From positions 1-64,000 of IMG/VR virus record IMGVR_UViG_3300044641_010328: DNA of 64,000 nt; one strand, written 5' to 3'. Made by a program: the position numbers and the translations under genes. The notes beneath the pieces were generated by a model. It did no database searches, was not told where the DNA came from, and was given only the letters and a program-made list of their open reading frames with translations. Source of the DNA: a virus. Positions 1 to 64,000 of this stretch are shown piece after piece. Every line of letters begins with the position of its first letter. Position 1 is the stretch's first letter.

Positions 1-204
1 TCACTTACGCTGGACGAACTCGTAGAGGTCCTCAGCAAGCGCCTTGATGTCTGCAGCGCTTGGTCCAGGTGGAAACGCGCTGATTGGCTGCTTTGCGAGC
101 TCTGCATTGCGCTGAATGATCTCACATTCAGCGTGCCACTTCTCAAATAGAATGTTCTTTGCCTCATTGAGCAGGCTGTGGCGAATTTCATATCCTGTTG
201 CCAT
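1..204 (-). CDS. Conserved-type phage hypothetical protein (YEIR...LYEFV helical family)
   Basis: 67 aa ORF with AAAGGA RBS; pattern resembles small proteins of T4-like phages. Confidence 0.7.
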   Translation of the reverse strand: MATGYEIRHSLLNEAKNILFEKWHAECEIIQRNAELAKQPISAFPPGPSAADIKALAEDLYEFVQRK

Positions 205-231
205 TGTCTTTTCCTTTGTGTGTGTGTGAAT

Positions 232-259
232 GCCGGTGTTTATGTCGACCGACTGCGAC
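232..259 (-). promoter_or_regulatory. Candidate H-type RNA pseudoknot in the leader of ORF 1..204
   Basis: Minus strand GTCG-CA-GTCGGT-CGAC-ATAAAC-ACCGGC; S1 GTCG/CGAC, S2 GTCGGT/ACCGGC; followed by (CA)6 and the RBS. Confidence 0.5.
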
Positions 260-260
260 C

Positions 261-283
261 TTTCGATCTTGCAGAGATCGAAA
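261..283 (-). terminator. Stem-loop downstream of tRNA-Ser (terminator or processing signal)
   Basis: TTTCGATCT/AGATCGAAA perfect 9-bp inverted repeat. Confidence 0.5.
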
Positions 284-293
284 ACTGTGTAAA

Positions 294-384
294 TGGCGGA
301 AGCGGCCCGATTTGAACGGGCGGTGGGCTATTAACCCACGGAAGTTTTCAAGACTTCTGGAATAAACCGCTCTCCCACGCTTCC
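294..384 (-). tRNA. tRNA-Ser(UGA)
   Basis: GGAAGCG/CGCTTCC acceptor, loop CT-TGA-AA, long variable arm, G73, encoded CCA. Confidence 0.95.
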
Positions 385-386
385 AT

Positions 387-1124
387 TTAATTTTTTTGTG
401 TCTGTCTTCTGTAGAAGTCATATCTTCTTGTGTAGCAGTTTTTAGCATGAAAATCAGGCATAAGACGTCTTATTCTCTTGCTAACGACTTGTGGTATTTC
501 TTCAAGTCTGTCTGCAAGCAATTGAACCCATCCGTATTTAGAGAAGTCAATCTCACCAGACTCGTGCAATCGAAGAACTTCTTTTGTGAAGTCTTCTTCA
601 AATTGCGCTTTCATCTCTCTGAGCTTTGACATTGACTCGTCTTCCTTCTTCTTTTTGGATTCCTGCTTAAGCTTTCTCTCTGTCAGAGACTTTAAACGAG
701 CATCTAGTTTTTCTTTACTTAGCTCCTTCCTCTTATCGTAATCCTTGTTTCCGGGTCTTAAAATATCAGTGTTCTTTTTATTGCCTTTATTGTGCCAGTT
801 TCTATATTTTGGAGTTAAAGCGTGGCAATTTGGACAGAGAACTTGAAGATTTGAAAACTCATTGTTTTGGTGGTTTCCATCAATGTGGTCGATCTCCAGA
901 ATTGTAGATCCGCAGGACCTGCTTTCATTGAACCCGCAGCGGCTACATTTGTATTCTGACTTTTTCAGAAGGTGCAGCCGCCTAAGTCCGTGACCAGATT
1001 CTGCCCAGTTGTTCACTACTTCGTTGAAAAAATGATCTAAAAAATTGAAACTTCTATGATTCGCCGCAAAGTGGCTCCTCAGCGTCCTAAAAGAATCTGT
1101 CTCAAATTCACATATGCACTTCAT
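387..1124 (-). CDS. HNH homing endonuclease
   Basis: CSRCG...LEIDHIDGNHQNNEFSNLQVLCPNCH motif; AT-rich; inserted between tRNAs. Confidence 0.9.
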   Translation of the reverse strand: MKCICEFETDSFRTLRSHFAANHRSFNFLDHFFNEVVNNWAESGHGLRRLHLLKKSEYKCSRCGFNESRSCGSTILEIDHIDGNHQNNEFSNLQVLCPNCHALTPKYRNWHNKGNKKNTDILRPGNKDYDKRKELSKEKLDARLKSLTERKLKQESKKKKEDESMSKLREMKAQFEEDFTKEVLRLHESGEIDFSKYGWVQLLADRLEEIPQVVSKRIRRLMPDFHAKNCYTRRYDFYRRQTQKN

Positions 1125-1126
1125 AA

Positions 1127-1183
1127 TTTCGAACTCCTGATTCTAAATATCACTCAACATGAATTAGAACCAGGAGTTCGAAA
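1127..1183 (-). promoter_or_regulatory. RBS-sequestering hairpin with late-promoter motif ATATTTA at the loop
   Basis: 20-bp stem (1127-1146/1164-1183, one G-U pair on the minus strand) covers AGGAG; ATATTTA at 1144-1150. Confidence 0.75.
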
Positions 1184-1191
1184 AGTTTTTA

Positions 1192-1265
1192 TGGTGCCCA
1201 CGGGCTGAATCGAACAGCCAAATCGGCGTTACAAGGGCCGGGTTTTACCACTAAACTACGCGGGC
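1192..1265 (-). tRNA. tRNA-Thr(UGU)
   Basis: Cloverleaf, loop CT-TGT-AA, CCA. Confidence 0.9.
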
Positions 1266-1302
1266 AATTCCGACCACTCACGCCTGGTCGGCCAGCGTTG
1301 CC

Positions 1303-1413
1303 TCACTCCGCGGCTTCGGCGGAATCAGCGCTGTCGGACTCATCAGAGCCAGAGCAACCGCCGAGCGTGGCGATGCTGAGCATTCCGATGAGGGTAAACA
1401 GTGCGATCTTCAT
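1303..1413 (-). CDS. 36-aa acidic lipoprotein (not in the ORF track)
   Basis: MKIALFTLIGMLSIATLGGCSGSDESDSADSAEAAE; lipobox LGGC; AGGAG RBS; promoter-like motif at 1447-1474. Confidence 0.75.
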   Translation of the reverse strand: MKIALFTLIGMLSIATLGGCSGSDESDSADSAEAAE

Positions 1414-1490
1414 ATCGACTCCTTTTGCATCCGTGATGCGTGTTAGATCATACACGATGTATGAACGGTTTATATCAACCAGAGGTCTAA

Positions 1491-1691
1491 TTATTCTGGC
1501 TTTGGAACTTCTCCGTCAAAGCTGACAAGCAGCTCCATCCGGCCAGAATGCTCATTCATCGTCCACTCCATGAAGTAGTTGCGCCGGAAGTGGGACGTGA
1601 AGGCAGTGTGATTACTCTGGCACCAGAGCTCAAGCGCCTCCATCACTTCCCCTTCAGTGAAGTAGAGGTTGACGAGATTCGTTTCCCTCAC
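1491..1691 (-). CDS. Hypothetical protein
   Basis: 66 aa ORF, GTGA-coupled to the upstream ORF. Confidence 0.6.
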   Translation of the reverse strand: MRETNLVNLYFTEGEVMEALELWCQSNHTAFTSHFRRNYFMEWTMNEHSGRMELLVSFDGEVPKPE

Positions 1692-1795
1692 GCGCCACCT
1701 GACGCCATGACGATGAATGGCATCACGAAAGCTGCGATGAATCCGATGATGACCAGTGCAAGCTCAATCTTTGAGCGGGTCTCGAAGTTGTCCAT
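1688..1795 (-). CDS. 35-aa single-TM membrane peptide (not in the ORF track)
   Basis: MDNFETRSKIELALVIIGFIAAFVMPFIVMASGGA; GGAG RBS. Confidence 0.6.
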   Translation of the reverse strand: MDNFETRSKIELALVIIGFIAAFVMPFIVMASGGA

Positions 1796-1814
1796 GATAA
1801 TCTCCAGTTCAAAA

Positions 1815-1890
1815 TGGTGGACCGGGTGGGGAACGATCCCACGACGCGCGGATTAAGAGTCCGATGCTCTACCAACTGAGCTACCGGTCC
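1815..1890 (-). tRNA. tRNA-Lys(CUU)
   Basis: Cloverleaf, loop CT-CTT-AA, CCA. Confidence 0.93.
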
Positions 1891-1894
1891 AAGA

Positions 1895-1970
1895 TGGTGG
1901 CACTAACTTGATTCGAACAAGTGACAGAGCGTGTATGAAACGCTAGCTCTACCAGCTGAGCTATAGTGCC
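1895..1970 (-). tRNA. tRNA-Met(CAU), elongator type (Ile2 not excluded)
   Basis: Cloverleaf, loop TT-CAT-AC, G1:C72, CCA. Confidence 0.9.
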
Positions 1971-1974
1971 AAAA

Positions 1975-2051
1975 TGGTAGGACTGGCCCGAATCGAACGG
2001 GCGACCCCCTGAATATCAGTCAGGTGCTCTAACCAGCTGAGCTACAGTCCT
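1975..2051 (-). tRNA. tRNA-Ile(GAU)
   Basis: Cloverleaf, loop CT-GAT-AT, CCA. Confidence 0.95.
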
Positions 2052-2061
2052 GTTTGTGACA

Positions 2062-2364
2062 TCACTCTGGCGTTGCGGTATCGCTGCCGGTGTCAGACGT
2101 GCCCGTGTCGGATCCCGTATCAACAGGATCGGTCGCGGTGTCACCAGTGTCAACCGGGTCAACTGCGGTATCGGCAGTATCTCCGGTCTCACCTGTCTCC
2201 TCGGTGTCAGCAGTATCAGCTGTGTCGCCCGTGTCGATCACGTCACCGGAGTCATCAGCGCAGCTCTCGCCGGTGTCATCAGTCTCCTTGACGTCCTCGT
2301 CAGTGCTGCAAGCACCAAGTGCCAGAAGTCCCATCGTCACAATTGAAATCATTACGTTGCGCAT
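2062..2364 (-). CDS. Asp/Thr/Gly-repeat lipoprotein
   Basis: Lipobox LGAC followed by DTG/DTA repeats; AGGAG RBS. Confidence 0.85.
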   Translation of the reverse strand: MRNVMISIVTMGLLALGACSTDEDVKETDDTGESCADDSGDVIDTGDTADTADTEETGETGDTADTAVDPVDTGDTATDPVDTGSDTGTSDTGSDTATPE

Positions 2365-2430
2365 CTTGTTGTCTCCTTTTTTTGATGATAAAATATATCA
2401 AAATCTTTAGCCTTTTACAGGTTTTTATCT

Positions 2431-3144
2431 CTATAGTTGATCATAAGTTAAAATTTCAAGATTTTTGAATTCTTTCTTAGTAATCAGCTTTATACAAAGA
2501 TCAGGATGTTGCTCTTTTACAAGCTGCATCTTCTTTCTGTCTTTGTCAGAATAATAACCCTTGACTTCAATGATAAGATTGTCTGCAGGTACAAAGAAAT
2601 CAGGAGAGTATGTTCTTCTGATATTATCGTCAATGTACTTAATATAGTGCTTTCTTGTCCACAACACGCCTTGCCTGTCTAGCCACAGAGAAACATCTCT
2701 TTCCCATGTCCCCCTAAGGGAGCATTCGTTTCCAAAAGAATCGCAAGACTTGTACCACTTAACATTTTTAAATCCACCATTTCCACTTTCATTGAGAAAT
2801 CTTGATCTCGCTTCTGAAAGTTTCTCTTTGGTGGCAGCCTTAAGCGGTACGCCGATTCTGTTCTTCATAAATTCTCCAGCATCTACTCTCTTTCTTAGAG
2901 ATTGCTGGGTTTTTGCAACTCTTTCATCTGTTTCTGCTGTGAGACCCTTGTTCCATGACGGCTTTCCTGCTCTATTTTTTCTGAGCTCACTAAGTTGATT
3001 ATGAATCTTTTTGAGATGAGCATCGCCATCGCCATGGTTTAGCCAATAGTGTGTTGATATTCCATTTCTAGAATATTCTTTTTCACAAACATTGCATTTG
3101 TACCTTCCGTTTTCTCCTATCTTTGAAATTTCTTCTATCTTCAT
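2431..3144 (-). CDS. Putative homing endonuclease (Zn finger, NUMOD3-like, PD-(D/E)XK)
   Basis: CNVC..H..H, SWNKGLT, YSPDFFV...IIEVKG motifs; AT-rich. Confidence 0.8.
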   Translation of the reverse strand: MKIEEISKIGENGRYKCNVCEKEYSRNGISTHYWLNHGDGDAHLKKIHNQLSELRKNRAGKPSWNKGLTAETDERVAKTQQSLRKRVDAGEFMKNRIGVPLKAATKEKLSEARSRFLNESGNGGFKNVKWYKSCDSFGNECSLRGTWERDVSLWLDRQGVLWTRKHYIKYIDDNIRRTYSPDFFVPADNLIIEVKGYYSDKDRKKMQLVKEQHPDLCIKLITKKEFKNLEILTYDQL

Positions 3145-3191
3145 TTATTTCTCTCCAGCTTTAAATATTACTAAGCTGGCTGCTATGACCG

Positions 3192-3264
3192 TTGGCCCGG
3201 TGGGATTTGCACCCACGACTTCCACTTTATAAGAATGGCCTTCTGACTCCTGAATTACGGGCCA
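3192..3264 (-). tRNA. tRNA-Ile(UAU), no encoded CCA
   Basis: TGGCCCG/CGGGCCA acceptor, loop CT-TAT-AA, T-loop TGCAAAT. Confidence 0.8.
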
Positions 3265-3324
3265 AGAACGGTTCCCAAGAGTCGATATTGAAGGACTTAT
3301 ATTCATCAAGCTTCAGACATCTAA

Positions 3325-3408
3325 TGGTCCGACAGGCAGGACTCGAACCTGCATACACCAATTACTCTTTTTAATTGACCGGATATAAGCCGGGGGAGAT
3401 ACTGTCGG
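3325..3408 (-). tRNA. D-armless tRNA-like gene with UAU anticodon
   Basis: CCGACAG/CTGTCGG-A-CCA acceptor; perfect T arm GCAGG-TTCGAGT-CCTGC; CCGG-CTTATAT-CCGG arm; no D arm; long extra region. Confidence 0.7.
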
Positions 3409-3413
3409 ATTTA

Positions 3414-3490
3414 TGGCCTCCTCGGCTGGACTCAAACCAGCGACATCTCGCTTAGAAGGCGAGCACTCTATTCAGCTGAGTTACGAGGAG
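3414..3490 (-). tRNA. tRNA-Arg(UCU)
   Basis: Cloverleaf, loop CT-TCT-AA, CCA. Confidence 0.92.
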
Positions 3491-3496
3491 ATTAGG

Positions 3497-3573
3497 TGGT
3501 GGGGTGTATAGGACTCGAACCTATAACCTAGGGAGTAGAAATCCCTTGCGCTATCCAGTTGCGCCAACACCCC
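3497..3573 (-). tRNA. tRNA-Arg(UCU), second non-identical copy
   Basis: AGGGA/TCCCT stem, 7-nt loop TT-TCT-AC, A20, CCA. Confidence 0.9.
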
Positions 3574-3626
3574 TTATTTCATCGTTAGTTCTCTCGGTTT
3601 TTCCACCGTTCCTTCCTAACTCTTTT

Positions 3627-3656
3627 ATTATAACCTAGTGCCTCGCGCTTTACACG
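3627..3656 (-). promoter_or_regulatory. Promoter GTGTAA-N17-TATAAT driving the tRNA subcluster
   Basis: Repeated motif, also at 5649, 7894, 12170, 25613 and 46160. Confidence 0.7.
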
Positions 3657-3662
3657 AGATTT

Positions 3663-4100
3663 TTATCGAAGGCTAGAATCAGCGAGCCGCTGCCAGAACT
3701 CACGCACAGAGCCCTCAGCAGAATCAGCCGGAAACTTCTTCACGATGTCATCAAAGTGAAAGGAGACCTCGATGAACTCTCCATCACGCTTTGCATGGGG
3801 TCCCATCGATTGTCCGAATGGATTAGAATCAGAGATACGCTTATCATTCACAGGCTGCGCAATATCAGAGAGCCCTGCTCGACGTAGATCATAGTCATCC
3901 TGCTTCACCTTGATGACTGGAGCAGACCGCTCAATCGCAGCGACACCGTTTGTCACACGGCCCGATCGGTTAACGCGCGTCTTACTATCAGCGAGACGAT
4001 TACATCCGAGTGACGGGTTGTCGCCTTTTTGGATGTGTTCCATTCCAAGCTGGACTGGAACCTGGTGCATGATGTCAATCTTTGCGCTGTTCGGAATCAT
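3663..4100 (-). CDS. Hypothetical protein
   Basis: 145 aa ORF with AGGAG RBS. Confidence 0.7.
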   Translation of the reverse strand: MIPNSAKIDIMHQVPVQLGMEHIQKGDNPSLGCNRLADSKTRVNRSGRVTNGVAAIERSAPVIKVKQDDYDLRRAGLSDIAQPVNDKRISDSNPFGQSMGPHAKRDGEFIEVSFHFDDIVKKFPADSAEGSVREFWQRLADSSLR

Positions 4101-4113
4101 ATCAATCTCCTTT

Positions 4114-4431
4114 TTACTGGCCTGTCTCGGTCAAGCGCTGAACAAGGTTGTGGATCGCGGTCTCGTTGCCTCCGTCGACGCGGTCGAACTTAGAGCCGTT
4201 CAGATACCCGATGACGGTCGGTACGGACATGATTCCTGATGCCTTCGAGAACTCTTGCGCTGTCTCAATGTCAACGTAGACAAAAGTGACATCGCTATTC
4301 TCATTCTCAAGCTTCTCGAGCTTGGTCTTGAGCAGCCTGCAGGGATAGCACCACGAAGCGCTAAACTGGATAACAACACGTGGCGTGCTGTTGATGAGCT
4401 CATGAATGTTGTCGTCGTTTCGGATGATCAT
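4114..4431 (-). CDS. trxA: Thioredoxin
   Basis: FSASWCYPC and IMSVPT motifs; start moved to MIIRN after the AGGA RBS. Confidence 0.9.
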   Translation of the reverse strand: MIIRNDDNIHELINSTPRVVIQFSASWCYPCRLLKTKLEKLENENSDVTFVYVDIETAQEFSKASGIMSVPTVIGYLNGSKFDRVDGGNETAIHNLVQRLTETGQ

Positions 4432-4444
4432 TGTTTTTCCTAGA

Positions 4445-4607
4445 TGGCGACCGAGGAGTGACTTGAACAGGGGACCCGCGGATTTGGAATTGATTCCCAC
4501 CCCTCAACCCTGCTGGATGGAACCGAGGCTCCAAACTTCTGACCTTGCTAGCGCAGGGTGTCCCCGGTTGCGAGGGATGCCGGTTATCCGGCGGTCTGGG
4601 GTGGGAA
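4445..4607 (-). ncRNA. Structured RNA with a tRNA(Trp)-like 3' end
   Basis: 10-bp TTCCCACCCC/GGGGTGGGAA stem enclosing several helices; followed by TTCCAAA, GTTCAAGT and terminal GCCA. Confidence 0.55.
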
Positions 4608-4609
4608 AG

Positions 4610-4692
4610 TGGCTGCTCGGGTCGGATTCGAACCGACGTTGCACAAGGCACAGATTAACAGTCTGCTGACTAAGCCACTAGTCTACCGAGCA
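4610..4692 (-). tRNA. tRNA-Asn(GUU) with extended variable loop
   Basis: TGCTCGG/CCGAGCA acceptor, loop CT-GTT-AA, 12-nt variable region, G73, CCA. Confidence 0.9.
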
Positions 4693-5399
4693 ATAGGTTT
4701 GTTATAGTATTGTAAGTGAAGGTTTTTCGTAAACCAGAAAGGTGTTCTTCCCGTTGATTCAGCATAATCAGACAAAACTTGTTTCTTGACTAGTGAAAGT
4801 TCATTGTATTTACGCCATTTATCATTTAATTTTTTGACAGATGCGAAGCTTTTACATTCAACTATGAAGCATTCATTTTTTGTATTGATTATAAAATCAG
4901 GAATAAATCTTCTTTTTCTACCGTTGTCATCAAACACGATAGATTCTTCACATCTTTTCATTTCAATTGCATTAAATACTGTCTCAAAATAGTTCAAGCA
5001 TGCATATTCTATTTTAGAATCACATCTTATTTCTTGATCTTGAAACTTGTACACGCATTTAATGGAATTAAAATTTGTCTTTCCTTCCATTATTGCTTTT
5101 GTTCTTGCAATTGAAAGTTTCTCTATTGTTTCTGGCCTTGAAACGGCATGTTTGTGCCCACAAGCTTTTGAACAAGTTTTTCTATATGATCTGCTTGGCT
5201 TAACACTAAAGGTCTTTGAACATTCCGGACATACTTTTTCAATAAGGATAGTTTTAGAAGATAAAGTTCTTGAAACTTTTGCATTCGTTTCTTCTCTATT
5301 GGTAAGAGAAGAAAAAGATCTGCTACATTTTGAACTACAAAATCTTCCGCTACCGTAGGTTCCCGTATTTTCAGTTCCACATTTTTCACAAGTTTTCAT
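4683..5399 (-). CDS. Putative homing endonuclease (Zn ribbons plus TnsA-like PD-(D/E)XK)
   Basis: CEKC..FCSSKC, CPEC..TCSKAC, RFIPDFII...IVECK; very AT-rich; stop codon inside tRNA-Asn. Confidence 0.8.
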   Translation of the reverse strand: MKTCEKCGTENTGTYGSGRFCSSKCSRSFSSLTNREETNAKVSRTLSSKTILIEKVCPECSKTFSVKPSRSYRKTCSKACGHKHAVSRPETIEKLSIARTKAIMEGKTNFNSIKCVYKFQDQEIRCDSKIEYACLNYFETVFNAIEMKRCEESIVFDDNGRKRRFIPDFIINTKNECFIVECKSFASVKKLNDKWRKYNELSLVKKQVLSDYAESTGRTPFWFTKNLHLQYYNKPIAR

Positions 5400-5462
5400 A
5401 ATGACCTCTAAAAGTAATTATCTCGAACTTGTGTCTTCTGCCTTATTTGTCAATAAAAGGAT

Positions 5463-5533
5463 AGCGGGCACCGGGATTCGAACCCGGTTATCCAGCTTGG
5501 AAGGCTGGTGCACAACCCATATGCCATGCCCGC
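5463..5533 (-). tRNA. tRNA-Gly(UCC), no encoded CCA
   Basis: GCGGGCA/TGCCCGC acceptor, loop CT-TCC-AA, U73. Confidence 0.92.
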
Positions 5534-5537
5534 AGAA

Positions 5538-5613
5538 TGGTCGGACCACCCCGACTCGAACGGGGAATCGGGCTTTAGGAGAGCCCTGCGATATCCTGTT
5601 TCACCATGGTCCG
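5538..5613 (-). tRNA. tRNA-Arg(CCU)
   Basis: Loop CT-CCT-AA, A20, CCA; acceptor C1:G72 with A73. Confidence 0.88.
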
Positions 5614-5648
5614 TTTTGCTTTAGCGATAACCTCGCCTCGACTCTCTT

Positions 5649-5677
5649 ATTATACCATGGGAGACAGGCTTTACACG
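5649..5677 (-). promoter_or_regulatory. Promoter GTGTAA-N16-TATAAT at the head of the tRNA array
   Basis: CGTGTAAA...TGGTATAAT. Confidence 0.75.
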
Positions 5678-5691
5678 AGAAGAAAAAAATA

Positions 5692-6825
5692 TTAAGCCTC
5701 TTCTTCCTCTTGCGGTTCTTCCGCGGCGTCACCTGGTGCGACAGGGACTGATGCAGATGCAGGCGAAGCAATCTGCAACCCCTGCTTTGAGATGAGACCC
5801 GGCAGGATCATCTCTCTCGGGACAGAGTACATCCGCATATTTGCCTTGGTTCCAACGATAGCAATAACGTCATGGCCCGATAGCACGAGACCGTCCCAAA
5901 GGTCTGCACACCTATCAATAAGCCGTCGCACCTCTGCTACGTCAAGTGCAAAATTCACATCTTCATCTGCTATTCCTGAGGGATCTTGATCTGCGCGCGG
6001 GCTCCCGGATGACACGTAGATCTGATTCTTCTCTTTCCCAGCAATGTCAGCGTCGAGCTTGCTGAGCATGCTTCTGATCTGACCTCTTGAGATCGATCTG
6101 CCGGTTCCCTCTGCAAAGCCCTTCATCGCGGCGATCTTTTTGATTTCTTCAGATACGTCGACGATCTCTCGAAACTCGCCGCCCTTTTCTACATCGGCGC
6201 CCGGGAAGACTGTGCTAGACTTGTTCTCAAAATACTTGACGCTAAATCCGTTTCCACCGATTGTTAGGTCAGGTTCAGCGCCCGCCTCAGAATCACGCCC
6301 AAACATCAGGGTGGCTAGTGCCTCACCCTTGCCAATCGACGTTCCACGCGCACCCGGCTTCTCGAAGAGAGCAAGTGAGTAGAATTGACGCGGAATCGGA
6401 TATTCTTTGATTCCCTTCTCGACCTCAGGATGTTTAATGGTGATTTCACCTGCAGGAGCATCTGGATCCTCTGATTCTGCCGGAAGGTTGTAAATACTTT
6501 CCTTGATCTCTTCTGGAGACATCTGGCTGAGAATGGCACGTGCCAGCTTGACAGCGCTTTGAGAGATTCTGCTCTCAATGATCCCAAGTCTACGACCTAT
6601 CTCTTCGTCCTCTTCTGTGTAGCCTTGTAGCGCATCCTTTGTGTTCCCGATGCTGATCAAGTCATCCAGGTCTTCCGGAGACAGAATGAAGTTAGCCATC
6701 TTGTCTTCGGGTTGCCCGCGCTTGCGCCTGCCACCTGTTAAAACAGGCGTGGCTGTGATCGAGACGTTGTAGTTCTCGGCGAGCAGGATCTCTCTGATTG
6801 CGTGTCTTAGCATATTGTTTCGCAT
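5692..6825 (-). CDS. Hypothetical late protein, possible degenerate PD-(D/E)XK domain
   Basis: Start at MRNNMLRHAIREILLAE after ATAGTTA; GKGE...PDL...SVK. Confidence 0.65.
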   Translation of the reverse strand: MRNNMLRHAIREILLAENYNVSITATPVLTGGRRKRGQPEDKMANFILSPEDLDDLISIGNTKDALQGYTEEDEEIGRRLGIIESRISQSAVKLARAILSQMSPEEIKESIYNLPAESEDPDAPAGEITIKHPEVEKGIKEYPIPRQFYSLALFEKPGARGTSIGKGEALATLMFGRDSEAGAEPDLTIGGNGFSVKYFENKSSTVFPGADVEKGGEFREIVDVSEEIKKIAAMKGFAEGTGRSISRGQIRSMLSKLDADIAGKEKNQIYVSSGSPRADQDPSGIADEDVNFALDVAEVRRLIDRCADLWDGLVLSGHDVIAIVGTKANMRMYSVPREMILPGLISKQGLQIASPASASVPVAPGDAAEEPQEEEEA

Positions 6826-6841
6826 GCTTTGATAACTATCA

Positions 6842-7060
6842 TCACGCATGTTGTAGCTTCCTCGTGCTCGTGCTGTGTCTGTTGCATCTGCTGTCCTGCA
6901 CCGTCGCACGGCCATCGTGCACATCAAGGATGAGAACAGTCTCTCCCGATAGGAATCCGGGATCGACAGGACCGTAGATATCGTAGAAGCTGATCATGTC
7001 CTGTGTCAGTCTAGCAAGATCGCCGGCTCGAAAATCAGGCGGCAGGGACCGTGACTTCAT
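6842..7060 (-). CDS. Hypothetical protein
   Basis: 72 aa ORF with GAGG RBS. Confidence 0.5.
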   Translation of the reverse strand: MKSRSLPPDFRAGDLARLTQDMISFYDIYGPVDPGFLSGETVLILDVHDGRATVQDSRCNRHSTSTRKLQHA

Positions 7061-7877
7061 AGCCTCGCTCCTTCAGCTGTGACAGCGCAAAATCGACCTC
7101 GACGATGAGTCCGTACTTCTCCCTGGTTGTCTCCTTGAACTTGCCGAGGACCAGCAACAGGTCGTCAGGCCGCGTGAGATTCCGCTCTCGAAGAATCGAC
7201 TGGATGTTGTGTGAGAGGCCCTTCGACTCAATTCGCCTGATGACGCTCTCGTCGAAGTCCTCGCAGAGCGCTCGCATGATCCATTCCGTGATTAGAGGCT
7301 CCGAGCGGGGCGTCACCCCTGCGATCCCACGATGCTTGAAGTACTTCATGATCCGGCTGCCCATGAAGGGTGAGGTGTTGTTCTTCACGTCGAGCCGACG
7401 GTCAGCCTCGATCTCCTTGAACCGGCTGTTGACAAAGACATGGTCGCGGGTGATCCCGACGCAGGCGTTCGTGAAGTCGAACCGCTGCAGCTGCTCCTCC
7501 ATGGGCAGGATTAGCTTCTCGCTGTCAACGAGCTGGATGCGCATGTTCTGGTTGTGAATCTCGAGCGCATTGCCGCCGAAAGAGCGGAAGGTGGACATGA
7601 ACTTGAACCTGTGAGATTCTGCCTTTGAGGGGTCTTCAAAGAAGATGTCAATGTCACCCGCAGGGGCCCTGCCAAGTGGTCCACGGTCACCCTTCAGGTA
7701 AGCGCCGATCGCGTCACCACGCATCAGGGAGCGTCCAAACCCGCCAGCGATGTAGCATCCATCGTCTAGAAGGGTGGAGACCAGACCTGGATCAATTAGA
7801 ATCCGCTGTAGCAGGGCGCGCTCGGGATGTGCGTCGATGACGTCATTGAGGTTGAGCCGCTCGTATTGGTCGTTCAC
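7035..7877 (-). CDS. Pol-beta-like nucleotidyltransferase (CCA/poly(A) polymerase head-like)
   Basis: IAGG, GDIDIFF and RFDFT motifs; GTG start after AGGAGG. Confidence 0.75.
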   Translation of the reverse strand: MNDQYERLNLNDVIDAHPERALLQRILIDPGLVSTLLDDGCYIAGGFGRSLMRGDAIGAYLKGDRGPLGRAPAGDIDIFFEDPSKAESHRFKFMSTFRSFGGNALEIHNQNMRIQLVDSEKLILPMEEQLQRFDFTNACVGITRDHVFVNSRFKEIEADRRLDVKNNTSPFMGSRIMKYFKHRGIAGVTPRSEPLITEWIMRALCEDFDESVIRRIESKGLSHNIQSILRERNLTRPDDLLLVLGKFKETTREKYGLIVEVDFALSQLKERGYEVTVPAA

Positions 7878-7941
7878 TATGCCTCCTACGATCATCATAC
7901 CACTGTGGCGATCGATCGCACGACAATCGTATATCGAGAGG

Positions 7942-8178
7942 CTAGTCTTTTACAACGTAGACCGGATTGCTCTCGCAGTCGCGCAGCATCAACTTCAGAC
8001 GCATGATGATCGCGTCCTCGTCTGCCAGGTGGTCGCGGCTGTCAATCGAAAGCATGGTGCTGTCGCTTGTCACATGCTCCGTGAGGCCCGTCTCTCTGTC
8101 ATATGAGATGACACCCACGCTAAAGCTGACGACCTTGTCATCCCTGACTGTCTTCACAATTCCAAAGCGGCGCCTCAC
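7942..8178 (-). CDS. Hypothetical protein
   Basis: 78 aa ORF in the operon. Confidence 0.6.
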   Translation of the reverse strand: MRRRFGIVKTVRDDKVVSFSVGVISYDRETGLTEHVTSDSTMLSIDSRDHLADEDAIIMRLKLMLRDCESNPVYVVKD

Positions 8179-8187
8179 TTCCTGGGC

Positions 8188-8436
8188 TCACTTGATATCG
8201 TTAGTCGACTGGTCGATCTCTGCATTCCAGTCGGTGCGGAGCTTGATCAGTGGGTTGAAGCTAGCATTGCGTCGATCGATGACCAGCGCGCCCTGTGGCT
8301 TCTGCAGGACACCCTCGACCTCGAGGCCCTCAAAGTCGATCTCGGTCTTCTGCTTGTAGACGACCTTGCGATCCTCCTCGTCCACGTTCTCATCACCCGC
8401 TAGTGCTATCGCCGCTAGCAACAACCAAATTGACAT
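8188..8436 (-). CDS. cglF: Adventurous gliding motility protein CglF/GltF homolog
   Basis: Signal peptide, then VVYKQKTEIDFEGLEVEGVLQKPQG...F.PLIKLR.DW..EI..S, the CglF family signature as recalled. Confidence 0.8.
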   Translation of the reverse strand: MSIWLLLAAIALAGDENVDEEDRKVVYKQKTEIDFEGLEVEGVLQKPQGALVIDRRNASFNPLIKLRTDWNAEIDQSTNDIK

Positions 8437-8725
8437 CTTTTTCCTCGCAGTCTACTTTATCTATACCTTCTTGCGCAATGCTTTCTATGATCTGGTCCAG
8501 CATATACAGAGTGTTTGATTGCTTCCAGACCTGCTGTGACCAATCTAGCAGGTCAGAATTCATGGAATAATTTGCTGCTGGACCTTCTCGCTGGACACGC
8601 TCATCAACAAGAGACGTGGCTTTCTTGAGGCCCGTGAGAGCATCAATGAAGCACATGTATGCAACATGCCGCATCTCCCTGATTCGATTCAGATCTCGGA
8701 GCAGAGGACTCTTTTGCTCAGACAT
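8393..8725 (-). CDS. Hypothetical protein
   Basis: 110 aa ORF. Confidence 0.6.
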   Translation of the reverse strand: MSEQKSPLLRDLNRIREMRHVAYMCFIDALTGLKKATSLVDERVQREGPAANYSMNSDLLDWSQQVWKQSNTLYMLDQIIESIAQEGIDKVDCEEKDVNLVVASGDSTSG

Positions 8726-8921
8726 CCACCATCAGGTCCTTGATGAATGCCTCGACTGGATAGAGCTTACCCTCGTGGAGCACCTCGATGACGGCGATCC
8801 TGTTCTTCTGTGCAGGACCTGCATCAAGGCTGTGTGTGATCTGAGAGAATCTGATCTCTCTAACCACGCCCTTTATCTTTCCGTTGTAAGCGTGAAAAAC
8901 CTTGTCACCGACCTTGATCAT
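8718..8921 (-). CDS. Hypothetical small beta-barrel protein
   Basis: MIKVGDKV...GVV pattern. Confidence 0.6.
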   Translation of the reverse strand: MIKVGDKVFHAYNGKIKGVVREIRFSQITHSLDAGPAQKNRIAVIEVLHEGKLYPVEAFIKDLMVDV

Positions 8922-8930
8922 TTTTCCCTC

Positions 8931-10319
8931 TTAGAATTCTACTGGCTTTACAGAGCCTGGATTTCTCGTGAGCCACTCGAGAGGATTTGCAAGCCTGCCC
9001 CTCTTGAACCCGCCTCCCTCCCAGGTTTCCCAGTGAAGATGCGGTCCAGTTGAACGACCTGTGTTTCCAGACAGTGCTATTGTATCACCTGTTTCGACTT
9101 CGTCACCCACATTGGCAAGAACTTTGCTTAGGTGCAGGTACCGAGTAACATCTCCGTTATCGTGCGTGACCTCGACATAGACCCCTGCTGTAGAACTTCC
9201 CGGTGGCGGGACCACCTTTGTGACTTTTCCTGCAAGCGCCGCGCGAACTGGAGTTCCCGTCCTCACACCGATGTCAAGACCCTGGTGCTTCGATCTCTTC
9301 CCAGTAAACGGATCGTTTCTCATTCCGACCTTGCTTGAGAGCCTTCCAACTATGGCAGCTGCGGCCGGTGCGGAAGCGAGCGCAGAACTCAGGCTCGAAT
9401 CTGACGCTGCCTGCTCTGGATCAATCTTTGCCAGAACACCGGTCACTGGGACTGGAAGTGTGCAGCTTTTAATCCTCTCAACAACAGCATCTGCAATCTC
9501 AGACACGACCGGCGGATCCTTGATGTGAATCCCATCTAGGCTCGGCGGGAATGTCACACCAGACTGCTGCAATGTCCCACCGGAAACAACGTCGCGAGGA
9601 TCGATGAAGGTTGCGCCCACCTTCTCAACAGCGGACCGCAGATCCTTGCAATAGTTCTCGCGCTCTCGTGCATAGTTTCCTCCGCCAAGGAGGAACCAGA
9701 AGTCAGAGGATACCGGCATGCCACGATTCAGACCTGCGTCCATGGCATGAGTCGTGTCAACTATCTCTGTAACGGGAGGCGGAATGACGACGAAGCAGCG
9801 AGCAGGTGTGAATAGCTTGATTAATTTGACAACGCTCTCAGCCTGCTCACCGGGCTTGTAGCCCGGGAATATGATCACAACATCATACTGGTCACGATCT
9901 CGTACATTGACCGCAACCTTGGAGTAGATGAAGTTCATGCTCTTCGCTGACTGTGGATTAAAATCAAATTCAAACTTTCCAGTCGCCTCGAGCGCGCGCA
10001 TCACGTCTGGCCCGATCACGCCAGCCTGTGATCCTCCAACAATGAGCGCGCGCTTGTCGCTGTCAATCCGAAGCGCATCACTGAGCGGGATTGACTCAAG
10101 GGCAGCATCTGCAATCTCTGCGCTGACCTGCTCCTTCTCAGCAGACTTGCCTGGGCGCGCGGTCTCGCCGGTTTCCTCGTCGTAAGCATCTTCTTCCTCG
10201 TCATCGCCCGAAAAGAAGTCAACGACGTTCTTTACGACCGGAATGTCAAGAAGCTTCTTTGCTGAGGCCTTCAGGTCCTCGATGGAGATCTCATTTATCT
10301 GGTTTCTTCTGTACTTCAT
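8931..10319 (-). CDS. SGNH-like domain plus M23 peptidase (cell-wall hydrolase)
   Basis: HQGLD, YLHLS and STGPHLHWE M23 motifs; IVGGSQA...DGIH SGNH-like motifs. Confidence 0.88.
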   Translation of the reverse strand: MKYRRNQINEISIEDLKASAKKLLDIPVVKNVVDFFSGDDEEEDAYDEETGETARPGKSAEKEQVSAEIADAALESIPLSDALRIDSDKRALIVGGSQAGVIGPDVMRALEATGKFEFDFNPQSAKSMNFIYSKVAVNVRDRDQYDVVIIFPGYKPGEQAESVVKLIKLFTPARCFVVIPPPVTEIVDTTHAMDAGLNRGMPVSSDFWFLLGGGNYARERENYCKDLRSAVEKVGATFIDPRDVVSGGTLQQSGVTFPPSLDGIHIKDPPVVSEIADAVVERIKSCTLPVPVTGVLAKIDPEQAASDSSLSSALASAPAAAAIVGRLSSKVGMRNDPFTGKRSKHQGLDIGVRTGTPVRAALAGKVTKVVPPPGSSTAGVYVEVTHDNGDVTRYLHLSKVLANVGDEVETGDTIALSGNTGRSTGPHLHWETWEGGGFKRGRLANPLEWLTRNPGSVKPVEF

Positions 10320-10331
10320 GAGATTTAATTA

Positions 10332-10565
10332 TTACGCACGCTCATCATGTTCGTTTGTATCTGTCGCAACGCCTGCCGGAAGACGCTTAAGATCAGTTCT
10401 CCTAAACGGCAGCACGCGGGGATTCTGAGTGTCCTTGTTCATTAGGACCTCGTAATAGCCCGCGCCATAGATTCCCACGACTATTCCGATCTTCTTGCTT
10501 GGTGTTAGAACAATATCGCCAGCATCTATTTCTTCAAGTAGAGTCTGCATGACTTCTCTTAGCAT
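10332..10565 (-). CDS. Hypothetical protein
   Basis: ORF; start uncertain. Confidence 0.5.
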   Translation of the reverse strand: MLREVMQTLLEEIDAGDIVLTPSKKIGIVVGIYGAGYYEVLMNKDTQNPRVLPFRRTDLKRLPAGVATDTNEHDERA

Positions 10566-11100
10566 CGAGCTGGCTGTAGATCTGCTTGAGCCCCTCCTGC
10601 GTAATCTTCTCGCCCTTGATTGTCTCGAATATTTCAATTGCCGACTCAACTCCGTCATCGTATCCTGCAAGATACTGTGACTGAGATTGGTAGTGGATGA
10701 CTGTGGCAGTTAGAGTTCGTATCCTCGATTCCTGCTTGTCGATCCTCTCGGCAAGATCAGAGAGAAGCGCGCCGATGTTTTCGATCGATGTCTGCTCAAG
10801 ACCGGGAATCTTTTTAACAGCCTCGATGGCTTCCATCAGCTCGCGGCGCTCCTCTATCTCCTGGCGCATGTAAACGCTTAGGTCTAGAACCTCCTGGTAT
10901 GCGTCGACAAGCGCATCTCTGCCATTTCTAATCCGCAGCGGGATGCCGTACTTGGCACGGCCTAGCCGATCTCGATCTGTCATATCCTTGATGACAAGGG
11001 GCCATACATCAGCTTGCTCGCTCTTAGGGAAAGGCTGTGCGTAAATTGCTGGATTCTTCTCGCCCTTTGACACGTGCTTATCCTTGCTCTTCTTTCCCAT
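10534..11100 (-). CDS. All-alpha (MazG-like) nucleotide pyrophosphatase-like protein with coiled-coil tail
   Basis: R..LG..KYG..L...DAL.DAYQEVLD..VY. Confidence 0.6.
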   Translation of the reverse strand: MGKKSKDKHVSKGEKNPAIYAQPFPKSEQADVWPLVIKDMTDRDRLGRAKYGIPLRIRNGRDALVDAYQEVLDLSVYMRQEIEERRELMEAIEAVKKIPGLEQTSIENIGALLSDLAERIDKQESRIRTLTATVIHYQSQSQYLAGYDDGVESAIEIFETIKGEKITQEGLKQIYSQLDAKRSHADST

Positions 11101-11147
11101 TAGATCTCCTGTATGGAATACTACCACGAGAGCTCGATTATTTTAAG

Positions 11148-11651
11148 CTAATCGCAGTTTTGCCCCAAAATGTAGGCTTGCCAGCGTCCAACAATGCCAA
11201 AGATCTTCTCAAGGTCTGACTTAAAGACGAGGAGATCGTCGAGATCAGCCGGAAGGGAATGATCAGTTAGCAGGCGCAAAGATTCAACAGTTGTGTCAAA
11301 CGGGTAGACAGCCTCCATCATGCTGCGGTATGAGAACTCACAGGTGAGTCCGAGTTTCGCAAGATCAGCGCTGTACTCGTTGGCTGTGCTTAGCGCGGGG
11401 CCCCCCATCATTCCGACGCAGCTATCTAGCCACTTGTCAGTTAGCTCTCTGATTCCCCGATAGGCGCTGTCCTTGATTGGCAGGATCATGCAATCCTTCT
11501 GGAATTGCATGCATGCGTGACCTCCTGCCTGATGCTCGATGAGGCGCCAGGCAGTAGGGTCTCGAAACGATCCATACGGGCTATTCGTCGTCAGGACAAG
11601 AATCGGGAGCTTGAGGTCCTCAGACCAAGTTGCGATGCGCTCGATTTGCAC
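11148..11651 (-). CDS. Hypothetical protein
   Basis: 167 aa ORF with HQAGGHAC motif. Confidence 0.65.
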   Translation of the reverse strand: MQIERIATWSEDLKLPILVLTTNSPYGSFRDPTAWRLIEHQAGGHACMQFQKDCMILPIKDSAYRGIRELTDKWLDSCVGMMGGPALSTANEYSADLAKLGLTCEFSYRSMMEAVYPFDTTVESLRLLTDHSLPADLDDLLVFKSDLEKIFGIVGRWQAYILGQNCD

Positions 11652-12153
11652 TCTTTACCTCCTCAAGATCTACTAGACGGTAGAATCGATCCCAGGCGAC
11701 GTTGAAGTGCCCTGGGATGGTCCGGTCTCGGCTGTGGATGTGACCATGAACAACGATGTCAGGTGACATCTGCTCAAAGACTCGAACAGACTCCGGATTC
11801 ATCGATGTGGCAGGCTTGTGGATGAAGAGCATCCCGTCCTCAAAGGTCCAATCAGCGACAGACTCGAATCCTGCGCAGATGTACCACATGTCAGCCTGAT
11901 GGTCGTGATTTCCTCGAATTAGGGTCTTTCTCCCCGGAAGATCACCAATGATCTTCTGTAGCGCCTCCTTCCGGGGCCCCAGTCCAGCAGACAGGTCGCC
12001 GACCACGATGACGCGATCGTCTGATGCAACGACCTCGTTCCAGGCGCTGATGATCTTCTGATTCATCTGGTCGACCGTCTCGTGCGGGCGTCCGCAGTAG
12101 GCGATGATGTTTTCGTGGAACAGGTGCAGGTCAGATGTAATCCACGTCCTCAC
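11620..12153 (-). CDS. Calcineurin-like metallophosphoesterase
   Basis: SDLH, VGD, GNHD, HGHIH motifs. Confidence 0.92.
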   Translation of the reverse strand: MRTWITSDLHLFHENIIAYCGRPHETVDQMNQKIISAWNEVVASDDRVIVVGDLSAGLGPRKEALQKIIGDLPGRKTLIRGNHDHQADMWYICAGFESVADWTFEDGMLFIHKPATSMNPESVRVFEQMSPDIVVHGHIHSRDRTIPGHFNVAWDRFYRLVDLEEVKSANRAHRNLV

Positions 12154-12169
12154 GTTTCTCTCCTAAGAC

Positions 12170-12198
12170 ATTATACCATAGTGCGCGAAGTTTACACG
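12170..12198 (-). promoter_or_regulatory. Promoter GTGTAA-N16-TATAAT
   Basis: CGTGTAAA...TGGTATAAT upstream of the phosphoesterase. Confidence 0.72.
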
Positions 12199-12466
12199 CG
12201 AAGCGCGTACTGGTCGATCTTCCTGATCTTGCTCAGGGTGATCGTGTCTGAAGCGCACATGTCGAGGCAGATCCTCGTGACCAGAAGAGATGCGTACAGC
12301 CTATCGGAAAATCTTGCACTCCTTGTGCTCGGTATCATTATCAAGGGGCACCATCACTTCCTCGCCCTGGGGGCGAGAATGCTGATGTTATCGGATCCAG
12401 TCGGTGTCCTATCGGCTTCTTTGTTGACCATTTTGAGTGCCTCCCTTCTATAAGTAGGAAGGTGGA

Positions 12467-13003
12467 TCACTTCTTTTTCTGGATTCTCGGATAAACCTTT
12501 CGATATTTTTCCATCGCCCACATGACGCCGGGCAGAAGATACCGATGCAGCTGGCACTCGGGCACCTTGTTGAATGGCACCCAGACCACCTCGTCATGCT
12601 CCTTGATTCCGTTCTCAGGATTTGGCTTGATCTTTGCATCAGGGCAGAGCGTCTCTGCAACGTAGAGATGCACATTCTTGCGCGTGCGGCCGGTGCTTCG
12701 ATCGATGTTTCTGCACATGTAACGGTCGGGTGCCAGCATGACAGCGACAGTCTCTGATGCGAGCAGCTCTGATCCCATCGGAAGGAGCGTGTAATCAGCC
12801 TCCTGGAAGAGCTCATCAGCAGCGCAGAGCAGGATCGGATCCACACGCTCAGCCGACTCAAAATGAACGGGCTCAATGTGCCCCTTGGGCAAGTCATACT
12901 TCTTTCCGATTCGAAGCATGAGAACGCAGGGGCCGCGCTTCGGATCGTCCCGAATTACAACAACGCCTGCTGATATCTCTGGTTCTCTGTCATTGCCTTG
13001 CAT
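12467..13003 (-). CDS. Nudix hydrolase (Ap4A hydrolase-like)
   Basis: SAGVVV, LPKGHIE...A.DELFQEA, EHDEVVWV. Confidence 0.8.
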   Translation of the reverse strand: MQGNDREPEISAGVVVIRDDPKRGPCVLMLRIGKKYDLPKGHIEPVHFESAERVDPILLCAADELFQEADYTLLPMGSELLASETVAVMLAPDRYMCRNIDRSTGRTRKNVHLYVAETLCPDAKIKPNPENGIKEHDEVVWVPFNKVPECQLHRYLLPGVMWAMEKYRKVYPRIQKKK

Positions 13004-13340
13004 AATCATCCTCGAGCCTGACGACATCGTCCAGCTCGGGGGTTGAAACCTCTACTAGGACGACTGGGACATCGCGTGCCCCAAATCTATGTATCGTCCC
13101 GGGTGACACGTGGAAAACTTCTCCCCTGTCGAGTACACGATCAGAGAAGCCTCCTGCTCCGTCCGATGTCTCAAGGATCAGCTTGCCTTCAAGCACACGG
13201 ATCGTCTCGGTCTTCACGTTGTGATACTGCCTGCTCAGGCGGCAACCTGGGTTGATATGCAGAAACTTGCCAACGTACCTGTCAGTCTCAGCCCAGATCT
13301 CCTCATAGCCCCAGGGCTTCTTGATCAGACGCACGCTCAT
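12990..13340 (-). CDS. Cupin (mannose-6-phosphate isomerase type II C-terminal-like)
   Basis: KPWG, LSRQYH..KTET, HRF, EVSTPELDDVVRLEDDY. Confidence 0.88.
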   Translation of the reverse strand: MSVRLIKKPWGYEEIWAETDRYVGKFLHINPGCRLSRQYHNVKTETIRVLEGKLILETSDGAGGFSDRVLDRGEVFHVSPGTIHRFGARDVPVVLVEVSTPELDDVVRLEDDYARQ

Positions 13341-13813
13341 GACCGCACCGCCTTGACGAGGTCAGACGAGGACTGAATCTTTCCGCCGCCGACGCCGAAC
13401 ATCACCTTGCAGCCGATCCGCTCGCACAGATCAAACTCAGGGACATTCTCGGCACTGTCGCGGTCACCGCCCTTCGTGAAGTAGACTGGACGAAGGATCT
13501 CGAGCGCGCCGGTCACGAACTGCGTGCCATCATCCCAGAGGACGACGGCGTCGACGCCGGCAACACCTGCGATAATCTCAGCACGCTCCATCTCGGGCAT
13601 GAAGGCAAAGCCCTTCTTCCGATTCAGAAATCCGTCACCGTTGACGATGACGACAAGCGGTAGCTTGTTGTTGTGTGCTAAGGAAGCTGAAGCCTGCAGG
13701 CAGCGAAGGTGTCCGACGTGCATCGGATCAAAGCCACCCGATGTTGTGACGCAGGTTCTGAACTTTGGCATTGCCAGGAGCTCATTTGGATGCGAGTAGA
13801 TTTTTGTGATCAT
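13337..13813 (-). CDS. Cytidylyl/adenylyltransferase (TagD/HldE-like)
   Basis: SGGFDPMHVGH, KGGDR, KIQSSS. Confidence 0.9.
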   Translation of the reverse strand: MITKIYSHPNELLAMPKFRTCVTTSGGFDPMHVGHLRCLQASASLAHNNKLPLVVIVNGDGFLNRKKGFAFMPEMERAEIIAGVAGVDAVVLWDDGTQFVTGALEILRPVYFTKGGDRDSAENVPEFDLCERIGCKVMFGVGGGKIQSSSDLVKAVRS

Positions 13814-13842
13814 GCCCTACTCTAACGTGTTTGTCAGGCCAA

Positions 13843-14367
13843 TTAAAGGCCGTCTTCCATCTCAACAGCCACACGCTGCTTCAGCAGGTAGACGAAGTCC
13901 TCAATCGCGTTTGCGTGAGCAGCAATTAGATCGTTGAGACCCAGAGAGAGCGCGCCGCAATCCTCGAGGCACTTGAACTGCTCCTCAAGGAAGCTGATGA
14001 TGTCCTGCACCATGCAGAGTCCTGATGCTGCGATCGCTGTGGGTGAAATCGAGGCGGGCGACGGATAGGCACAGACGATCTGCGCGCCGGCAGCGAGCTG
14101 CTCCTTCGGGCAGGAGAGCTCCATTCCCACCTGCGCGATGCCCTTCTCGATCACGCCGTCGATCTGATCCTGGAAGAACTCGTACATCTTTGGATACAGG
14201 TTGACGTGATCACCTGAGAAGGAGACGCCGCGTGTTGTATGGTGTGCTGAGTGGAACCAGACGTAAGCAGCGCGCAGGTAGGCGATGTAGGAAAAGTAGA
14301 ACTCACGGAGCTTCTGGCTGTGATCGTCCCCGGAGTCGAGCTTGATGACTAGTGTGTTCTGTTGCAT
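13843..14367 (-). CDS. Dps/ferritin-like protein
   Basis: FHSAHH..RG.SF..DH..LY..Y.....D...EK. Confidence 0.75.
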   Translation of the reverse strand: MQQNTLVIKLDSGDDHSQKLREFYFSYIAYLRAAYVWFHSAHHTTRGVSFSGDHVNLYPKMYEFFQDQIDGVIEKGIAQVGMELSCPKEQLAAGAQIVCAYPSPASISPTAIAASGLCMVQDIISFLEEQFKCLEDCGALSLGLNDLIAAHANAIEDFVYLLKQRVAVEMEDGL

Positions 14368-14371
14368 GGGA

Positions 14372-14671
14372 TTATTTATTCAGCACCTGCCAGTCGAAGA
14401 CGCGAACCGGAATATTGATCCCGCAGGCAGGAACTCCGAGCGCACGCAGCTCATCATCGGAGTTCTTAACCTGCAACCCCCAGCCTCGCCATCCGCCCTC
14501 GATGCGCTCTGCCTCTGTGATCCTGATGTCTAGCTCGAGGCCGCAGGGCGCAAGCATCCGCACGATCTTCCCGGGAGTCGGGACCCCTGATAGGTCAAGC
14601 ACACCTGATTGCTCAGCATCAGCGGAGGGCGGAAGATCCCGTGCGCCTGAGCGCCTGATCACGCTACCCAT
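14372..14671 (-). CDS. Hypothetical protein
   Basis: 99 aa ORF. Confidence 0.5.
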   Translation of the reverse strand: MGSVIRRSGARDLPPSADAEQSGVLDLSGVPTPGKIVRMLAPCGLELDIRITEAERIEGGWRGWGLQVKNSDDELRALGVPACGINIPVRVFDWQVLNK

Positions 14672-14945
14672 TCTCTCTCACCAGCCTCAGCTTTTCAGTG
14701 CGTGGGAGGCGCTTCACTCGAATCTCCTCACGCTGCGCGTCGGAGCGGCTGTGCATCGGAAAAGCGATGAGCAGTCTGACAGGCCGCCTGCTTCTCGTGT
14801 ACTTCGCACCCCGCGGTGACGTGTTGTGCTCACGAACCCGGCGCTCGACGTCGGTCGTGCAGCCCGTGTAGATCGTGCCGTCGGCGCACTCAAGCATGTA
14901 TACAAACCACCCTCTCTCGCTGCGTGTCGCATCCTGTTGCATCAT
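14664..14945 (-). CDS. GIY-YIG nuclease (UPF0213/YhbQ-like)
   Basis: WFVYMLECADGTIYTGCTTDVERR..EHN...GAKYTR. Confidence 0.9.
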   Translation of the reverse strand: MMQQDATRSERGWFVYMLECADGTIYTGCTTDVERRVREHNTSPRGAKYTRSRRPVRLLIAFPMHSRSDAQREEIRVKRLPRTEKLRLVRENG

Positions 14946-14973
14946 AACCTACCCAATGCATGTTTAATTGGCG

Positions 14974-15010
14974 ACCGCGCCAGATCACAACAGGCGCGAT
15001 CTGGCGCGGT
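14974..15010 (-). terminator. 13-bp stem-loop after the 837-aa gene
   Basis: ACCGCGCCAGATC/GATCTGGCGCGGT. Confidence 0.6.
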
Positions 15011-15016
15011 GAGACC

Positions 15017-17530
15017 CTAGTTGTAGCCACCAGCCGCGACGGTCGCGCGGCGGAAGGTGTTGTTGATCACGGTGTTGAGGTCCTTCGAGAGGTAGAGCGG
15101 CGTGCCGAGCGGATTCGTGTCGGAGACGATGTACGACGTGATCGCGTACTTGATCGGATTTCCACCAGGTCCCGCCTCACCCATGCGCATCGCCTGCTCG
15201 GGCGTGATGATGTTGATGTCTTCGGGCAGGCTCGCTCTTGGGATGGGCGTCGGATCGTAGCTTGCATCAATGACGCTGAATCCTCCCGGGCCGTATGTCA
15301 CCATGTTCTTGTCCGACCGCCAGCGGATGGACTGGACCGGAAGGAATCCGACGTTGGCGCCCGGGCCTGGAGCCGCTAGCTGCTGCCTGCTCAGAGAGTA
15401 GTCAACGACCCAGTGTGCAGCCTGCTCACTTAGCATCCGCCGCGACTCGGAGATCACCTGCGAGCCGAGCGGGCTGCGGAGGCGAACGGGGACGAGGATG
15501 TACTCGAAGCTCGGATTTGCGACGCGAAGCTCGAAGTCATCACCTCCACCGACTGGAACCCGCTTCTGCAGGATCGCAGGAGTCCTCCGGACAGCCGGCG
15601 ATCCGTCCTTCTTGATGTAGACGTTGTCGAGCTCAAAACCGGGTGAGGTGCCTGCAACTGTCCGGCCCGGGCGCGAGGTGATGTTTGTGACCTCTCGCGC
15701 AAGATCAGCAGCGCTCGGGCCTGCTGCAGGGGCTGGCTTGGGAACGATCGCCTTGAAGTCGATGATGGGAGTCGCGTAGGACAGCGTCGTGACCAGGACG
15801 TAAGCCTCATCTTCGATCTGCAGGATGAACCTGACCTGCTGACCCATCATCTTCAGGAGGCTCTTTGCGTCATCGCCAGAGACATCAGGCGTGATGCTGA
15901 AGCCCTTGATGGTGGCTGGATCGTTAGCGCCATTGCCGATGCACACGACCAAGCCCTTCGGGTAGTCGCGACTGAGCGCCTTGAGCTTGATGAGATTGGG
16001 AGTTGACGGAGCGCTTCCAGCAGGAACGGGACCGGTCTCAGAGCCGCCGAGCTCGATGAAGATCTTGGCTGTCCGGGGGATCATGTCATTGTTCGGGCCC
16101 AGGATGGTCAGGAACGGGAAGGGCGAGGCAGCGCCGGAAAAGAGCAGCTCCTGCCAGAGAGGATCGTCGGAGAAGAAGGTGCCGCCCGATCGAATCTCAA
16201 CCTGCGCAGCAGCTGCCTCAACTTCGTTGTATTTCGGTCCTGCAGAGGCTGCATAGGTGAAGCGGAGGAACCGGATGAGGCCCTGGTCGCCTGCCGGAAA
16301 CTTGTCACCGGCGCCGGACCAGCTGGGCCTTGTGGCGCCCTTCAGGCCACTGAGCTTGTTGATCTTGTTAGGATAATCTTCAAAGAAGAGATTGGCCTTA
16401 CCTGTAGCTTTTGCCTCGATCGTCTCGATGAGAGCTGTCAGAGCAGCAGCTGCACTTGGTCCGAACGTGTTGCCCTGCTTGATCGCGTCGCCGAGTGCAT
16501 TATTGGGCTTCGCTTTTGTGCCTAGATTCCTTGCATATTTTTCATAATAAAGATCGACGTTATTCGCGAGGAAGAGGAGAAGGGGATCGTCGGCTGGCGC
16601 CGGAGCGGAGGCGGCTGGCGTGGGCGCATTGCTGTCGGGTGTAGTTGTGTCGATGACTGCTCTAGCTGTATCACTGACAGCACCTGTGACAGCAGACGCC
16701 GCTGCAACGACGGCGCTAGGCTGTGCAGGCTCTACACCGACGACGTTGAACATCGTGAGGAGGTAGTCTGCAAAGCCATCGACGCCCGCGGGGGCGGTCT
16801 GATTAGTAGCGCTAGCGAAGTCTGTGCCAGCAACGTTAAGATATCCTTTTAAGACTGCTGAGATTGTGACATCAGGCTTCTCAAGTTCTGCTATGAGTGT
16901 ATCCCAATCAGACTCTTTGAAGGCTTTATTGATCAGATCTTGCTCATCTACATCATTCAAGCCCAGCTTGGACTTGAACCAATTCTTGAGACGTTCAGAT
17001 CCGCTTGTCTTGCTCGCAGCGATCTTTTCCTTCAATTTTTTGCACAGCATGACAAGAATAGCCAGCGTGATGGGGCTTGGGTCTTTCTCGCCAGAAATGT
17101 TGCTAATGTCCTCCAGAGCGGTCGTCTCTTCGACCTGAGATCCAGAATACGTGTGCTGCCTATTCTCTGTTCCTGCTATACCTGCAGGTGTCGCTAGCGC
17201 AACCATCGTGTCGTTCAGCTTTTTGAACAAATTATCGTCGCCGCGCTTGTGCGCGAAAACGGTTGTGGTGGCTCCGCCCGGAGCAGAAGATTTCTTTGCA
17301 GAAGAACCATTCGCGGCGCCCAACTCAGCTTTTGTTTTAAGGATCACATTTGAAGCATCACCATATGCATATCTTTTTGGTTGACCTGCCGGTGTCTCAT
17401 CTCCTGCCTCATAGCGGCTGAGTGTGGTGACGCCCACATTTATGCTGGTTGGCGGTGACCAGTCCGCCTCATTTAGCAGCACTCGGCGCACGGCTTCTCG
17501 GATCCGCTCCTCTTCAGGCAATCTTTTCAT
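15017..17530 (-). CDS. Large hypothetical protein, probable virion or internal head protein
   Basis: 837 aa; N-terminal IREAVRRVLLNE; Ala/Pro linkers. Confidence 0.7.
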   Translation of the reverse strand: MKRLPEEERIREAVRRVLLNEADWSPPTSINVGVTTLSRYEAGDETPAGQPKRYAYGDASNVILKTKAELGAANGSSAKKSSAPGGATTTVFAHKRGDDNLFKKLNDTMVALATPAGIAGTENRQHTYSGSQVEETTALEDISNISGEKDPSPITLAILVMLCKKLKEKIAASKTSGSERLKNWFKSKLGLNDVDEQDLINKAFKESDWDTLIAELEKPDVTISAVLKGYLNVAGTDFASATNQTAPAGVDGFADYLLTMFNVVGVEPAQPSAVVAAASAVTGAVSDTARAVIDTTTPDSNAPTPAASAPAPADDPLLLFLANNVDLYYEKYARNLGTKAKPNNALGDAIKQGNTFGPSAAAALTALIETIEAKATGKANLFFEDYPNKINKLSGLKGATRPSWSGAGDKFPAGDQGLIRFLRFTYAASAGPKYNEVEAAAAQVEIRSGGTFFSDDPLWQELLFSGAASPFPFLTILGPNNDMIPRTAKIFIELGGSETGPVPAGSAPSTPNLIKLKALSRDYPKGLVVCIGNGANDPATIKGFSITPDVSGDDAKSLLKMMGQQVRFILQIEDEAYVLVTTLSYATPIIDFKAIVPKPAPAAGPSAADLAREVTNITSRPGRTVAGTSPGFELDNVYIKKDGSPAVRRTPAILQKRVPVGGGDDFELRVANPSFEYILVPVRLRSPLGSQVISESRRMLSEQAAHWVVDYSLSRQQLAAPGPGANVGFLPVQSIRWRSDKNMVTYGPGGFSVIDASYDPTPIPRASLPEDINIITPEQAMRMGEAGPGGNPIKYAITSYIVSDTNPLGTPLYLSKDLNTVINNTFRRATVAAGGYN

Positions 17531-17532
17531 GG

Positions 17533-19800
17533 CTATTCCTTCTTCTTTGATGCGACGAGAGCATCATACTCAGTCTTCGTAATTCCACCGTTTATTGCCT
17601 TTTCTGCGAAGTTTGCGATCGCAGCTGCGAGCCTTTCGCCTCTCACTTGGTCTTTTCGTACATCTTCTGTGTATTGAGCTGGGCTAATTGATGTGGGCAT
17701 CCGAATGAATGTGCCTAGCTTTCCTGTCTCAAAGCCACCCTCCGACCAGTCTTCGGCCAAGTATTTAAGCTCGTTAGCTGTGCCAGAAGAAAGAGAATTT
17801 TTGGCTTTCATGTTCGAGAATGCCTCTTGAAACGATGCCAATACTCCGGGCGCGTCCTTCGACATCTGGGTCACTGAGATCTCAGCGAGTGCTAGGCCCT
17901 TGTTGAGTATGTTCATCGCTGTAACGTAGGTGGCGATTGTTCCAGCGTTGGTGATCATCCCGCGGTAGAGAAGCGTGGTATAAACATCCCCGAAGTATTG
18001 GATGACGTTATCGTATGGGATTCCAAATCGAGTCGAGAGAGCACCCAGGTTGTCTTTGACGCGCTTGAGCGACTTCTCTTTTGCTTGAATTATTTGAGAC
18101 TTTTGTCTTAATCTTTCAAGCAGATCGTTAGTCACGCTGGCGGGAACAGAAGTCGGTATTAGGCTCTTTTCCGCTGCGGCGACATCAAAGCTTCCCGCTG
18201 CTTTTCTTGCCCGTGGAACAAATTCCTCAAGCTCGCTGAGGCGTGCCGCGTCATCTTCTGAGAAAACGGGTCGAGATGTTGAACTCAAAAGCGCTTGATC
18301 TTCTGCACTCATTTGGCTGGTCAGTTGCGTGCGTGACAAAGGATTTGAGCTTCCTCTTTGTGCAAGCACAGAAGCGTTTATTTTGTCTTCTAGCTCGCGA
18401 TATCTTTCTACATCAGCCTTCTTCCTCCTGAGCGTCACCAGCTCGGCCTCGAGACCCTGTATTGCAGTTGTCCGACCAACTGAGGTAGCAACAGTGGTTC
18501 CCGCTGGTGATAGTCTCTGTAGAGTCGGAGTAAGATTCAGGACCTCTGTCTCGAATTTGATGATTTCTTCGTCAAGAGCTCTTTCTCTTTTGACAAGTGT
18601 AAGTGCTTGTTCGTATCCCGTTTCATTCTGAAGCACCCTGAAGGCCTGAGGGAGCGAATCAATCTCTGCCTGAACAGATGCCTGCCACGCCTCGACATTT
18701 CCTCTTGCAGCAGAGATCTCACCGAACGGGTCAGCTAACCGTGCAATAGGCGCCTTGGTCGCAGTTTTGAGTGCCTGTGCGCCTCCTGCCAGAAGAATGG
18801 AACCAATTATTTCAAGAATTATCCACCCAGCGCCTGAAGCCTGTTCATCGCTGTAGATCTTATTTGCACCGTCGACAAGGGCAAAGACAGTAAGCTGCTT
18901 AGATCTGATAAATGGCTCTTGCACTACAGTGGGTCTGTTGTAGCCTGCAATTAAAATATCAGATATCTTTTCAAGATCATCAAGGCTAAGGTAATCGTAA
19001 GCGGGCCCGCCTATTCCTTCCATGATATTGTAAATCTGTCTAGCAAGATTTGCTATTGGATAAAATTGGTCATCTTCAATTTGGCTGATTGTAGAATTCA
19101 AATCTTTGATGACTCCCTGTATGTCAAAACCCTGATTGAATGCTTCAATTAGGCTGGAAACCTGTACGCTGCCGAGAGTGCCTCCCTCCAGCACATCAAT
19201 GTCTTCTTCAGTTGTTCGAGTTGTTGGCGGCGTCGTGTAATAGCCAAGCTCTTTATCTTTGACACTGTCTGGTGGGACGTTCGGAGTCAATGATCCAGTC
19301 TTGAATGCCTTTTCCACCAAGAAACTGTATAATCCTGAGAGTGTCTTGGGCTTGTTGCTATACACGAGCAGTTGATCAATTTCTGGCATAATATCAAGAA
19401 TGGGCACTTGCACCAGTTCTTGATTTTTATCCATTGCGTTGACATAAGAAAATCCGCCAGCAAGTTTCTCTATGAGAAAAGCTGTGATCATCTGATTGAT
19501 TTTCAGTCCGCTGAGCTGTGCGTTGTCAATCATTCTAAAGGCAGCCTGTGCTGTCAGTCCGTCTATTTTCTTGTCAGCGGGACTGGATTCAGCTGTGGTG
19601 AACTCTGGAATGCTCGTTTCTTTTGCAGACGGAGAAAACAGAAAATATACAAGGCGCTTTGCATTTTCTTTGTTGTTAGCAGCTGAGATTTCATCCGCGG
19701 CCATATCGATCAAAAAATTTGATCCCGTAGCTGTTCGAACTTCCGAAATCAGACGCATCACAGCACGCCTTAGATCTCTCTCCTTGACTACGATTCTCAT
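17533..19800 (-). CDS. Large hypothetical protein, probable virion protein with hydrophobic segment and coiled coil
   Basis: Start MRIVVKERDLRRAVMRLISE after ATATTTA; GWIILEIIGSILLAGG segment. Confidence 0.7.
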   Translation of the reverse strand: MRIVVKERDLRRAVMRLISEVRTATGSNFLIDMAADEISAANNKENAKRLVYFLFSPSAKETSIPEFTTAESSPADKKIDGLTAQAAFRMIDNAQLSGLKINQMITAFLIEKLAGGFSYVNAMDKNQELVQVPILDIMPEIDQLLVYSNKPKTLSGLYSFLVEKAFKTGSLTPNVPPDSVKDKELGYYTTPPTTRTTEEDIDVLEGGTLGSVQVSSLIEAFNQGFDIQGVIKDLNSTISQIEDDQFYPIANLARQIYNIMEGIGGPAYDYLSLDDLEKISDILIAGYNRPTVVQEPFIRSKQLTVFALVDGANKIYSDEQASGAGWIILEIIGSILLAGGAQALKTATKAPIARLADPFGEISAARGNVEAWQASVQAEIDSLPQAFRVLQNETGYEQALTLVKRERALDEEIIKFETEVLNLTPTLQRLSPAGTTVATSVGRTTAIQGLEAELVTLRRKKADVERYRELEDKINASVLAQRGSSNPLSRTQLTSQMSAEDQALLSSTSRPVFSEDDAARLSELEEFVPRARKAAGSFDVAAAEKSLIPTSVPASVTNDLLERLRQKSQIIQAKEKSLKRVKDNLGALSTRFGIPYDNVIQYFGDVYTTLLYRGMITNAGTIATYVTAMNILNKGLALAEISVTQMSKDAPGVLASFQEAFSNMKAKNSLSSGTANELKYLAEDWSEGGFETGKLGTFIRMPTSISPAQYTEDVRKDQVRGERLAAAIANFAEKAINGGITKTEYDALVASKKKE

Positions 19801-19873
19801 TGATTCATTCCTTCCTTGAATTAAATATCTCACAGAATATCGATATGTAATTAATCGGCAGGGCGAGAAAACC

Positions 19874-20830
19874 ATGAACAAGACGATTGTAAGAAGATTT
19901 ATCAGAGAAAGCTTGGAGCACAGTTCTCAATTGAAAGACAATCATCAGATTAATGAAATCGCTCCTGCAATTATAGGAGGGCTAGCGCTTCTTTACTCTT
20001 TGTTGCCAAATGTTGCAAATGCGCCAGACGTCTGTGATACAACATATCGGTTCTCCTCATCACAAATTGCTGTAGGTGCTCTTTTGTCTTGTTGTCTTGT
20101 TTGGGAGCTTGGACTGGCACCTGCAGGATCAAGCGTTGCAATACGATTCCCACGAGTGGCAGCTGCTATTAAATCTCAAACTTTCTTGTCTTCTATATTT
20201 TCGTCAGGAGTTATTGCATATCGGTGTGTTAGAATAGTTGAAATAGCTTGCTCAGAAACTGCGGATACAAATCAGCTTATTGCAAAGGAAGTATCAGATC
20301 TTGCTCTAGAGCTTATTACAATTTGGACGATACACTTCGCATCACAGTATTCTGGATCGATCATTGCAGGAAAAGTAACAATACCACCCGGATCGGGACC
20401 GGTAACACAAGGGATCAAGTCTGCAAGCGATATTGTTTCTGGTCTTGCTCTGGCACTTAGCTCAATTCCTGACCCGATAAAAGCCATGGTTCCGCAACTT
20501 GCAGCCGGTCTTTCCATTGTTGCATTAAATTCTAAGAAAGACGTAATTTCACAAAATGTCGCAGAATCAGTTTCCGGATATCCTATTTCCACTTACCTGG
20601 AAGATTTAGAAGAAGCTGAGTCTAGGTCAATGATGGAGAAATCAATCATTGATGATATAAACAGACTATCTGATGAAAAAACAATTTATGGCATGATCAA
20701 AGCATCAGAAAAACCAGAAAATATTACAATATTTGGAATTGATATCATAAACAACTGGAAAAGTGTCTACGTCTGCTCTTCTGAAGCTATCAAATCGCAT
20801 GCGCTTAAAATGCAAAAGTCTCTTGATTAG
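19874..20830 (+). CDS. Hypothetical membrane-type protein, the only credible plus-strand gene
   Basis: 318 aa filling a gap with no long minus-strand ORF; several hydrophobic stretches; GTAATTA upstream. Confidence 0.75.
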   Translation: MNKTIVRRFIRESLEHSSQLKDNHQINEIAPAIIGGLALLYSLLPNVANAPDVCDTTYRFSSSQIAVGALLSCCLVWELGLAPAGSSVAIRFPRVAAAIKSQTFLSSIFSSGVIAYRCVRIVEIACSETADTNQLIAKEVSDLALELITIWTIHFASQYSGSIIAGKVTIPPGSGPVTQGIKSASDIVSGLALALSSIPDPIKAMVPQLAAGLSIVALNSKKDVISQNVAESVSGYPISTYLEDLEEAESRSMMEKSIIDDINRLSDEKTIYGMIKASEKPENITIFGIDIINNWKSVYVCSSEAIKSHALKMQKSLD

Positions 20831-20841
20831 ATTGCAGGTGC

Positions 20842-21321
20842 TTACCTCGTATGCTCATCAGCCACACAAGACGAAGCCCAGCTCTCTGGCTTCAGCTTGC
20901 ACTCAAATCCAGCTGCCTTCGCGTAACCAGCCACTTGATCTGCAACGCCATTCGATAGATTCTCCTTGTGCTGACTGACGTCTAGGTGGATCTCGATCCT
21001 CGCTTCGGGAAACTCCTCCTGCAGCTCAAGGCCCAGCATGATTGACATTTCAGCCTCAGCCATCAGCCGTGCACGCATCGAGCTTCGTAGAGGAATCTGC
21101 GTCCGAGTCCGACTGAAGAAGTATCGGCCGCCACGTCGCTCACTCTCGTTGTAGAGCACAATCGCGGTCGCGTAGGTGCAGCACGTCCCGATGACATTGC
21201 TATCACAACCGATAAAGATCCTGCCTCCGGAAACGACGTGATCTCGAATGATCTGTGTGATCTGGTCGCTTGGTACGTGTGCACCTGCTGCGCTGTGCCA
21301 TAACTGCTCTCTCCACGTCAT
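20842..21321 (-). CDS. RNase H-like YkuK family protein
   Basis: IFIGCDS, YATAIV, GGRYF, RL..E...S, EIHLDV. Confidence 0.8.
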   Translation of the reverse strand: MTWREQLWHSAAGAHVPSDQITQIIRDHVVSGGRIFIGCDSNVIGTCCTYATAIVLYNESERRGGRYFFSRTRTQIPLRSSMRARLMAEAEMSIMLGLELQEEFPEARIEIHLDVSQHKENLSNGVADQVAGYAKAAGFECKLKPESWASSCVADEHTR

Positions 21322-22985
21322 GATCCCTCCTTGATCGCAACCCTGAATGCATCGGGGAAGAGCTCCTTGTGCTGCCCATAGAACCTGCGCCAGTCAGCAT
21401 CGAGGATGTAGGTTGCAGCGTGATCAGTCTCGCTGCGAATCGCGCGACCTACCGACTGGACGATCGTCTTCACAGTCTGCATCGGGTACCACCAGGTCCA
21501 GCGGTGCATCCGCTTGCGGACAAGCTTATCGCCGAGCGAAGGATACGGCACCTTCATCAGGATCTGGAATCGTGCAAGGTCATCTCGAAGGTCGACGCCC
21601 TCAGCCATGCTGGGTGAGACGAGGACGGTAGGCTCCTTTGATGTGAGGTGCTTCTTCAGCGCTTCCTCACGATCGTGGCTGTCATGAAAGATCAGCCGCT
21701 TATCTCGGATATTCTTCTTTAGATAGTTGGCCACCTTAAACGAGTGAGCATGGATGATGCCCTTCTCACCCTTGTGCTCCTTCAGGATCTCCTTCACCGC
21801 CTGCACCATCTTGGGCAGTGTGTTGTCGATGTTGTCAGCAGACATGCTGCCGATAGGGAAGGGCATGATGGGTCGATTCTCAGACGGGAACGGTGTCGGG
21901 ATCGTCAGGCAGGCGCGCTGCGCCTCGGGAATGCCCAGGCTCTCTGAGAAGATATCGGGTCGAATGACAGTTGCTGACATCAGCAGCACGCGCTTCCCGA
22001 GCCGGAACAGCGTGTCCTCCGCGAACGGCGAGACGTCAATTGGCTTGAAGGTGATCTTTGCACCGGACCCGCCGACAGGTGGCAGGCTCTCGAAAACCCA
22101 GTTGTCCGCGTTCTGCACCTGCAGGAACTTGATCACCTTGTCGACATGAGACTTCAGCGCGGTGCACTTCTTGAGCAGGTCGGCGTACTCCTTCTCATGC
22201 CCCTCGAGGCCCTTGAAGTCCTGGACGTCACGTTCCATCTCGAGGACGACACGCTGCGCGTTCAGGAGGTAGACCTCCTTGATCCACTTCACTGCCTGCG
22301 CGTGTGTTGCAACCTCGGGCCACTCGAGACCAATTCCGTGCGCAGTGCGATCAGTGATCGCAAGCTCGATGAAGCGGCTCAGCTCGGGATCTGCATTGTG
22401 GCACTCATCGACCACCAGCAGGTTGCGCTTGCTGATCTTGCCGCTGCCTCCAGCTGATTCGGTCAGCGCGTAGGAGAAGTTCGTGACCGACTCAGGCGCC
22501 TCAAGGAATGACTTCTTCTCGTTCTTGTAGTTGCAGTTCGAGATGCAGGACTTGAAGAACCGAGATGACTTATCAGCAGCGCGCAGCATCTGCTGCCCCT
22601 CGCTGCAGCTGATCTTCTTGTGAAATCCGCAGGTGTAATTCGCTGAAGAGCGGATTGACTTCATGCAGCCCTTATTGCCGCCGAAGTCATCGAGGTACTG
22701 CTCCTGCAGGATCTTCTGTGTCGTCAGGAACCAGGCACCCGGTGCCACCTCAGGCTTCTGATTGGGGTCTGTAGAGGCTGCAGGAGGATCATGCGCGTTC
22801 AGGTACCGTGCCACAGTGACAGCAATAGCAGACTTGCCAACACCAGTGCCAAGATCAGCAATGACAAATCGCTTCCCATCTTCGACAAATGACTTCAGGA
22901 TGAAGTTGATCGCCTCGATCTGCTCAGAACGGGGCTCTTTGAAGGGGAAGTATTGGACCCAGCTATCGCGGTCAATGTTGCTCAC
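21318..22985 (-). CDS. DinG/Rad3-like SF2 helicase
   Basis: GTGVGKS, DECH, LMSAT, EGVD, QSVGRAIRS; Fe-S-type Cys residues; GTG start after GGAG. Confidence 0.9.
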   Translation of the reverse strand: MSNIDRDSWVQYFPFKEPRSEQIEAINFILKSFVEDGKRFVIADLGTGVGKSAIAVTVARYLNAHDPPAASTDPNQKPEVAPGAWFLTTQKILQEQYLDDFGGNKGCMKSIRSSANYTCGFHKKISCSEGQQMLRAADKSSRFFKSCISNCNYKNEKKSFLEAPESVTNFSYALTESAGGSGKISKRNLLVVDECHNADPELSRFIELAITDRTAHGIGLEWPEVATHAQAVKWIKEVYLLNAQRVVLEMERDVQDFKGLEGHEKEYADLLKKCTALKSHVDKVIKFLQVQNADNWVFESLPPVGGSGAKITFKPIDVSPFAEDTLFRLGKRVLLMSATVIRPDIFSESLGIPEAQRACLTIPTPFPSENRPIMPFPIGSMSADNIDNTLPKMVQAVKEILKEHKGEKGIIHAHSFKVANYLKKNIRDKRLIFHDSHDREEALKKHLTSKEPTVLVSPSMAEGVDLRDDLARFQILMKVPYPSLGDKLVRKRMHRWTWWYPMQTVKTIVQSVGRAIRSETDHAATYILDADWRRFYGQHKELFPDAFRVAIKEGS

Positions 22986-23554
22986 TGATTCTCCGTTGGA
23001 TTCCACCAGGTGGGCTGCGCGCTGTATTTCCACTTTGCGATCCGCACCTTGTGCTTGTTGTAGTAATTCCTGTAAGATTGTACAGCGTCATCTGGCACTT
23101 TGCAATCCTCGGGCATCGCAAGCGCAAAAGGAGTGATGCCGACAGGATCATCGACACGACCCTCAAAGGTGGGCGGGATCATGCGGTTGAGCCAGCGGTG
23201 GACCTCGTGGCTCTTGTGCACCTTTCCGTAGCGCTTCGTGTACTCCGCGCAAAGTGCAAGACCTAGTCGGCTATGCCACATGTAGTTGCCCCAGACGCGC
23301 TGCGTCCACTGCGTGCACGGATGGTGCACGTGGCTCATCTTCCAGGGAGGCTGCAGATCCTTGGGAACATTGTCAAAAAGCCACTGCTGGAGCTGACGTG
23401 GCTTCAGGGGCGGTGCATTCAGCATTCGAGCCCACCCGAGCCAGTGTGCGGTACAGAGCATAGTTCCCGACTCTAAAATCATTTTAATTAGGTGTTTGTC
23501 GCAGTGATCAGCAGCGGCGCGCCCTGGATCATTATCTAGCACAAAGATGTTCAT
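22982..23554 (-). CDS. Pyrimidine-dimer DNA glycosylase family (DenV-like)
   Basis: MNIFVLD..P..AA..HCDKH..KM.LE, HHPCT.W, EY..RYGK.HKS. Confidence 0.85.
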   Translation of the reverse strand: MNIFVLDNDPGRAAADHCDKHLIKMILESGTMLCTAHWLGWARMLNAPPLKPRQLQQWLFDNVPKDLQPPWKMSHVHHPCTQWTQRVWGNYMWHSRLGLALCAEYTKRYGKVHKSHEVHRWLNRMIPPTFEGRVDDPVGITPFALAMPEDCKVPDDAVQSYRNYYNKHKVRIAKWKYSAQPTWWNPTENQ

Positions 23555-23572
23555 GCGTGCTCCTACAAGAAA

Positions 23573-23596
23573 GGCCCCTCATCTGTCTGAGGGGCC
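23573..23596 (-). terminator. Rho-independent terminator after greA
   Basis: GGCCCCTCA/TGAGGGGCC followed by TTTCTT. Confidence 0.7.
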
Positions 23597-23602
23597 CATT
23601 TT

Positions 23603-24067
23603 TCAAGTGGTGATCTGAATGATCTCGTACTGCGTGGTGCCCCTGGGGATGACCAGATCGACCACGTCGCCTGGTACTGCACCAAGCAGCGATTCGCCCA
23701 GTGGCGATGTAATGCTGACGCATCCGATACTAATGTCAGCCTCCGGCTCACCAACCAGCGTCACCCAGCGCTGCTTCTCAGAGCTGCAATCCTCGATTAG
23801 AACCTTGCTGCCAAATCCCACGCGATCTGTGGGCGGAGGCTCATCATTGATCTCATAGTTCTCAAGGACTTCAGCCAGCTCAGAGATTCGCCGCTCCACC
23901 ATCCTGCACTGCTCCTGTGCATGCAGGTATGATTCATTCTCCTCGAGTCGGCCTTCCTCGCGAGCGCTAACGACCTCAGCTTGCGCTGCCATCAGGTCTC
24001 GCGTCTGCATCTTTAGCAGGCGCTCCTGCAGGCGAGTCGCTCCAGCCGGTGTGAGCAGGTTGTGCAT
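23603..24067 (-). CDS. greA: Transcription elongation factor GreA
   Basis: AREEGRLEENESY, VGFGS.V, ISI..TSPLG..LLG; first catalytic Asp appears replaced (GRL.EN). Confidence 0.88.
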   Translation of the reverse strand: MHNLLTPAGATRLQERLLKMQTRDLMAAQAEVVSAREEGRLEENESYLHAQEQCRMVERRISELAEVLENYEINDEPPPTDRVGFGSKVLIEDCSSEKQRWVTLVGEPEADISIGCVSITSPLGESLLGAVPGDVVDLVIPRGTTQYEIIQITT

Positions 24068-24285
24068 TACTTCTCCAGAACCTCAAGGATGTTATCGAGC
24101 TCTGTGTTGTCGACATTCTCGCGCAGCTTACAGATTCGAAGCGCTGCCTTGAATGCCTTCAGGTCTAGCTTGTCCTTGTAATCCTCGAGGATCTCCTTTC
24201 GATCCTCCTGCAGAAGCTTGATCTCATTATCGATCTGGGTAATCTTCTCAACTAGCTCGCGAACGGTCTCAGAAGTCATTAACAT
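24067..24285 (-). CDS. GapR/DUF2312- or T4 DsbA-like dsDNA-binding protein
   Basis: VEKI..I..E...L.ED.KE......K...D.K.....L. Confidence 0.65.
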   Translation of the reverse strand: MLMTSETVRELVEKITQIDNEIKLLQEDRKEILEDYKDKLDLKAFKAALRICKLRENVDNTELDNILEVLEK

Positions 24286-24301
24286 ATCTCCTTAGGGTTG
24301 A

Positions 24302-24532
24302 TCAACTATATTCTTCGTTCTCGTCCTTTACAATGAACTCTTGCCAGATGTTTCCTTCCTCGTCCTCGTACTCACCAAGGGTAACATCAGGATCTTCCTG
24401 GATGATAGCCTTTGTCTGCTCCAGAGTGTACATCATGTCCATAAAGTCCTCAATATCGACGACAATCATGGTTCGATCAAACTTGAGATAGACCTGCTTT
24501 GTCTCTGGGTTGTATGCGCACTCATCCATCAT
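24302..24532 (-). CDS. Acidic hypothetical protein
   Basis: ORF with GGGAG RBS. Confidence 0.6.
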   Translation of the reverse strand: MMDECAYNPETKQVYLKFDRTMIVVDIEDFMDMMYTLEQTKAIIQEDPDVTLGEYEDEEGNIWQEFIVKDENEEYS

Positions 24533-24553
24533 GTCTCCCGTGTGTGGATACAA

Positions 24554-24850
24554 CTAACTATTGCGAGACTTCGATCGCTCCAGCAGGAGGTCGTAGACAC
24601 CGGACTGGAATCGAGGATCAGACGCGATACGACGCAGATCATCATTGGTTGCGCTCACACCGTAAGCCTCGCAGACGCCAGTTGCGACCTTGTCAAGCGC
24701 CGAGACGAGCACATTGCGTGCGGTGGATAGATTCATCTTGTGACCGTCTTCAGTCATCTTCTCAGCGATATCCTTGTATCCAAGGCCTCCGCTGAACTCC
24801 GTGAAAACCGAGTAACCGTGCTGCGACTTGTGTCCCTTGGGCTTTGCCAT
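24554..24850 (-). CDS. Stand-alone sigma region-4.2-like HTH protein
   Basis: LGYKDIAEKM...MNLSTARNVLVSALDK; coupled to the sigma stop with its own GGAGGT RBS. Confidence 0.65.
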   Translation of the reverse strand: MAKPKGHKSQHGYSVFTEFSGGLGYKDIAEKMTEDGHKMNLSTARNVLVSALDKVATGVCEAYGVSATNDDLRRIASDPRFQSGVYDLLLERSKSRNS

Positions 24851-25593
24851 CACTCACCTCCAACGAAAAGACGATTCTCAAACTTGCTATCATCCTGCAC
24901 ATCAGCGACGCCGAACCGCAGGCGTAGCACCTGCTCCTCTCGAGAGGTCAGTCGGTCGAGGCACTTGCTGATCGCCTGCATCACCTTCTGCCGATCAATC
25001 GCATCATCAGGAGGGGCAGCCTCCTCATCCGCGATCGTCTCGATCACCTTCTTGCCGTCGGCGTCGCCAATCATCTGGTCGAGCGAGACTGTGGAGCGGA
25101 CGCTGCTGCTGCTAAGCACATCCTTGACGGTGTCCACCGAGATGCACATCATCGCTGCGATCTCCTCGTGAGAGGGTCGAGTTCCGAACTTCGCATCGTA
25201 CTCCTCGACGAAGACCGAGATGTGCCAGGCGAGAGCCGTCATGTGCGCAGGAACCCGGATGTCGGAGGCGGTGTCGGTCACGTGGCGGCGGACAGCCTGC
25301 TTGATCCACCAGGATGCATAGGTCGAGAACTTGAATCCGCGGCGCCAGTCGAATCGGTCCACTGCCTTGATGAGTCCGATGTTGGACTCCTGGATCAGGT
25401 CCTCGAGGCTGCAGCCAGAGCGCTGGTGGCGCTTTGCGATCGAGACAGCGAGCCGAAGATTTGCCTCAATCATCTGGTCTCGAGCGCGCTTGTCACCGGC
25501 CTCGATCCGCTGTGAGAGAGTCACCTCCTCCTCGCGGGTTAGAAGACGGCCCTTGGAAAGATGGTTGAAGTAGGAATTCATTGAGTCAGCCAC
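24850..25593 (-). CDS. Sigma-70 family factor (RpoD/RpoS-like) ending after region 4.1
   Basis: [67 protein letters not shown] then stop. Confidence 0.92.
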
Positions 25594-25612
25594 GTTGTCT
25601 CCTTGTATAAAG

Positions 25613-25641
25613 ATTATAACACAGGTCTCGATACACGCACG
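25613..25641 (-). promoter_or_regulatory. Promoter GTGCGT-N16-TATAAT upstream of the sigma gene
   Basis: Same spacing as the other class members. Confidence 0.6.
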
Positions 25642-25667
25642 CGTGGTCGCCACGATGGGCGACCACG
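25642..25667 (-). terminator. Stem-loop after hsp20
   Basis: CGTGGTCGCC/GGCGACCACG. Confidence 0.6.
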
Positions 25668-25673
25668 ACATGT

Positions 25674-26048
25674 TTAGCGAAGCTCGATCTTTCGAACTGT
25701 ATCGCGTGTGCTCTGGTTGTAGGGGATCTTGACGCTCAAGATACCTGCATCATAGGATGCATCAACTGCTTCAGTGTTCGCATTCTTTGGTAGCGACCAA
25801 GTTCGACTATAACTGGCAAGCGAGATTTGCTGAGTTGAGTACTCATATTCCTCACGCTTCTCTTCAGCCCGCTTTGCCTTGACGGTCAGCCTGCCGCCGT
25901 TGACCTCGACATCAATGTCAGATCGAGAGAATCCAGGCAGTGAAACCTGCAGCAGGATCTCCTTGCCATTGTGGCCGACGTTAATTGGTGCGTCGGTCTC
26001 GTTTCGATTTGTGAAGAAGATATCAAAAGGATCGTTCCAAAAAGTCAT
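25674..26048 (-). CDS. Small heat-shock protein Hsp20
   Basis: [33 protein letters not shown]. Confidence 0.92.
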
Positions 26049-26072
26049 GTTGCCTCCAAGTGTTCCCAAGAT

Positions 26073-26309
26073 TTAGACACGATCTTCGTAGTGGTAACCA
26101 TCTCGATGCATTTTTTCGATATATTTTTCACGAAGCTCTCGAATGTGAAGCTCGCGCTGGACGTAGCTTAGCTCCACCTCGATGAGTCCGGTGTCACCAC
26201 CATTGCGACGAACATATCGAATCTGGTCCTTGAACCTATTCTGCATGGTCTCAAGCTCGTGAACCTCAAGCAATGCAAGCTCATCAAACGTATTGATCTT
26301 CAAGCTCAT
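26073..26309 (-). CDS. Hypothetical protein
   Basis: 78 aa ORF with GGAG RBS. Confidence 0.65.
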   Translation of the reverse strand: MSLKINTFDELALLEVHELETMQNRFKDQIRYVRRNGGDTGLIEVELSYVQRELHIRELREKYIEKMHRDGYHYEDRV

Positions 26310-26369
26310 TTCTCCATTTATTCCTGTTGGATGTGATCATCTTACATAAAGTCGCATCTACTTTACATC

Positions 26370-26579
26370 TTAGGTGCGACGAAGTTGCACAAAGCGACCA
26401 AATCGTGATTTTAGATCCTGAGCGACATCAGTGAATGGGCGCGCAAGCAGGACAGTCGAGACGTAGACGCCTCTTGCCTGCCTGATCTCACCGTGACGCT
26501 TGATTGAATTGCTGATGTTTAGATACCCAAGACCAACCTCGAGGTCAGTCTTGTTTCCTGCAATTAGGTGGGCTGTCAT
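26370..26579 (-). CDS. Hypothetical protein
   Basis: 69 aa ORF, ATGA-coupled. Confidence 0.55.
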   Translation of the reverse strand: MTAHLIAGNKTDLEVGLGYLNISNSIKRHGEIRQARGVYVSTVLLARPFTDVAQDLKSRFGRFVQLRRT

Positions 26580-26917
26580 ATAACGATTGGCTCGCCCTTA
26601 TAGGTTACAGTGCGACCACCAACCTTTTCAACCTTAATGTGCTTAACATCTGGCAGCTTCTTGACAAACTTGCAGAGATCGACAAGATTCTTATACAGTG
26701 TGCCGCCCTTTGGGAGGAACTTGATGTAGACATCAAGAACTGTGCCGCCGGCATGCGAACGCTCGACTCGGTCAGACTGGCCAACCGTGGCAACCGTTGG
26801 CAAGCACCTAATCAGAAGCATGGTGTCAGGGACGTGAGCATTCTCAAGCATCTTTATTGACACGTCAACTTTGACGAGCTTGCTGGTTATAGTCTTGTCT
26901 TCATGAAGTGCTTGCAT
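26576..26917 (-). CDS. Hypothetical protein
   Basis: 113 aa ORF preceded by ATACATA. Confidence 0.65.
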   Translation of the reverse strand: MQALHEDKTITSKLVKVDVSIKMLENAHVPDTMLLIRCLPTVATVGQSDRVERSHAGGTVLDVYIKFLPKGGTLYKNLVDLCKFVKKLPDVKHIKVEKVGGRTVTYKGEPIVI

Positions 26918-26922
26918 CTATG

Positions 26923-28527
26923 CTATGTATTCGGCTGTCCAGCATCGTCCTCGACGATTGAGCATCCCGCGGTAAGCATCATTCCTGCAGCTGAGGCTGC
27001 ATTTCGAAGCGCGCAGCGCACAACTCGAGCCGGATCGATGATTCCCATCTCAAGCATGTCTCCGTACTGCTCAGCATAGGCGTTATATCCGAGACGATCG
27101 CTGCCTTCTAGCACACGTGCCAGGACAATATCAGGGACGCCTCCGCTATTCGCAACGATCTGACGAAGAGGCATGCAGCAAGCGGTCCTGACAACATGCC
27201 GCCCAGCTGCCTCGGATCCCGTCAGGCTTCCGGATGAGAGCTTGACAGAGGCTCGAGATAGAGCGACGCCGCCGCCGGGGACGATGCCCTCTTTCAGGGC
27301 TGCCTGAGTTGCATGTAGCGCGTCGTCAACTCGATCTCGGCGCTCCCTTAGCTCTGCCTCAGTCGCACCGCCGACTCGGAGGACAGCAACACCGCCAGAA
27401 AGGAGAGCAAGCCTGCGCCGGCAGTGCTCGCGCTCATCAAGATCCGATGTCTCCTCAGCACGAGACCTGATCTCTGCCACCCTGTCTGCAAAAGTCTCAG
27501 TGTTGCCCTTTGCACCGACAAGTATCGTTTCGCCCTTGCTGATTGTGGCGCGTGTGCAAGATCCCAGGGAATCAAGCGAAACGCTGCCGAGCGACTGGAT
27601 ATCAGCGCTGTGGAAGACTGATGTGCCAAGCAGGCTTGCAAGGTCCTGCGCAAAATCATATCTGCTCTCACCCAGGCCGGGCAGCCTGATCGCGCAGACA
27701 TTGAGGATGCCCTTCAGCTTGTTGACAACGAGGCCCTGGAGTGCCTCTCCGTCGACATCCTCACAAATGAGAAGCAGCGCTCGCTTGGCAGCGAGGATCC
27801 GCTCGAGGAAAGGTGCAAGATCTCGCAAGGTATCAAGGCGCGCATTTAGGACGAGAACAACAGGCTTGTCAAGCTCGCACACCATCTTGTCCTGATTGGT
27901 GACAAAGTAGGGCGACAGGTAGCCTCTGTCAAGGCGTGCACCGGAGACCACACTGAGAGAGCTGTTGAATCCCTTTGCCTCCTCGACTGTGACAACACCG
28001 TCCTGCCCAACAGTCTCAATCGCGGATGCAATCAGTTGCCCAAGATCCGACTCGCCGTTCGCGGAAACTGTGGCAACCCTGAGCAGATCGTCCTTGCCGT
28101 TGACAGGAGAGGAGAGCCTGCTGACCTCCTCGAGCGCAATCTCAACAGCAGCATCGATCCCCTTCTTCAGGTCAGATGCAGAGTATCCTGCTGCAAGCAT
28201 CTTGAGACCCTCAGCATAGATCGCCTGCGTGAGGACTGTTGCTGTCGTTGTGCCGTCACCCGCCTCCTCAGCAGTGCGAGAGGCGGCCTCCTTGATCATC
28301 TGCGCACCAAGGTTCGCAACCTTGTCAGACAGGTTGATCGCGCGCGCGACAGTGACTCCGTCCTTTGTTAGAATCGGATGCTGTCCTTTCTGCTCAATGA
28401 TGACATTTCTGCCACGCGGGCCCATCGTCACCTTGACTGCATCAGCAAGGACGTTGACGCCCTTCAGCAACCTGTCTCGAGTATCAGCATCGAAAATTAC
28501 GAGCTTGTCTGTCTCTTCGCCGATCAT
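26923..28527 (-). CDS. groEL: Chaperonin GroEL
   Basis: VTMGPRGRNV, TKDGVTVA, AGDGTTTATVL, GIVPGGG, GIIDP; no GGM tail. Confidence 0.97.
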   Translation of the reverse strand: MIGEETDKLVIFDADTRDRLLKGVNVLADAVKVTMGPRGRNVIIEQKGQHPILTKDGVTVARAINLSDKVANLGAQMIKEAASRTAEEAGDGTTTATVLTQAIYAEGLKMLAAGYSASDLKKGIDAAVEIALEEVSRLSSPVNGKDDLLRVATVSANGESDLGQLIASAIETVGQDGVVTVEEAKGFNSSLSVVSGARLDRGYLSPYFVTNQDKMVCELDKPVVLVLNARLDTLRDLAPFLERILAAKRALLLICEDVDGEALQGLVVNKLKGILNVCAIRLPGLGESRYDFAQDLASLLGTSVFHSADIQSLGSVSLDSLGSCTRATISKGETILVGAKGNTETFADRVAEIRSRAEETSDLDEREHCRRRLALLSGGVAVLRVGGATEAELRERRDRVDDALHATQAALKEGIVPGGGVALSRASVKLSSGSLTGSEAAGRHVVRTACCMPLRQIVANSGGVPDIVLARVLEGSDRLGYNAYAEQYGDMLEMGIIDPARVVRCALRNAASAAGMMLTAGCSIVEDDAGQPNT

Positions 28528-28712
28528 CCCTTTAGCACCTGTCGACCTGTGACCTCAGAGAGAATGCTCGGCTTCTCAATGACGCGACGATTTCCGTTCG
28601 TGACATCCTCAGCCACAAAGAGATCGCCGACGCGCTTGGCGACCTCATTCTGTGTGATCACGCCGCTCTGGCGTAGTAGGGTCTGCTGTGAATCTGTTAG
28701 ATATGTTTCCAT
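28524..28712 (-). CDS. Small protein coupled to groEL
   Basis: 62 aa, ATGA overlap with the groEL start. Confidence 0.6.
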   Translation of the reverse strand: METYLTDSQQTLLRQSGVITQNEVAKRVGDLFVAEDVTNGNRRVIEKPSILSEVTGRQVLKG

Positions 28713-28738
28713 GAGAAAATCATAGTCACCTTTTCGAT

Positions 28739-29539
28739 CTAGTAAATAACCTCAAATGTTTGAGCAAACTTCGGCCATGCAGTGTCATTGATGACCGAGA
28801 AGAATCGCATGTCAAGAAAGCGAGACCTCAGAGCGCTCAGATCCTTGACCGGCTCCTTGAACTCGATCTCAGGCATGCTCACGATCTTGAAGCGAATGAG
28901 CTCAAGGTTGCGCGCATAGTCAGCACGATTTGTTCCCTCGTTCAGAAAGCTCTCGAGCTTGTCGGGATTTGCGAGCATCTTCTCTGCTGCCTTATCTGTC
29001 ATCTTTCCAACTGGAGGAACATTATCTGTCTTATCGCCTCGCAGCGCCTTCCAGGCGACGTAGTCGTAGGTGACACCTTCCGTGTATGTCTTCTTGATGG
29101 GATTGAAGAGCTTAACATTGGGCAGCGCTAGAAGCTGGATGAAGTCAGTATCTGTGGAGACAACGAAGCACTCATCGTCAGCGTGCGCATGGACAAGCGA
29201 TGCGATGGTGTCATCACATTCCATGTCTGGGTGCTTGGCAAGGGTGATCGGCACGTGCTGGAGCATATCAATGATGATGCGCTTCTGCCGACGAAACTCT
29301 GCCATCTCGTCCCACTTTGGAGTTCCGGGCTCAATCTGCCGGTTTGCCTTGTATTCACCGTCAAGCTGCTGACGATGGATTGGCACGCCTTCCAGCACAA
29401 GATAGATCTTGTCGGGTGAGAGCTCCTCAATCAAGGGTCGAAGGCTCCGAAAGAAGGTGTAGATGATTCCATTCTCACCCTTTGCACCGAATCGAGAGCG
29501 ATGCATCAGGTTGTAGCCGTCAAGGAGCGCGATTCGCAT
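28739..29539 (-). CDS. 5'-3' exonuclease / flap endonuclease (T4 RNase H-like)
   Basis: LLDGYNL, YKANR, ECDD.IA, STDTDF.Q, LRGDKTDNV. Confidence 0.92.
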   Translation of the reverse strand: MRIALLDGYNLMHRSRFGAKGENGIIYTFFRSLRPLIEELSPDKIYLVLEGVPIHRQQLDGEYKANRQIEPGTPKWDEMAEFRRQKRIIIDMLQHVPITLAKHPDMECDDTIASLVHAHADDECFVVSTDTDFIQLLALPNVKLFNPIKKTYTEGVTYDYVAWKALRGDKTDNVPPVGKMTDKAAEKMLANPDKLESFLNEGTNRADYARNLELIRFKIVSMPEIEFKEPVKDLSALRSRFLDMRFFSVINDTAWPKFAQTFEVIY

Positions 29540-29557
29540 TTAGGTTTACCTCTTCCT

Positions 29558-29896
29558 CTATTCTACACCATCTTGGTCGTCTCGCACGGGATCGCGCGAG
29601 GCCGCTTCCTCATTGAGGGCGCGTGACATGCGAGACGCCTTCTCGATCATCGTGTCGATCGTCTTGATCGCGTTTTCAATCATGTGCGTCCGAATATCCT
29701 GAACTGTCGTGAACACAGAAGCGTCGATGTCTGATAGGCTCACAGTGTTCCGGTCCTTTGTGGGAAGCGCAACCTTGTAGCTCACTTCCTCAGATCCTAC
29801 TCTCTTCCTAACGATCTCCTCCTCAACGCGAGCAGGAAAAATCTTCATCTCATTGTTGCTCAAGAGGTAGATAATCTGTCCAACTTCATATTTCAT
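29558..29896 (-). CDS. Hypothetical protein
   Basis: 112 aa ORF. Confidence 0.7.
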   Translation of the reverse strand: MKYEVGQIIYLLSNNEMKIFPARVEEEIVRKRVGSEEVSYKVALPTKDRNTVSLSDIDASVFTTVQDIRTHMIENAIKTIDTMIEKASRMSRALNEEAASRDPVRDDQDGVE

Positions 29897-29902
29897 AAAA
29901 AA

Positions 29903-29934
29903 ACTCCAGCCTGCTAAGTCTAACAGGCTGGAGT
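29903..29934 (-). terminator. Terminator hairpin whose 3' arm contains the next gene's RBS
   Basis: ACTCCAGCCTG/CAGGCTGGAGT followed by a T run and ATG. Confidence 0.65.
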
Positions 29935-29958
29935 AGATTTTTTAATATTATCTTCTAT

Positions 29959-30504
29959 TTAGCGCTTAAAACCAACTCCAAATCCGCCACGAGCAACCTG
30001 GCCGACGCGAGAAGCGCCTGGCTTGTTGGCGCCGTAGACCCAAGAGCCGCTCTTGTCCGACAATGCTCTTCTGATCTCGTCCTGGACAGTCTCGCGAACT
30101 GTGGCTTCCTCAAGGCGACGCTGACGCATGTCAACGAGCGCCTCCATGAGTGACATCTCATCAATCTCGTACATCTCGTCGTCGTCGATCATGCCACCCA
30201 TCTCTTCCATGTGGTAGCCCTCGTCCTCGCCTTCCATGTAGTGGCCTTCGTACTCACCTTCCTCCATGTAGTAGCCCTCGTCCTCTTCCTCCATCTTTGG
30301 AGCAATGGGAGCAGCGCCTGGCTTTGCTGCGGGTGCGGGAGCCATCGGCTTCTTGGCAGCCATTGGGGGCATCGGAGGTGCCTTAGCGCCAGCAGCAGGA
30401 GCAGCAGGCTTTCCCATGGCGGGTGCGGCTGCCTCAGAAAGAAGGCCACCGGACGCAGCACCTAAGCCGGCAAGCTCACAGATACGATCGACGTTAAAGC
30501 GCAT
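29959..30504 (-). CDS. Low-complexity Pro/Ala then Glu/Met-rich protein (scaffold or core-like)
   Basis: LAGL..LLSE; three EG[YH][YH]ME repeats; ATAGATA upstream. Confidence 0.7.
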   Translation of the reverse strand: MRFNVDRICELAGLGAASGGLLSEAAAPAMGKPAAPAAGAKAPPMPPMAAKKPMAPAPAAKPGAAPIAPKMEEEDEGYYMEEGEYEGHYMEGEDEGYHMEEMGGMIDDDEMYEIDEMSLMEALVDMRQRRLEEATVRETVQDEIRRALSDKSGSWVYGANKPGASRVGQVARGGFGVGFKR

Positions 30505-30528
30505 AAAAACTCCTATGACATCGACTAT

Positions 30529-30870
30529 CTATCCATCAGCAGCAGTTTTTTCCGACTGCTTCATAATTTTTTCGCCTTTCTGCATCGCCTGCTCGAGAGG
30601 TTCGAGACCAAGGGCAGATCGAACAGCATCAAAAGAGGCAGGAGATAGAGATGACTTCAGCACTGCCATGTCTGCATACTGGTGCATATCAAGCTGGAAG
30701 ATAGGCAGCTGATCACCGTCAGGGCTTGTCTCAGACTCGTCTGTCTCTCTCGACTCAAGGATGTACAGAAGCTTTGGCATCTCCTCTCCATCCGGAACGT
30801 GAATAAACGGGAATCGAGCAGAGACGCCGTTGTCGTCAAGCTCGTAAGAAATCTCAGGATACCAAGTCAT
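30529..30870 (-). CDS. Hypothetical protein
   Basis: 113 aa ORF. Confidence 0.7.
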   Translation of the reverse strand: MTWYPEISYELDDNGVSARFPFIHVPDGEEMPKLLYILESRETDESETSPDGDQLPIFQLDMHQYADMAVLKSSLSPASFDAVRSALGLEPLEQAMQKGEKIMKQSEKTAADG

Positions 30871-30919
30871 TTTATTCCTAATGTATGATTCTTAGCATCA
30901 GAGGCACAAAGTAAAACGT

Positions 30920-31789
30920 CTACCTTGTTCCAGTTATTTCATTGATGTGAATCCGGGCGCGCTTTATCTCATCATCTTTTGATATTCTACTGAAGGTATC
31001 TTCGTAGACTTTTTGAAGTTTAGACTTCAATTGCTCATCATTTCTAATGCCCTTAGATTCAAGGATTTTTACATCATCGCCAAGGGCAGTCTGGATCATA
31101 TCTGCGCAGTGAACTATTAGATAGGTGTAAGTAAACTTCTTCAGAGTTTCAGTTTTTCCTGCTTCTTGGCTAGTGTTTGTTATGAGGGTATCAAGGTCAC
31201 CCTTGACGCTATCTGTGTACCCAGGAAAATTTGAAAAGAATTCATCATAGCTGTTTGCAACTAGAAGCTTATCTGTTTTTTCTTTGTAGTTTTGTTCAAG
31301 CTTTGAAAAAGAAGTTGCTAAATCGTCAGTGCTCGTAGCAAGATCCTTAGTTTGCAGAGCTCCTGATAGACTCCTCATTTTCTTGTTGACTATTGCTACA
31401 ACCTTTGTGTAAAAATCAGCAGCAGCATCTGTGGCATCTGATTTTTGTTTTTCATTCGCGCCCGAGTTTCCGCCGGAAAGCGCATATGCTGCTGCACCAA
31501 CGCCCGCAACCGCACCAACTGCGCCCCTGGGTGCAGATGCCCATGCAGTTGAAACAGCCTTAACGAGGCCAGGTCCCCTTTTTACAGGAATTGCTGCGGA
31601 GCCTACTGTCCAAAGTGAAGTGATTCCTGCTTTTAAATTCTTGACAAAAGCTGTCTCTTCTTCGCCTGCTGGCTGTGGGGTTTCTATCTCTTTCCCGCCA
31701 ATTATTTTTCTCTGAGTTCGAATCCAGGTTGCCTGTCCGACTTCCTCAAAAAGAAGCGACTGCCTAATATAGAATCTTAGGGCATTCAT
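30920..31789 (-). CDS. Hypothetical late protein with Gly/Ala hydrophobic segment
   Basis: MNALRFYIRQSLLFEE; GAVGAVAGVGAAAYAL. Confidence 0.7.
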   Translation of the reverse strand: MNALRFYIRQSLLFEEVGQATWIRTQRKIIGGKEIETPQPAGEEETAFVKNLKAGITSLWTVGSAAIPVKRGPGLVKAVSTAWASAPRGAVGAVAGVGAAAYALSGGNSGANEKQKSDATDAAADFYTKVVAIVNKKMRSLSGALQTKDLATSTDDLATSFSKLEQNYKEKTDKLLVANSYDEFFSNFPGYTDSVKGDLDTLITNTSQEAGKTETLKKFTYTYLIVHCADMIQTALGDDVKILESKGIRNDEQLKSKLQKVYEDTFSRISKDDEIKRARIHINEITGTR

Positions 31790-32001
31790 ATGTCATCCTC
31801 TGTGAGCACACCCACTCTCAATCCGTGTCTTGCTGCCCTTCTTTTGAGATCCCGAAGGCTCTCCATGGCACGAGATATCGTGAACCTCTCCTTTCTCTCG
31901 AGCCTGCCAAGGTGCCCACGCACACCATCGAGGTCACCGAGGATCCGATCAAGCTCGTGAAGGTACTCAAGAGTCCCGTAATTTTCAGGTATCTTTGCCA
32001 T
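31786..32001 (-). CDS. Hypothetical protein
   Basis: 71 aa ORF. Confidence 0.6.
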   Translation of the reverse strand: MAKIPENYGTLEYLHELDRILGDLDGVRGHLGRLERKERFTISRAMESLRDLKRRAARHGLRVGVLTEDDI

Positions 32002-32191
32002 CAGAATCTAAGTATTCTGCAGCGGCACGTTTGAAGGCCGTGTCTGACGCATCACGAAAGAATCTTACGATCATTGAGTCGGTGACAGCACTCGCTGGAA
32101 CAGAATGCTTCTTGGCAATGTGCTCCTCAAGCGCCTGAGTGACCTCAAGCTCCATATTTCCGCTAGGCGTTGATAGATTTATTCTTCTCAT
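31985..32191 (-). CDS. Hypothetical protein
   Basis: 68 aa ORF. Confidence 0.6.
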   Translation of the reverse strand: MRRINLSTPSGNMELEVTQALEEHIAKKHSVPASAVTDSMIVRFFRDASDTAFKRAAAEYLDSDGKDT

Positions 32192-32200
32192 GGAAGAAAT

Positions 32201-32908
32201 CTACGCCAGATTATTTCTCAGTAAATTACGGATCTTGGCACGATATGCCTCAGATACTGGGCTTCCTCCGCCTACCCTGATTGGGGGTGCTGTATCTTCT
32301 TCTGCGGATCCTGACGCCCCCTTTGGTGCGCTCGGAGCTGCAGCTGCCGGCGCCGGAGCAGCCTTCTTCTCTTGTCCAGGTGTCACAGTGGTCATGATGC
32401 CATACTGCTCAGGCTCTGCCGCCTGATCGCCTGTTGACTGCTGACGCATGATGGATCCAATGCTCCTCATCATGACAACAAGCGCAGCCTTCTCAGCATG
32501 CTCAAGCCTGTCAAAGTATGTGCGAAGCTGCTCCTCGACAGCGCTGTCGCTTGAGCCCTTTCCACCGCGAATCTCCTTAATTGCATCAACTAGATCTCCA
32601 ATCTCTGGATTGATCTGGTCAATTGACATCTCCTTGGGCGTGGGCGAGGTCTCAGCAGGTGTGGGTGCTGGCTTCTCCTCTGCAGGAGGAGGAGCGGCCG
32701 GAGCGGGAGAAGGGGGTGTCTTCTCGGGATCTTCCTCTGAGAGAGATGCCTTGCTCGCAGCGATCCGCTTGATCATTGAGGCTTGACGTCCAGCCTCTCC
32801 GGATCCAGCCTGGCTAACAGTCGCACGAGCGCTGTGGACACTTTCCTCAGCGAGCACCTTGAGAAATAGCTCAAGGTCGTTCTTCGTGTTCAGCTTGAAT
32901 GTGCTCAC
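32201..32908 (-). CDS. Hypothetical Pro/Ala-rich late protein
   Basis: LELFLKVLAEES; IRGGKGS motif. Confidence 0.7.
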   Translation of the reverse strand: MSTFKLNTKNDLELFLKVLAEESVHSARATVSQAGSGEAGRQASMIKRIAASKASLSEEDPEKTPPSPAPAAPPPAEEKPAPTPAETSPTPKEMSIDQINPEIGDLVDAIKEIRGGKGSSDSAVEEQLRTYFDRLEHAEKAALVVMMRSIGSIMRQQSTGDQAAEPEQYGIMTTVTPGQEKKAAPAPAAAAPSAPKGASGSAEEDTAPPIRVGGGSPVSEAYRAKIRNLLRNNLA

Positions 32909-33078
32909 TTTCCGCTCCTGTAGACGATCCTGTTCTGCGGGAGCTCTCTGTAGAGCTTATTATATCTGCGCTGCGGATGCTCTTCCTGCCCGTGGCCGTA
33001 CTCCTCGAGAAGGCGTCGACTCTCTTCCTCGCGCTTGCAGATGTCATCTATGAACTTGTCAAACTTGAAATCCTGCAT
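32905..33078 (-). CDS. 57-aa hypothetical protein (not in the ORF track)
   Basis: MQDFKFDKFIDDICKREEE...; GGAG RBS; ATAAATA upstream; GTGA-coupled to the next gene. Confidence 0.65.
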   Translation of the reverse strand: MQDFKFDKFIDDICKREEESRRLLEEYGHGQEEHPQRRYNKLYRELPQNRIVYRSGK

Positions 33079-33104
33079 GGGATTCTCCGATTAATCTTTA
33101 TTTA

Positions 33105-33422
33105 TTACGAACAAACGCTGATGATCAATCTTCCGCCTTCCGGTGATTGCTCCCATCCTGCCTGCTTTATTACGCCCCTGACAGATAGCTCTCCGCTCCC
33201 AATTGAGAGAACAGCATCGATGCCGAGGTAATTCTTGCAGATCCTGATGGCATCAGCTGGCTTTCCACGCGCCTGCACGCGTAAATTTTTTCCATCAGAG
33301 ATGAAAGAATCAAGATCGTACCGCGCTCCTGCAATCTCTATTGTACCAATATTCTCGTTTTCACCATCAATTTCTGTCTCGTCAATGATTCCAACGAGAG
33401 AATCGCTCAGGAAGAAGCTCAT
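33105..33422 (-). CDS. Hypothetical protein
   Basis: 105 aa ORF. Confidence 0.65.
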   Translation of the reverse strand: MSFFLSDSLVGIIDETEIDGENENIGTIEIAGARYDLDSFISDGKNLRVQARGKPADAIRICKNYLGIDAVLSIGSGELSVRGVIKQAGWEQSPEGGRLIISVCS

Positions 33423-33772
33423 TGTGCCATCACCACGAAGAGTGCGTCATCAAAGATGTTGTCACAGATCCTCGCAATGTCAAGATCAAGCTGCGTAATG
33501 TCTTCAAGAAAGCTTGTGCGTGTCTCAACGATGACCACGTTTGATTCAATCCCGATCTTGATTGCGTGATTTCTAGTGTCAACGTCCTTTAAGACCTCAG
33601 ATACAAAGTACCTCTGTTGACCAGGATCGTTAAATCTGTAGGCTCTTGCAAGTCGCCTCGGATTCTGAAGCTGTGCCCATTCTGATTTATCAATTTTTAC
33701 TGGCAAATCAGGCGCGTCAATAGAGTCTTGAACTGATCCTCTTAGCGACTCATTTAGAAAGTAGAAGCTCAT
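33419..33772 (-). CDS. Pterin-4a-carbinolamine dehydratase (PCD/DCoH)-fold protein
   Basis: W...L.R.Y.F.D....FV..V....NH..I.I...V.V...T...IT.LD..IA..CD. Confidence 0.65.
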   Translation of the reverse strand: MSFYFLNESLRGSVQDSIDAPDLPVKIDKSEWAQLQNPRRLARAYRFNDPGQQRYFVSEVLKDVDTRNHAIKIGIESNVVIVETRTSFLEDITQLDLDIARICDNIFDDALFVVMAQ

Positions 33773-36144
33773 TATGCCTCTGGTTGAGATTCTATCATGT
33801 CATATGCAAACTTGATAATTTCGTTGACATTTTTCTTAGTGGATGTTGCTGCCTTTACCTTCTTTCCCTTAGCATCCAGAGACTTCTTGAATGCCTCTGA
33901 CATCGTCTCAAACTGAGCTTCCATTTCTAGTAAGAAGGCTTCTATGTTTTCATTAATTGCTGTCTCAACCTCGGGAGTTTCCATCTCGTCCTTTCTCGCG
34001 CGAGCTGCCAGGATCTTCTCTCCGACAATGTCGAATATTTCTTCTGGGTTTATAGAGCTAAATTTATCAAACGTGAGCTTCTCGCCTTTTTCAAGCTTAC
34101 CCTGGGAAACAAGCGCCTTCTGAATGACTCCTCCGTACTTGCTTATCACATCAATGGATTCCTCATCGATGTAATTCAGTATCAGACGCTTTATCTGAGA
34201 AGGCGAGAGATCTCTCCTCCTAGCCATGATGTTATACTTTGTAGTGAGCTCAACAGTCCTAATTAGAGCGCGAAGCTGCTCATCAGACTCTTTTGTGAAA
34301 AGATACCTGACAGTTGATATCTCATCAAGCCCTAGCGTCTCGTATCTCTTCTCGTCAGCGCTGGTAAGATCTGGCTTTGTTACAAGGTTGAAGAGCTGTG
34401 CGATGTTAGGGACGACCTCGTTGATATCATCACCTGTGTCAGGGCTAGTGATAAGATTCTGGCAGGCTCTGACAATTAAGGATATCCATTCTTTCATTTC
34501 GACCAAGGACAAAAATTTCTTGTAATCTTCCAGTCCCATTGTCTGGTATGTCTCTTCAAAATCTGCCTCGGGATCATCTTCAACAACTCTCTGGAAAACA
34601 AGTTTCGCAATAGGAGTGAAAGCATTGTTGAAGAAGCTTTCAGCAAGAATCTCAGCAGCAGCGCCTGCGAAAGTCTTCGTCACGATCTCGCCTTCTTCAG
34701 TGCCCTCTATGTCCTCGAGATCTGGATCAAGGATGGAAGGCCTACCTCTTGCCATCAACCCAATCTTCTGATATCTGTCTCGCTCTATGTTCTTGGAGAT
34801 CTGATTGATGGTTTCTTCTTGCTCATCTTTTGACATGCTGTTGAAGTCTGATGTGCTCTTTCCAAGCTTCTTTAGCTGCTTCTCGAATGCCGAAGGATCT
34901 TCGCTTTGCATTGCTTCTGCTTCTGCACGAGAAAACTGACTACCTAGATTAGCCTGAAGGGTCGCTGCTCTCTTCTTCTTGTCTTGAGCCTTCTCAGCAG
35001 CAGCATCGAGCTTTCTCTGCTCCTTTTCACCCCTCGCTGTCAAAGCTGCCAAGGCCTTGTCGTGCATGGCGCGGCGTGCTTTGTCAAATTCTGACCGAAA
35101 CGCTGCTTCGTATTCCTGGTCATTAAATGGGAAATTTCTGAGAATATAGTAAACAGTATCCTCTGTGCGACCACCTGGATATTCAGCTGTGACAGCAATT
35201 GGGCCACCCGTGTGAACAATTGGTATCCTGAGCTCCTTCGCTAGATCCGGTCTTGGCGGGCTTGCGAGATCTGTGAATCTGACTCTCCTAACATGTGTTG
35301 GCTCATCCATGCCATCAAGCTTTGCCATCAATGACTCTATATCAATTCCGATCTTTGCATCTTCAAAATTCTTAGGAAGTCCTAGCCCGGACTTCTCAAA
35401 AACATCAAGAACTCTATTTGCATCTCCTGACACGATGTCTGCCATCTCGATCTTTGACTGATCTCTGATTTGACGCATTGCAATCAGATCAGGTGCCATT
35501 GTCCACTTTTGACGCATCGCTTCAAGCTCATCGATCTCGTGAGACTTCAGCCTCTTCCCGCCGATTGAGACAATTGGTGACGAAGCAGCAGTCGCGCGCG
35601 CTGCTGTTTGTGCAAGCTTCTCTGCTTTTCTTTCGTCGCCCTTCTTCTTCGATCTTGGCTTTTTTGGACCCTCGTATCTATCTTTTGTTGGGCCAGAACG
35701 AAACCCAGTATCGGGCTTCTCATCAGAGTCAGAGTCTTCCTCGTCTCCAGCCGGTATAAGGCTTCTTAGGCTTGCCTCTTTGAGCACAATCGGTCTAAGA
35801 ACTTCCATGAGATCTGTCTCACTCATGCCCTTGTATTGTTCGGGGGCCTTTGATTTGCGCACAAGGTCCTTAATTCGAGAATAGAAGTACTGGACCTTTC
35901 CAGGATCAACCTCCTGTGACATCTGTGCTGCTGCCTGAGAGAGCTGCCGCTTGTTTACCGGTAGAAAGTCAGGATCACCTACGGGAACCTTGTCAGCTGA
36001 TAGCTGAGAAGCCATCTGCGCATCTGGTAGCACAGGCCTATCAGTCCCGGCAATCTGTGTCTGGTCTCTGGTGTGAAAGCTTCTTTCTTCTGCCAGGACT
36101 TTTAGGAGCTGCTCAAGTGCTCGCTTCTTGACTACAACCTGCAT
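33772..36144 (-). CDS. Large hypothetical late protein (probable head protein)
   Basis: 790 aa; MQVVVKKRALEQLLKVLAEE; ATATTTA upstream. Confidence 0.75.
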   Translation of the reverse strand: MQVVVKKRALEQLLKVLAEERSFHTRDQTQIAGTDRPVLPDAQMASQLSADKVPVGDPDFLPVNKRQLSQAAAQMSQEVDPGKVQYFYSRIKDLVRKSKAPEQYKGMSETDLMEVLRPIVLKEASLRSLIPAGDEEDSDSDEKPDTGFRSGPTKDRYEGPKKPRSKKKGDERKAEKLAQTAARATAASSPIVSIGGKRLKSHEIDELEAMRQKWTMAPDLIAMRQIRDQSKIEMADIVSGDANRVLDVFEKSGLGLPKNFEDAKIGIDIESLMAKLDGMDEPTHVRRVRFTDLASPPRPDLAKELRIPIVHTGGPIAVTAEYPGGRTEDTVYYILRNFPFNDQEYEAAFRSEFDKARRAMHDKALAALTARGEKEQRKLDAAAEKAQDKKKRAATLQANLGSQFSRAEAEAMQSEDPSAFEKQLKKLGKSTSDFNSMSKDEQEETINQISKNIERDRYQKIGLMARGRPSILDPDLEDIEGTEEGEIVTKTFAGAAAEILAESFFNNAFTPIAKLVFQRVVEDDPEADFEETYQTMGLEDYKKFLSLVEMKEWISLIVRACQNLITSPDTGDDINEVVPNIAQLFNLVTKPDLTSADEKRYETLGLDEISTVRYLFTKESDEQLRALIRTVELTTKYNIMARRRDLSPSQIKRLILNYIDEESIDVISKYGGVIQKALVSQGKLEKGEKLTFDKFSSINPEEIFDIVGEKILAARARKDEMETPEVETAINENIEAFLLEMEAQFETMSEAFKKSLDAKGKKVKAATSTKKNVNEIIKFAYDMIESQPEA

Positions 36145-36180
36145 ATTTTACACCCTTTGTGAGTAAATATATGCACAGAT

Positions 36181-36462
36181 TCAATTGGTGAAATCAGATC
36201 CTGCCTTTCTTGCAGAGAACTTTTGCGTTTTAGATCTCGCCTCTTCCTTGTCTGCTAGATCTCCAAGCGCCCTAATGAGATTTGCTTGGATGAGAGCAAG
36301 TGTTGCGAGTGCACGTGCAAAATCAGCAATCTTTGTCTCAGCTGATTCAATCTTACTGTGGATCTCTCTCTGATTTTCCTCAATCTTCTGAAGCCTATCG
36401 AGGATCAGATTGACACCTGTCAGGTCCATCAGGAGATGTTGCGCACGCTTTGTCAGATTCAT
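36181..36462 (-). CDS. Coiled-coil hypothetical protein
   Basis: 93 aa ORF. Confidence 0.6.
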   Translation of the reverse strand: MNLTKRAQHLLMDLTGVNLILDRLQKIEENQREIHSKIESAETKIADFARALATLALIQANLIRALGDLADKEEARSKTQKFSARKAGSDFTN

Positions 36463-36764
36463 GAATTGTCTCTTAGAGGATTTTCTAACTCTAAGATATC
36501 ATAGATCGCATCTGAATCTGTGTTATCAAGCTTCTTGATCTCTTTTTGCAATTTCTTCCTATTGACAGACTTCAAGATCGCAATCATGTCCGGATGCCCA
36601 GTGCTGACAAGATGTGCAAATTCCTCAAATACTTCCTGCATACTCACTTTGTGCGTAAAGCAAGCAATTCTAAATCCTGCATGCGAGGAAGTTGAAAGGC
36701 TTACGTGAACTGACTTCTTTGTGGCAAAGTCTATTAGAGTCTTCTCTTTTTTTGTTCTTGCCAT
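36459..36764 (-). CDS. Hypothetical protein, ribbon-helix-helix-like
   Basis: KKSVHVSLS...H..FR........SMQEVFE. Confidence 0.55.
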   Translation of the reverse strand: MARTKKEKTLIDFATKKSVHVSLSTSSHAGFRIACFTHKVSMQEVFEEFAHLVSTGHPDMIAILKSVNRKKLQKEIKKLDNTDSDAIYDILELENPLRDNS

Positions 36765-36766
36765 TT

Positions 36767-37315
36767 TTATCCGCCGGCAGTCTTGACTCCTGCGCCTACA
36801 GAGATTGGAACATCGACCATGCGATCCTCTCCCTCAAGTCCAAAATCGTACTGCTGATCAAGGATATCGACCATCTGTTCAACGTAACTCTGCCCATAAT
36901 TTTTCTTCAAAAACTCTGAGGCTCTTGATACAACGACCTCTTCGACCTGCAGAAGCGTTCTTGAATTCATCACAAGTCTTGCAATCTTTTTGGTGAACAT
37001 GTCGATGTCTAGAGGAGGCTTCTCAACCACAGGCTCCTTTGGTGCTTCCTTTGGAGTCTCGCTTCCTGTTGCCGGAGGTGCGCTCTCTTCACCTGCACCC
37101 TCTTCATCCTGCTCAAGGAGGAATCGAAGAGACAGATTGTTGAGAGACTCAAACATCTCTTCTTTTTCTTCTCCCGCATCAATTGATTCCTTCTCGTACC
37201 TGATTATGAGGGCATCTATCTGATCATCAACAGAGTCGGGTGCAGGATCAACCTCCTGCATCATTCCTTCGACTGGTGAGTCAAGATCATCCTGCTCATG
37301 TATGCGACTTCTCAT
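36767..37315 (-). CDS. Acidic hypothetical late protein
   Basis: 182 aa; LRFLLEQ. Confidence 0.7.
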   Translation of the reverse strand: MRSRIHEQDDLDSPVEGMMQEVDPAPDSVDDQIDALIIRYEKESIDAGEEKEEMFESLNNLSLRFLLEQDEEGAGEESAPPATGSETPKEAPKEPVVEKPPLDIDMFTKKIARLVMNSRTLLQVEEVVVSRASEFLKKNYGQSYVEQMVDILDQQYDFGLEGEDRMVDVPISVGAGVKTAGG

Positions 37316-38010
37316 GGTGCTGTCCCCTTGAGAGCAAGTGCGATCTTCTCAGCTCTCTTTATTCTGTCCTCGATGACGCCCCAGTTGAGCTCCTTCATCA
37401 TGGCATAAGTGTATGTCTTAACATCTGAGACATAATCCCTGTAATAGGCGTGTTGCCAGACATCCATGACAATGATGGGAATACAACCAACCGGAACACT
37501 TTGGCTGTGCAGATCGATGAAAGTGTTCATGTAGGTCTGCGTAAAGATGTTGAAATATGTGACTGCCCAACCGCAGCGTGCCGCAAGGCAGCATGCAATA
37601 AAATCAGTCTGCCACTTATCAAAGTCTCCAAAATCACGAGATAGCCTCATGTAGGAGAGCGTGTCCATGGAGATGTTGCTGGTAAGATCGCTGATGTTTG
37701 AGAAGTAAAGCTCGTGTAGGTAGACGCCATTCATGTTGTACGTCTCATCCTGCTTGAGAGATCTGAAAGCAGATCCGTTTGATTTGACATCTCCTCTATC
37801 GACTGTATCAAGCTCTGCGCTTATTCGATTGAAGGCCTCAAGATATCCCAGATATAGACCATTATGTGCCTTTTTTGTGGCAGCGCTCTGGAACTCTGTT
37901 GGCAGATTAAATGTCTTCTGCTGTGCAACCAGCGCCTCGTTGAGATTTTCCCTCTCTCCGAGGTGAAGAGACTCTGCAATAACCTTGCTAATATCTGCGT
38001 TTTTGATCAT
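37312..38010 (-). CDS. sod: Fe/Mn superoxide dismutase with N-terminal extension
   Basis: AH..LY.GY, NGVYLHELYF, DFG.F..W, GWA, MDVWQHAYY.DY. Confidence 0.88.
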   Translation of the reverse strand: MIKNADISKVIAESLHLGERENLNEALVAQQKTFNLPTEFQSAATKKAHNGLYLGYLEAFNRISAELDTVDRGDVKSNGSAFRSLKQDETYNMNGVYLHELYFSNISDLTSNISMDTLSYMRLSRDFGDFDKWQTDFIACCLAARCGWAVTYFNIFTQTYMNTFIDLHSQSVPVGCIPIIVMDVWQHAYYRDYVSDVKTYTYAMMKELNWGVIEDRIKRAEKIALALKGTAP

Positions 38011-38011
38011 A

Positions 38012-38275
38012 CTAGAGTCCCTCGTAGTGTTTGAAGTCCTTCTGCGTGAGGACTATCTCGTTTCCGTCGCCGCTGTGCGCAATTATGCTAATCTTTCCCT
38101 TCAGTATGCGAACATCATCGACTGTGTACGTGAGGCCTGACTTCTTGTGGATGATCTTAAAACCGGGTGTGATTAGAATCTTTTGGTTCTTTCCCTTTCC
38201 GACAGATACTTTCAGTGCTTCCTGAATGTATCTCTTCATCATATCCTGGATGTCATTTCCTGTGATTGTTCTCAT
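38012..38275 (-). CDS. Hypothetical late protein
   Basis: 87 aa; ATAAATA upstream. Confidence 0.65.
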   Translation of the reverse strand: MRTITGNDIQDMMKRYIQEALKVSVGKGKNQKILITPGFKIIHKKSGLTYTVDDVRILKGKISIIAHSGDGNEIVLTQKDFKHYEGL

Positions 38276-38741
38276 CAGCTGAATCCGCCATTATGTTATT
38301 TATCTTCCTTACACGAATTCCTGCCACATTAAGCAGCCCTATGCCACTAGAATCTCTATATTCATCTCTGTAGACGACTTCTGAGATTCCTGCGTTGATT
38401 ATTGCCTTTGCACACATCTTGCAGGGACTCATGCTAATATACATTATCTTCTTCTTCGGGTTGTTATAGTCAAGCTTAATAAGAGCATTAACCTCAGCAT
38501 GAATGAACCCAGACTCTCCTGGATCTGATGATTCACGAGTGTTTGGTCCGCCTGCGTGATCACCGTTATATCCTAGAGCAAGAAGCTGCGTGTTATCGCT
38601 TGTGACTATTATTGAAGCAACCTTGTGAACTGGATCATTTGACCTCTTCTCTATTGTTCCAATGACCTCAATCCAGATTTGGTCCCAGGATGGTCGATGC
38701 TGGTAGGTGTGTCTGAGATCATCTAGAAAATCACTTGCCAT
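38253..38741 (-). CDS. dCMP deaminase
   Basis: RPSWD, GYNG, HAEVNA, SPCKMCAKAIINAGI. Confidence 0.92.
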   Translation of the reverse strand: MASDFLDDLRHTYQHRPSWDQIWIEVIGTIEKRSNDPVHKVASIIVTSDNTQLLALGYNGDHAGGPNTRESSDPGESGFIHAEVNALIKLDYNNPKKKIMYISMSPCKMCAKAIINAGISEVVYRDEYRDSSGIGLLNVAGIRVRKINNIMADSADENNHRK

Positions 38742-39582
38742 TGGCTTCTACCTTGCTATCAAAGATTGTCTCAATATTTGTGTGTGCAGGCAAAGCAAAG
38801 CCTGCAGCCTTGCGGTGACCGCCTCCTCCAAACCTCTTTGCAATTTCGCTTACATCGGAGTCTTCGTGATGTGCTCTCAGACTTACCTTTACCTGCTGCG
38901 TATCGTGATCATAGTACCAGATTACCGCGAAGTCGCACTTAGGAGAAAGTGCAGCACCAATCTCGGACATCCAGTGCGGAGAATTGACAACAAGAACATC
39001 CTTACCTCCCATCTTTCTAGGAGCAGCCTGCTTCGCGATCTTGGAGATCACGGTCTTCGAGTATGCGAGAATGTAGGCGCCGCGCTCCTGCGCACTGTCA
39101 ACCGCCGAATCGTCGAGGTACTTGTCAAACTCCTCGAAGTCATACGGTACCATGTCAAATGCAGCGGAAAACTCCTTGCTGTACGGAATTTCCCAACGCC
39201 AAAGGTCTCGGTCCTCAATGAACTTAATGAGGCGCGGTGCTTCCTTGCCGGGATGGAAGAACTTCCAAGCAAGCATTGCTCCGCTGTGGTTCATGTCGAA
39301 CCGAGTGCAAGTGACATCATGGAGCTCAACAACAGCAGACTTGTGGTGATCGATAATAAGAAGGTTCTTGGCTTCCTTCATCAGTCGTTTTGTTGTCCCG
39401 TTGTCATAGGAGAAGTCGAGAACAACGACATTCTTTCCAGAGACATCTGGAGGTTGCTCTCCGTGCTTTGCTGCGTGATATTCAGCTCTATCTCCTAGCA
39501 GCTTCCAGGCTGAATATGCTGCACCAAATCCATCAGTGCAATTTGCATGGTAGATCACCAGATCGACGCTACCCGGATCCAT
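38731..39582 (-). CDS. DHH/DHHA1 phosphoesterase
   Basis: YHANCTDG, LDFS, IDHH, DRDLW, GGGGHRKAAGF. Confidence 0.92.
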   Translation of the reverse strand: MDPGSVDLVIYHANCTDGFGAAYSAWKLLGDRAEYHAAKHGEQPPDVSGKNVVVLDFSYDNGTTKRLMKEAKNLLIIDHHKSAVVELHDVTCTRFDMNHSGAMLAWKFFHPGKEAPRLIKFIEDRDLWRWEIPYSKEFSAAFDMVPYDFEEFDKYLDDSAVDSAQERGAYILAYSKTVISKIAKQAAPRKMGGKDVLVVNSPHWMSEIGAALSPKCDFAVIWYYDHDTQQVKVSLRAHHEDSDVSEIAKRFGGGGHRKAAGFALPAHTNIETIFDSKVEANGK

Positions 39583-40139
39583 CAGAAATCCTGTACTCGA
39601 TTGTGGTGATTCCAGCACCTTGGTGCGTATAGCTCAGATCCTCCCACAGCTATCTCCTCTAGGTTTTCAACCTTTCGATCTGTGAAATATGCATCTGCTC
39701 CGCATGTCGTACAAACTGCAGAGCACTTCTCAACGTGTGTTGCCCAGGGTAGTATCTCCTTGATCTCAGGAAATACATTGCACGAGGCAGACATCTCAAT
39801 AGAGGCAACCACGACTGTGAACCCTGTCCTGTACAGAGAGATGAGCGCATCAGCAACGCCATCAATCATGAATGCTTCATCAACTGCAATTACATCGGGT
39901 CGTGTCTCTTGTGCAGTCACAAATCTAAGAATATCCTCGCCATTTGATACATTTATTGCAGGAATCTTTCCGCCGTTGTGCGTGCAGATCTCGCTCTCTG
40001 TGTACCTGTCGTCAAGACGGGGCTTGAATGCGAGAATCTTTAAACCCTTGTACCTAAATCTATCGACAAGCGCGATGAGTCGCGTTGTCTTTGAACCCAT
40101 CATTGGGCCTGTAAAGACATGAAAACTTGGGTTGATCAT
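39582..40139 (-). CDS. tdk: Thymidine kinase
   Basis: GPMMGSKTT, VDEAF, CTTCG, VGGSELY.PRC. Confidence 0.92.
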   Translation of the reverse strand: MINPSFHVFTGPMMGSKTTRLIALVDRFRYKGLKILAFKPRLDDRYTESEICTHNGGKIPAINVSNGEDILRFVTAQETRPDVIAVDEAFMIDGVADALISLYRTGFTVVVASIEMSASCNVFPEIKEILPWATHVEKCSAVCTTCGADAYFTDRKVENLEEIAVGGSELYAPRCWNHHNRVQDF

Positions 40140-41131
40140 TTGAGCTTCCACCATTGAAGAGTCCTCTCTAGTCCATCCCAAAATGTGACCTTAGGTACAT
40201 ATCCAAAGTCACGTTGAGCAGCTCCATAATCACCTAGCGTGTGCATAACGTCTCCTTGTCGCCAGGGAGCATTAACAACCTCAATATTCTTGAACTCACT
40301 CATAAGATGCTCAAGAATCTCCTTGTTTGATGTGCGCTGGCCACAGCAAACATTATACCTCTCACCCGTAAACTTTTTAAGTGAAAACGCTGCAAGCACG
40401 TTTGCATCGACGACGTTGTCAACGTAACAAAGATCTCTAGACTGTGTCCCGTCTCCGTCAGACCTCAAGGGCGTTCCAGCCGATATTGCATTGCACCATG
40501 CTGAAACCGCTGTCGAATAGGGTGAATCACCCATCTGTCCCGGTCCAAATACGTTAAAATACCGCAGAAGGACAACATCGAGATCGTATAGCCTGCTGAA
40601 TAGTGCTGAAAAGTCCTCTAGGCATGACTTCTGTAGTGCATAAGGAGACTTTGGACTCTTTGGTTCAGATTCAGACGTTGGCATGACGTCAGCGCCTCCG
40701 TACACTGAGGAGGAGGATGCAGCAACGACTCTTCGTACGTTTCCGACGCACGCCTTGATTAAGATGACATACTTCATAAGATTTTCATCAGTTGTCTCAA
40801 CTGGGTGCTCAACAGAGTAAGACACGCGTGGGACGGCTGCCTGGTGAAAAACGACGTCATATTTCTTCTGATGGATCCTATCAAGCACAACAGGCGACGC
40901 AAAGTCATCCTCTATCACCCAGACCTGACTCGGATTTCTGCTATCAATCTGTGACTCGTAGATTGACACAAGATTTCCAATGAATGTCTTGACATCAAGT
41001 CCAGAAAAATTATCCAGACTTCCATTCACCATATTGTCAACCACGTCTACTGTGTGCCCATCAGCAACTAGACGCTTTACGAGGTTTGAGCCAATGAATC
41101 CGGCTCCTCCCGTCACTAGAACATTTGCCAT
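40136..41131 (-). CDS. NAD-dependent nucleotide-sugar epimerase/dehydratase (extended SDR)
   Basis: TGGAGFIGS, SSSSVYG, YALQK, LRYFNVFGP. Confidence 0.93.
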   Translation of the reverse strand: MANVLVTGGAGFIGSNLVKRLVADGHTVDVVDNMVNGSLDNFSGLDVKTFIGNLVSIYESQIDSRNPSQVWVIEDDFASPVVLDRIHQKKYDVVFHQAAVPRVSYSVEHPVETTDENLMKYVILIKACVGNVRRVVAASSSSVYGGADVMPTSESEPKSPKSPYALQKSCLEDFSALFSRLYDLDVVLLRYFNVFGPGQMGDSPYSTAVSAWCNAISAGTPLRSDGDGTQSRDLCYVDNVVDANVLAAFSLKKFTGERYNVCCGQRTSNKEILEHLMSEFKNIEVVNAPWRQGDVMHTLGDYGAAQRDFGYVPKVTFWDGLERTLQWWKLK

Positions 41132-41164
41132 GATTTAGATTCTCCTGTGCTCCATTCTATCATG

Positions 41165-42037
41165 CTAAGGAACAATGTGTGCACAATTTAGGCACACTTT
41201 GACTCGAATATCTCTAGATTCAAGACCAATCAAATTCTGAGCCTTGAAACCAATGTGAATCAGCGCATCAAGATCTATCTTCAGATTTTTTGGCACGTTG
41301 GTTGATCTGCACACAATGTCAAGGACATCATGCTCTGGTCTATGCATAAATCGAACGTATGATATGCAGCTTGAATTTGCTGTTACAAACCTACGGGATC
41401 CTGCTCCCTGACCCGACTCCATCTCTTTTATGATTCTGTCCATAAGATCATCATTTATCTGCCCGTAATATTCCTCTTCACCTGGCACTGAGAGTGCACC
41501 TGGTCCGAGGTTGTCAGACTGAGATGCAATCACCTCAAACTTCAAATCAAGAGATTCATTTCTCCCTGTGGCAGACAGCGCACTCTCAACATAGTTTGTC
41601 ATCTTTTCTGTGCTTACAAACTCTCTGCTATGAACAATGTCGCGAACCGCCTCGGGATCTGGAATTCCCTTGCATGTAATCACAGAAGGATGGTCTCTCA
41701 GCGCCAGTGATTGTGTGTTGAATGCCTCCCACGTGGTCCGTAGTGAACCAAGGTCGTGCATCTCATCGCCTCTGGCAGCAAACCGCGCTGTAACTGTGCT
41801 CCATTCGGGTGCAAGAAAGACGACAACATTATTCAAATCATCGAGAAACCTGTGAAGCTCGCCGGACTCGTGGCTGTTATCACGGCCAAAGATCTTTGGA
41901 TACACAGCACGACTGATGTGACCCCGATCTCGAATATCATACCTGAAGTTTGTAGACCTGTGAAGTTGTCCGTAGAAAGTTGACTTGCCCGAGAGATCAC
42001 AGCCCTCAAGAACAATCTGCCTTGTTGGTAGCCTCAT
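41165..42037 (-). CDS. dNMP kinase fused to a thymidylate-synthase-like domain
   Basis: N-terminal LEGCDLSGKST...DRGHIS..VY; C-terminal SRR...SCIS..F...CRSTNVPKNLKIDL...CAH. Confidence 0.75.
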   Translation of the reverse strand: MRLPTRQIVLEGCDLSGKSTFYGQLHRSTNFRYDIRDRGHISRAVYPKIFGRDNSHESGELHRFLDDLNNVVVFLAPEWSTVTARFAARGDEMHDLGSLRTTWEAFNTQSLALRDHPSVITCKGIPDPEAVRDIVHSREFVSTEKMTNYVESALSATGRNESLDLKFEVIASQSDNLGPGALSVPGEEEYYGQINDDLMDRIIKEMESGQGAGSRRFVTANSSCISYVRFMHRPEHDVLDIVCRSTNVPKNLKIDLDALIHIGFKAQNLIGLESRDIRVKVCLNCAHIVP

Positions 42038-45000
42038 ACCTGAATCTTCCTCATCTTGTTATTGTTCGTGGAGAATCCCCAGTTCGGATCCTTGCTGACC
42101 TCTGCGATGTAGATCTCGTAGTGGTTAAGTGGCATCTCGCCCCAGATCCGGAGATTGACCGTCTGCATCTCATTATCGCACACCTGTGCCCGAATGAAAC
42201 CTTTACCATTCTTGGTCTTCTTTACATTGAAGTCCTTCACCAGGAACCAGCAGATCCCCTTCTCATTGTCGCCAACCTCAGTGATCGGACCAACCTGTGC
42301 CTTCTTGATCTTGGCGATGATGTCCTCGGGGAACATCAGGTCCTCACGAGAGGTCGAGGTGAGATCGAAGTACATCTTCAGCTTCTCAGATCGAGTCCAA
42401 TCCGGAAGATTCTCGTAGTTCTCAAACAGCTTCCAGAAGGTGACCTCAGGCTGCCGACCTTCCTTGATCAGCTTCTTCATCTCGGTCTTGGTGTATCCGA
42501 ACCGACCGCGCCTGAGGATGTCGTAGTTCTTTTCCTCAGTCAGGGTCGCCAAGAGCTGGCGGTGATTTGTCACCTTGCCGGACTTGAAGTCCTCCAGCGA
42601 TCGAAGCGCCTCGACGCTGCAGAGCGAGGTGAGTGTGGTCTTGTTCACCTTTGAGTGCCTCCAGGCGCCGTCCTCAGTGTACAGCATGGACTCGATCGAG
42701 ATGTAGGGGCGGTTGTCCATGATCTCGGCAACAGCCGTTTCGCCTACTCCCTTGATGGAGGACAGCGGCGGAACGAAGCCCTGCAGTTCGTGGCTGTACA
42801 TCCAGACAAGACCCGAGCTATTGATGTCTGGTGGGTGGATCTTGAATCCCTGCTCCTTGATCTCAGTTGCAACCTTCGCAAGGCCTTCGGGATTAGAGTT
42901 CTCGGACTGGAGGCAGGTGGCAAGCCATTCCTCCTCGTAGTGCTTGTGAAGCCAGGCAGCGTAGTAGGAATCGACAGCATACGATACGGAGTGAGACTTG
43001 TTGAAGCCATATGCAGAGAATGCCTCGATCGTCTCGTAGAGCTCTGTCGCATCCTTGACTGACATGCCGTTCAGGTTCACCGCACCATCAACAAACCGCT
43101 TGCGAAGGTCCTCGCGCTCCTTGGCCTTCTTCTCATTCATGTCCAGAGACTTCTTGACCAGAGTCTTACGCATCTGATCAGATTCACCGGGATTGAAGCC
43201 AGCAAGCTTCTGTGCCAGGAGCATGAACTGCTCCTGGTAGACGACGAATCCGTGTGTCGGCCCGAGGACGTCCTTCAGGATTGGATGCTTATAGGTTGCA
43301 AGCCCCTTGTTCTTGACCTCGACATACTTCTTGTGGACACCGGCAGCGAGTGGACCAGGACGATAGATCGCGGTGATGGCGGACAGGTCCTCGATCGAGG
43401 TGGGCTTCGCCTCGAGGCAGAACTTTCGAGCACCGCTGTTTGTGAACTGGAAGACCTGTGTGAATCGCCCCTCGTGATAGACGTGCTTCCAGACGTCCTG
43501 GTCATCCATCTCGTTGTATCGAATGTTTAGATTCTTGTCGAAGAAGTCCTTGACCTGTGCGAAAGTCGGATCCTTGATGCCATGCCGTGTCTGGAGGACC
43601 ATTCGAATGCAGTCCTCAACCATCTTCAGAAGAGAGAGACCGAGGAAGTCGAACTTGAGGAAGCCGTTCTCCTCGAGATGCCGGAAGTTCATACCTTCAG
43701 ACCAGGGTGTCTGGATCTCACCGCGGACTGAGATGACCGGCATGTGATCCTCAAGCTTTGGGCAGATGAGGACGCCGCCTGCATGCCGGCCAATCGATCG
43801 TGTTTCCATGAAGAGAGACTGGACCTGCTCACAGAGCTCCGGATACTTCTCCATGAAGATCTTGTACTTTTCAGAGTACTTCATGCAGTCAGCGTGAGAC
43901 AGGACGTAGGTGCTCTTTTCCTCGTGGTCACCTAGTGCCCTGTGCATGACATCGTCCTGCAGCGGACCAGTGACCTCGTTCACCTCCTCGAACGGAATAC
44001 CATGGAACTTTGCGATGTCCTTAATCAGGGACTTCAGCTTCAAGGTATTGAAGTTCGAGACCGGAACAACAGAGGCCTCTCCGAATAGCTTGCGTGCCTC
44101 ATCGATTAGAACATCACGATCACCGACGTCAGTGTCGATGTCAGGCCACGCGACCTTGTGGCGACCGAGGAACCGCTCCCACAGGAGGTCGTACTTGATC
44201 GGATCAACCGATGTGATGCCGAGGACGTAGTTGACCAGAGATCCTGCACCCGATCCGCGACCAGGACCGATCAGCGTTCGATGCTGTGCACGGTCGAAGA
44301 CGAAATAGAGAGTGAGGAAGTAGTTCTCGAACTTGAGATACTTGATGTCATCAAGCTCCATCTTCAGTCGTTCGACGTATTCAGGTTTCGTGTGAAGACC
44401 GAGCTCAACAAGACCCTTCTTGCACATGTCAAGGAGCTGGTTGAAGGCAGTCTGCTCGGGCTTGTTAAAGCTCGGAAGCTTTGCAGAGGAATCGAAGGAG
44501 ATCTCCTCACACTTTTCCCAGGCGATGTCATGAGTCCGCTCGATCGACTCCTTGACCAGAAGCTCAGTCCCCTTGTAGAAGTCGTGCTGGTCCTTGTGAG
44601 CAAGGTACTCATCCCACATCTGCTGTGCGTTCTTAGGATACAGCTCGCACTTGAGCTCCTCGAAGGCAGGCAGCGTCTGCTTCTGCATGTCATCAGAGCG
44701 GCCGCCCATACGGCCAAGCTTCTTGTAGAGCTCACGCGCCTGCCAGACGTTCGGGCTGTAGTAGTGAGAATCTGCGGTCGCGATCGTCTTGATGCCGGTG
44801 CGCTTCGACAGGTCAATCAGGTGCTTGTTGGTCGTGTGCTGGATGTCAAGCTTGTTGAACTGGAGCTCGAGGAAGAAGTTGTCGATTCCAACCGCATCGA
44901 CAAATCGATCCGTGTGATTTTGGAGCTCACGCTGGATCTGCTCATGAGGCTTCTTCAGCGCCTCACCGCGAATCGAGGTCGAAGCAAGAAGGCCTCCGAC

Positions 45001-45591
45001 ACATGCAGTCGAGACCACAAGCCCTTCACCATGCTGCTTGAGCATGTTGTAATCGATGCGAGGAAACTTGTAGTAGCCCTCGACGTAGGACCGCTTGACA
45101 AGGTTGAACAGGTTCTTGAGCCCAGTTCGATTCTTGGCAAAGACGACCAGATGATACCGGCGCTTCCATTCATCTGCATCATCAGAGTCAACAGACTTGG
45201 TCTCCTCCTCGTCCTCGACAACAAGGCCTCCGGTCACCTCCTCCTCAGCGAGGATGTCAATCTTCTCAGGCTTGCCTTCCTCGTTCTTTGCGCGTTTTGC
45301 CTCGAAGTGAGCAGCGCGCTTCTTTTCCCAATCAAGAAGAGATGGGACAAAGTAGAACTCGACGCCATAAAGCTGCCGGTACTTACGTCCCTTACCCTTC
45401 ATTTTCCTAGAATAGGTGTGAGCGTGAGCGAGGCCGTTGCCGCTACCGTGGTCAGTCAGCGCCCATGCGTCCATGCCATTATGGAGGACCCAGTCGATGT
45501 GCTTATCAGGATAGCCAAGTCCGTCATTGACGCTGAAACCTGAGTGCGCATGCAAACCGACAAAACGATTCGGTGGTTCGATGATGCTCAT
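42034..45591 (-). CDS. dnaE: DNA polymerase III alpha subunit (DnaE)
   Basis: PHP motifs HAHS, TDHG, DSHY; GPGRGSGAGS, PDIDTD, HAGGV, KFDFLGL, YGFNKSH. Confidence 0.97.
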   Translation of the reverse strand: MSIIEPPNRFVGLHAHSGFSVNDGLGYPDKHIDWVLHNGMDAWALTDHGSGNGLAHAHTYSRKMKGKGRKYRQLYGVEFYFVPSLLDWEKKRAAHFEAKRAKNEEGKPEKIDILAEEEVTGGLVVEDEEETKSVDSDDADEWKRRYHLVVFAKNRTGLKNLFNLVKRSYVEGYYKFPRIDYNMLKQHGEGLVVSTACVGGLLASTSIRGEALKKPHEQIQRELQNHTDRFVDAVGIDNFFLELQFNKLDIQHTTNKHLIDLSKRTGIKTIATADSHYYSPNVWQARELYKKLGRMGGRSDDMQKQTLPAFEELKCELYPKNAQQMWDEYLAHKDQHDFYKGTELLVKESIERTHDIAWEKCEEISFDSSAKLPSFNKPEQTAFNQLLDMCKKGLVELGLHTKPEYVERLKMELDDIKYLKFENYFLTLYFVFDRAQHRTLIGPGRGSGAGSLVNYVLGITSVDPIKYDLLWERFLGRHKVAWPDIDTDVGDRDVLIDEARKLFGEASVVPVSNFNTLKLKSLIKDIAKFHGIPFEEVNEVTGPLQDDVMHRALGDHEEKSTYVLSHADCMKYSEKYKIFMEKYPELCEQVQSLFMETRSIGRHAGGVLICPKLEDHMPVISVRGEIQTPWSEGMNFRHLEENGFLKFDFLGLSLLKMVEDCIRMVLQTRHGIKDPTFAQVKDFFDKNLNIRYNEMDDQDVWKHVYHEGRFTQVFQFTNSGARKFCLEAKPTSIEDLSAITAIYRPGPLAAGVHKKYVEVKNKGLATYKHPILKDVLGPTHGFVVYQEQFMLLAQKLAGFNPGESDQMRKTLVKKSLDMNEKKAKEREDLRKRFVDGAVNLNGMSVKDATELYETIEAFSAYGFNKSHSVSYAVDSYYAAWLHKHYEEEWLATCLQSENSNPEGLAKVATEIKEQGFKIHPPDINSSGLVWMYSHELQGFVPPLSSIKGVGETAVAEIMDNRPYISIESMLYTEDGAWRHSKVNKTTLTSLCSVEALRSLEDFKSGKVTNHRQLLATLTEEKNYDILRRGRFGYTKTEMKKLIKEGRQPEVTFWKLFENYENLPDWTRSEKLKMYFDLTSTSREDLMFPEDIIAKIKKAQVGPITEVGDNEKGICWFLVKDFNVKKTKNGKGFIRAQVCDNEMQTVNLRIWGEMPLNHYEIYIAEVSKDPNWGFSTNNNKMRKIQV

Positions 45592-45638
45592 TTGTTTTCT
45601 CTCGATTTATTGTATGTGTGCAGTAGCGAGAATACAAG

Positions 45639-46139
45639 CTAGTTGTCGAAAGCTATGACCATTCGGATCTTGTCAGATAGATCCTGGTCTCCGACAATTT
45701 CTGCAAGGGTGCCTGTCCAGGCCATCTCCTTGCAATTATTGTCGGGACCCGGCAGAAGGATCCGAGACACTTCCATCTGTGGAACAGGAATCGTCTCGTG
45801 GTAGTTATCAGCAGCCCAGAGATCATCTGGATTTGTCTCCTCGCCATCTTCTTTTCTGTAGGAAAGAAAGAGATCACGATTTGCCTGCCTAACTTCTGAA
45901 GGTGTTAGCCAGGTGTGGCTGTGAAGATCGCGGCCCCAGACATCAACGAGCTGCCTCCAGGCATTTGAGCAATCAGCCGGCACACCTCGTTCTGCAGTTT
46001 CTAGATTTCCAGCTGGATGCCTGACACCTGCAATGATTCCGAACCAGCTATAGCTTCTTGAGTCATTGATGTGCTCAAAGGCAATCCAGGGTCCGTCTGA
46101 TGTCTTGAATTCCCAGAATCCGTGAATATCGCAACCCAC
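45639..46139 (-). CDS. Conserved-type phage hypothetical protein (MGCDIH...FDN)
   Basis: Pattern MGCDIH, R.Y..F...AGVR, HSH.WLT, R.V..FDN; promoter at 46160-46188. Confidence 0.75.
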   Translation of the reverse strand: MGCDIHGFWEFKTSDGPWIAFEHINDSRSYSWFGIIAGVRHPAGNLETAERGVPADCSNAWRQLVDVWGRDLHSHTWLTPSEVRQANRDLFLSYRKEDGEETNPDDLWAADNYHETIPVPQMEVSRILLPGPDNNCKEMAWTGTLAEIVGDQDLSDKIRMVIAFDN

Positions 46140-46240
46140 AGTGCATCTCCTATGACTCTATTATAACACAAGCTCGGCCCGTCGCACGAGACCATGCGCG
46201 GGCCGATTGTTTTGTCGCCGACCGGCGATTAGTGACTGCC

Positions 46241-46822
46241 TCAGCCCTCGTTCTTTCTAGTGGGCTTTCCCTTCACTGCCATGAGTGCGGCATTGACAAC
46301 TGCATCAGGGTTGTCTGACCACTTTGCCATCTTCTTGAGCTCCTCGTAGGATGCTCCCTTTTCAATTGCCCTTGCCATTGCTGTAGCTGCCTTGTATGTC
46401 TCACCGTGATACTTTCCCTTCACAACTCGGCCGTTCTTCTTCTTTCCCTCAAGCATTGGCATGTCCATATATCCTGTCATTGATGACATTGCTGGCGGCA
46501 TTTGTGGCGAGTTAAACTTGTGATACTCATACTTGAGATAATCATGCACAGTTCCCATCATTGAGTCAATGACAGCAATCTTCTCCTGCACCCACTCAGG
46601 AAGATCATCGTAATCGTTGATCATGTCATGAAGCTCGTGCGCTTTCTGTCCAGTTGTGAACAGATTTGACTTGATCATGCCGGTCTCTTCTCCCGGAGCA
46701 TTATCATGAAAAACTCTGCCCTGTGTGGTTCCCATGTGATCTTGGGGCATCTGATCCATGCCCATCTCATGCATCTCTCTGAGAACCATCTTTCTGATCT
46801 TTAGTCTATCAATCGGTGACAT
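46241..46822 (-). CDS. Hypothetical late protein (LPEWVQ.KI family)
   Basis: DDLPEWVQEKIA...V.DYL.YE. Confidence 0.7.
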   Translation of the reverse strand: MSPIDRLKIRKMVLREMHEMGMDQMPQDHMGTTQGRVFHDNAPGEETGMIKSNLFTTGQKAHELHDMINDYDDLPEWVQEKIAVIDSMMGTVHDYLKYEYHKFNSPQMPPAMSSMTGYMDMPMLEGKKKNGRVVKGKYHGETYKAATAMARAIEKGASYEELKKMAKWSDNPDAVVNAALMAVKGKPTRKNEG

Positions 46823-46864
46823 TGCTCGCCTCTGTGATCTAAATATACATCAGAGGCGAGCAAT
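46821..46864 (-). promoter_or_regulatory. Start/RBS-sequestering hairpin with ATATTTA in the loop
   Basis: Perfect 14-bp ATTGCTCGCCTCTG/CAGAGGCGAGCAAT; motif at 46840-46846. Confidence 0.72.
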
Positions 46865-46871
46865 TTCTTAC

Positions 46872-47306
46872 TTATTCGATGTGTCCGTAGTAGGGCTCGA
46901 AGAGGGGCTTCCCTTCTGCAATGGATCGCTGGAGATAGTCGCGCAGATCCTCATAGGAGGTTGTAACCTTAACGCCAGATTGAGCTAGCATCAAATTGAA
47001 GTTGCCTGTGAGACCCTGCGCAAAGTAGACAATTGGAACGCCAGCGTTGTATGCCACACCTGCCTCAAAAATTGTGCCCATGTCCTTATCGCGCGTGTTG
47101 CAGAGAACAAAGTCAGCTGTTCGAATGTGATCAACATTTCCTTTGAATGTGTCCTTCTGAACCTGGAGAGAAGCTGTTGGGGGACAGATAAAGATCTTGC
47201 GCGGCGATGCAACATCAAGACCAAGATCTCCTAGCAAATTTTCCAGAGCCTCGACTTCCTCGAGCGCCTTAGGTGTGAACCAGCCAGATGCGAGATATAC
47301 CTTCAT
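46872..47306 (-). CDS. Nucleoside 2-deoxyribosyltransferase / nucleotide N-glycosidase family
   Basis: VYLASGWF, D.GT.FEAG.A, FNLML. Confidence 0.85.
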   Translation of the reverse strand: MKVYLASGWFTPKALEEVEALENLLGDLGLDVASPRKIFICPPTASLQVQKDTFKGNVDHIRTADFVLCNTRDKDMGTIFEAGVAYNAGVPIVYFAQGLTGNFNLMLAQSGVKVTTSYEDLRDYLQRSIAEGKPLFEPYYGHIE

Positions 47307-47347
47307 TTTGAACCTCACATAAACAATAGTGGCGCACATCGTTGTTT

Positions 47348-48043
47348 TTAAGAAATTTGTCTCCTTTTTTGCGTCATCTCCCTTGCTTTTCTCATAACCT
47401 CTTCTCGAGATCCTGGGTGAATTCCAAGCACACGTCTGATGCTTTCAACGATCTGATCATCTGTAACATAGATCCACCCGTTTCTGCGGCAGATCTCTTT
47501 TATGATTTCAATCTTTTTATCCTCGGAAGCCTGCACCCAGAACCACTCAACAGAATTTTTTATGTTATGAATCTCATCCTCAAGGATCTTTGCTCGACGA
47601 CGTAAAGATTCGGCAATCTTCAGATCATCAATTCCAATCTCAATATCAAGATCAACAGCAATCTCAATCAGAGTATCACCATCAGCCTTGACAGATGCTG
47701 CTGTTGCACGCCTGTACGCTTTTTCTCTCTTGTCAATTTCTTTCTGAGAGAGGCCCATCTTGTCTGTCTTGTCAGGATGTGTTTCAACAACAATCTTTCG
47801 AAACAGCTTTTTTAGGTCCGCATCTAGAGATTCTGATTTTTGATCACCAGGATCAGAAGGTGCACCTGGCGCTTCTTGCTGAGGTGGAGCCGGGGCTTGT
47901 GGCTGTGCGGTCGGGTCGACTCTGACATTTTTAAGAGATTCGAGCATCTCCCTCTTTCCGCGCTCAAACACGGATCGGTGATGCTCATTTTCCTCTCTAA
48001 TATACCTGAAGAAGAGAGAGGCTCTGTTGAGCTCTCTATCCAT
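47348..48043 (-). CDS. J-domain-like protein
   Basis: LKKLFRKIVVETHPDK. Confidence 0.7.
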   Translation of the reverse strand: MDRELNRASLFFRYIREENEHHRSVFERGKREMLESLKNVRVDPTAQPQAPAPPQQEAPGAPSDPGDQKSESLDADLKKLFRKIVVETHPDKTDKMGLSQKEIDKREKAYRRATAASVKADGDTLIEIAVDLDIEIGIDDLKIAESLRRRAKILEDEIHNIKNSVEWFWVQASEDKKIEIIKEICRRNGWIYVTDDQIVESIRRVLGIHPGSREEVMRKAREMTQKRRQIS

Positions 48044-48045
48044 GG

Positions 48046-48291
48046 CTACTTTTCTCTAAGCCAGATCAAAGATGACTTAAGGCTCTTGTAGAGAGTTACA
48101 GGCCACACGATATCAAGCTTAAATCCAGATGCAAGAATCTGTGCATGACTTTTGATATGGCTCTTTTGCTCTCTTGCCCTAACAATCTGAAATTCCTGGT
48201 GAAGATCTAGAATCTTTAGGCACCTTGAAATTAAAAAAAATAAGGCTACACAAGTGTAAGATGCTGCTACAATCCCTAGAGAATCAACCAT
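48046..48291 (-). CDS. Small membrane protein
   Basis: N-terminal hydrophobic helix. Confidence 0.5.
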   Translation of the reverse strand: MVDSLGIVAASYTCVALFFLISRCLKILDLHQEFQIVRAREQKSHIKSHAQILASGFKLDIVWPVTLYKSLKSSLIWLREK

Positions 48292-48805
48292 TAAAACCTC
48301 CTGTTCTTAGGATCCTTCTTAGATCTTCAGCTGTAATCTTCTTGCCATTCATCTCGCCGATGAAATCAGAAGATTCTTGACGAGGCGCTCTAGCCTGTGG
48401 TCGCGGTTGCGTCTCTTTTGACTCCAGGATCTTCTTTGCAGGCTGCGCAGCTGTGGCTATAGACGCAGTTACACCCACCTTCTTCTGGACAGGACGTGAG
48501 ACAGACTCAGCTGTCACTTTCACAGATTCTTCAAAGAGTGCATCAAAAGAAAGCGGGCTAAAATATCTGTCATCGATCATGACTTCTAGATTGGCACGAT
48601 ACGTTCCTTCTTTCAGCATGTTCTTCATGGATGGGATCTGGAATGAAACCTCGCCCTGTCCAGCCTGTTGGCCGCTAAAGGCATAAGAGAGGTTCTTTCC
48701 CTCAAAGACAAGCCTGTACTTGGGTGTTCCGGGCTTTGATCCTTCGATTGCAACGTTGAATCGAAGCTCATTATCCTGATCGAGACTTAAAGAAATATCA
48801 CTCAT
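48284..48805 (-). CDS. Hypothetical protein (Ig-like N-terminus, probable virion)
   Basis: 173 aa ORF. Confidence 0.65.
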   Translation of the reverse strand: MSDISLSLDQDNELRFNVAIEGSKPGTPKYRLVFEGKNLSYAFSGQQAGQGEVSFQIPSMKNMLKEGTYRANLEVMIDDRYFSPLSFDALFEESVKVTAESVSRPVQKKVGVTASIATAAQPAKKILESKETQPRPQARAPRQESSDFIGEMNGKKITAEDLRRILRTGGFNG

Positions 48806-49169
48806 CTGTTTCTCTTATTACTCTGTGCTCACCAATAACTATCTTAAAGGGATTGCTTTTCTTTGAAATCTTCTCGTTAAGGTCCGCTTTAATTCTGATC
48901 TTCTTTTCAAAGACGAGTCGTGTGATCTTATTGTAGAGCGGGTTAGAAAGGGGTGAATTGTTTACCTCTTGAAGCATGGCAGCAATCTTGTAGACGTCAA
49001 TTCCATCATCAAATACGGGATCTGCTCCATCACCCCGAAGTGCCTCTCTGATGGACTCGACGATCTTGAAATACTGGATTGCTCCTGCTGCAACCATGCC
49101 TGGCTCAGTTGCCTCTTCTTGACCCATTCCCATTGTAACAATGAGTGGGTTTCCTAGCGGACTAAGCAC
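48798..49169 (-). CDS. Hypothetical protein
   Basis: 123 aa ORF. Confidence 0.6.
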   Translation of the reverse strand: MLSPLGNPLIVTMGMGQEEATEPGMVAAGAIQYFKIVESIREALRGDGADPVFDDGIDVYKIAAMLQEVNNSPLSNPLYNKITRLVFEKKIRIKADLNEKISKKSNPFKIVIGEHRVIRETDE

Positions 49170-49654
49170 TATGAGGCTCTGTTTCGATCAAAGACAGAGA
49201 GATAGCTTGGATCGCTATTCTTGTCACGCAGGTTGAACCTGGCAACCTCAGTCAAATTGTCCGCTTTGTAAAAGACCATCTGATAATTCTCGTGATCTAT
49301 GTGCCATCTTCCTCCGAGCATGTCTCGGACAAAGACAAGATCTGTGCCTAGAGTGTTCTTTATATCCTGAATCTCTGGTGTCAAAGACACAGTAGAATTT
49401 GTGAAGTTCTGCTCTTCTGATGCATAGACAGTATCATCTCCCTGTCCTGTATCCCACAGTACAGTTCCATTGAACTGGTCTGGGAATGTGATGTTTGCAC
49501 CATAGATTCCGGTCATCAGCCCGATTTCATAGATGCCCATAGAAGACCTCGAGCTGATCTCCACACCATTCACATCAAAAAGCGTGTATCCGACTGTCCC
49601 AAGCCCGGACCTTGTGATCCCAAAGTTTGCTGTCTTGACAAGTGTATTTGACAT
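49169..49654 (-). CDS. Hypothetical protein (probable virion)
   Basis: GRW.I....MVFY..D...E.ARFNL.D motif. Confidence 0.65.
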   Translation of the reverse strand: MSNTLVKTANFGITRSGLGTVGYTLFDVNGVEISSRSSMGIYEIGLMTGIYGANITFPDQFNGTVLWDTGQGDDTVYASEEQNFTNSTVSLTPEIQDIKNTLGTDLVFVRDMLGGRWHIDHENYQMVFYKADNLTEVARFNLRDKNSDPSYLSVFDRNRAS

Positions 49655-49662
49655 CTACTTTA

Positions 49663-50163
49663 TCACTCTTTTTCAGAATTAGAATCTTCTGGCGCGTAAT
49701 TCCTAACGTCCTTAACTCGAAGCGGCCTCTCACCGGGCTTTCTTTTTTCTTTCAGCGCTCCAGACTGCTGCATCTCCTGTACCTCTTTGGCTCGAGAAAG
49801 CTCAACATCAAAGGCACCCGGAACTCCTTTAAGAACGGTGCTGTGATACTCAAGTGCTTCAATAGACCCAGTGAGCTTATTAATCTCAGCTACTATCTGC
49901 TGCGGGAGAGTCTGAAGCCTTTGGTCAACTGTCTTTATCTCTGATTCCAGGAAAGCAGCACGAGATCCCTCTGGAACCCTAGCAGCGCGTTCAAGAATTG
50001 ATCCCATTGCAGCAGAGATCTGCTTGACAATATCAGAAACATGCTTTAGCTGTTCTCTTGAATTGTCTCTTTTGCTCATCAGAGAAGCGTGCATGACATC
50101 GGCATCTTGCATCGACTTTGATAGACTTGCAATTAGAACATTTTTTATAATTTCTTCTTTCAT
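49663..50163 (-). CDS. Coiled-coil hypothetical protein
   Basis: 166 aa; ATAGATA upstream. Confidence 0.65.
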   Translation of the reverse strand: MKEEIIKNVLIASLSKSMQDADVMHASLMSKRDNSREQLKHVSDIVKQISAAMGSILERAARVPEGSRAAFLESEIKTVDQRLQTLPQQIVAEINKLTGSIEALEYHSTVLKGVPGAFDVELSRAKEVQEMQQSGALKEKRKPGERPLRVKDVRNYAPEDSNSEKE

Positions 50164-50186
50164 GTCTAGATTCTATCTATCTACAG

Positions 50187-50221
50187 AAAAAATAAAAGGG
50201 CCGCCCCTTGCGGGGCGGCCC
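50187..50221 (-). terminator. Strong rho-independent terminator
   Basis: GGGCCGCCCC-GCAA-GGGGCGGCCC followed by TTTTATTTTTT. Confidence 0.9.
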
Positions 50222-50246
50222 AGTGCAGGCTAAGCCGTGAGGCTAA

Positions 50247-51896
50247 TTAGCGGATGACTGCAGCAATGACGTCGCCAGCCTTGACTGGGAAGGCAAAGTC
50301 GAGGCGATCGCTTGCAACGACAACCGAGTAGTCGGAATCCTGCACCATGAGCATGCCGTTGACGTAGACGTCGAGACGGCCGGCAGCGGCAGCAGAATCG
50401 GCAAGACCATCGAAGCGACCAGCGGCGAGGCTGACCTGGAATGGGTATGCGCCACCGGAGGAGGCGACATCGCTTGCAACGTTCTTGACTTCCTTGCCCT
50501 TGCCGCCGCCTGAGCCGGCTGCGAGGGTGTTGAGGGCTCCGACGATCGTCTCGGTGCTGCTGAAGGCGGCGATGAACGCAGCGCGATCACCGGCCTCAGC
50601 AACAGCGTACTGGCCGTCTGCACCGGAGAGCACGAGCTCGCCAGTGGTCATCAGCTTCAGATTGGCGCCGTCTGCGAGCAGGTCGTGGGCGATTCCAATG
50701 TTGAGGGCTGAGAACTCAGGTGCAGATGCAGTGTAGATCGCCTGTGGCAGTGCCCACACCGCGCCGCCGGCTGCATCAGCAGTGACGGAGAGGTGAGTGC
50801 CGCTGACGAAGTCGATCAGACCAGCAGAGACCATGGCCTTGCCACCGTCCGACCGCATGAGGCGGTTGGCGGTGAGGTTGCTGCCCGTTACGAGTGCAAA
50901 GGTGACGCTGTCAGTTGTTGCAACAGGCTGTCCGATTGCCACAGTGATGACTGCACCAGCTTCAGAGATCGTGACACCGGTTCCGGCTGCAAGGCGGCCT
51001 TCGATGGCATCGGCGAGATCCTGGTTAGCAACCTCAATGAGGTTACCGGAAGCATCAGCCCACACGAGTGCGGAGGTGAGATCGCCGGCCTGCAGGGTGT
51101 CAGCCATGAACTTGTCAGAGGCAACCCACTTGGTGTCTGCGTGGTTCCAAGAAAGGCTCTCGCCTGCCTCGGATCCAAGGAAGATACCAGCGCCGTCGAG
51201 TGATGCACCAGTTCCGCCCTCGGCGATAACAATGTTCTTGTCATCGACGGTGAGCGTGGTGGAGTTGACGGTTGTTGTGGTTCCGTTGACTGTGAGGTCA
51301 CCAGCAATGACCACGTCCTTGCTGAACAGCGAACCAGAGACTGTGAGCGTGCCGGCGGCGAAGGTCATTCTGCCGTCGTCGATCAGGTTCTTGTTCGCGT
51401 CAACAAACGTTACGCGGGTTGCGGTGAGGTTGGTGCCCTTGAACTTGGGAGCAACGAGTGCAGAGTCGATGCCGTCGTACTTGAGTCCCACATTGTCGAC
51501 GAGCTTCTTGTCTGGTCCGTGGAAGACGAGGGCGCCATCTGTGGTGCTGAGGTTGAGGGCCTTGACAGTTCCGGCACGGGCTTCGCCAGTTACGACAACG
51601 TCGTATCCGAACGTTCCTGAGCCGACGACTGCGAGGTCCTTCTTGACACCAAGAGAAGCGGCACCAGAGGCGTCAAGGTGATCGGCGAGGTCGACGATCT
51701 GAACCTTGGCGTATTCTCCGGCAATTTCTTCCTTGTAGTCAGCGGCACCGATGATGTCCTTGACCTGGCCACGAAGGGCCTCGAGGTCAATGGCGAGTGA
51801 ACCAAGTCCATCCTCGGACTTGATCTGCTCGGCACGCATCTTGGTGATTGAGCCCGAGGGCTGCAAGCTAAGGGCTGCGTAATCTTTATTTGCCAT
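50247..51896 (-). CDS. Virion structural/fiber protein
   Basis: GDLTVNGTTTTVNSTTLTVDDKNI motif; Ala/Gly/Thr-rich; LDVYVNG..DY C-terminal domain; strong codon bias. Confidence 0.8.
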   Translation of the reverse strand: MANKDYAALSLQPSGSITKMRAEQIKSEDGLGSLAIDLEALRGQVKDIIGAADYKEEIAGEYAKVQIVDLADHLDASGAASLGVKKDLAVVGSGTFGYDVVVTGEARAGTVKALNLSTTDGALVFHGPDKKLVDNVGLKYDGIDSALVAPKFKGTNLTATRVTFVDANKNLIDDGRMTFAAGTLTVSGSLFSKDVVIAGDLTVNGTTTTVNSTTLTVDDKNIVIAEGGTGASLDGAGIFLGSEAGESLSWNHADTKWVASDKFMADTLQAGDLTSALVWADASGNLIEVANQDLADAIEGRLAAGTGVTISEAGAVITVAIGQPVATTDSVTFALVTGSNLTANRLMRSDGGKAMVSAGLIDFVSGTHLSVTADAAGGAVWALPQAIYTASAPEFSALNIGIAHDLLADGANLKLMTTGELVLSGADGQYAVAEAGDRAAFIAAFSSTETIVGALNTLAAGSGGGKGKEVKNVASDVASSGGAYPFQVSLAAGRFDGLADSAAAAGRLDVYVNGMLMVQDSDYSVVVASDRLDFAFPVKAGDVIAAVIR

Positions 51897-51978
51897 TTTA
51901 GTTTCTCCAGTTGAGATTTTTGCTCAATGAGGAGACATTCCTCATCTGAGTCCAAACTCTAACATAACTGGAACTAAA
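51897..51978 (-). promoter_or_regulatory. Structured 5' leader occluding the RBS
   Basis: TTTAGTT-CCAGTT pairs with AACTGG-AGA-AACTAAA; inner hairpin ATGAGGA/TCCTCAT. Confidence 0.55.
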
Positions 51979-52058
51979 CTTGGCTTTTTGAGAGGGCCCA
52001 AATCTCTTATATTCTATGTATGCTTATCAAGAAAATTTATTCATAAATTCTAAAAAAA

Positions 52059-52277
52059 TTATCGTGAGTAAATCATCTTCTTTAGAGACTTCAAGTGAGC
52101 ATCAAATGTGCAAAAATCTCCGTTAAAAAAATCCAGGACGTGAGAAGCACACTCACTCTTTGAATCATCAAACTTAAAGATGAATTTTCCGCTAGACTCA
52201 GAATTTGCACTAATGAGCTTTACACCCTTCATTTTCAGGTAAGCAGCTACGGGCAGCTCTGATGTTGTGTAAATCAT
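52059..52277 (-). CDS. DUF5659-like small protein
   Basis: YTTSEL..AAYL...G..L......F.F. Confidence 0.65.
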   Translation of the reverse strand: MIYTTSELPVAAYLKMKGVKLISANSESSGKFIFKFDDSKSECASHVLDFFNGDFCTFDAHLKSLKKMIYSR

Positions 52278-52322
52278 TTTTGATTATCTCTTTTTCTTAA
52301 ATAGGCACGAGGAACATCAGAT

Positions 52323-53414
52323 CTACTCTGTATAGGAGTAAGTCGCTAAAAAAATATCATCATTTTCTATAGCACCACTAGGTAGCTGTATTTGCCTATT
52401 TAAAATTGCATAATCAGTATTTTGTGTTAAAAGCTGACCATTTCTAAAAATCATCAAAGATTGAACAGGGTCTGGATCTTTTTCAATTTGGAGCGCAAGA
52501 GATCCTGAGACTGTTATAAAAGATGCAATCTCATTGAATGAGAACTTTTTGACTGAAACTGATCGTGTGTACATCGTGATGATGACATCACTTGGATCGA
52601 GATCAATTTGTCCGAATAGAATATTTCTTCCTGAGACTATGTAGTCCTTTAGTGCACCTTGTGTTAGCAGCTGTCCGTTTAACCAGAGCATTACACTTGC
52701 AGAATTTGCAGGATCGAATGCCAGAGTGAATGTCTTATTCAATCCATCCATGGCGCCAGATGGAATCTCATTTAAGACTAGCTCTGTAAGTAGTCCGGAA
52801 GAGCCATTTTTTCCAAAAGAAGAAGGATCTGCGGTTGACGATATTGTTATTTGACCGCTGGATCCGGTTGATAGCGATATTCCCGATCCTGCAATAAGGT
52901 AGGGAGATCCATCAGATAGAGCTGTAAGCGATCCGCTTAATCCTTCCAGCGCAATAACAGAGCCTGTAACTACTAGGCTGTTTCCAACCTCAACAGGAGA
53001 CCCTCCAAAAATTCTTCCTTCAACATAAACATCGCCCCCAAAAAATACGGATGATGTAGATGAAAGACTTTCAACTGTGAGAATGGTACCAGAAGTGGAA
53101 ACAGTAATACTGCCATCGGCTCCTGATGTGATCTCGATTCCATTCCCAGATCGTATAAACGGTGAGCCATCAGACAGTGCCTGGATTGAGCCCATCGCTC
53201 CAGACAAGAATGTCACGGGACCAGTAAATACCGATCCCGTGACAGAAGCAACTACGCTAAAATCATTCTTTACTACAAGCAGTTCACCAATCTGTTGGCG
53301 AACAATTCCGCCTTGCGTGTCGAGCTGCAGTTCATTCTTGAATGCACCACCAGTTCCCGAATAGACGAGAACTGGTGCAAGAAGGTGTTCATCTACAACT
53401 CTAACAGCGGGCAT
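52323..53414 (-). CDS. Virion structural protein (fiber-like repeats)
   Basis: Two LSDGSP..G.GI repeats; two NGQLLTQ..DY domains. Confidence 0.75.
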   Translation of the reverse strand: MPAVRVVDEHLLAPVLVYSGTGGAFKNELQLDTQGGIVRQQIGELLVVKNDFSVVASVTGSVFTGPVTFLSGAMGSIQALSDGSPFIRSGNGIEITSGADGSITVSTSGTILTVESLSSTSSVFFGGDVYVEGRIFGGSPVEVGNSLVVTGSVIALEGLSGSLTALSDGSPYLIAGSGISLSTGSSGQITISSTADPSSFGKNGSSGLLTELVLNEIPSGAMDGLNKTFTLAFDPANSASVMLWLNGQLLTQGALKDYIVSGRNILFGQIDLDPSDVIITMYTRSVSVKKFSFNEIASFITVSGSLALQIEKDPDPVQSLMIFRNGQLLTQNTDYAILNRQIQLPSGAIENDDIFLATYSYTE

Positions 53415-53454
53415 CTTTCATTCCAGATAGAATAATAAAGCGCCCGCAGAATTC

Positions 53455-54405
53455 TTAAAAATCTCTACGAGCCTTGTAATTACTCACAATCTCGTCAATC
53501 TCTCCTAGAATCTCATTCCAGAGCGTCCGGAAGTGTGGGACACCGCCATCTGTTCCGTTCATGTCATCTCGTGTGGCCTGGTAGATCGTGTCATTCGGGT
53601 GGTAGGTGAGGTGCTTCTCGCTGTCCTCGTCAGGCCAGTAGAGGTTGGTACCTGTTCCATTGCGGAATGTCTTGATGTAGTGCCATGCAGGCTCGCGAAG
53701 ATTGATCGCAACATGAGCCTCGGGGAAGACGCGGAGGATCTCACGTGCCATGAGTGCCGCAAGCATGTTATCCTCCTCAGGCTGGATCTGCTTGTCCTGA
53801 CGCTGCTTAATGAACATGAAAGCATCGCGGATGTTCATGCGCATGTAGTAGAACGTCTCGAGGCACTTCGGGAGGATATGACGAGCGTCCATGAGAGAGA
53901 TCTTCTTGGAGTCGACCATGTCAACATAGAGCGCCTTTGCATCCTCTACGTGATTCTTCCAGCGCTCATAGAACTCAGGGCTATTCTGGATCGAGCCTGG
54001 AACTAGGCTGCGCTCGTGAGAGAGCCAGCGATCACCTGTGCACTGCGCCGCAAAAGATCCGGCACGATGACGAATGAGATGAGTTACTGTCTGAGTATCG
54101 ATTCCACCCACAAGGAAGGTGAGACCGATTAGCTCCATTGCTGCAGGAAGGGCACGACCCGCAAAGACGTCCTCCATGGTCTTTGAGAGATCTGCTTCAG
54201 AAGCCTCAGCATAGGGAACATGCTTATCAGCCCACGTGGACTTAACGAAACAATAAACTGCCTGTCGGATCGTCTTTGGATCAGGGCTGTCGACAAGCTC
54301 GAGCTTAAGCGCATCGAGGCTATTTACGAACTTGGTTGTAGGCCGCTCGTCGAAACGAATTGCCATGGGAAGGTTAATGGGCTGTAGATCTAGATTTTGT
54401 GGCAT
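53455..54405 (-). CDS. Divergent ThyX (flavin-dependent thymidylate synthase) paralog
   Basis: THLIRHRAGSFAAQCTGDR (SxRY altered), DARHILP, MN.R....F...R. Confidence 0.8.
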   Translation of the reverse strand: MPQNLDLQPINLPMAIRFDERPTTKFVNSLDALKLELVDSPDPKTIRQAVYCFVKSTWADKHVPYAEASEADLSKTMEDVFAGRALPAAMELIGLTFLVGGIDTQTVTHLIRHRAGSFAAQCTGDRWLSHERSLVPGSIQNSPEFYERWKNHVEDAKALYVDMVDSKKISLMDARHILPKCLETFYYMRMNIRDAFMFIKQRQDKQIQPEEDNMLAALMAREILRVFPEAHVAINLREPAWHYIKTFRNGTGTNLYWPDEDSEKHLTYHPNDTIYQATRDDMNGTDGGVPHFRTLWNEILGEIDEIVSNYKARRDF

Positions 54406-54414
54406 TAATTTCTC

Positions 54415-55332
54415 CTATCGAAGATTATCGATGATTTTGGTCAAGTTTTCAACTAGAATCACGCCTTCTTGCCGCTGGAGTGATTTATTGTAAGGCTGAA
54501 TTGGGCTAAATGTCCGAAGTCCATGAGAGGCAAACTCTGCTGCATGCTTTGGCGAGTCATCTACACAGAAGGCAACGTGTCCTGCAAACTTTGACTGGAT
54601 GATCCAGAGGAACTTCTCTCCGCTGAAGGCTACATCATCAAAGTAGAGACCCGAGCTGTGAAGCCATCGTGCTGTGTCAAAGAGGCAGAGAGGATTGTCT
54701 GCAGGGCGTGCTGTCAGGATCTGGACCCAATACCCAAGTCGCTGTAGCTCATGCGTGAATTCGGCTGCATCACTGACAGCCGGAATGTCGCGAAGCTTGC
54801 GCTCTGCTATGAACTCCTTGAAGAGGCGCTCTGTGTTATGCCCTAGATCTTGAGCAGCTGATGCAGCATAGTACTCTGGACAGTCATACGAAATCACTGC
54901 TCCCTTCGTCTCAGCAAGCCACTCAAAGAACGAGCGTCTGAACTCTGCAAGCACATCATCCATGTCAAGGATTGCTACTGGACGACCATCCCAAGACTTC
55001 TTAGACAGGTTATGCCTGAAGTGAAGGTAAGCATCCTTGTCCTCGAAGGCATCAACAAGCTCTTTCTCATTGATGTCCCAGACATTCATGATTGCCATCA
55101 GATATCTGATCACATCAATGCTCTCATACAAGATCTTTGTCCGGTCTGGCATCTTGCGATCCATTCGGTGATCTTTGAAATTGATTGATGATACAAGATC
55201 TGAGATCTCAGAATGCAATTCAAGAGCAAATGATTTTGTCATCTGCTCTTTCTCTACGTCTGTGAATGTCTTGCTATCGAAGAAAAGATTAGAGAATGCA
55301 CGCTGACGATGCAGCATCTCTTTTAGGGTCAC
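54415..55332 (-). CDS. All-alpha dNTPase domain fused to HAD 5'-nucleotidase
   Basis: LHSEISDL...FKDH...YESIDVIRY; DMDDVL, LTARP, VDDSP. Confidence 0.8.
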   Translation of the reverse strand: MTLKEMLHRQRAFSNLFFDSKTFTDVEKEQMTKSFALELHSEISDLVSSINFKDHRMDRKMPDRTKILYESIDVIRYLMAIMNVWDINEKELVDAFEDKDAYLHFRHNLSKKSWDGRPVAILDMDDVLAEFRRSFFEWLAETKGAVISYDCPEYYAASAAQDLGHNTERLFKEFIAERKLRDIPAVSDAAEFTHELQRLGYWVQILTARPADNPLCLFDTARWLHSSGLYFDDVAFSGEKFLWIIQSKFAGHVAFCVDDSPKHAAEFASHGLRTFSPIQPYNKSLQRQEGVILVENLTKIIDNLR

Positions 55333-55341
55333 GTTAGTCCT

Positions 55342-55713
55342 CTAGTATTTACTCTTAATCCTATCGTGAATGATCCTATCTTTATTAACGTACGCCTCAA
55401 AAAGCTCATCAGGCGTAACTCCCATAATAATCAGAAGAGAGAGGAAGTAGTTAAAAGAGTCAACCATCTCCTCCTTGAATGCGGCTCGATCAAAATCGCG
55501 AATCTCTGTCTGTCGATGAGACTTTGCGTTCTTTAGCTCTTGCACTGCCTCAAAGACCTCTTCGACACCACGAAGTGCAAGATCTCTGAGATGTTGCTGT
55601 GTAGCCTTGTTTGTCAGATCGACAGGCATCTCTGGATAGACATCTGGGACCTGCTTCTGCAAGGCTGTCATGAAGTCCTTGCGAAGTTCAAACATTTGAT
55701 CGAGCTTGTCCAA
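55342..55713 (-). CDS. Dimeric dUTPase/dCTPase-like protein
   Basis: VEEVFEA....KN.K.H...KEEMVD...Y...Y..K..I...R. Confidence 0.8.
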   Translation of the reverse strand: MDKLDQMFELRKDFMTALQKQVPDVYPEMPVDLTNKATQQHLRDLALRGVEEVFEAVQELKNAKSHRQTEIRDFDRAAFKEEMVDSFNYFLSLLIIMGVTPDELFEAYVNKDRIIHDRIKSKY

Positions 55714-55714
55714 T

Positions 55715-55954
55715 TTAGTCCTCTAGAGACTCAGGTGGAGACATTGCGGCAATTGCAGCAATCATTCGGTTAAGGCTCTCATCAAATTTGCTGAGATAGG
55801 CGGGATCAGGAGAAAGCTGCTCTCGCTCATCGACAACCAGGCGAATCGTCCTGAGGTTGTCAACGATGTCAGTGCCTGATAGAATCGCGATCTGAAGAAG
55901 TCGTGCAATCTGTGAGATTGTGTCATCTGATAGTCCATAAGTCGTTGTTGCCAT
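55715..55954 (-). CDS. Hypothetical protein
   Basis: 79 aa ORF with AAGGA RBS. Confidence 0.7.
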   Translation of the reverse strand: MATTTYGLSDDTISQIARLLQIAILSGTDIVDNLRTIRLVVDEREQLSPDPAYLSKFDESLNRMIAAIAAMSPPESLED

Positions 55955-55963
55955 TTGTTTTCC

Positions 55964-56767
55964 TTATTTCTGAATTTCTGGGATCCAAAAGGTAGTCCGT
56001 CCGTCCTTCGTCGTCTCTCTCTTTACCTCTCTACCTTCTGGATCCTTGGGCTGATTGTAGACTGCAAAGCGGCGACTGTAATCTCCCTTTTGTCCATCAA
56101 AACCTGAAAATGTGTAGATGGTGGCGCCACCAGTCTCATATGACTTCCTAATAACATTCTTAATCACAGAATTGAGTGTTTTCAACTCATCTTCAGATAA
56201 GGTGTTAGTTTCTCTATGGGGACTGAGTCTGCTAAAATACAAGCATTCAGACTTTAGATAGTTTCCTACTCCGCTAATTACAGACTGATCCATAAGAACT
56301 TCTGCTAGCGTTCTATTCTTCTTCTTAATAGATCTAATAAAGACAGCGTCTGATACATCTTCAGCAAGCATATCTGGACCTAAAGTCTTCAGCTTCGCTG
56401 CCAGCGAATCTTTTTTGTCAATTAGTTTTAATGTGCCGAAGTTTCTCATATCATTGAAGTAGATCTCTCCTCCGTCGTCCAAATCAAACTGAATCCTGCT
56501 GTGCTTTCTCTCAACAGCTGACCAGCTTCCAGTCATTCCTAAAGTGTTGAAAATATGCATCCCATTGTCAAGACTGATGTAGATGAATTTTCCCTTACAG
56601 CCAACTTCAGAAACTTTGACATTCAGAAAATGATTCAGACTTTCCCATCCTTCAGGATTCTTCTTTGTGTAGCGTCCTGATAGAATTCTCATATCAGAAA
56701 TCTTCTTGTTCAAGATTCTTTCACGAATCCCGTCAGATACAACTTTTACCTCTGGGCCCTCTGGCAC
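55964..56767 (-). CDS. mutM: Fpg/Nei DNA glycosylase (zincless finger)
   Basis: PEGPEV, KGKF, LGMTG, D.RNFG, LMDQ..ISGVGNY, GRTT.W without Cys. Confidence 0.92.
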   Translation of the reverse strand: MPEGPEVKVVSDGIRERILNKKISDMRILSGRYTKKNPEGWESLNHFLNVKVSEVGCKGKFIYISLDNGMHIFNTLGMTGSWSAVERKHSRIQFDLDDGGEIYFNDMRNFGTLKLIDKKDSLAAKLKTLGPDMLAEDVSDAVFIRSIKKKNRTLAEVLMDQSVISGVGNYLKSECLYFSRLSPHRETNTLSEDELKTLNSVIKNVIRKSYETGGATIYTFSGFDGQKGDYSRRFAVYNQPKDPEGREVKRETTKDGRTTFWIPEIQK

Positions 56768-56781
56768 GTAACCTCCTAATT

Positions 56782-57204
56782 TTATTGACTATTTACCCAT
56801 CGCCAGTAATTCTTCAGCGCACCGTCCTTGGGCTCTGGAATCTTTGACCACGCATGATTACAGAAGATCTTGTATGCTGCAGCAGCGTAATCTCCGATCC
56901 CATACAGATCTTTCGGATCTCTCTTATCCCACGTCAGATAGTCCTGTGACATCTTGACAAGAGTCTTGCTTCTCCGATCTCCGAGACCAAGATCCTTGAT
57001 TAGATCTCTGACTTCTTCAGTGCTTGCATTCGCAGCGTCCTTTGCAGTTGGCCACCGATCAAAGAACTGCCACATAAGTGGTTCAGCTTCGACACGCTTT
57101 GTCAGATTGCAGAAAATACAAACAACAAAAACACGCCAAGGATCATCCTGGACGTGTTCTTGAATGAGGTTGTAGGGTGAACGCGGTGCGTGCATACCAT
57201 ACAA
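56782..57204 (-). CDS. MBD4-like HhH mismatch (T:G/U:G) DNA glycosylase
   Basis: PRSPYNLIQE....DPW......N.T, LGL...R...L.KMS.DY, LYGIGDY....Y.IFC, P.D..L..Y..W. Confidence 0.85.
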   Translation of the reverse strand: MYGMHAPRSPYNLIQEHVQDDPWRVFVVCIFCNLTKRVEAEPLMWQFFDRWPTAKDAANASTEEVRDLIKDLGLGDRRSKTLVKMSQDYLTWDKRDPKDLYGIGDYAAAAYKIFCNHAWSKIPEPKDGALKNYWRWVNSQ

Positions 57205-57255
57205 TAAAGCAAAAATAAACGTTTTACAAGTCGAGACTCGCTAGACGCTCTTAGA

Positions 57256-57513
57256 TCACTTCTTTAAAAGTGTTCCTGCCCATTTTGGTGCTTGTCCAAC
57301 GTAAACCTTGAGAGCGTACTTATGAGCTTGACGTCTACCTTGATCTTTCTCTTTCATCGCATGATGCACAACAGAGCTGTAGATTGACTTGAATCGACGA
57401 TGCTCTTTGTCAATATCATCTTCATTTCTGTCTGATTTTTCAAGCAGAACTCTAAAGAATCTTATCACTCTGCTTGTGATCTTATCAGGCTTTGGCGCGT
57501 ACTTCGATGGCAT
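57256..57513 (-). CDS. Basic hypothetical protein
   Basis: 85 aa; ATAGTTA upstream. Confidence 0.6.
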   Translation of the reverse strand: MPSKYAPKPDKITSRVIRFFRVLLEKSDRNEDDIDKEHRRFKSIYSSVVHHAMKEKDQGRRQAHKYALKVYVGQAPKWAGTLLKK

Positions 57514-57522
57514 AAATCCTAA

Positions 57523-57777
57523 CTATCGATGCCTGCCGCAGTGAATGTGTCCATCTCTGTGTCGGTGGCAATCTCTAGCTGGAGCAGGCGGAGATACGTG
57601 ACGAATTTGTGCTGGAGCCCATCGTCCTGGAACCCAGTATCCCCATCGATCATAGTGACCTGGCACCCAGCGCGAGGCTGGAGCTGTGTACACGACAACC
57701 TGAGCGTAATGTGCCGGTGGATGCTCAACAGGGTGAGCGTGTGCCATGCAAGCAAAGAGAAGTCCAACTAAAAACAT
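57523..57777 (-). CDS. Secreted His/Pro-rich WxxGxW-repeat protein
   Basis: Signal peptide ending AHA; WVPGHY...YWVPGRW; AGGAGG RBS. Confidence 0.7.
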   Translation of the reverse strand: MFLVGLLFACMAHAHPVEHPPAHYAQVVVYTAPASRWVPGHYDRWGYWVPGRWAPAQIRHVSPPAPARDCHRHRDGHIHCGRHR

Positions 57778-57818
57778 TTTGCCTCCTAATATTAATACCG
57801 GCTAAGCCAGCAAAATAT

Positions 57819-58451
57819 TCAATAGCCAAATGCTTCAATTGTGTCTCGGAATGGGTTTCCTGGAATTTCTTTGACCTGACTTAGCATGTCCTCTGCAAGC
57901 CAGCAAATCTCTCTCTGTGCATCTGGCTTCAATCGAAGCCCAAGAAAATGCGAGAATGATCGCCAGTTGAACATAACGTCCATTGTGATCTGATTTCCAT
58001 ATGGAAGGTAGAAACGTGCAGATTCCTTTGCTCGCTTCCTGCTCATTCCGCCATCAACAAGGCGCCTGAGTGTGTCATGATATCGCATGATTGCGTCTTC
58101 CATGAAGGCAATGTACCGAGACTGCTCTTCCAGGGGCCAATCTTTGGGAAGATAGTACTTGTCATCCTTCAGCTCCTTGTACCTCGCTGACTCAGCATTG
58201 ATTGAGACGCCAATTCTATGCTTTAGTAGCTGAATGTGCGTTGCACAGTCGACAGTTGCGAGAAAGTGCAAAGAGCTTTTCTCAAATGGCGTCTCGTGAC
58301 CATTTTCAGCCAGCATCCTTAGAAGCGCCGGAATTCTTTCATGCTTTTCAGGTGTAAGATCTCGGCTTGTGCTTGTCCACGCTGATAGCGCATGAACATC
58401 ATCGCCGCCGTACCACCCGACTAGCTCAACCTTGTTTTCTTGAAATGACAC
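57819..58451 (-). CDS. thyX: Flavin-dependent thymidylate synthase (canonical)
   Basis: GHETPFE, QLLKHRIGVSINAESARY, ESAR..LP, NWRSF.HFL.LR...AQ.EI. Confidence 0.92.
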   Translation of the reverse strand: MSFQENKVELVGWYGGDDVHALSAWTSTSRDLTPEKHERIPALLRMLAENGHETPFEKSSLHFLATVDCATHIQLLKHRIGVSINAESARYKELKDDKYYLPKDWPLEEQSRYIAFMEDAIMRYHDTLRRLVDGGMSRKRAKESARFYLPYGNQITMDVMFNWRSFSHFLGLRLKPDAQREICWLAEDMLSQVKEIPGNPFRDTIEAFGY

Positions 58452-58656
58452 TTCTAATCCTCTCTCTAATGTTTTTATCCCAGATTAGCTCAAAGATCCA
58501 TTGCAAAAACGTGAGTGACAAACCTGACACAAGCACCATGGTTGAAGAAACCAAAATGTCGCCGGTAAACAGATAAGTCACCCATGTTCCAAATAGCATT
58601 GAGAATGCACGCCACACAGCTGTCTTGATGAGGAGCTCAATACTATTTGAATCCAT
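58426..58656 (-). CDS. DUF2061-like membrane protein
   Basis: KT..WR........YLFTG......E..W. Confidence 0.65.
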   Translation of the reverse strand: MDSNSIELLIKTAVWRAFSMLFGTWVTYLFTGDILVSSTMVLVSGLSLTFLQWIFELIWDKNIRERIRSVISRKQG

Positions 58657-59672
58657 CAAGATGCTTCCAGGAGCAGCCTTGTCACTGTGTAAGGATCCAT
58701 GTTGGCACATGGACGTCTATCTTCGAAATATCCGCATCCTGCCTTTGAAACGTGAAGCGGGATTCTAATAGAAGCACCTCGATCGGAAACACCGCACCTA
58801 AATTCCTTGTAAGAGCATGTCTCGTGTTGTCCTGTTAGGCGCTGCTCAATTCCGTGGCCATAATACGGAATATAGTCGTCATGCAATCGCCGGAGTATGC
58901 TTAGAATTCGATCGATCTCTGCCATTCCTCCTTCCTCATCGCGCGTTGCGGCTGTTGACCAGTTTGTGTGAGCGCCTGCTCCATTGAGCTCGCGAACAGG
59001 CTTTGGATCTAGCTTGGCATTTATTCCGTAGTCCTCTCCTATCCGGTAGAGGAGCCACCTTGCAAGCCACAGATGGTCAGACACGACAACGGGATCACCT
59101 GTTCCAATCTGGAACTCCCATTGACCAGGCATAACCTCAGCATTGACACCGCAAATCATGAGCTCAGCATCCATGCAGGCTTTCATGTGCGCCTCTACGA
59201 GATCTCTTCCGCACACCTCGTCAGCGCCTACACCGCAGTAGTAGGGCCCCTGCTGTGGTGGGTAACCTCCCGTAGGCCATCCTAGTGGAGTTCCACCTCT
59301 AAAAAGTGTATACTCCTGTTCAATTCCGCATAATGGAATCTTTGATCCCTTTCGCTCCATTAGCCTGACCAGGTGATGTCGTGTGTTAGTTCGATGGGGA
59401 GTTCCGTCTGCATTGTAGACTTCACACAGAACTAGAATTGCAGGCCTTTCCTTTGATCGAATTGGATCCTTACAGAATGAGACAGGAAATAGAATGCAAT
59501 CACTCTTGTCACCGGGAGCCTGTCCTGTCGATGATCCATCAAATGTCCACTGTGGAACATCAGATATTGATAGCTTTTCTCCTGAAAATGGAAAAATCTT
59601 GGTCTTGCTTCTTAGCTTGGACGTGGGTGTAGTCCCGTCTATCCAGATGTACTCTGCGATTATGTTTACCAT
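58656..59672 (-). CDS. glnII: Glutamine synthetase type II
   Basis: AEYIWIDG, W.FDGSSTGQA, EQEY, QGPYYCGVG, NAEVMPGQWEFQ, NGAGAHTN, RLTG.HET, EDRRP. Confidence 0.95.
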   Translation of the reverse strand: MVNIIAEYIWIDGTTPTSKLRSKTKIFPFSGEKLSISDVPQWTFDGSSTGQAPGDKSDCILFPVSFCKDPIRSKERPAILVLCEVYNADGTPHRTNTRHHLVRLMERKGSKIPLCGIEQEYTLFRGGTPLGWPTGGYPPQQGPYYCGVGADEVCGRDLVEAHMKACMDAELMICGVNAEVMPGQWEFQIGTGDPVVVSDHLWLARWLLYRIGEDYGINAKLDPKPVRELNGAGAHTNWSTAATRDEEGGMAEIDRILSILRRLHDDYIPYYGHGIEQRLTGQHETCSYKEFRCGVSDRGASIRIPLHVSKAGCGYFEDRRPCANMDPYTVTRLLLEAS

Positions 59673-59679
59673 TTTTCAC

Positions 59680-60282
59680 CTATTCAAACTTGTACTTCAC
59701 ATCAACATTGATCTTCATGTCTGGAAGTCGAACATGATTTGCTAGACCGTGACTTAGCGCTTCATTTGCATCAAGATACCAGTCAGCATGGCTCTTTTCA
59801 TGAATAATGTTGAGGAAATATTCGGGCTCCTTTCCGCAGTTGGCTGCCATCATTCGATATACTTTCTGATTTAGGCGCTCTGCCTCCTTTGAGTCAGCCT
59901 TGATATCCTCAATCTTTCCAATGGCGCCAGATGAAACATCGTGAATCATGATGGTGGCATCGGGATCCATAAACCTATATCCCTGTGTCCCAAAGGAAAA
60001 CAGGATAGCGCCACAGCTCATTGCCTTGCCTTCAACAATTGTTGCAACAGCTGTCCGGGACGACTTGATATTCCCAATCATTGACATGAGAGAATAGACC
60101 TGGCCGCCATAAGAATCAATGATGATTGGAATGACAGGCTGACCTGTTGACTGTGCCAAGGACATCTGCTGTGCAAATTCCTTGGCGGAGTCTTCATCGA
60201 ACTTATTGACCCGAATTACAACAGGGCTGGATCGAAGCTCAATTTCCTTGACGAGGGGAGACACACACGTGATTATGTTCAT
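59680..60282 (-). CDS. ClpP-like protease subunit
   Basis: IDSYGG.V, G.AMSCG, IMIH, DWYL.A.EAL..GL. Confidence 0.88.
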   Translation of the reverse strand: MNIITCVSPLVKEIELRSSPVVIRVNKFDEDSAKEFAQQMSLAQSTGQPVIPIIIDSYGGQVYSLMSMIGNIKSSRTAVATIVEGKAMSCGAILFSFGTQGYRFMDPDATIMIHDVSSGAIGKIEDIKADSKEAERLNQKVYRMMAANCGKEPEYFLNIIHEKSHADWYLDANEALSHGLANHVRLPDMKINVDVKYKFE

Positions 60283-60317
60283 GGATACAAAGATACCACG
60301 TGTGTGGCTGTTTTATC

Positions 60318-62804
60318 CTACCCGCACTTGGAGTATGAGCAATTCTTGCAAGAAAGGCATCCTTCCTGGTACACGAGCTCGGTATTTCCACATTGCGGAC
60401 AGCCTTTCTCTGAGGATGCTGTTCCATCCTTGATGTAACCCTTTAGAACCCGGGCAATGACCCGAGCAAAGGAGAACATGTCGCTGCTCTTGTCCTTCTG
60501 TAGCTGCTCAACAACGTAATGAAGAGGAACCTCATGGCGTAGAGCAAGAGATACAGTCCGAGAAAAAGCGCCTTGTGTTGGATTATTGAAGAGGTTGATG
60601 ATGTCCTTGAAAACAAGATTTTCATCATCTCCAACAGGAACATGAAGATTGTACGTTGTTATTCCGTCACGCTTCCCGTTCTTTATGAGCATGCCTGACT
60701 TGTACTTCTTTGGGATTTCAATATTCTCAGGAATCCCGCAGAATACCTCGTAAGGCTTTCCGTCGTTGAGCCCTACAAGAACAAGCCAGGATTCAGAGAT
60801 ATCTCCGTTCCTAACATTGGCACGGTGAATATCGCACGGCAATGACTTTGAACGCTTTGGAATAAGCCTGCCGTCTTCCGGCTTCTTCTCCTTCTTTGGC
60901 TCATCAGCAGCTACAAGAACTCCTGTTCGACATCCGTCCCTGTATACCGTGAACCCCTTGCAACCGGACTTCCACGCCTGAAGGTAGACATCGTTGACTG
61001 TCTCACGAGTCGCAGAGTTCGGGAGGTTGCAGGTCTTGGAGATCGAGTGATCGATCCACTCCTGCGCAACTGCCTGGATCTCTACGGACTTCATCCAGTC
61101 GATGTCATTGGCAGTTCCGCCCCAGTATGGGCTCTCCTTCGGGTCAGTCTTGCCTGTGACGTCCATCCACTTCTTGAACCAGTGGTGATAGACCGTGTAC
61201 TCCTGCCACTTGTCTCCCAAGGGATCCACGAAGTCAACTCTGGATGTGAGGTCGCCCTGCGTGATCTTGCGGCGGCGCTTGTAGGAGAGGAGGAAGGCGG
61301 GCTCGATGCCGGATGTCGTACGGGTAAGACAAGAGACAGAACCGACCGGAGCGGTGGTGGTGAGGGCGATGTTACGACGACCTGTTTCCTTCCACATCTT
61401 GGTGTAATCACCATTGCAAGAGGTGATCACCTTCTTCAGGTAGACGTGGTCCTTCTCCTTCTCGTAGTCCCACACAGGGAATGCTCCGCGCTCTTTCGCC
61501 ATGATGAGAGAGGATCGGTGAGCACCAACTGCGAGCGCCTTATAGATCTCTCTGGTGATGTCGATGGAACAGTTATCACCATAGCGTGCATTGAGAGCCG
61601 CGATTGCATCTCCAAGCCCTGTCACTCCGAGGCCTGTGCGACGACCGTTAGTCCCTGCAGCTCGAATCTTTTCCCACAAGTCCCGCTCGATCTGCTTCAC
61701 ATGCTTTGGCTGTGGATCTTTCTCAATCTTCTCAAGAATGCGATCAACGCACTCAACTTCAAGATCGACAAGGTCATCCATCAGCCGCTGCGCCTTCATC
61801 ACGACTGTGTTGAAACGATCGAAGTCAAAACGAGCATTATCAGTGAAGGGATCCTTCACGAAAGAAGTGAGATTGACGACCATGAGACGACATGAATCGT
61901 ATGGACTGAGGGGAATCTCACCGCAAGGGTTCGTGGAGATTGTCTTGTAACCGACATCGCGGTAGCAATCGACGATACCATGATTGACCACTGTATCCCA
62001 AAAGAGGGCACCGGGTTCTGCAGAGGCCCAAGCAGCATCGACGAACTTGTCCCATACCTGCTTCGCGTCGATCATCTTCACAATTTCAGCGTCTTCTGGG
62101 TGAGCCTCGACTGGCCACCGAAGGCAGAAGCCAACGTTGCTCTCGACCGCCTGCATGAATTCGTCGGTGAACCGGATCGAGATGTTGGCACCTGTGACCT
62201 TCTTCAGGTCGCGCTTGATGTCGATGAATGTCTCGATCTCCGGGTGGCGACAGTCAATGGTGAGCATGAGTGCGCCACGACGTCCACCCTGCGCCACCTC
62301 GCGCGTGGAATTGGAGAACCTCTCCATGAAAACACCAATACCGTCCGTGGTCCGAGCAGCATTGGACGTAGGCTGCCCCTTCGGGCGTATGGTTGAGATG
62401 TCAAACCCGACCCCTCCGCGCCGCTTCATGATCTGGACCTGCTCCTGATCTGTGAAGAGAATACCTGCGTAGCTATCATGGGGCTGGTCAACCACAAAGC
62501 AGTTTGAGAGAGACTGCAGCTGATGTGGATTTCCGATTCCTGACATCGGTGACCCCTGCGGAACTACATCAGCAAAGTTCTTGAGCAGGCTGTAAATTTC
62601 TTCCTCGCTCATCGGATTTGGATACTTTGCCTCAATTCTTGCAAACTCGCTTGCAAGACGACGGTGCATCATGTCAGGGTTTGTTTCTAAAAGATGATCA
62701 CCATCCCTTAGAGCGTATTTCATAAAAACATCGGGTGCTAGCTCATCACCTTCGAAGTACTCGTTTGTCTCTCGAAGGGCCCGATCTTTGACTGACTCAG
62801 ACAT
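60318..62804 (-). CDS. nrdJ: Class II (B12-dependent) ribonucleotide reductase
   Basis: LSNCFV, RRGALM, TNPCGEI, APVGS, ISKTCN, KGFTVYRDG.R; C-terminal Zn ribbon; no NrdB nearby. Confidence 0.92.
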   Translation of the reverse strand: MSESVKDRALRETNEYFEGDELAPDVFMKYALRDGDHLLETNPDMMHRRLASEFARIEAKYPNPMSEEEIYSLLKNFADVVPQGSPMSGIGNPHQLQSLSNCFVVDQPHDSYAGILFTDQEQVQIMKRRGGVGFDISTIRPKGQPTSNAARTTDGIGVFMERFSNSTREVAQGGRRGALMLTIDCRHPEIETFIDIKRDLKKVTGANISIRFTDEFMQAVESNVGFCLRWPVEAHPEDAEIVKMIDAKQVWDKFVDAAWASAEPGALFWDTVVNHGIVDCYRDVGYKTISTNPCGEIPLSPYDSCRLMVVNLTSFVKDPFTDNARFDFDRFNTVVMKAQRLMDDLVDLEVECVDRILEKIEKDPQPKHVKQIERDLWEKIRAAGTNGRRTGLGVTGLGDAIAALNARYGDNCSIDITREIYKALAVGAHRSSLIMAKERGAFPVWDYEKEKDHVYLKKVITSCNGDYTKMWKETGRRNIALTTTAPVGSVSCLTRTTSGIEPAFLLSYKRRRKITQGDLTSRVDFVDPLGDKWQEYTVYHHWFKKWMDVTGKTDPKESPYWGGTANDIDWMKSVEIQAVAQEWIDHSISKTCNLPNSATRETVNDVYLQAWKSGCKGFTVYRDGCRTGVLVAADEPKKEKKPEDGRLIPKRSKSLPCDIHRANVRNGDISESWLVLVGLNDGKPYEVFCGIPENIEIPKKYKSGMLIKNGKRDGITTYNLHVPVGDDENLVFKDIINLFNNPTQGAFSRTVSLALRHEVPLHYVVEQLQKDKSSDMFSFARVIARVLKGYIKDGTASSEKGCPQCGNTELVYQEGCLSCKNCSYSKCG

Positions 62805-62835
62805 TTACAGCTCCTTGGGAATCATTATACCCGAA

Positions 62836-63999
62836 CTACTTACCGTTAATCTCTTTCCACTTCTCTTTAAGAAGAGTTTTCATTGATGTTCCATCTGCCT
62901 TAACCACGTCGTTGAGTGACATCTCATCCGCGTTGAGCAGCGTGAACTTTGACATGGAAGTATCTATCTGCATGGGAAACAACATTCCGTCACGGCCTGC
63001 TCGATTCTTGGCAACAAAGATGCGACCAGTACCGGTTGATTTTTCATTTGGCTTTCGAGAGATGGAAAGAACAACGTCAGCAACCATCGCTTTGCCATAT
63101 GCTTCAGACATGTTTTCGAGACCGACGATGTCTGCGTTAGAGGCGTCTCGATTTGCCTGTGATGCAGTCCAGATTGGAATGCTCATCTCCATGGACATGT
63201 TTCGAAGCTCTTCATAGACAAGCTTTAGCTCATGTCGTAGAGAATCAAAGCTCCTAGATGACTTCATGATATCTGCATAGTCAATGATCACAACACTCGG
63301 TACAAATCCCTTGAGAAGAAGCTTTTCTATATGATTACGCAGAGTCTGAACTGACGGAGTACCAGTAGGATACTCCTTAATAATAAGCCTTCCGAGTTGC
63401 GTATCCTTGTAGAAGTCAAGCACCTCTTGCTTGCGATCGATCACTTCATTGCTTGGAATGCTGCAGAGGTTAGAATCATATCGAAGTCCGACTGCGGACT
63501 CTGTGAGCTCAAAGGTGTAATGCACCACATTCTTGCCGACTCGCAAAGCTTCTGCACCCATCTGGACCAGGAAGTGAGACTTTCCAACCCCGGTCGGTGC
63601 AACGACAACTCCGAGCTCTCCTCTTCCAAGACCACCATTCAGAATGTCAGGCGCATCGATCTGAAGCAATCCAGTCGGGCATACCTGTCTACGTGTTCTA
63701 ACAAATCTTGCCTCGATGTCCTCGAAGAAGTCATGTCCGACGGATGCAGGAGTTCCGGCGGCCAGAGCATCTTTCATCAGCCCGACAACAGAGTCAAGAT
63801 TATCAGTTGCGATCATCTCAACAGCCTTCTCAAGGGCCTCTTTCATCGCCTGCTTCTTGCAGAAATCAAGAGACTTATCCTTGACATACTGCAGATCGCC
63901 AATGTTTGGATTGGTTCTGACTCGCTGTAAGAAGTCAATGATCTGATCCCGGAGGATCGTGTCCTTTCCTTCCCGCAGATCATCCTTGATGATCGTGAC
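62836..63999 (-). CDS. Replicative DnaB/gp41-like helicase (5' end outside the window)
   Basis: APTGVGKS, IIDYADIM, WTASQANR, KNRAG; frame open to the window edge. Confidence 0.93.
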   Translation of the reverse strand, partial: VTIIKDDLREGKDTILRDQIIDFLQRVRTNPNIGDLQYVKDKSLDFCKKQAMKEALEKAVEMIATDNLDSVVGLMKDALAAGTPASVGHDFFEDIEARFVRTRRQVCPTGLLQIDAPDILNGGLGRGELGVVVAPTGVGKSHFLVQMGAEALRVGKNVVHYTFELTESAVGLRYDSNLCSIPSNEVIDRKQEVLDFYKDTQLGRLIIKEYPTGTPSVQTLRNHIEKLLLKGFVPSVVIIDYADIMKSSRSFDSLRHELKLVYEELRNMSMEMSIPIWTASQANRDASNADIVGLENMSEAYGKAMVADVVLSISRKPNEKSTGTGRIFVAKNRAGRDGMLFPMQIDTSMSKFTLLNADEMSLNDVVKADGTSMKTLLKEKWKEINGK

Positions 64000-64000
64000 A

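Follow-up and report, generated by a model that had tools for sequence, protein, structure and literature searches.

The window, the 64,000-nucleotide stretch of DNA analysed here, covers positions 1 to 64,000 of a 90,978-bp IMG/VR record with a CheckV completeness of 27%, which corresponds to an estimated full genome of about 330 kb. The gene under study belongs to a row of genes in the order ClpP, glutamine synthetase, ThyX, an 85-residue ORF, the MBD4-like gene, Nei/Fpg, a 79-residue ORF, a MazG-like gene, a MazG-like/NT5C (HAD) fusion, a ThyX-like gene and a 363-residue ORF (Table 1). The record also contains a cluster of 11 tRNA genes and encodes a DnaE-type polymerase, a helicase, GroEL, the large subunit of ribonucleotide reductase, sigma-70, GreA, HSP20, an RNase H-like protein, thymidine kinase, dCMP deaminase, an NAD-dependent epimerase, a DHH phosphoesterase and superoxide dismutase, in addition to the glutamine synthetase and ClpP of the locus. 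The source of the DNA is a large bacteriophage and not a eukaryotic virus. The placement of the gene in a phage by the earlier note is borne out by the DnaE-type polymerase, sigma-70, GroEL, the tRNA cluster and matches to PHROGs.

Table 1 Features of the MBD4-like locus and a 5'-3' exonuclease in the window.
Feature	Coordinates	Strand	Basis or remark
MBD4-type HhH-GPD DNA glycosylase gene	56782..57204	-	ORF of 140 aa from TTG; PDB phmmer, AF2/Foldseek, Pfam
Fpg/Nei-family bifunctional glycosylase/AP lyase	55964..56767	-	Pfam Fapy_DNA_glyco, H2TH, Fapy_DNA_glyco_C; PDB
Conserved 79-aa protein, no assigned function (hyp79)	55715..55954	-	Between Nei and MazG-like gene in all relatives
All-alpha (MazG / dimeric dUTPase-like) NTP pyrophosphohydrolase	55342..55713	-	phrog_12184, 3.9e-19; weak Pfam dUTPase_2, PRA-PH
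Fusion: all-alpha NTP pyrophosphohydrolase-like N-terminus + NT5C/HAD 5'-deoxynucleotidase-like C-terminus	54415..55332	-	Pfam NT5C 25.3 bits; dUTPase_2 weak
Divergent ThyX-family protein, 316 aa	53455..54405	-	Pfam Thy1 71 bits
Canonical flavin-dependent thymidylate synthase ThyX	57819..58451	-	Pfam Thy1 119 bits; TIGR02170 99.1 bits, above cut-off of 87.9
5'-3' exonuclease	28739-29539

The true start of the MBD4-like gene is probably the ATG at 57195, because the closest homologues begin at the fourth codon of the ORF (MHAPRSPY...). The protein would then have 137 residues. With either start, the whole protein of 137-140 residues corresponds to a catalytic domain and contains neither a methyl-CpG-binding domain (MBD) nor a linker, so the protein is a stand-alone one, as had been proposed. 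The gene upstream is the unrelated 85-residue ORF and not an MBD. The chain ends 13 residues beyond the catalytic aspartate, leaving no cysteine-rich loop for an Fe-S cluster. A scan for promoters and terminators around the gene gave counts no higher than those in shuffled sequences.

Sequence searches place the protein with MBD4. When compared with PDB sequences by phmmer, it matched 15 distinct MBD4 glycosylase-domain sequences at E values of 7e-33 to 1e-31, with the matches spanning query residues 6-138 and an identity of ~40% over 136 of the 140 residues. The next matches were MutY (E 3e-3) and MIG (1kea, E 0.02), and the best MBD4 score was 116 bits against ~20 bits or less for MutY and MIG. 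The best matches in this search are therefore MBD4 sequences and not those of Nth or MutY, and the protein is MBD4-like rather than Nth-, MutY- or MIG-like. Profile libraries are less specific: Pfam returned the generic HhH-GPD family alone (32.7 bits), the NCBIfam mutY and nth models scored 25-27 bits, below their cut-offs of more than 200, and PHROGs gave no match for the protein. The sequence motifs on which the MBD4 assignment had originally been based are present, with slightly different letters from those quoted, as PRSPYNLIQE, DPW, LYGIGDY, YKIFC and PKDGALKNYWRW.

The predicted structure agrees with this assignment. An AlphaFold2 model built with 18 homologues has a pLDDT of 93.8 and a pTM of 0.89 and shows a compact HhH-GPD fold of ~140 residues that is entirely helical and has no Fe-S loop. 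When this model was searched with Foldseek, 16 MBD4 structures came first (TM 0.91-0.95, rmsd 0.9-1.1 Å, ~40% identity), with 6vjw, 4e9g and 4ew0 at the top (TM 0.93-0.95, rmsd 0.9 Å). The C-terminal domain of MBD4 (MED1), approximately residues 426-580 of the human protein (6vjw, 4e9g, 4dk9, 1ngn, 4ew0), has the same compact fold and likewise no Fe-S cluster. The next fold in the ranking was that of MIG (1kea) at a TM of only 0.64. MIG (Mth TDG) and Nth/MutY belong to the same HhH-GPD superfamily and are more distant (TM 0.64, E 0.02 for 1kea), and they carry a C-terminal Fe-S cluster loop that the phage protein does not have. MIG removes T and U opposite G.

The residues that carry out catalysis and base reading in MBD4 are well described. 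In human MBD4, the base pocket is formed by residues 447-449, 560-562, Leu466, Gly471 and Tyr540; Gln449 reads N3 and O2 of the base, and the Q449A mutant is inactive; Asp560 is the catalytic residue; Arg468 occupies the space vacated by the flipped base; and the orphan guanine is read by the backbone carbonyls of Arg468 and Leu506 (PMC3479182). In mouse MBD4, Tyr514 takes the place of the lyase lysine of OGG1, and the Y514F mutation nearly abolishes activity; Lys536 and Leu440 sandwich the base, and the K536A mutation lowers activity 5- to 10-fold (PMC3458566). The phage protein keeps Gln15, Tyr106 and Asp127, which align with human Gln449, Tyr540 and Asp560, in agreement with the earlier claim that the thymine-reading glutamine and tyrosine and the catalytic aspartate are retained. 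It thus shares with MBD4 the Gln/Tyr/Asp triad and the tyrosine in place of a lyase lysine. Leu72, the counterpart of human Leu506, is also kept, as are the equivalents of Leu508 and Arg512. The equivalents of Gln15, Tyr106, Asp127 and Leu72 are invariant in the 18 stand-alone homologues. Across 212 family rows, the tyrosine is invariant, the aspartate is found in 209 and the glutamine is nearly invariant; in the viral clades, the glutamine and tyrosine are both invariant.

The likeness to MBD4 had been described as extending along the whole length of the protein. This holds for the alignment, which covers residues 6-138, and fails at the intercalating loop and in part of the pocket. The loop reads N33-L34-T35-K36-R37 in the phage protein and N467-R468-T469-S470-G471 in human MBD4, so the arginine finger is replaced by Leu34 and Gly471 by Arg37. 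In the pocket, Leu466 is replaced by Cys32, and His561-Lys562 by Gly128-Ala129, so that both residues that stack on the base in MBD4 (Leu466 and Lys562) are changed. The loop differences recur in the relatives. In the two large viral clades, A and B, all 70 rows have Leu or Gln at position 468 and all 70 have Arg at position 471, whereas of the 131 long eukaryote-type rows 107 carry Lys or Arg at the first of these positions and 117 carry Gly or Ala at the second. Judged from these alignments, the loop change is a family signature of the viral clades, in which the basic residue has moved three positions along the intercalating loop. The gap in the helix may be filled by Leu34 or by the clade-invariant Arg37. 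This arginine could also narrow or re-shape the pocket around C5 of the base. The substrate range of the phage enzyme may therefore differ from that of MBD4, because residues of both the loop and the pocket differ (Leu34, Arg37, the cysteine and the alanine).

The neighbour immediately downstream is a Nei/Fpg-family gene, as had been reported from the sequence. It begins 14 nt after the MBD4-like gene with a GTG start preceded by its own AGGAGG ribosome-binding site. The encoded protein starts with MPEGPEV, containing the PEGPE motif, and has the Pro-Glu dyad, the H2TH domain and the C-terminal finger domain of the family. Its best PDB matches, 3a45, 3a42, 3vk7 and 4nrw (E 3e-44, full length), are presumably mimivirus Nei enzymes with a zincless finger, and its TIGR00577 score of 196 bits is just below the cut-off. 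The same description had placed a UV-dimer glycosylase elsewhere in the window. This could not be reproduced: when all six frames of the entire 91-kb record were searched with PF03013, the family of T4 endonuclease V-type pyrimidine-dimer glycosylases, there was no match at E <= 0.01.

The genes that follow are related to nucleotide metabolism or have no assigned function. The 79-residue protein has no match in Pfam, PHROGs or NCBIfam and was found by tblastn in eight related loci (L002, L005, L006, L008, L009, L087, L090 and L091). The MazG-like/NT5C fusion matches PHROGs 415, 420, 173 and 2643 and is kept in L002, L005, L006, L008, L009 and L090. The ThyX-like protein scores 46.8 bits against TIGR02170, whose cut-off is 87.9, and by this NCBI cut-off is not equivalent to canonical ThyX. 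It is 89-94% identical to its counterparts in five close relatives (including L002, L006, L008 and L009), 57% identical to that in L091 and 46% identical to the sole Thy1-family gene product of Geobacillus phage GR1. The canonical ThyX of the window aligns to Thermotoga maritima ThyX with the GHETPFE, HR...S.RY and LR motifs. BLASTP detects no similarity between this canonical ThyX and the ThyX-like protein, and their hhalign alignment is weak but in register (E 1.3e-3).

This gene neighbourhood is conserved. The block of MBD4-like gene, Nei, MazG-like gene, HAD nucleotidase and divergent ThyX was found in eight close and three more distant viral loci. In the eight close IMG/VR loci, the gene order is kept at 52-96% protein identity, with Nei directly after the MBD4-like gene in six and separated from it by a 0.7-kb insert in the remaining two. 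The distant loci form a marine subclade of an 82.6-kb record, a 236-kb record and a 6.4-kb contig of a metagenome-assembled genome (MAG), in which the MBD4-like protein is 54-60% identical to that of the window. There the MBD4-like gene is followed by the 79-residue ORF and the MazG-like gene. The members of the subclade differ further on: the 236-kb marine record (L091) also has Nei, within ~0.7 kb of the MBD4-like gene, and the ThyX-like gene; L090 continues with the MazG-like/NT5C fusion; and the MAG contig (L087) ends inside the MazG-like gene. Because the order persists both in the close loci and in the distant marine subclade, the linkage of the MBD4-like gene to Nei and to the MazG-like and ThyX-like genes is old and maintained. 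In the largest viral clade of the family, the neighbours are instead GTP cyclohydrolase I, a phosphoribosyltransferase, a HIT protein and a 5'-3' exonuclease.

The family itself is widespread among viruses. A HMMER search of 1.84 billion cluster representatives gave 950 matches at E <= 1e-10. Three phage-like representatives ranked first, followed by long proteins with a C-terminal copy of the domain, 40-46% identical to the query; those with names come from animals and plants (centipede, molluscs, shrimps, thrips and Saponaria). In IMG/VR, a single query recovered at least 117 loci. Cultured phages contain only distant members at ~30% identity, namely the Xp12 group, Stenotrophomonas phage AXL1, Janthinobacterium phage Donnerlittchen and cyanophage S-TIM54. 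In 185,579 prokaryote species genomes, pattern scans picked up five loci, one of the window's clade and four of the S-TIM54-type clade, all on contigs of uncultured marine MAGs or single-amplified genomes. When another 400 genomes from the phylum of one such locus were searched with a profile, none matched at E <= 1e-20. The sole structural match in BFVD is a granulovirus protein. In a FastTree phylogeny, a 20-member stand-alone/viral clade with a support of 99 includes the window's protein and excludes both the eukaryote-type sequences and two other phage clades; the backbone of the tree is poorly supported, and we claim no direction of transfer. The viral branch of the MBD4 catalytic domain is well supported, broadly distributed and nearly absent from cellular prokaryote genomes. 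We found no published phage MBD4-type glycosylase in the open-access papers searched.

Several known proteins help to place the phage enzyme. Unlike MBD4, it lacks the MBD and linker, is encoded by a phage in an operon with Nei, and has an N-L-T-K-R loop where MBD4 has N-R-T-S-G. Among its nearest non-viral relatives are HhH-GPD proteins of Saponaria officinalis. Plant MBD4L and other eukaryotic MBD4-like proteins without an MBD show that an MBD4-type catalytic domain can work without methyl-CpG binding, and plant MBD4L excises both uracil and thymine from mismatches with G. The plant proteins differ from the phage protein by their long N-terminal extensions and by the eukaryotic N-[KR]-T-x-G loop. 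Another comparison is offered by the Xp12-type proteins (QNN97216.1 of Xp12; also present in AXL1, FMYAK-P1 and Donnerlittchen), of which the Xp12 protein matches MBD4 in the PDB at an E value of 5e-14 and EndoIII at 5e-4. Like the window's protein, these are stand-alone phage MBD4-type glycosylases with Leu at the position of Arg468, encoded beside MazG-like and thymidylate-synthase-like genes. They differ in several respects: they are only ~30% identical and form a separate long branch of the tree; they have Trp rather than Arg at the position of Gly471 and keep Lys562; their partner is of the ThyA family, not the ThyX family; and no Nei gene is adjacent. The Xp12-type HhH-GPD proteins are currently annotated as hypothetical, ENDO3c or endonuclease III.

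Considering these observations together, we believe that the phage gene encodes, by analogy with MBD4, a monofunctional glycosylase for G:T and G:U mismatches, possibly also for G:5hmU, that acts in a phage base-excision module. We give this reading a probability of roughly 70%. The enzyme would bend the duplex and flip out a pyrimidine mispaired with guanine, which may be uracil, thymine or possibly 5-hydroxymethyluracil, arising from deaminated cytosine, 5-methylcytosine or 5-hydroxymethylcytosine, respectively. Gln15 and Tyr106 would read O2 and N3 of the base, the backbone NH of Ile14 would read O4, and Asp127 would cleave the glycosidic bond. The product is expected to be an abasic site, because a tyrosine and not a lysine occupies the position of the lyase nucleophile. 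The co-transcribed Nei/Fpg protein, which has AP-lyase chemistry, could then process the abasic site, and the phage 5'-3' exonuclease and polymerase could complete the repair. Such a short-patch module could protect the large phage genome from C-to-T mutations caused by cytosine deamination. The analysis shows the fold, the family membership, the conservation of the catalytic residues, the gene linkage and the distribution among viruses, whereas we infer the substrate range, the monofunctionality and the hand-off to Nei. The 91-kb record, ~27% of the genome, gave no match to the UDG family, which is in keeping with such a role. Deamination products in the DNA of Xp12 (5mC) and T4gt (5hmC) are substrates of the mouse MBD4 domain, which excises them in every sequence context (bioRxiv 10.1101/2023.03.02.530819). 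Because this domain alone works in all contexts, we do not expect the phage enzyme to require CpG sites or an MBD.

The earlier note had added that T:G repair is most useful when cytosines are methylated or otherwise modified at C5. For the phage, a link of the glycosylase to C5-modified cytosine is suggestive only. In its full form, the idea would be that the glycosylase is the repair arm of a cytosine-replacement pathway in a phage whose DNA contains 5-methyl-, 5-hydroxymethyl- or other C5-modified cytosine, where T or 5hmU opposite G is invisible to uracil glycosylases. The modified nucleotide would be made by the linked MazG-like dNTPases, the HAD nucleotidase, and the divergent ThyX and/or a kinase/TS-like ORF at 41165-42037. 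We regard this as tentative, and the odds are clearly against it.

The parallel with Xp12 is one argument for such a pathway. Xp12 DNA contains 5mC in place of C (PMC7653180). This all-5mC phage has a gene for an MBD4-type protein (E 5e-14 to MBD4), and the gene lies immediately upstream of genes for a PRA-PH/MazG-like protein, a thymidylate-synthase homologue whose Asn177-equivalent residue is Asp, dCMP deaminase and DHFR. Janthinobacterium phage Donnerlittchen has the same gene order. The combination of glycosylase, dNTP pyrophosphatase and TS-like gene in Xp12 parallels that of the window, in whose clade the MBD4-like gene is linked to hyp79 and to the MazG and ThyX-like genes in the eight close and three distant loci. 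The ThyX-like protein falls below the ThyX equivalog cut-off even though a canonical ThyX is also present, which counts in favour of the pathway. Against it, the protein retains the RHR motif as well as the residues corresponding to Arg147 and Arg174 of T. maritima ThyX. Uracil is bound and polarised by these residues in ThyX, which would fit dUMP better than dCMP as the substrate. The homologue of the ThyX-like protein is, moreover, the only Thy1-family gene product in Geobacillus phage GR1 and may simply make dTMP.

The evidence from ORF 41165-42037 is similarly divided. Its TS-like motifs line up in register with those of the Xp12-type TS, down to an Asp at the position equivalent to Asn177, but the hhalign probability is only 34%; it also has a feature match of 0.90 to a viral thymidylate-kinase/TS cluster. 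Its AlphaFold2 model, built from three sequences, has a pLDDT of only 48, it has no match in Pfam, NCBIfam or PDB sequences, and a pattern scan returned no relatives. Searches for C5-methyltransferase (PF00145) and ThyA-family (PF00303) genes gave no match in the 91-kb record, in a 164-kb relative or in a 353-kb record of the other viral clade; these negatives are weak, since the records searched were 11-49% complete, except for the last, which is 98% complete. The neighbourhood of the largest viral clade, with its GTP cyclohydrolase I, phosphoribosyltransferase, HIT and 5'-3' exonuclease genes, has no such genes. The DNA itself provides no signal either: the dinucleotide odds are 0.90 for CpG and 1.16 for TpG, and dinucleotide and palindrome statistics revealed neither methylation-driven CpG loss nor avoidance of restriction sites. 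We note separately that homology between the MazG-HAD fusion of the window and the 257-residue PRA-PH protein of Xp12 was considered and rejected: the two have no significant BLASTP similarity, and the parallel is architectural only.

A broader reading would join several of these threads. Here the MBD4-type gene would mark a new base-modification system in a widespread clade of large phages from marine and fresh waters, in which a ThyX-family protein or kinase/TS-like fusion, two MazG-like dNTPases and the HAD nucleotidase make a C5-modified pyrimidine. The N-L-T-[KR]-R loop and an enlarged pocket (Cys32, Gly128, Ala129 and Arg37) would suit the deaminated base, and the eukaryotic MBD4 catalytic domain and the phage family would descend directly from one ancestor that has left no lineage among cellular prokaryotes. 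We consider this combination rather unlikely.

The residue at the Gly471 position bears on whether the enzyme accepts thymine at all. In mouse MBD4, the methyl group of thymine is 4.0 Å from the C-alpha of Gly445 (PMC3458566). If the arginine found at the human Gly471 position closes this space, the protein might be a uracil-only (G:U) glycosylase that substitutes for a family-1 UDG. The arginine present in all 70 members of viral clades A and B, compared with Gly or Ala in 117 of the 131 eukaryote-type rows, would fit such a restriction, as would the result that no gene of the UDG family (PF03167) was found in the 91-kb record, although this search covered only ~27% of the genome. On the other hand, the arginine side chain may face the DNA backbone and replace the lost Arg468: the change from K/R to L/Q at position 468 and the change from G to R at position 471 are correlated across the clades. 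The nearby pocket residues also shrink (L466C and K562A) rather than grow. We therefore think a uracil-only enzyme quite unlikely, and the preferred reading continues to include G:T mismatches.

It is highly improbable that the protein has no part in the repair of phage DNA and instead attacks host DNA, removes a base installed by the host or serves as a non-catalytic DNA-binding factor: the remodelled loop and pocket leave room for a changed specificity, and anti-host phage glycosylases may be conceivable in principle, but all catalytic and pyrimidine-reading residues are invariant, the gene sits with Nei and nucleotide-pool enzymes and not with nucleases or host-takeover genes, and the residues that read the orphan guanine are kept (Leu72 for Leu506), which would limit its action to mismatches.

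MBD4 is regarded as an enzyme of eukaryotes with a link to CpG methylation. The viral branch described here is unnamed in curated phage and prokaryote libraries, with no PHROG and only sub-threshold mutY/nth matches in NCBIfam, and it raises a testable question about the origin of the eukaryotic MBD4 domain. The viral clades with a relocated arginine finger may serve as a natural experiment on the intercalation loop. The fixed linkage to MazG-like, HAD and ThyX-like genes, together with the parallel in Xp12, may provide a genomic flag for phages with modified pyrimidines. Small and probably robust G:T/G:U glycosylases of this kind may also be useful as reagents, for example against 5mC-deamination artefacts in sequencing, for which the mouse MBD4 domain has already been used.

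The two DNA glycosylases encoded side by side in the phage window, the MBD4-like protein and its Fpg/Nei neighbour, were compared with characterised enzymes. The nearest PDB entries to the Fpg/Nei protein are 3a45, 3a42, 3vk7 and 4nrw (E 3e-44), which we take to be Nei enzymes of mimivirus that have a zincless finger. On this identification, the nearest characterised relatives of both glycosylases in this operon lie outside bacteria.

In prokaryote genomes, the MBD4-like family matched only five loci (L087 and L092-L095), all on contigs of marine MAGs or SAGs, and the labels on these contigs are archaeon ARS54, Neomarinimicrobiota (a 335-kb contig), Methanobacteriota, and Ca. Actinomarina. The MBD4-like gene, hyp79 (a conserved 79-residue protein) and MazG form a block of the phage type on L087, and because of this block, L087 at least looks like mis-binned phage DNA. 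Among viruses, a second clade of MBD4-type glycosylases (IMG/VR loci L010-L081) is larger than that of the window and includes cyanophage S-TIM54; one example, L024, lies in a 353-kb record with 98% completeness. In this clade, the positions of human MBD4 Arg468, Gly471, and Lys562 are occupied by Gln, Arg, and Glu, respectively, and the conserved gene block contains GTP cyclohydrolase I, a phosphoribosyltransferase, a HIT protein, and a 5'-3' exonuclease, together with several unknown proteins. The sole MBD4-fold match in the viral structure library BFVD is U5KBB0, a 245-residue HhH-GPD protein (TM 0.92, 33% identity) of the insect baculovirus Clostera anastomosis granulovirus A. Its gene was probably acquired independently, from an animal host.

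Within the glycosylase cluster, conservation is highest for the gene of the second, divergent ThyX-family protein of the window (89-94% identity, versus 54-66% for the other proteins of the relatives). The protein retains the RHR motif, as well as the residues corresponding to Thermotoga maritima Arg147 and Arg174, but has C-T-G-D-R-W at the S88/R90/Y91 region; its score against the NCBI ThyX model TIGR02170 is 46.8 bits, below the cut-off of 87.9. Geobacillus phage GR1 has a homologue with 46% identity as its sole Thy1-family gene, and a glycosyltransferase gene and a nucleoside 2-deoxyribosyltransferase gene are located near it; the latter family is also present in the window.

Directly downstream of dnaE, and overlapping its stop codon by 4 nt, is an ORF with a P-loop (GxDxSGKS/T) in its N-terminal half. 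The motifs of its C-terminal half, SRRF, SCISY, CRS...D and AH(I/V), align in register with the thymidylate-synthase homologue of the type found in phage Xp12, with Asp at the Asn177 equivalent. Comparison of the two by hhalign gave a probability of 34%, and the ORF scores 0.90 to a viral Tmk/TS cluster in ESM Atlas. Searches of Pfam and PDB with the ORF gave no match, and its AF2 model was unusable (pLDDT 48). The aligned motifs weakly suggest that the C-terminal half may be thymidylate synthase-like.

Features of the window discussed in the text
Feature	Position	Strand	Basis or size
GreA	23603-24067	-	
Sigma-70 factor	24850-25671	-	
GroEL	26923-28527	-	
Superoxide dismutase C-terminal domain protein	37312-38010	-	
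ORF with P-loop and TS-like motifs	41165-42037	-	290 aa; motif alignment
Nucleoside 2-deoxyribosyltransferase-family protein	46872-47339	-	Pfam 4e-13
Divergent ThyX-family protein	53455-54405	-	316 aa
Fpg/Nei protein	55964-56767	-	
Glutamine synthetase	58656-59672	-	
ClpP	59680-60282	-	

The auxiliary genes for glutamine synthetase, ClpP, GroEL, the superoxide dismutase C-terminal domain protein, sigma-70, and GreA form a set that is unusually cell-like for a phage. Across the whole window, TpA is strongly depleted (dinucleotide odds 0.53), and the odds of CpG (0.90) and TpG/CpA (1.16) are near neutral.
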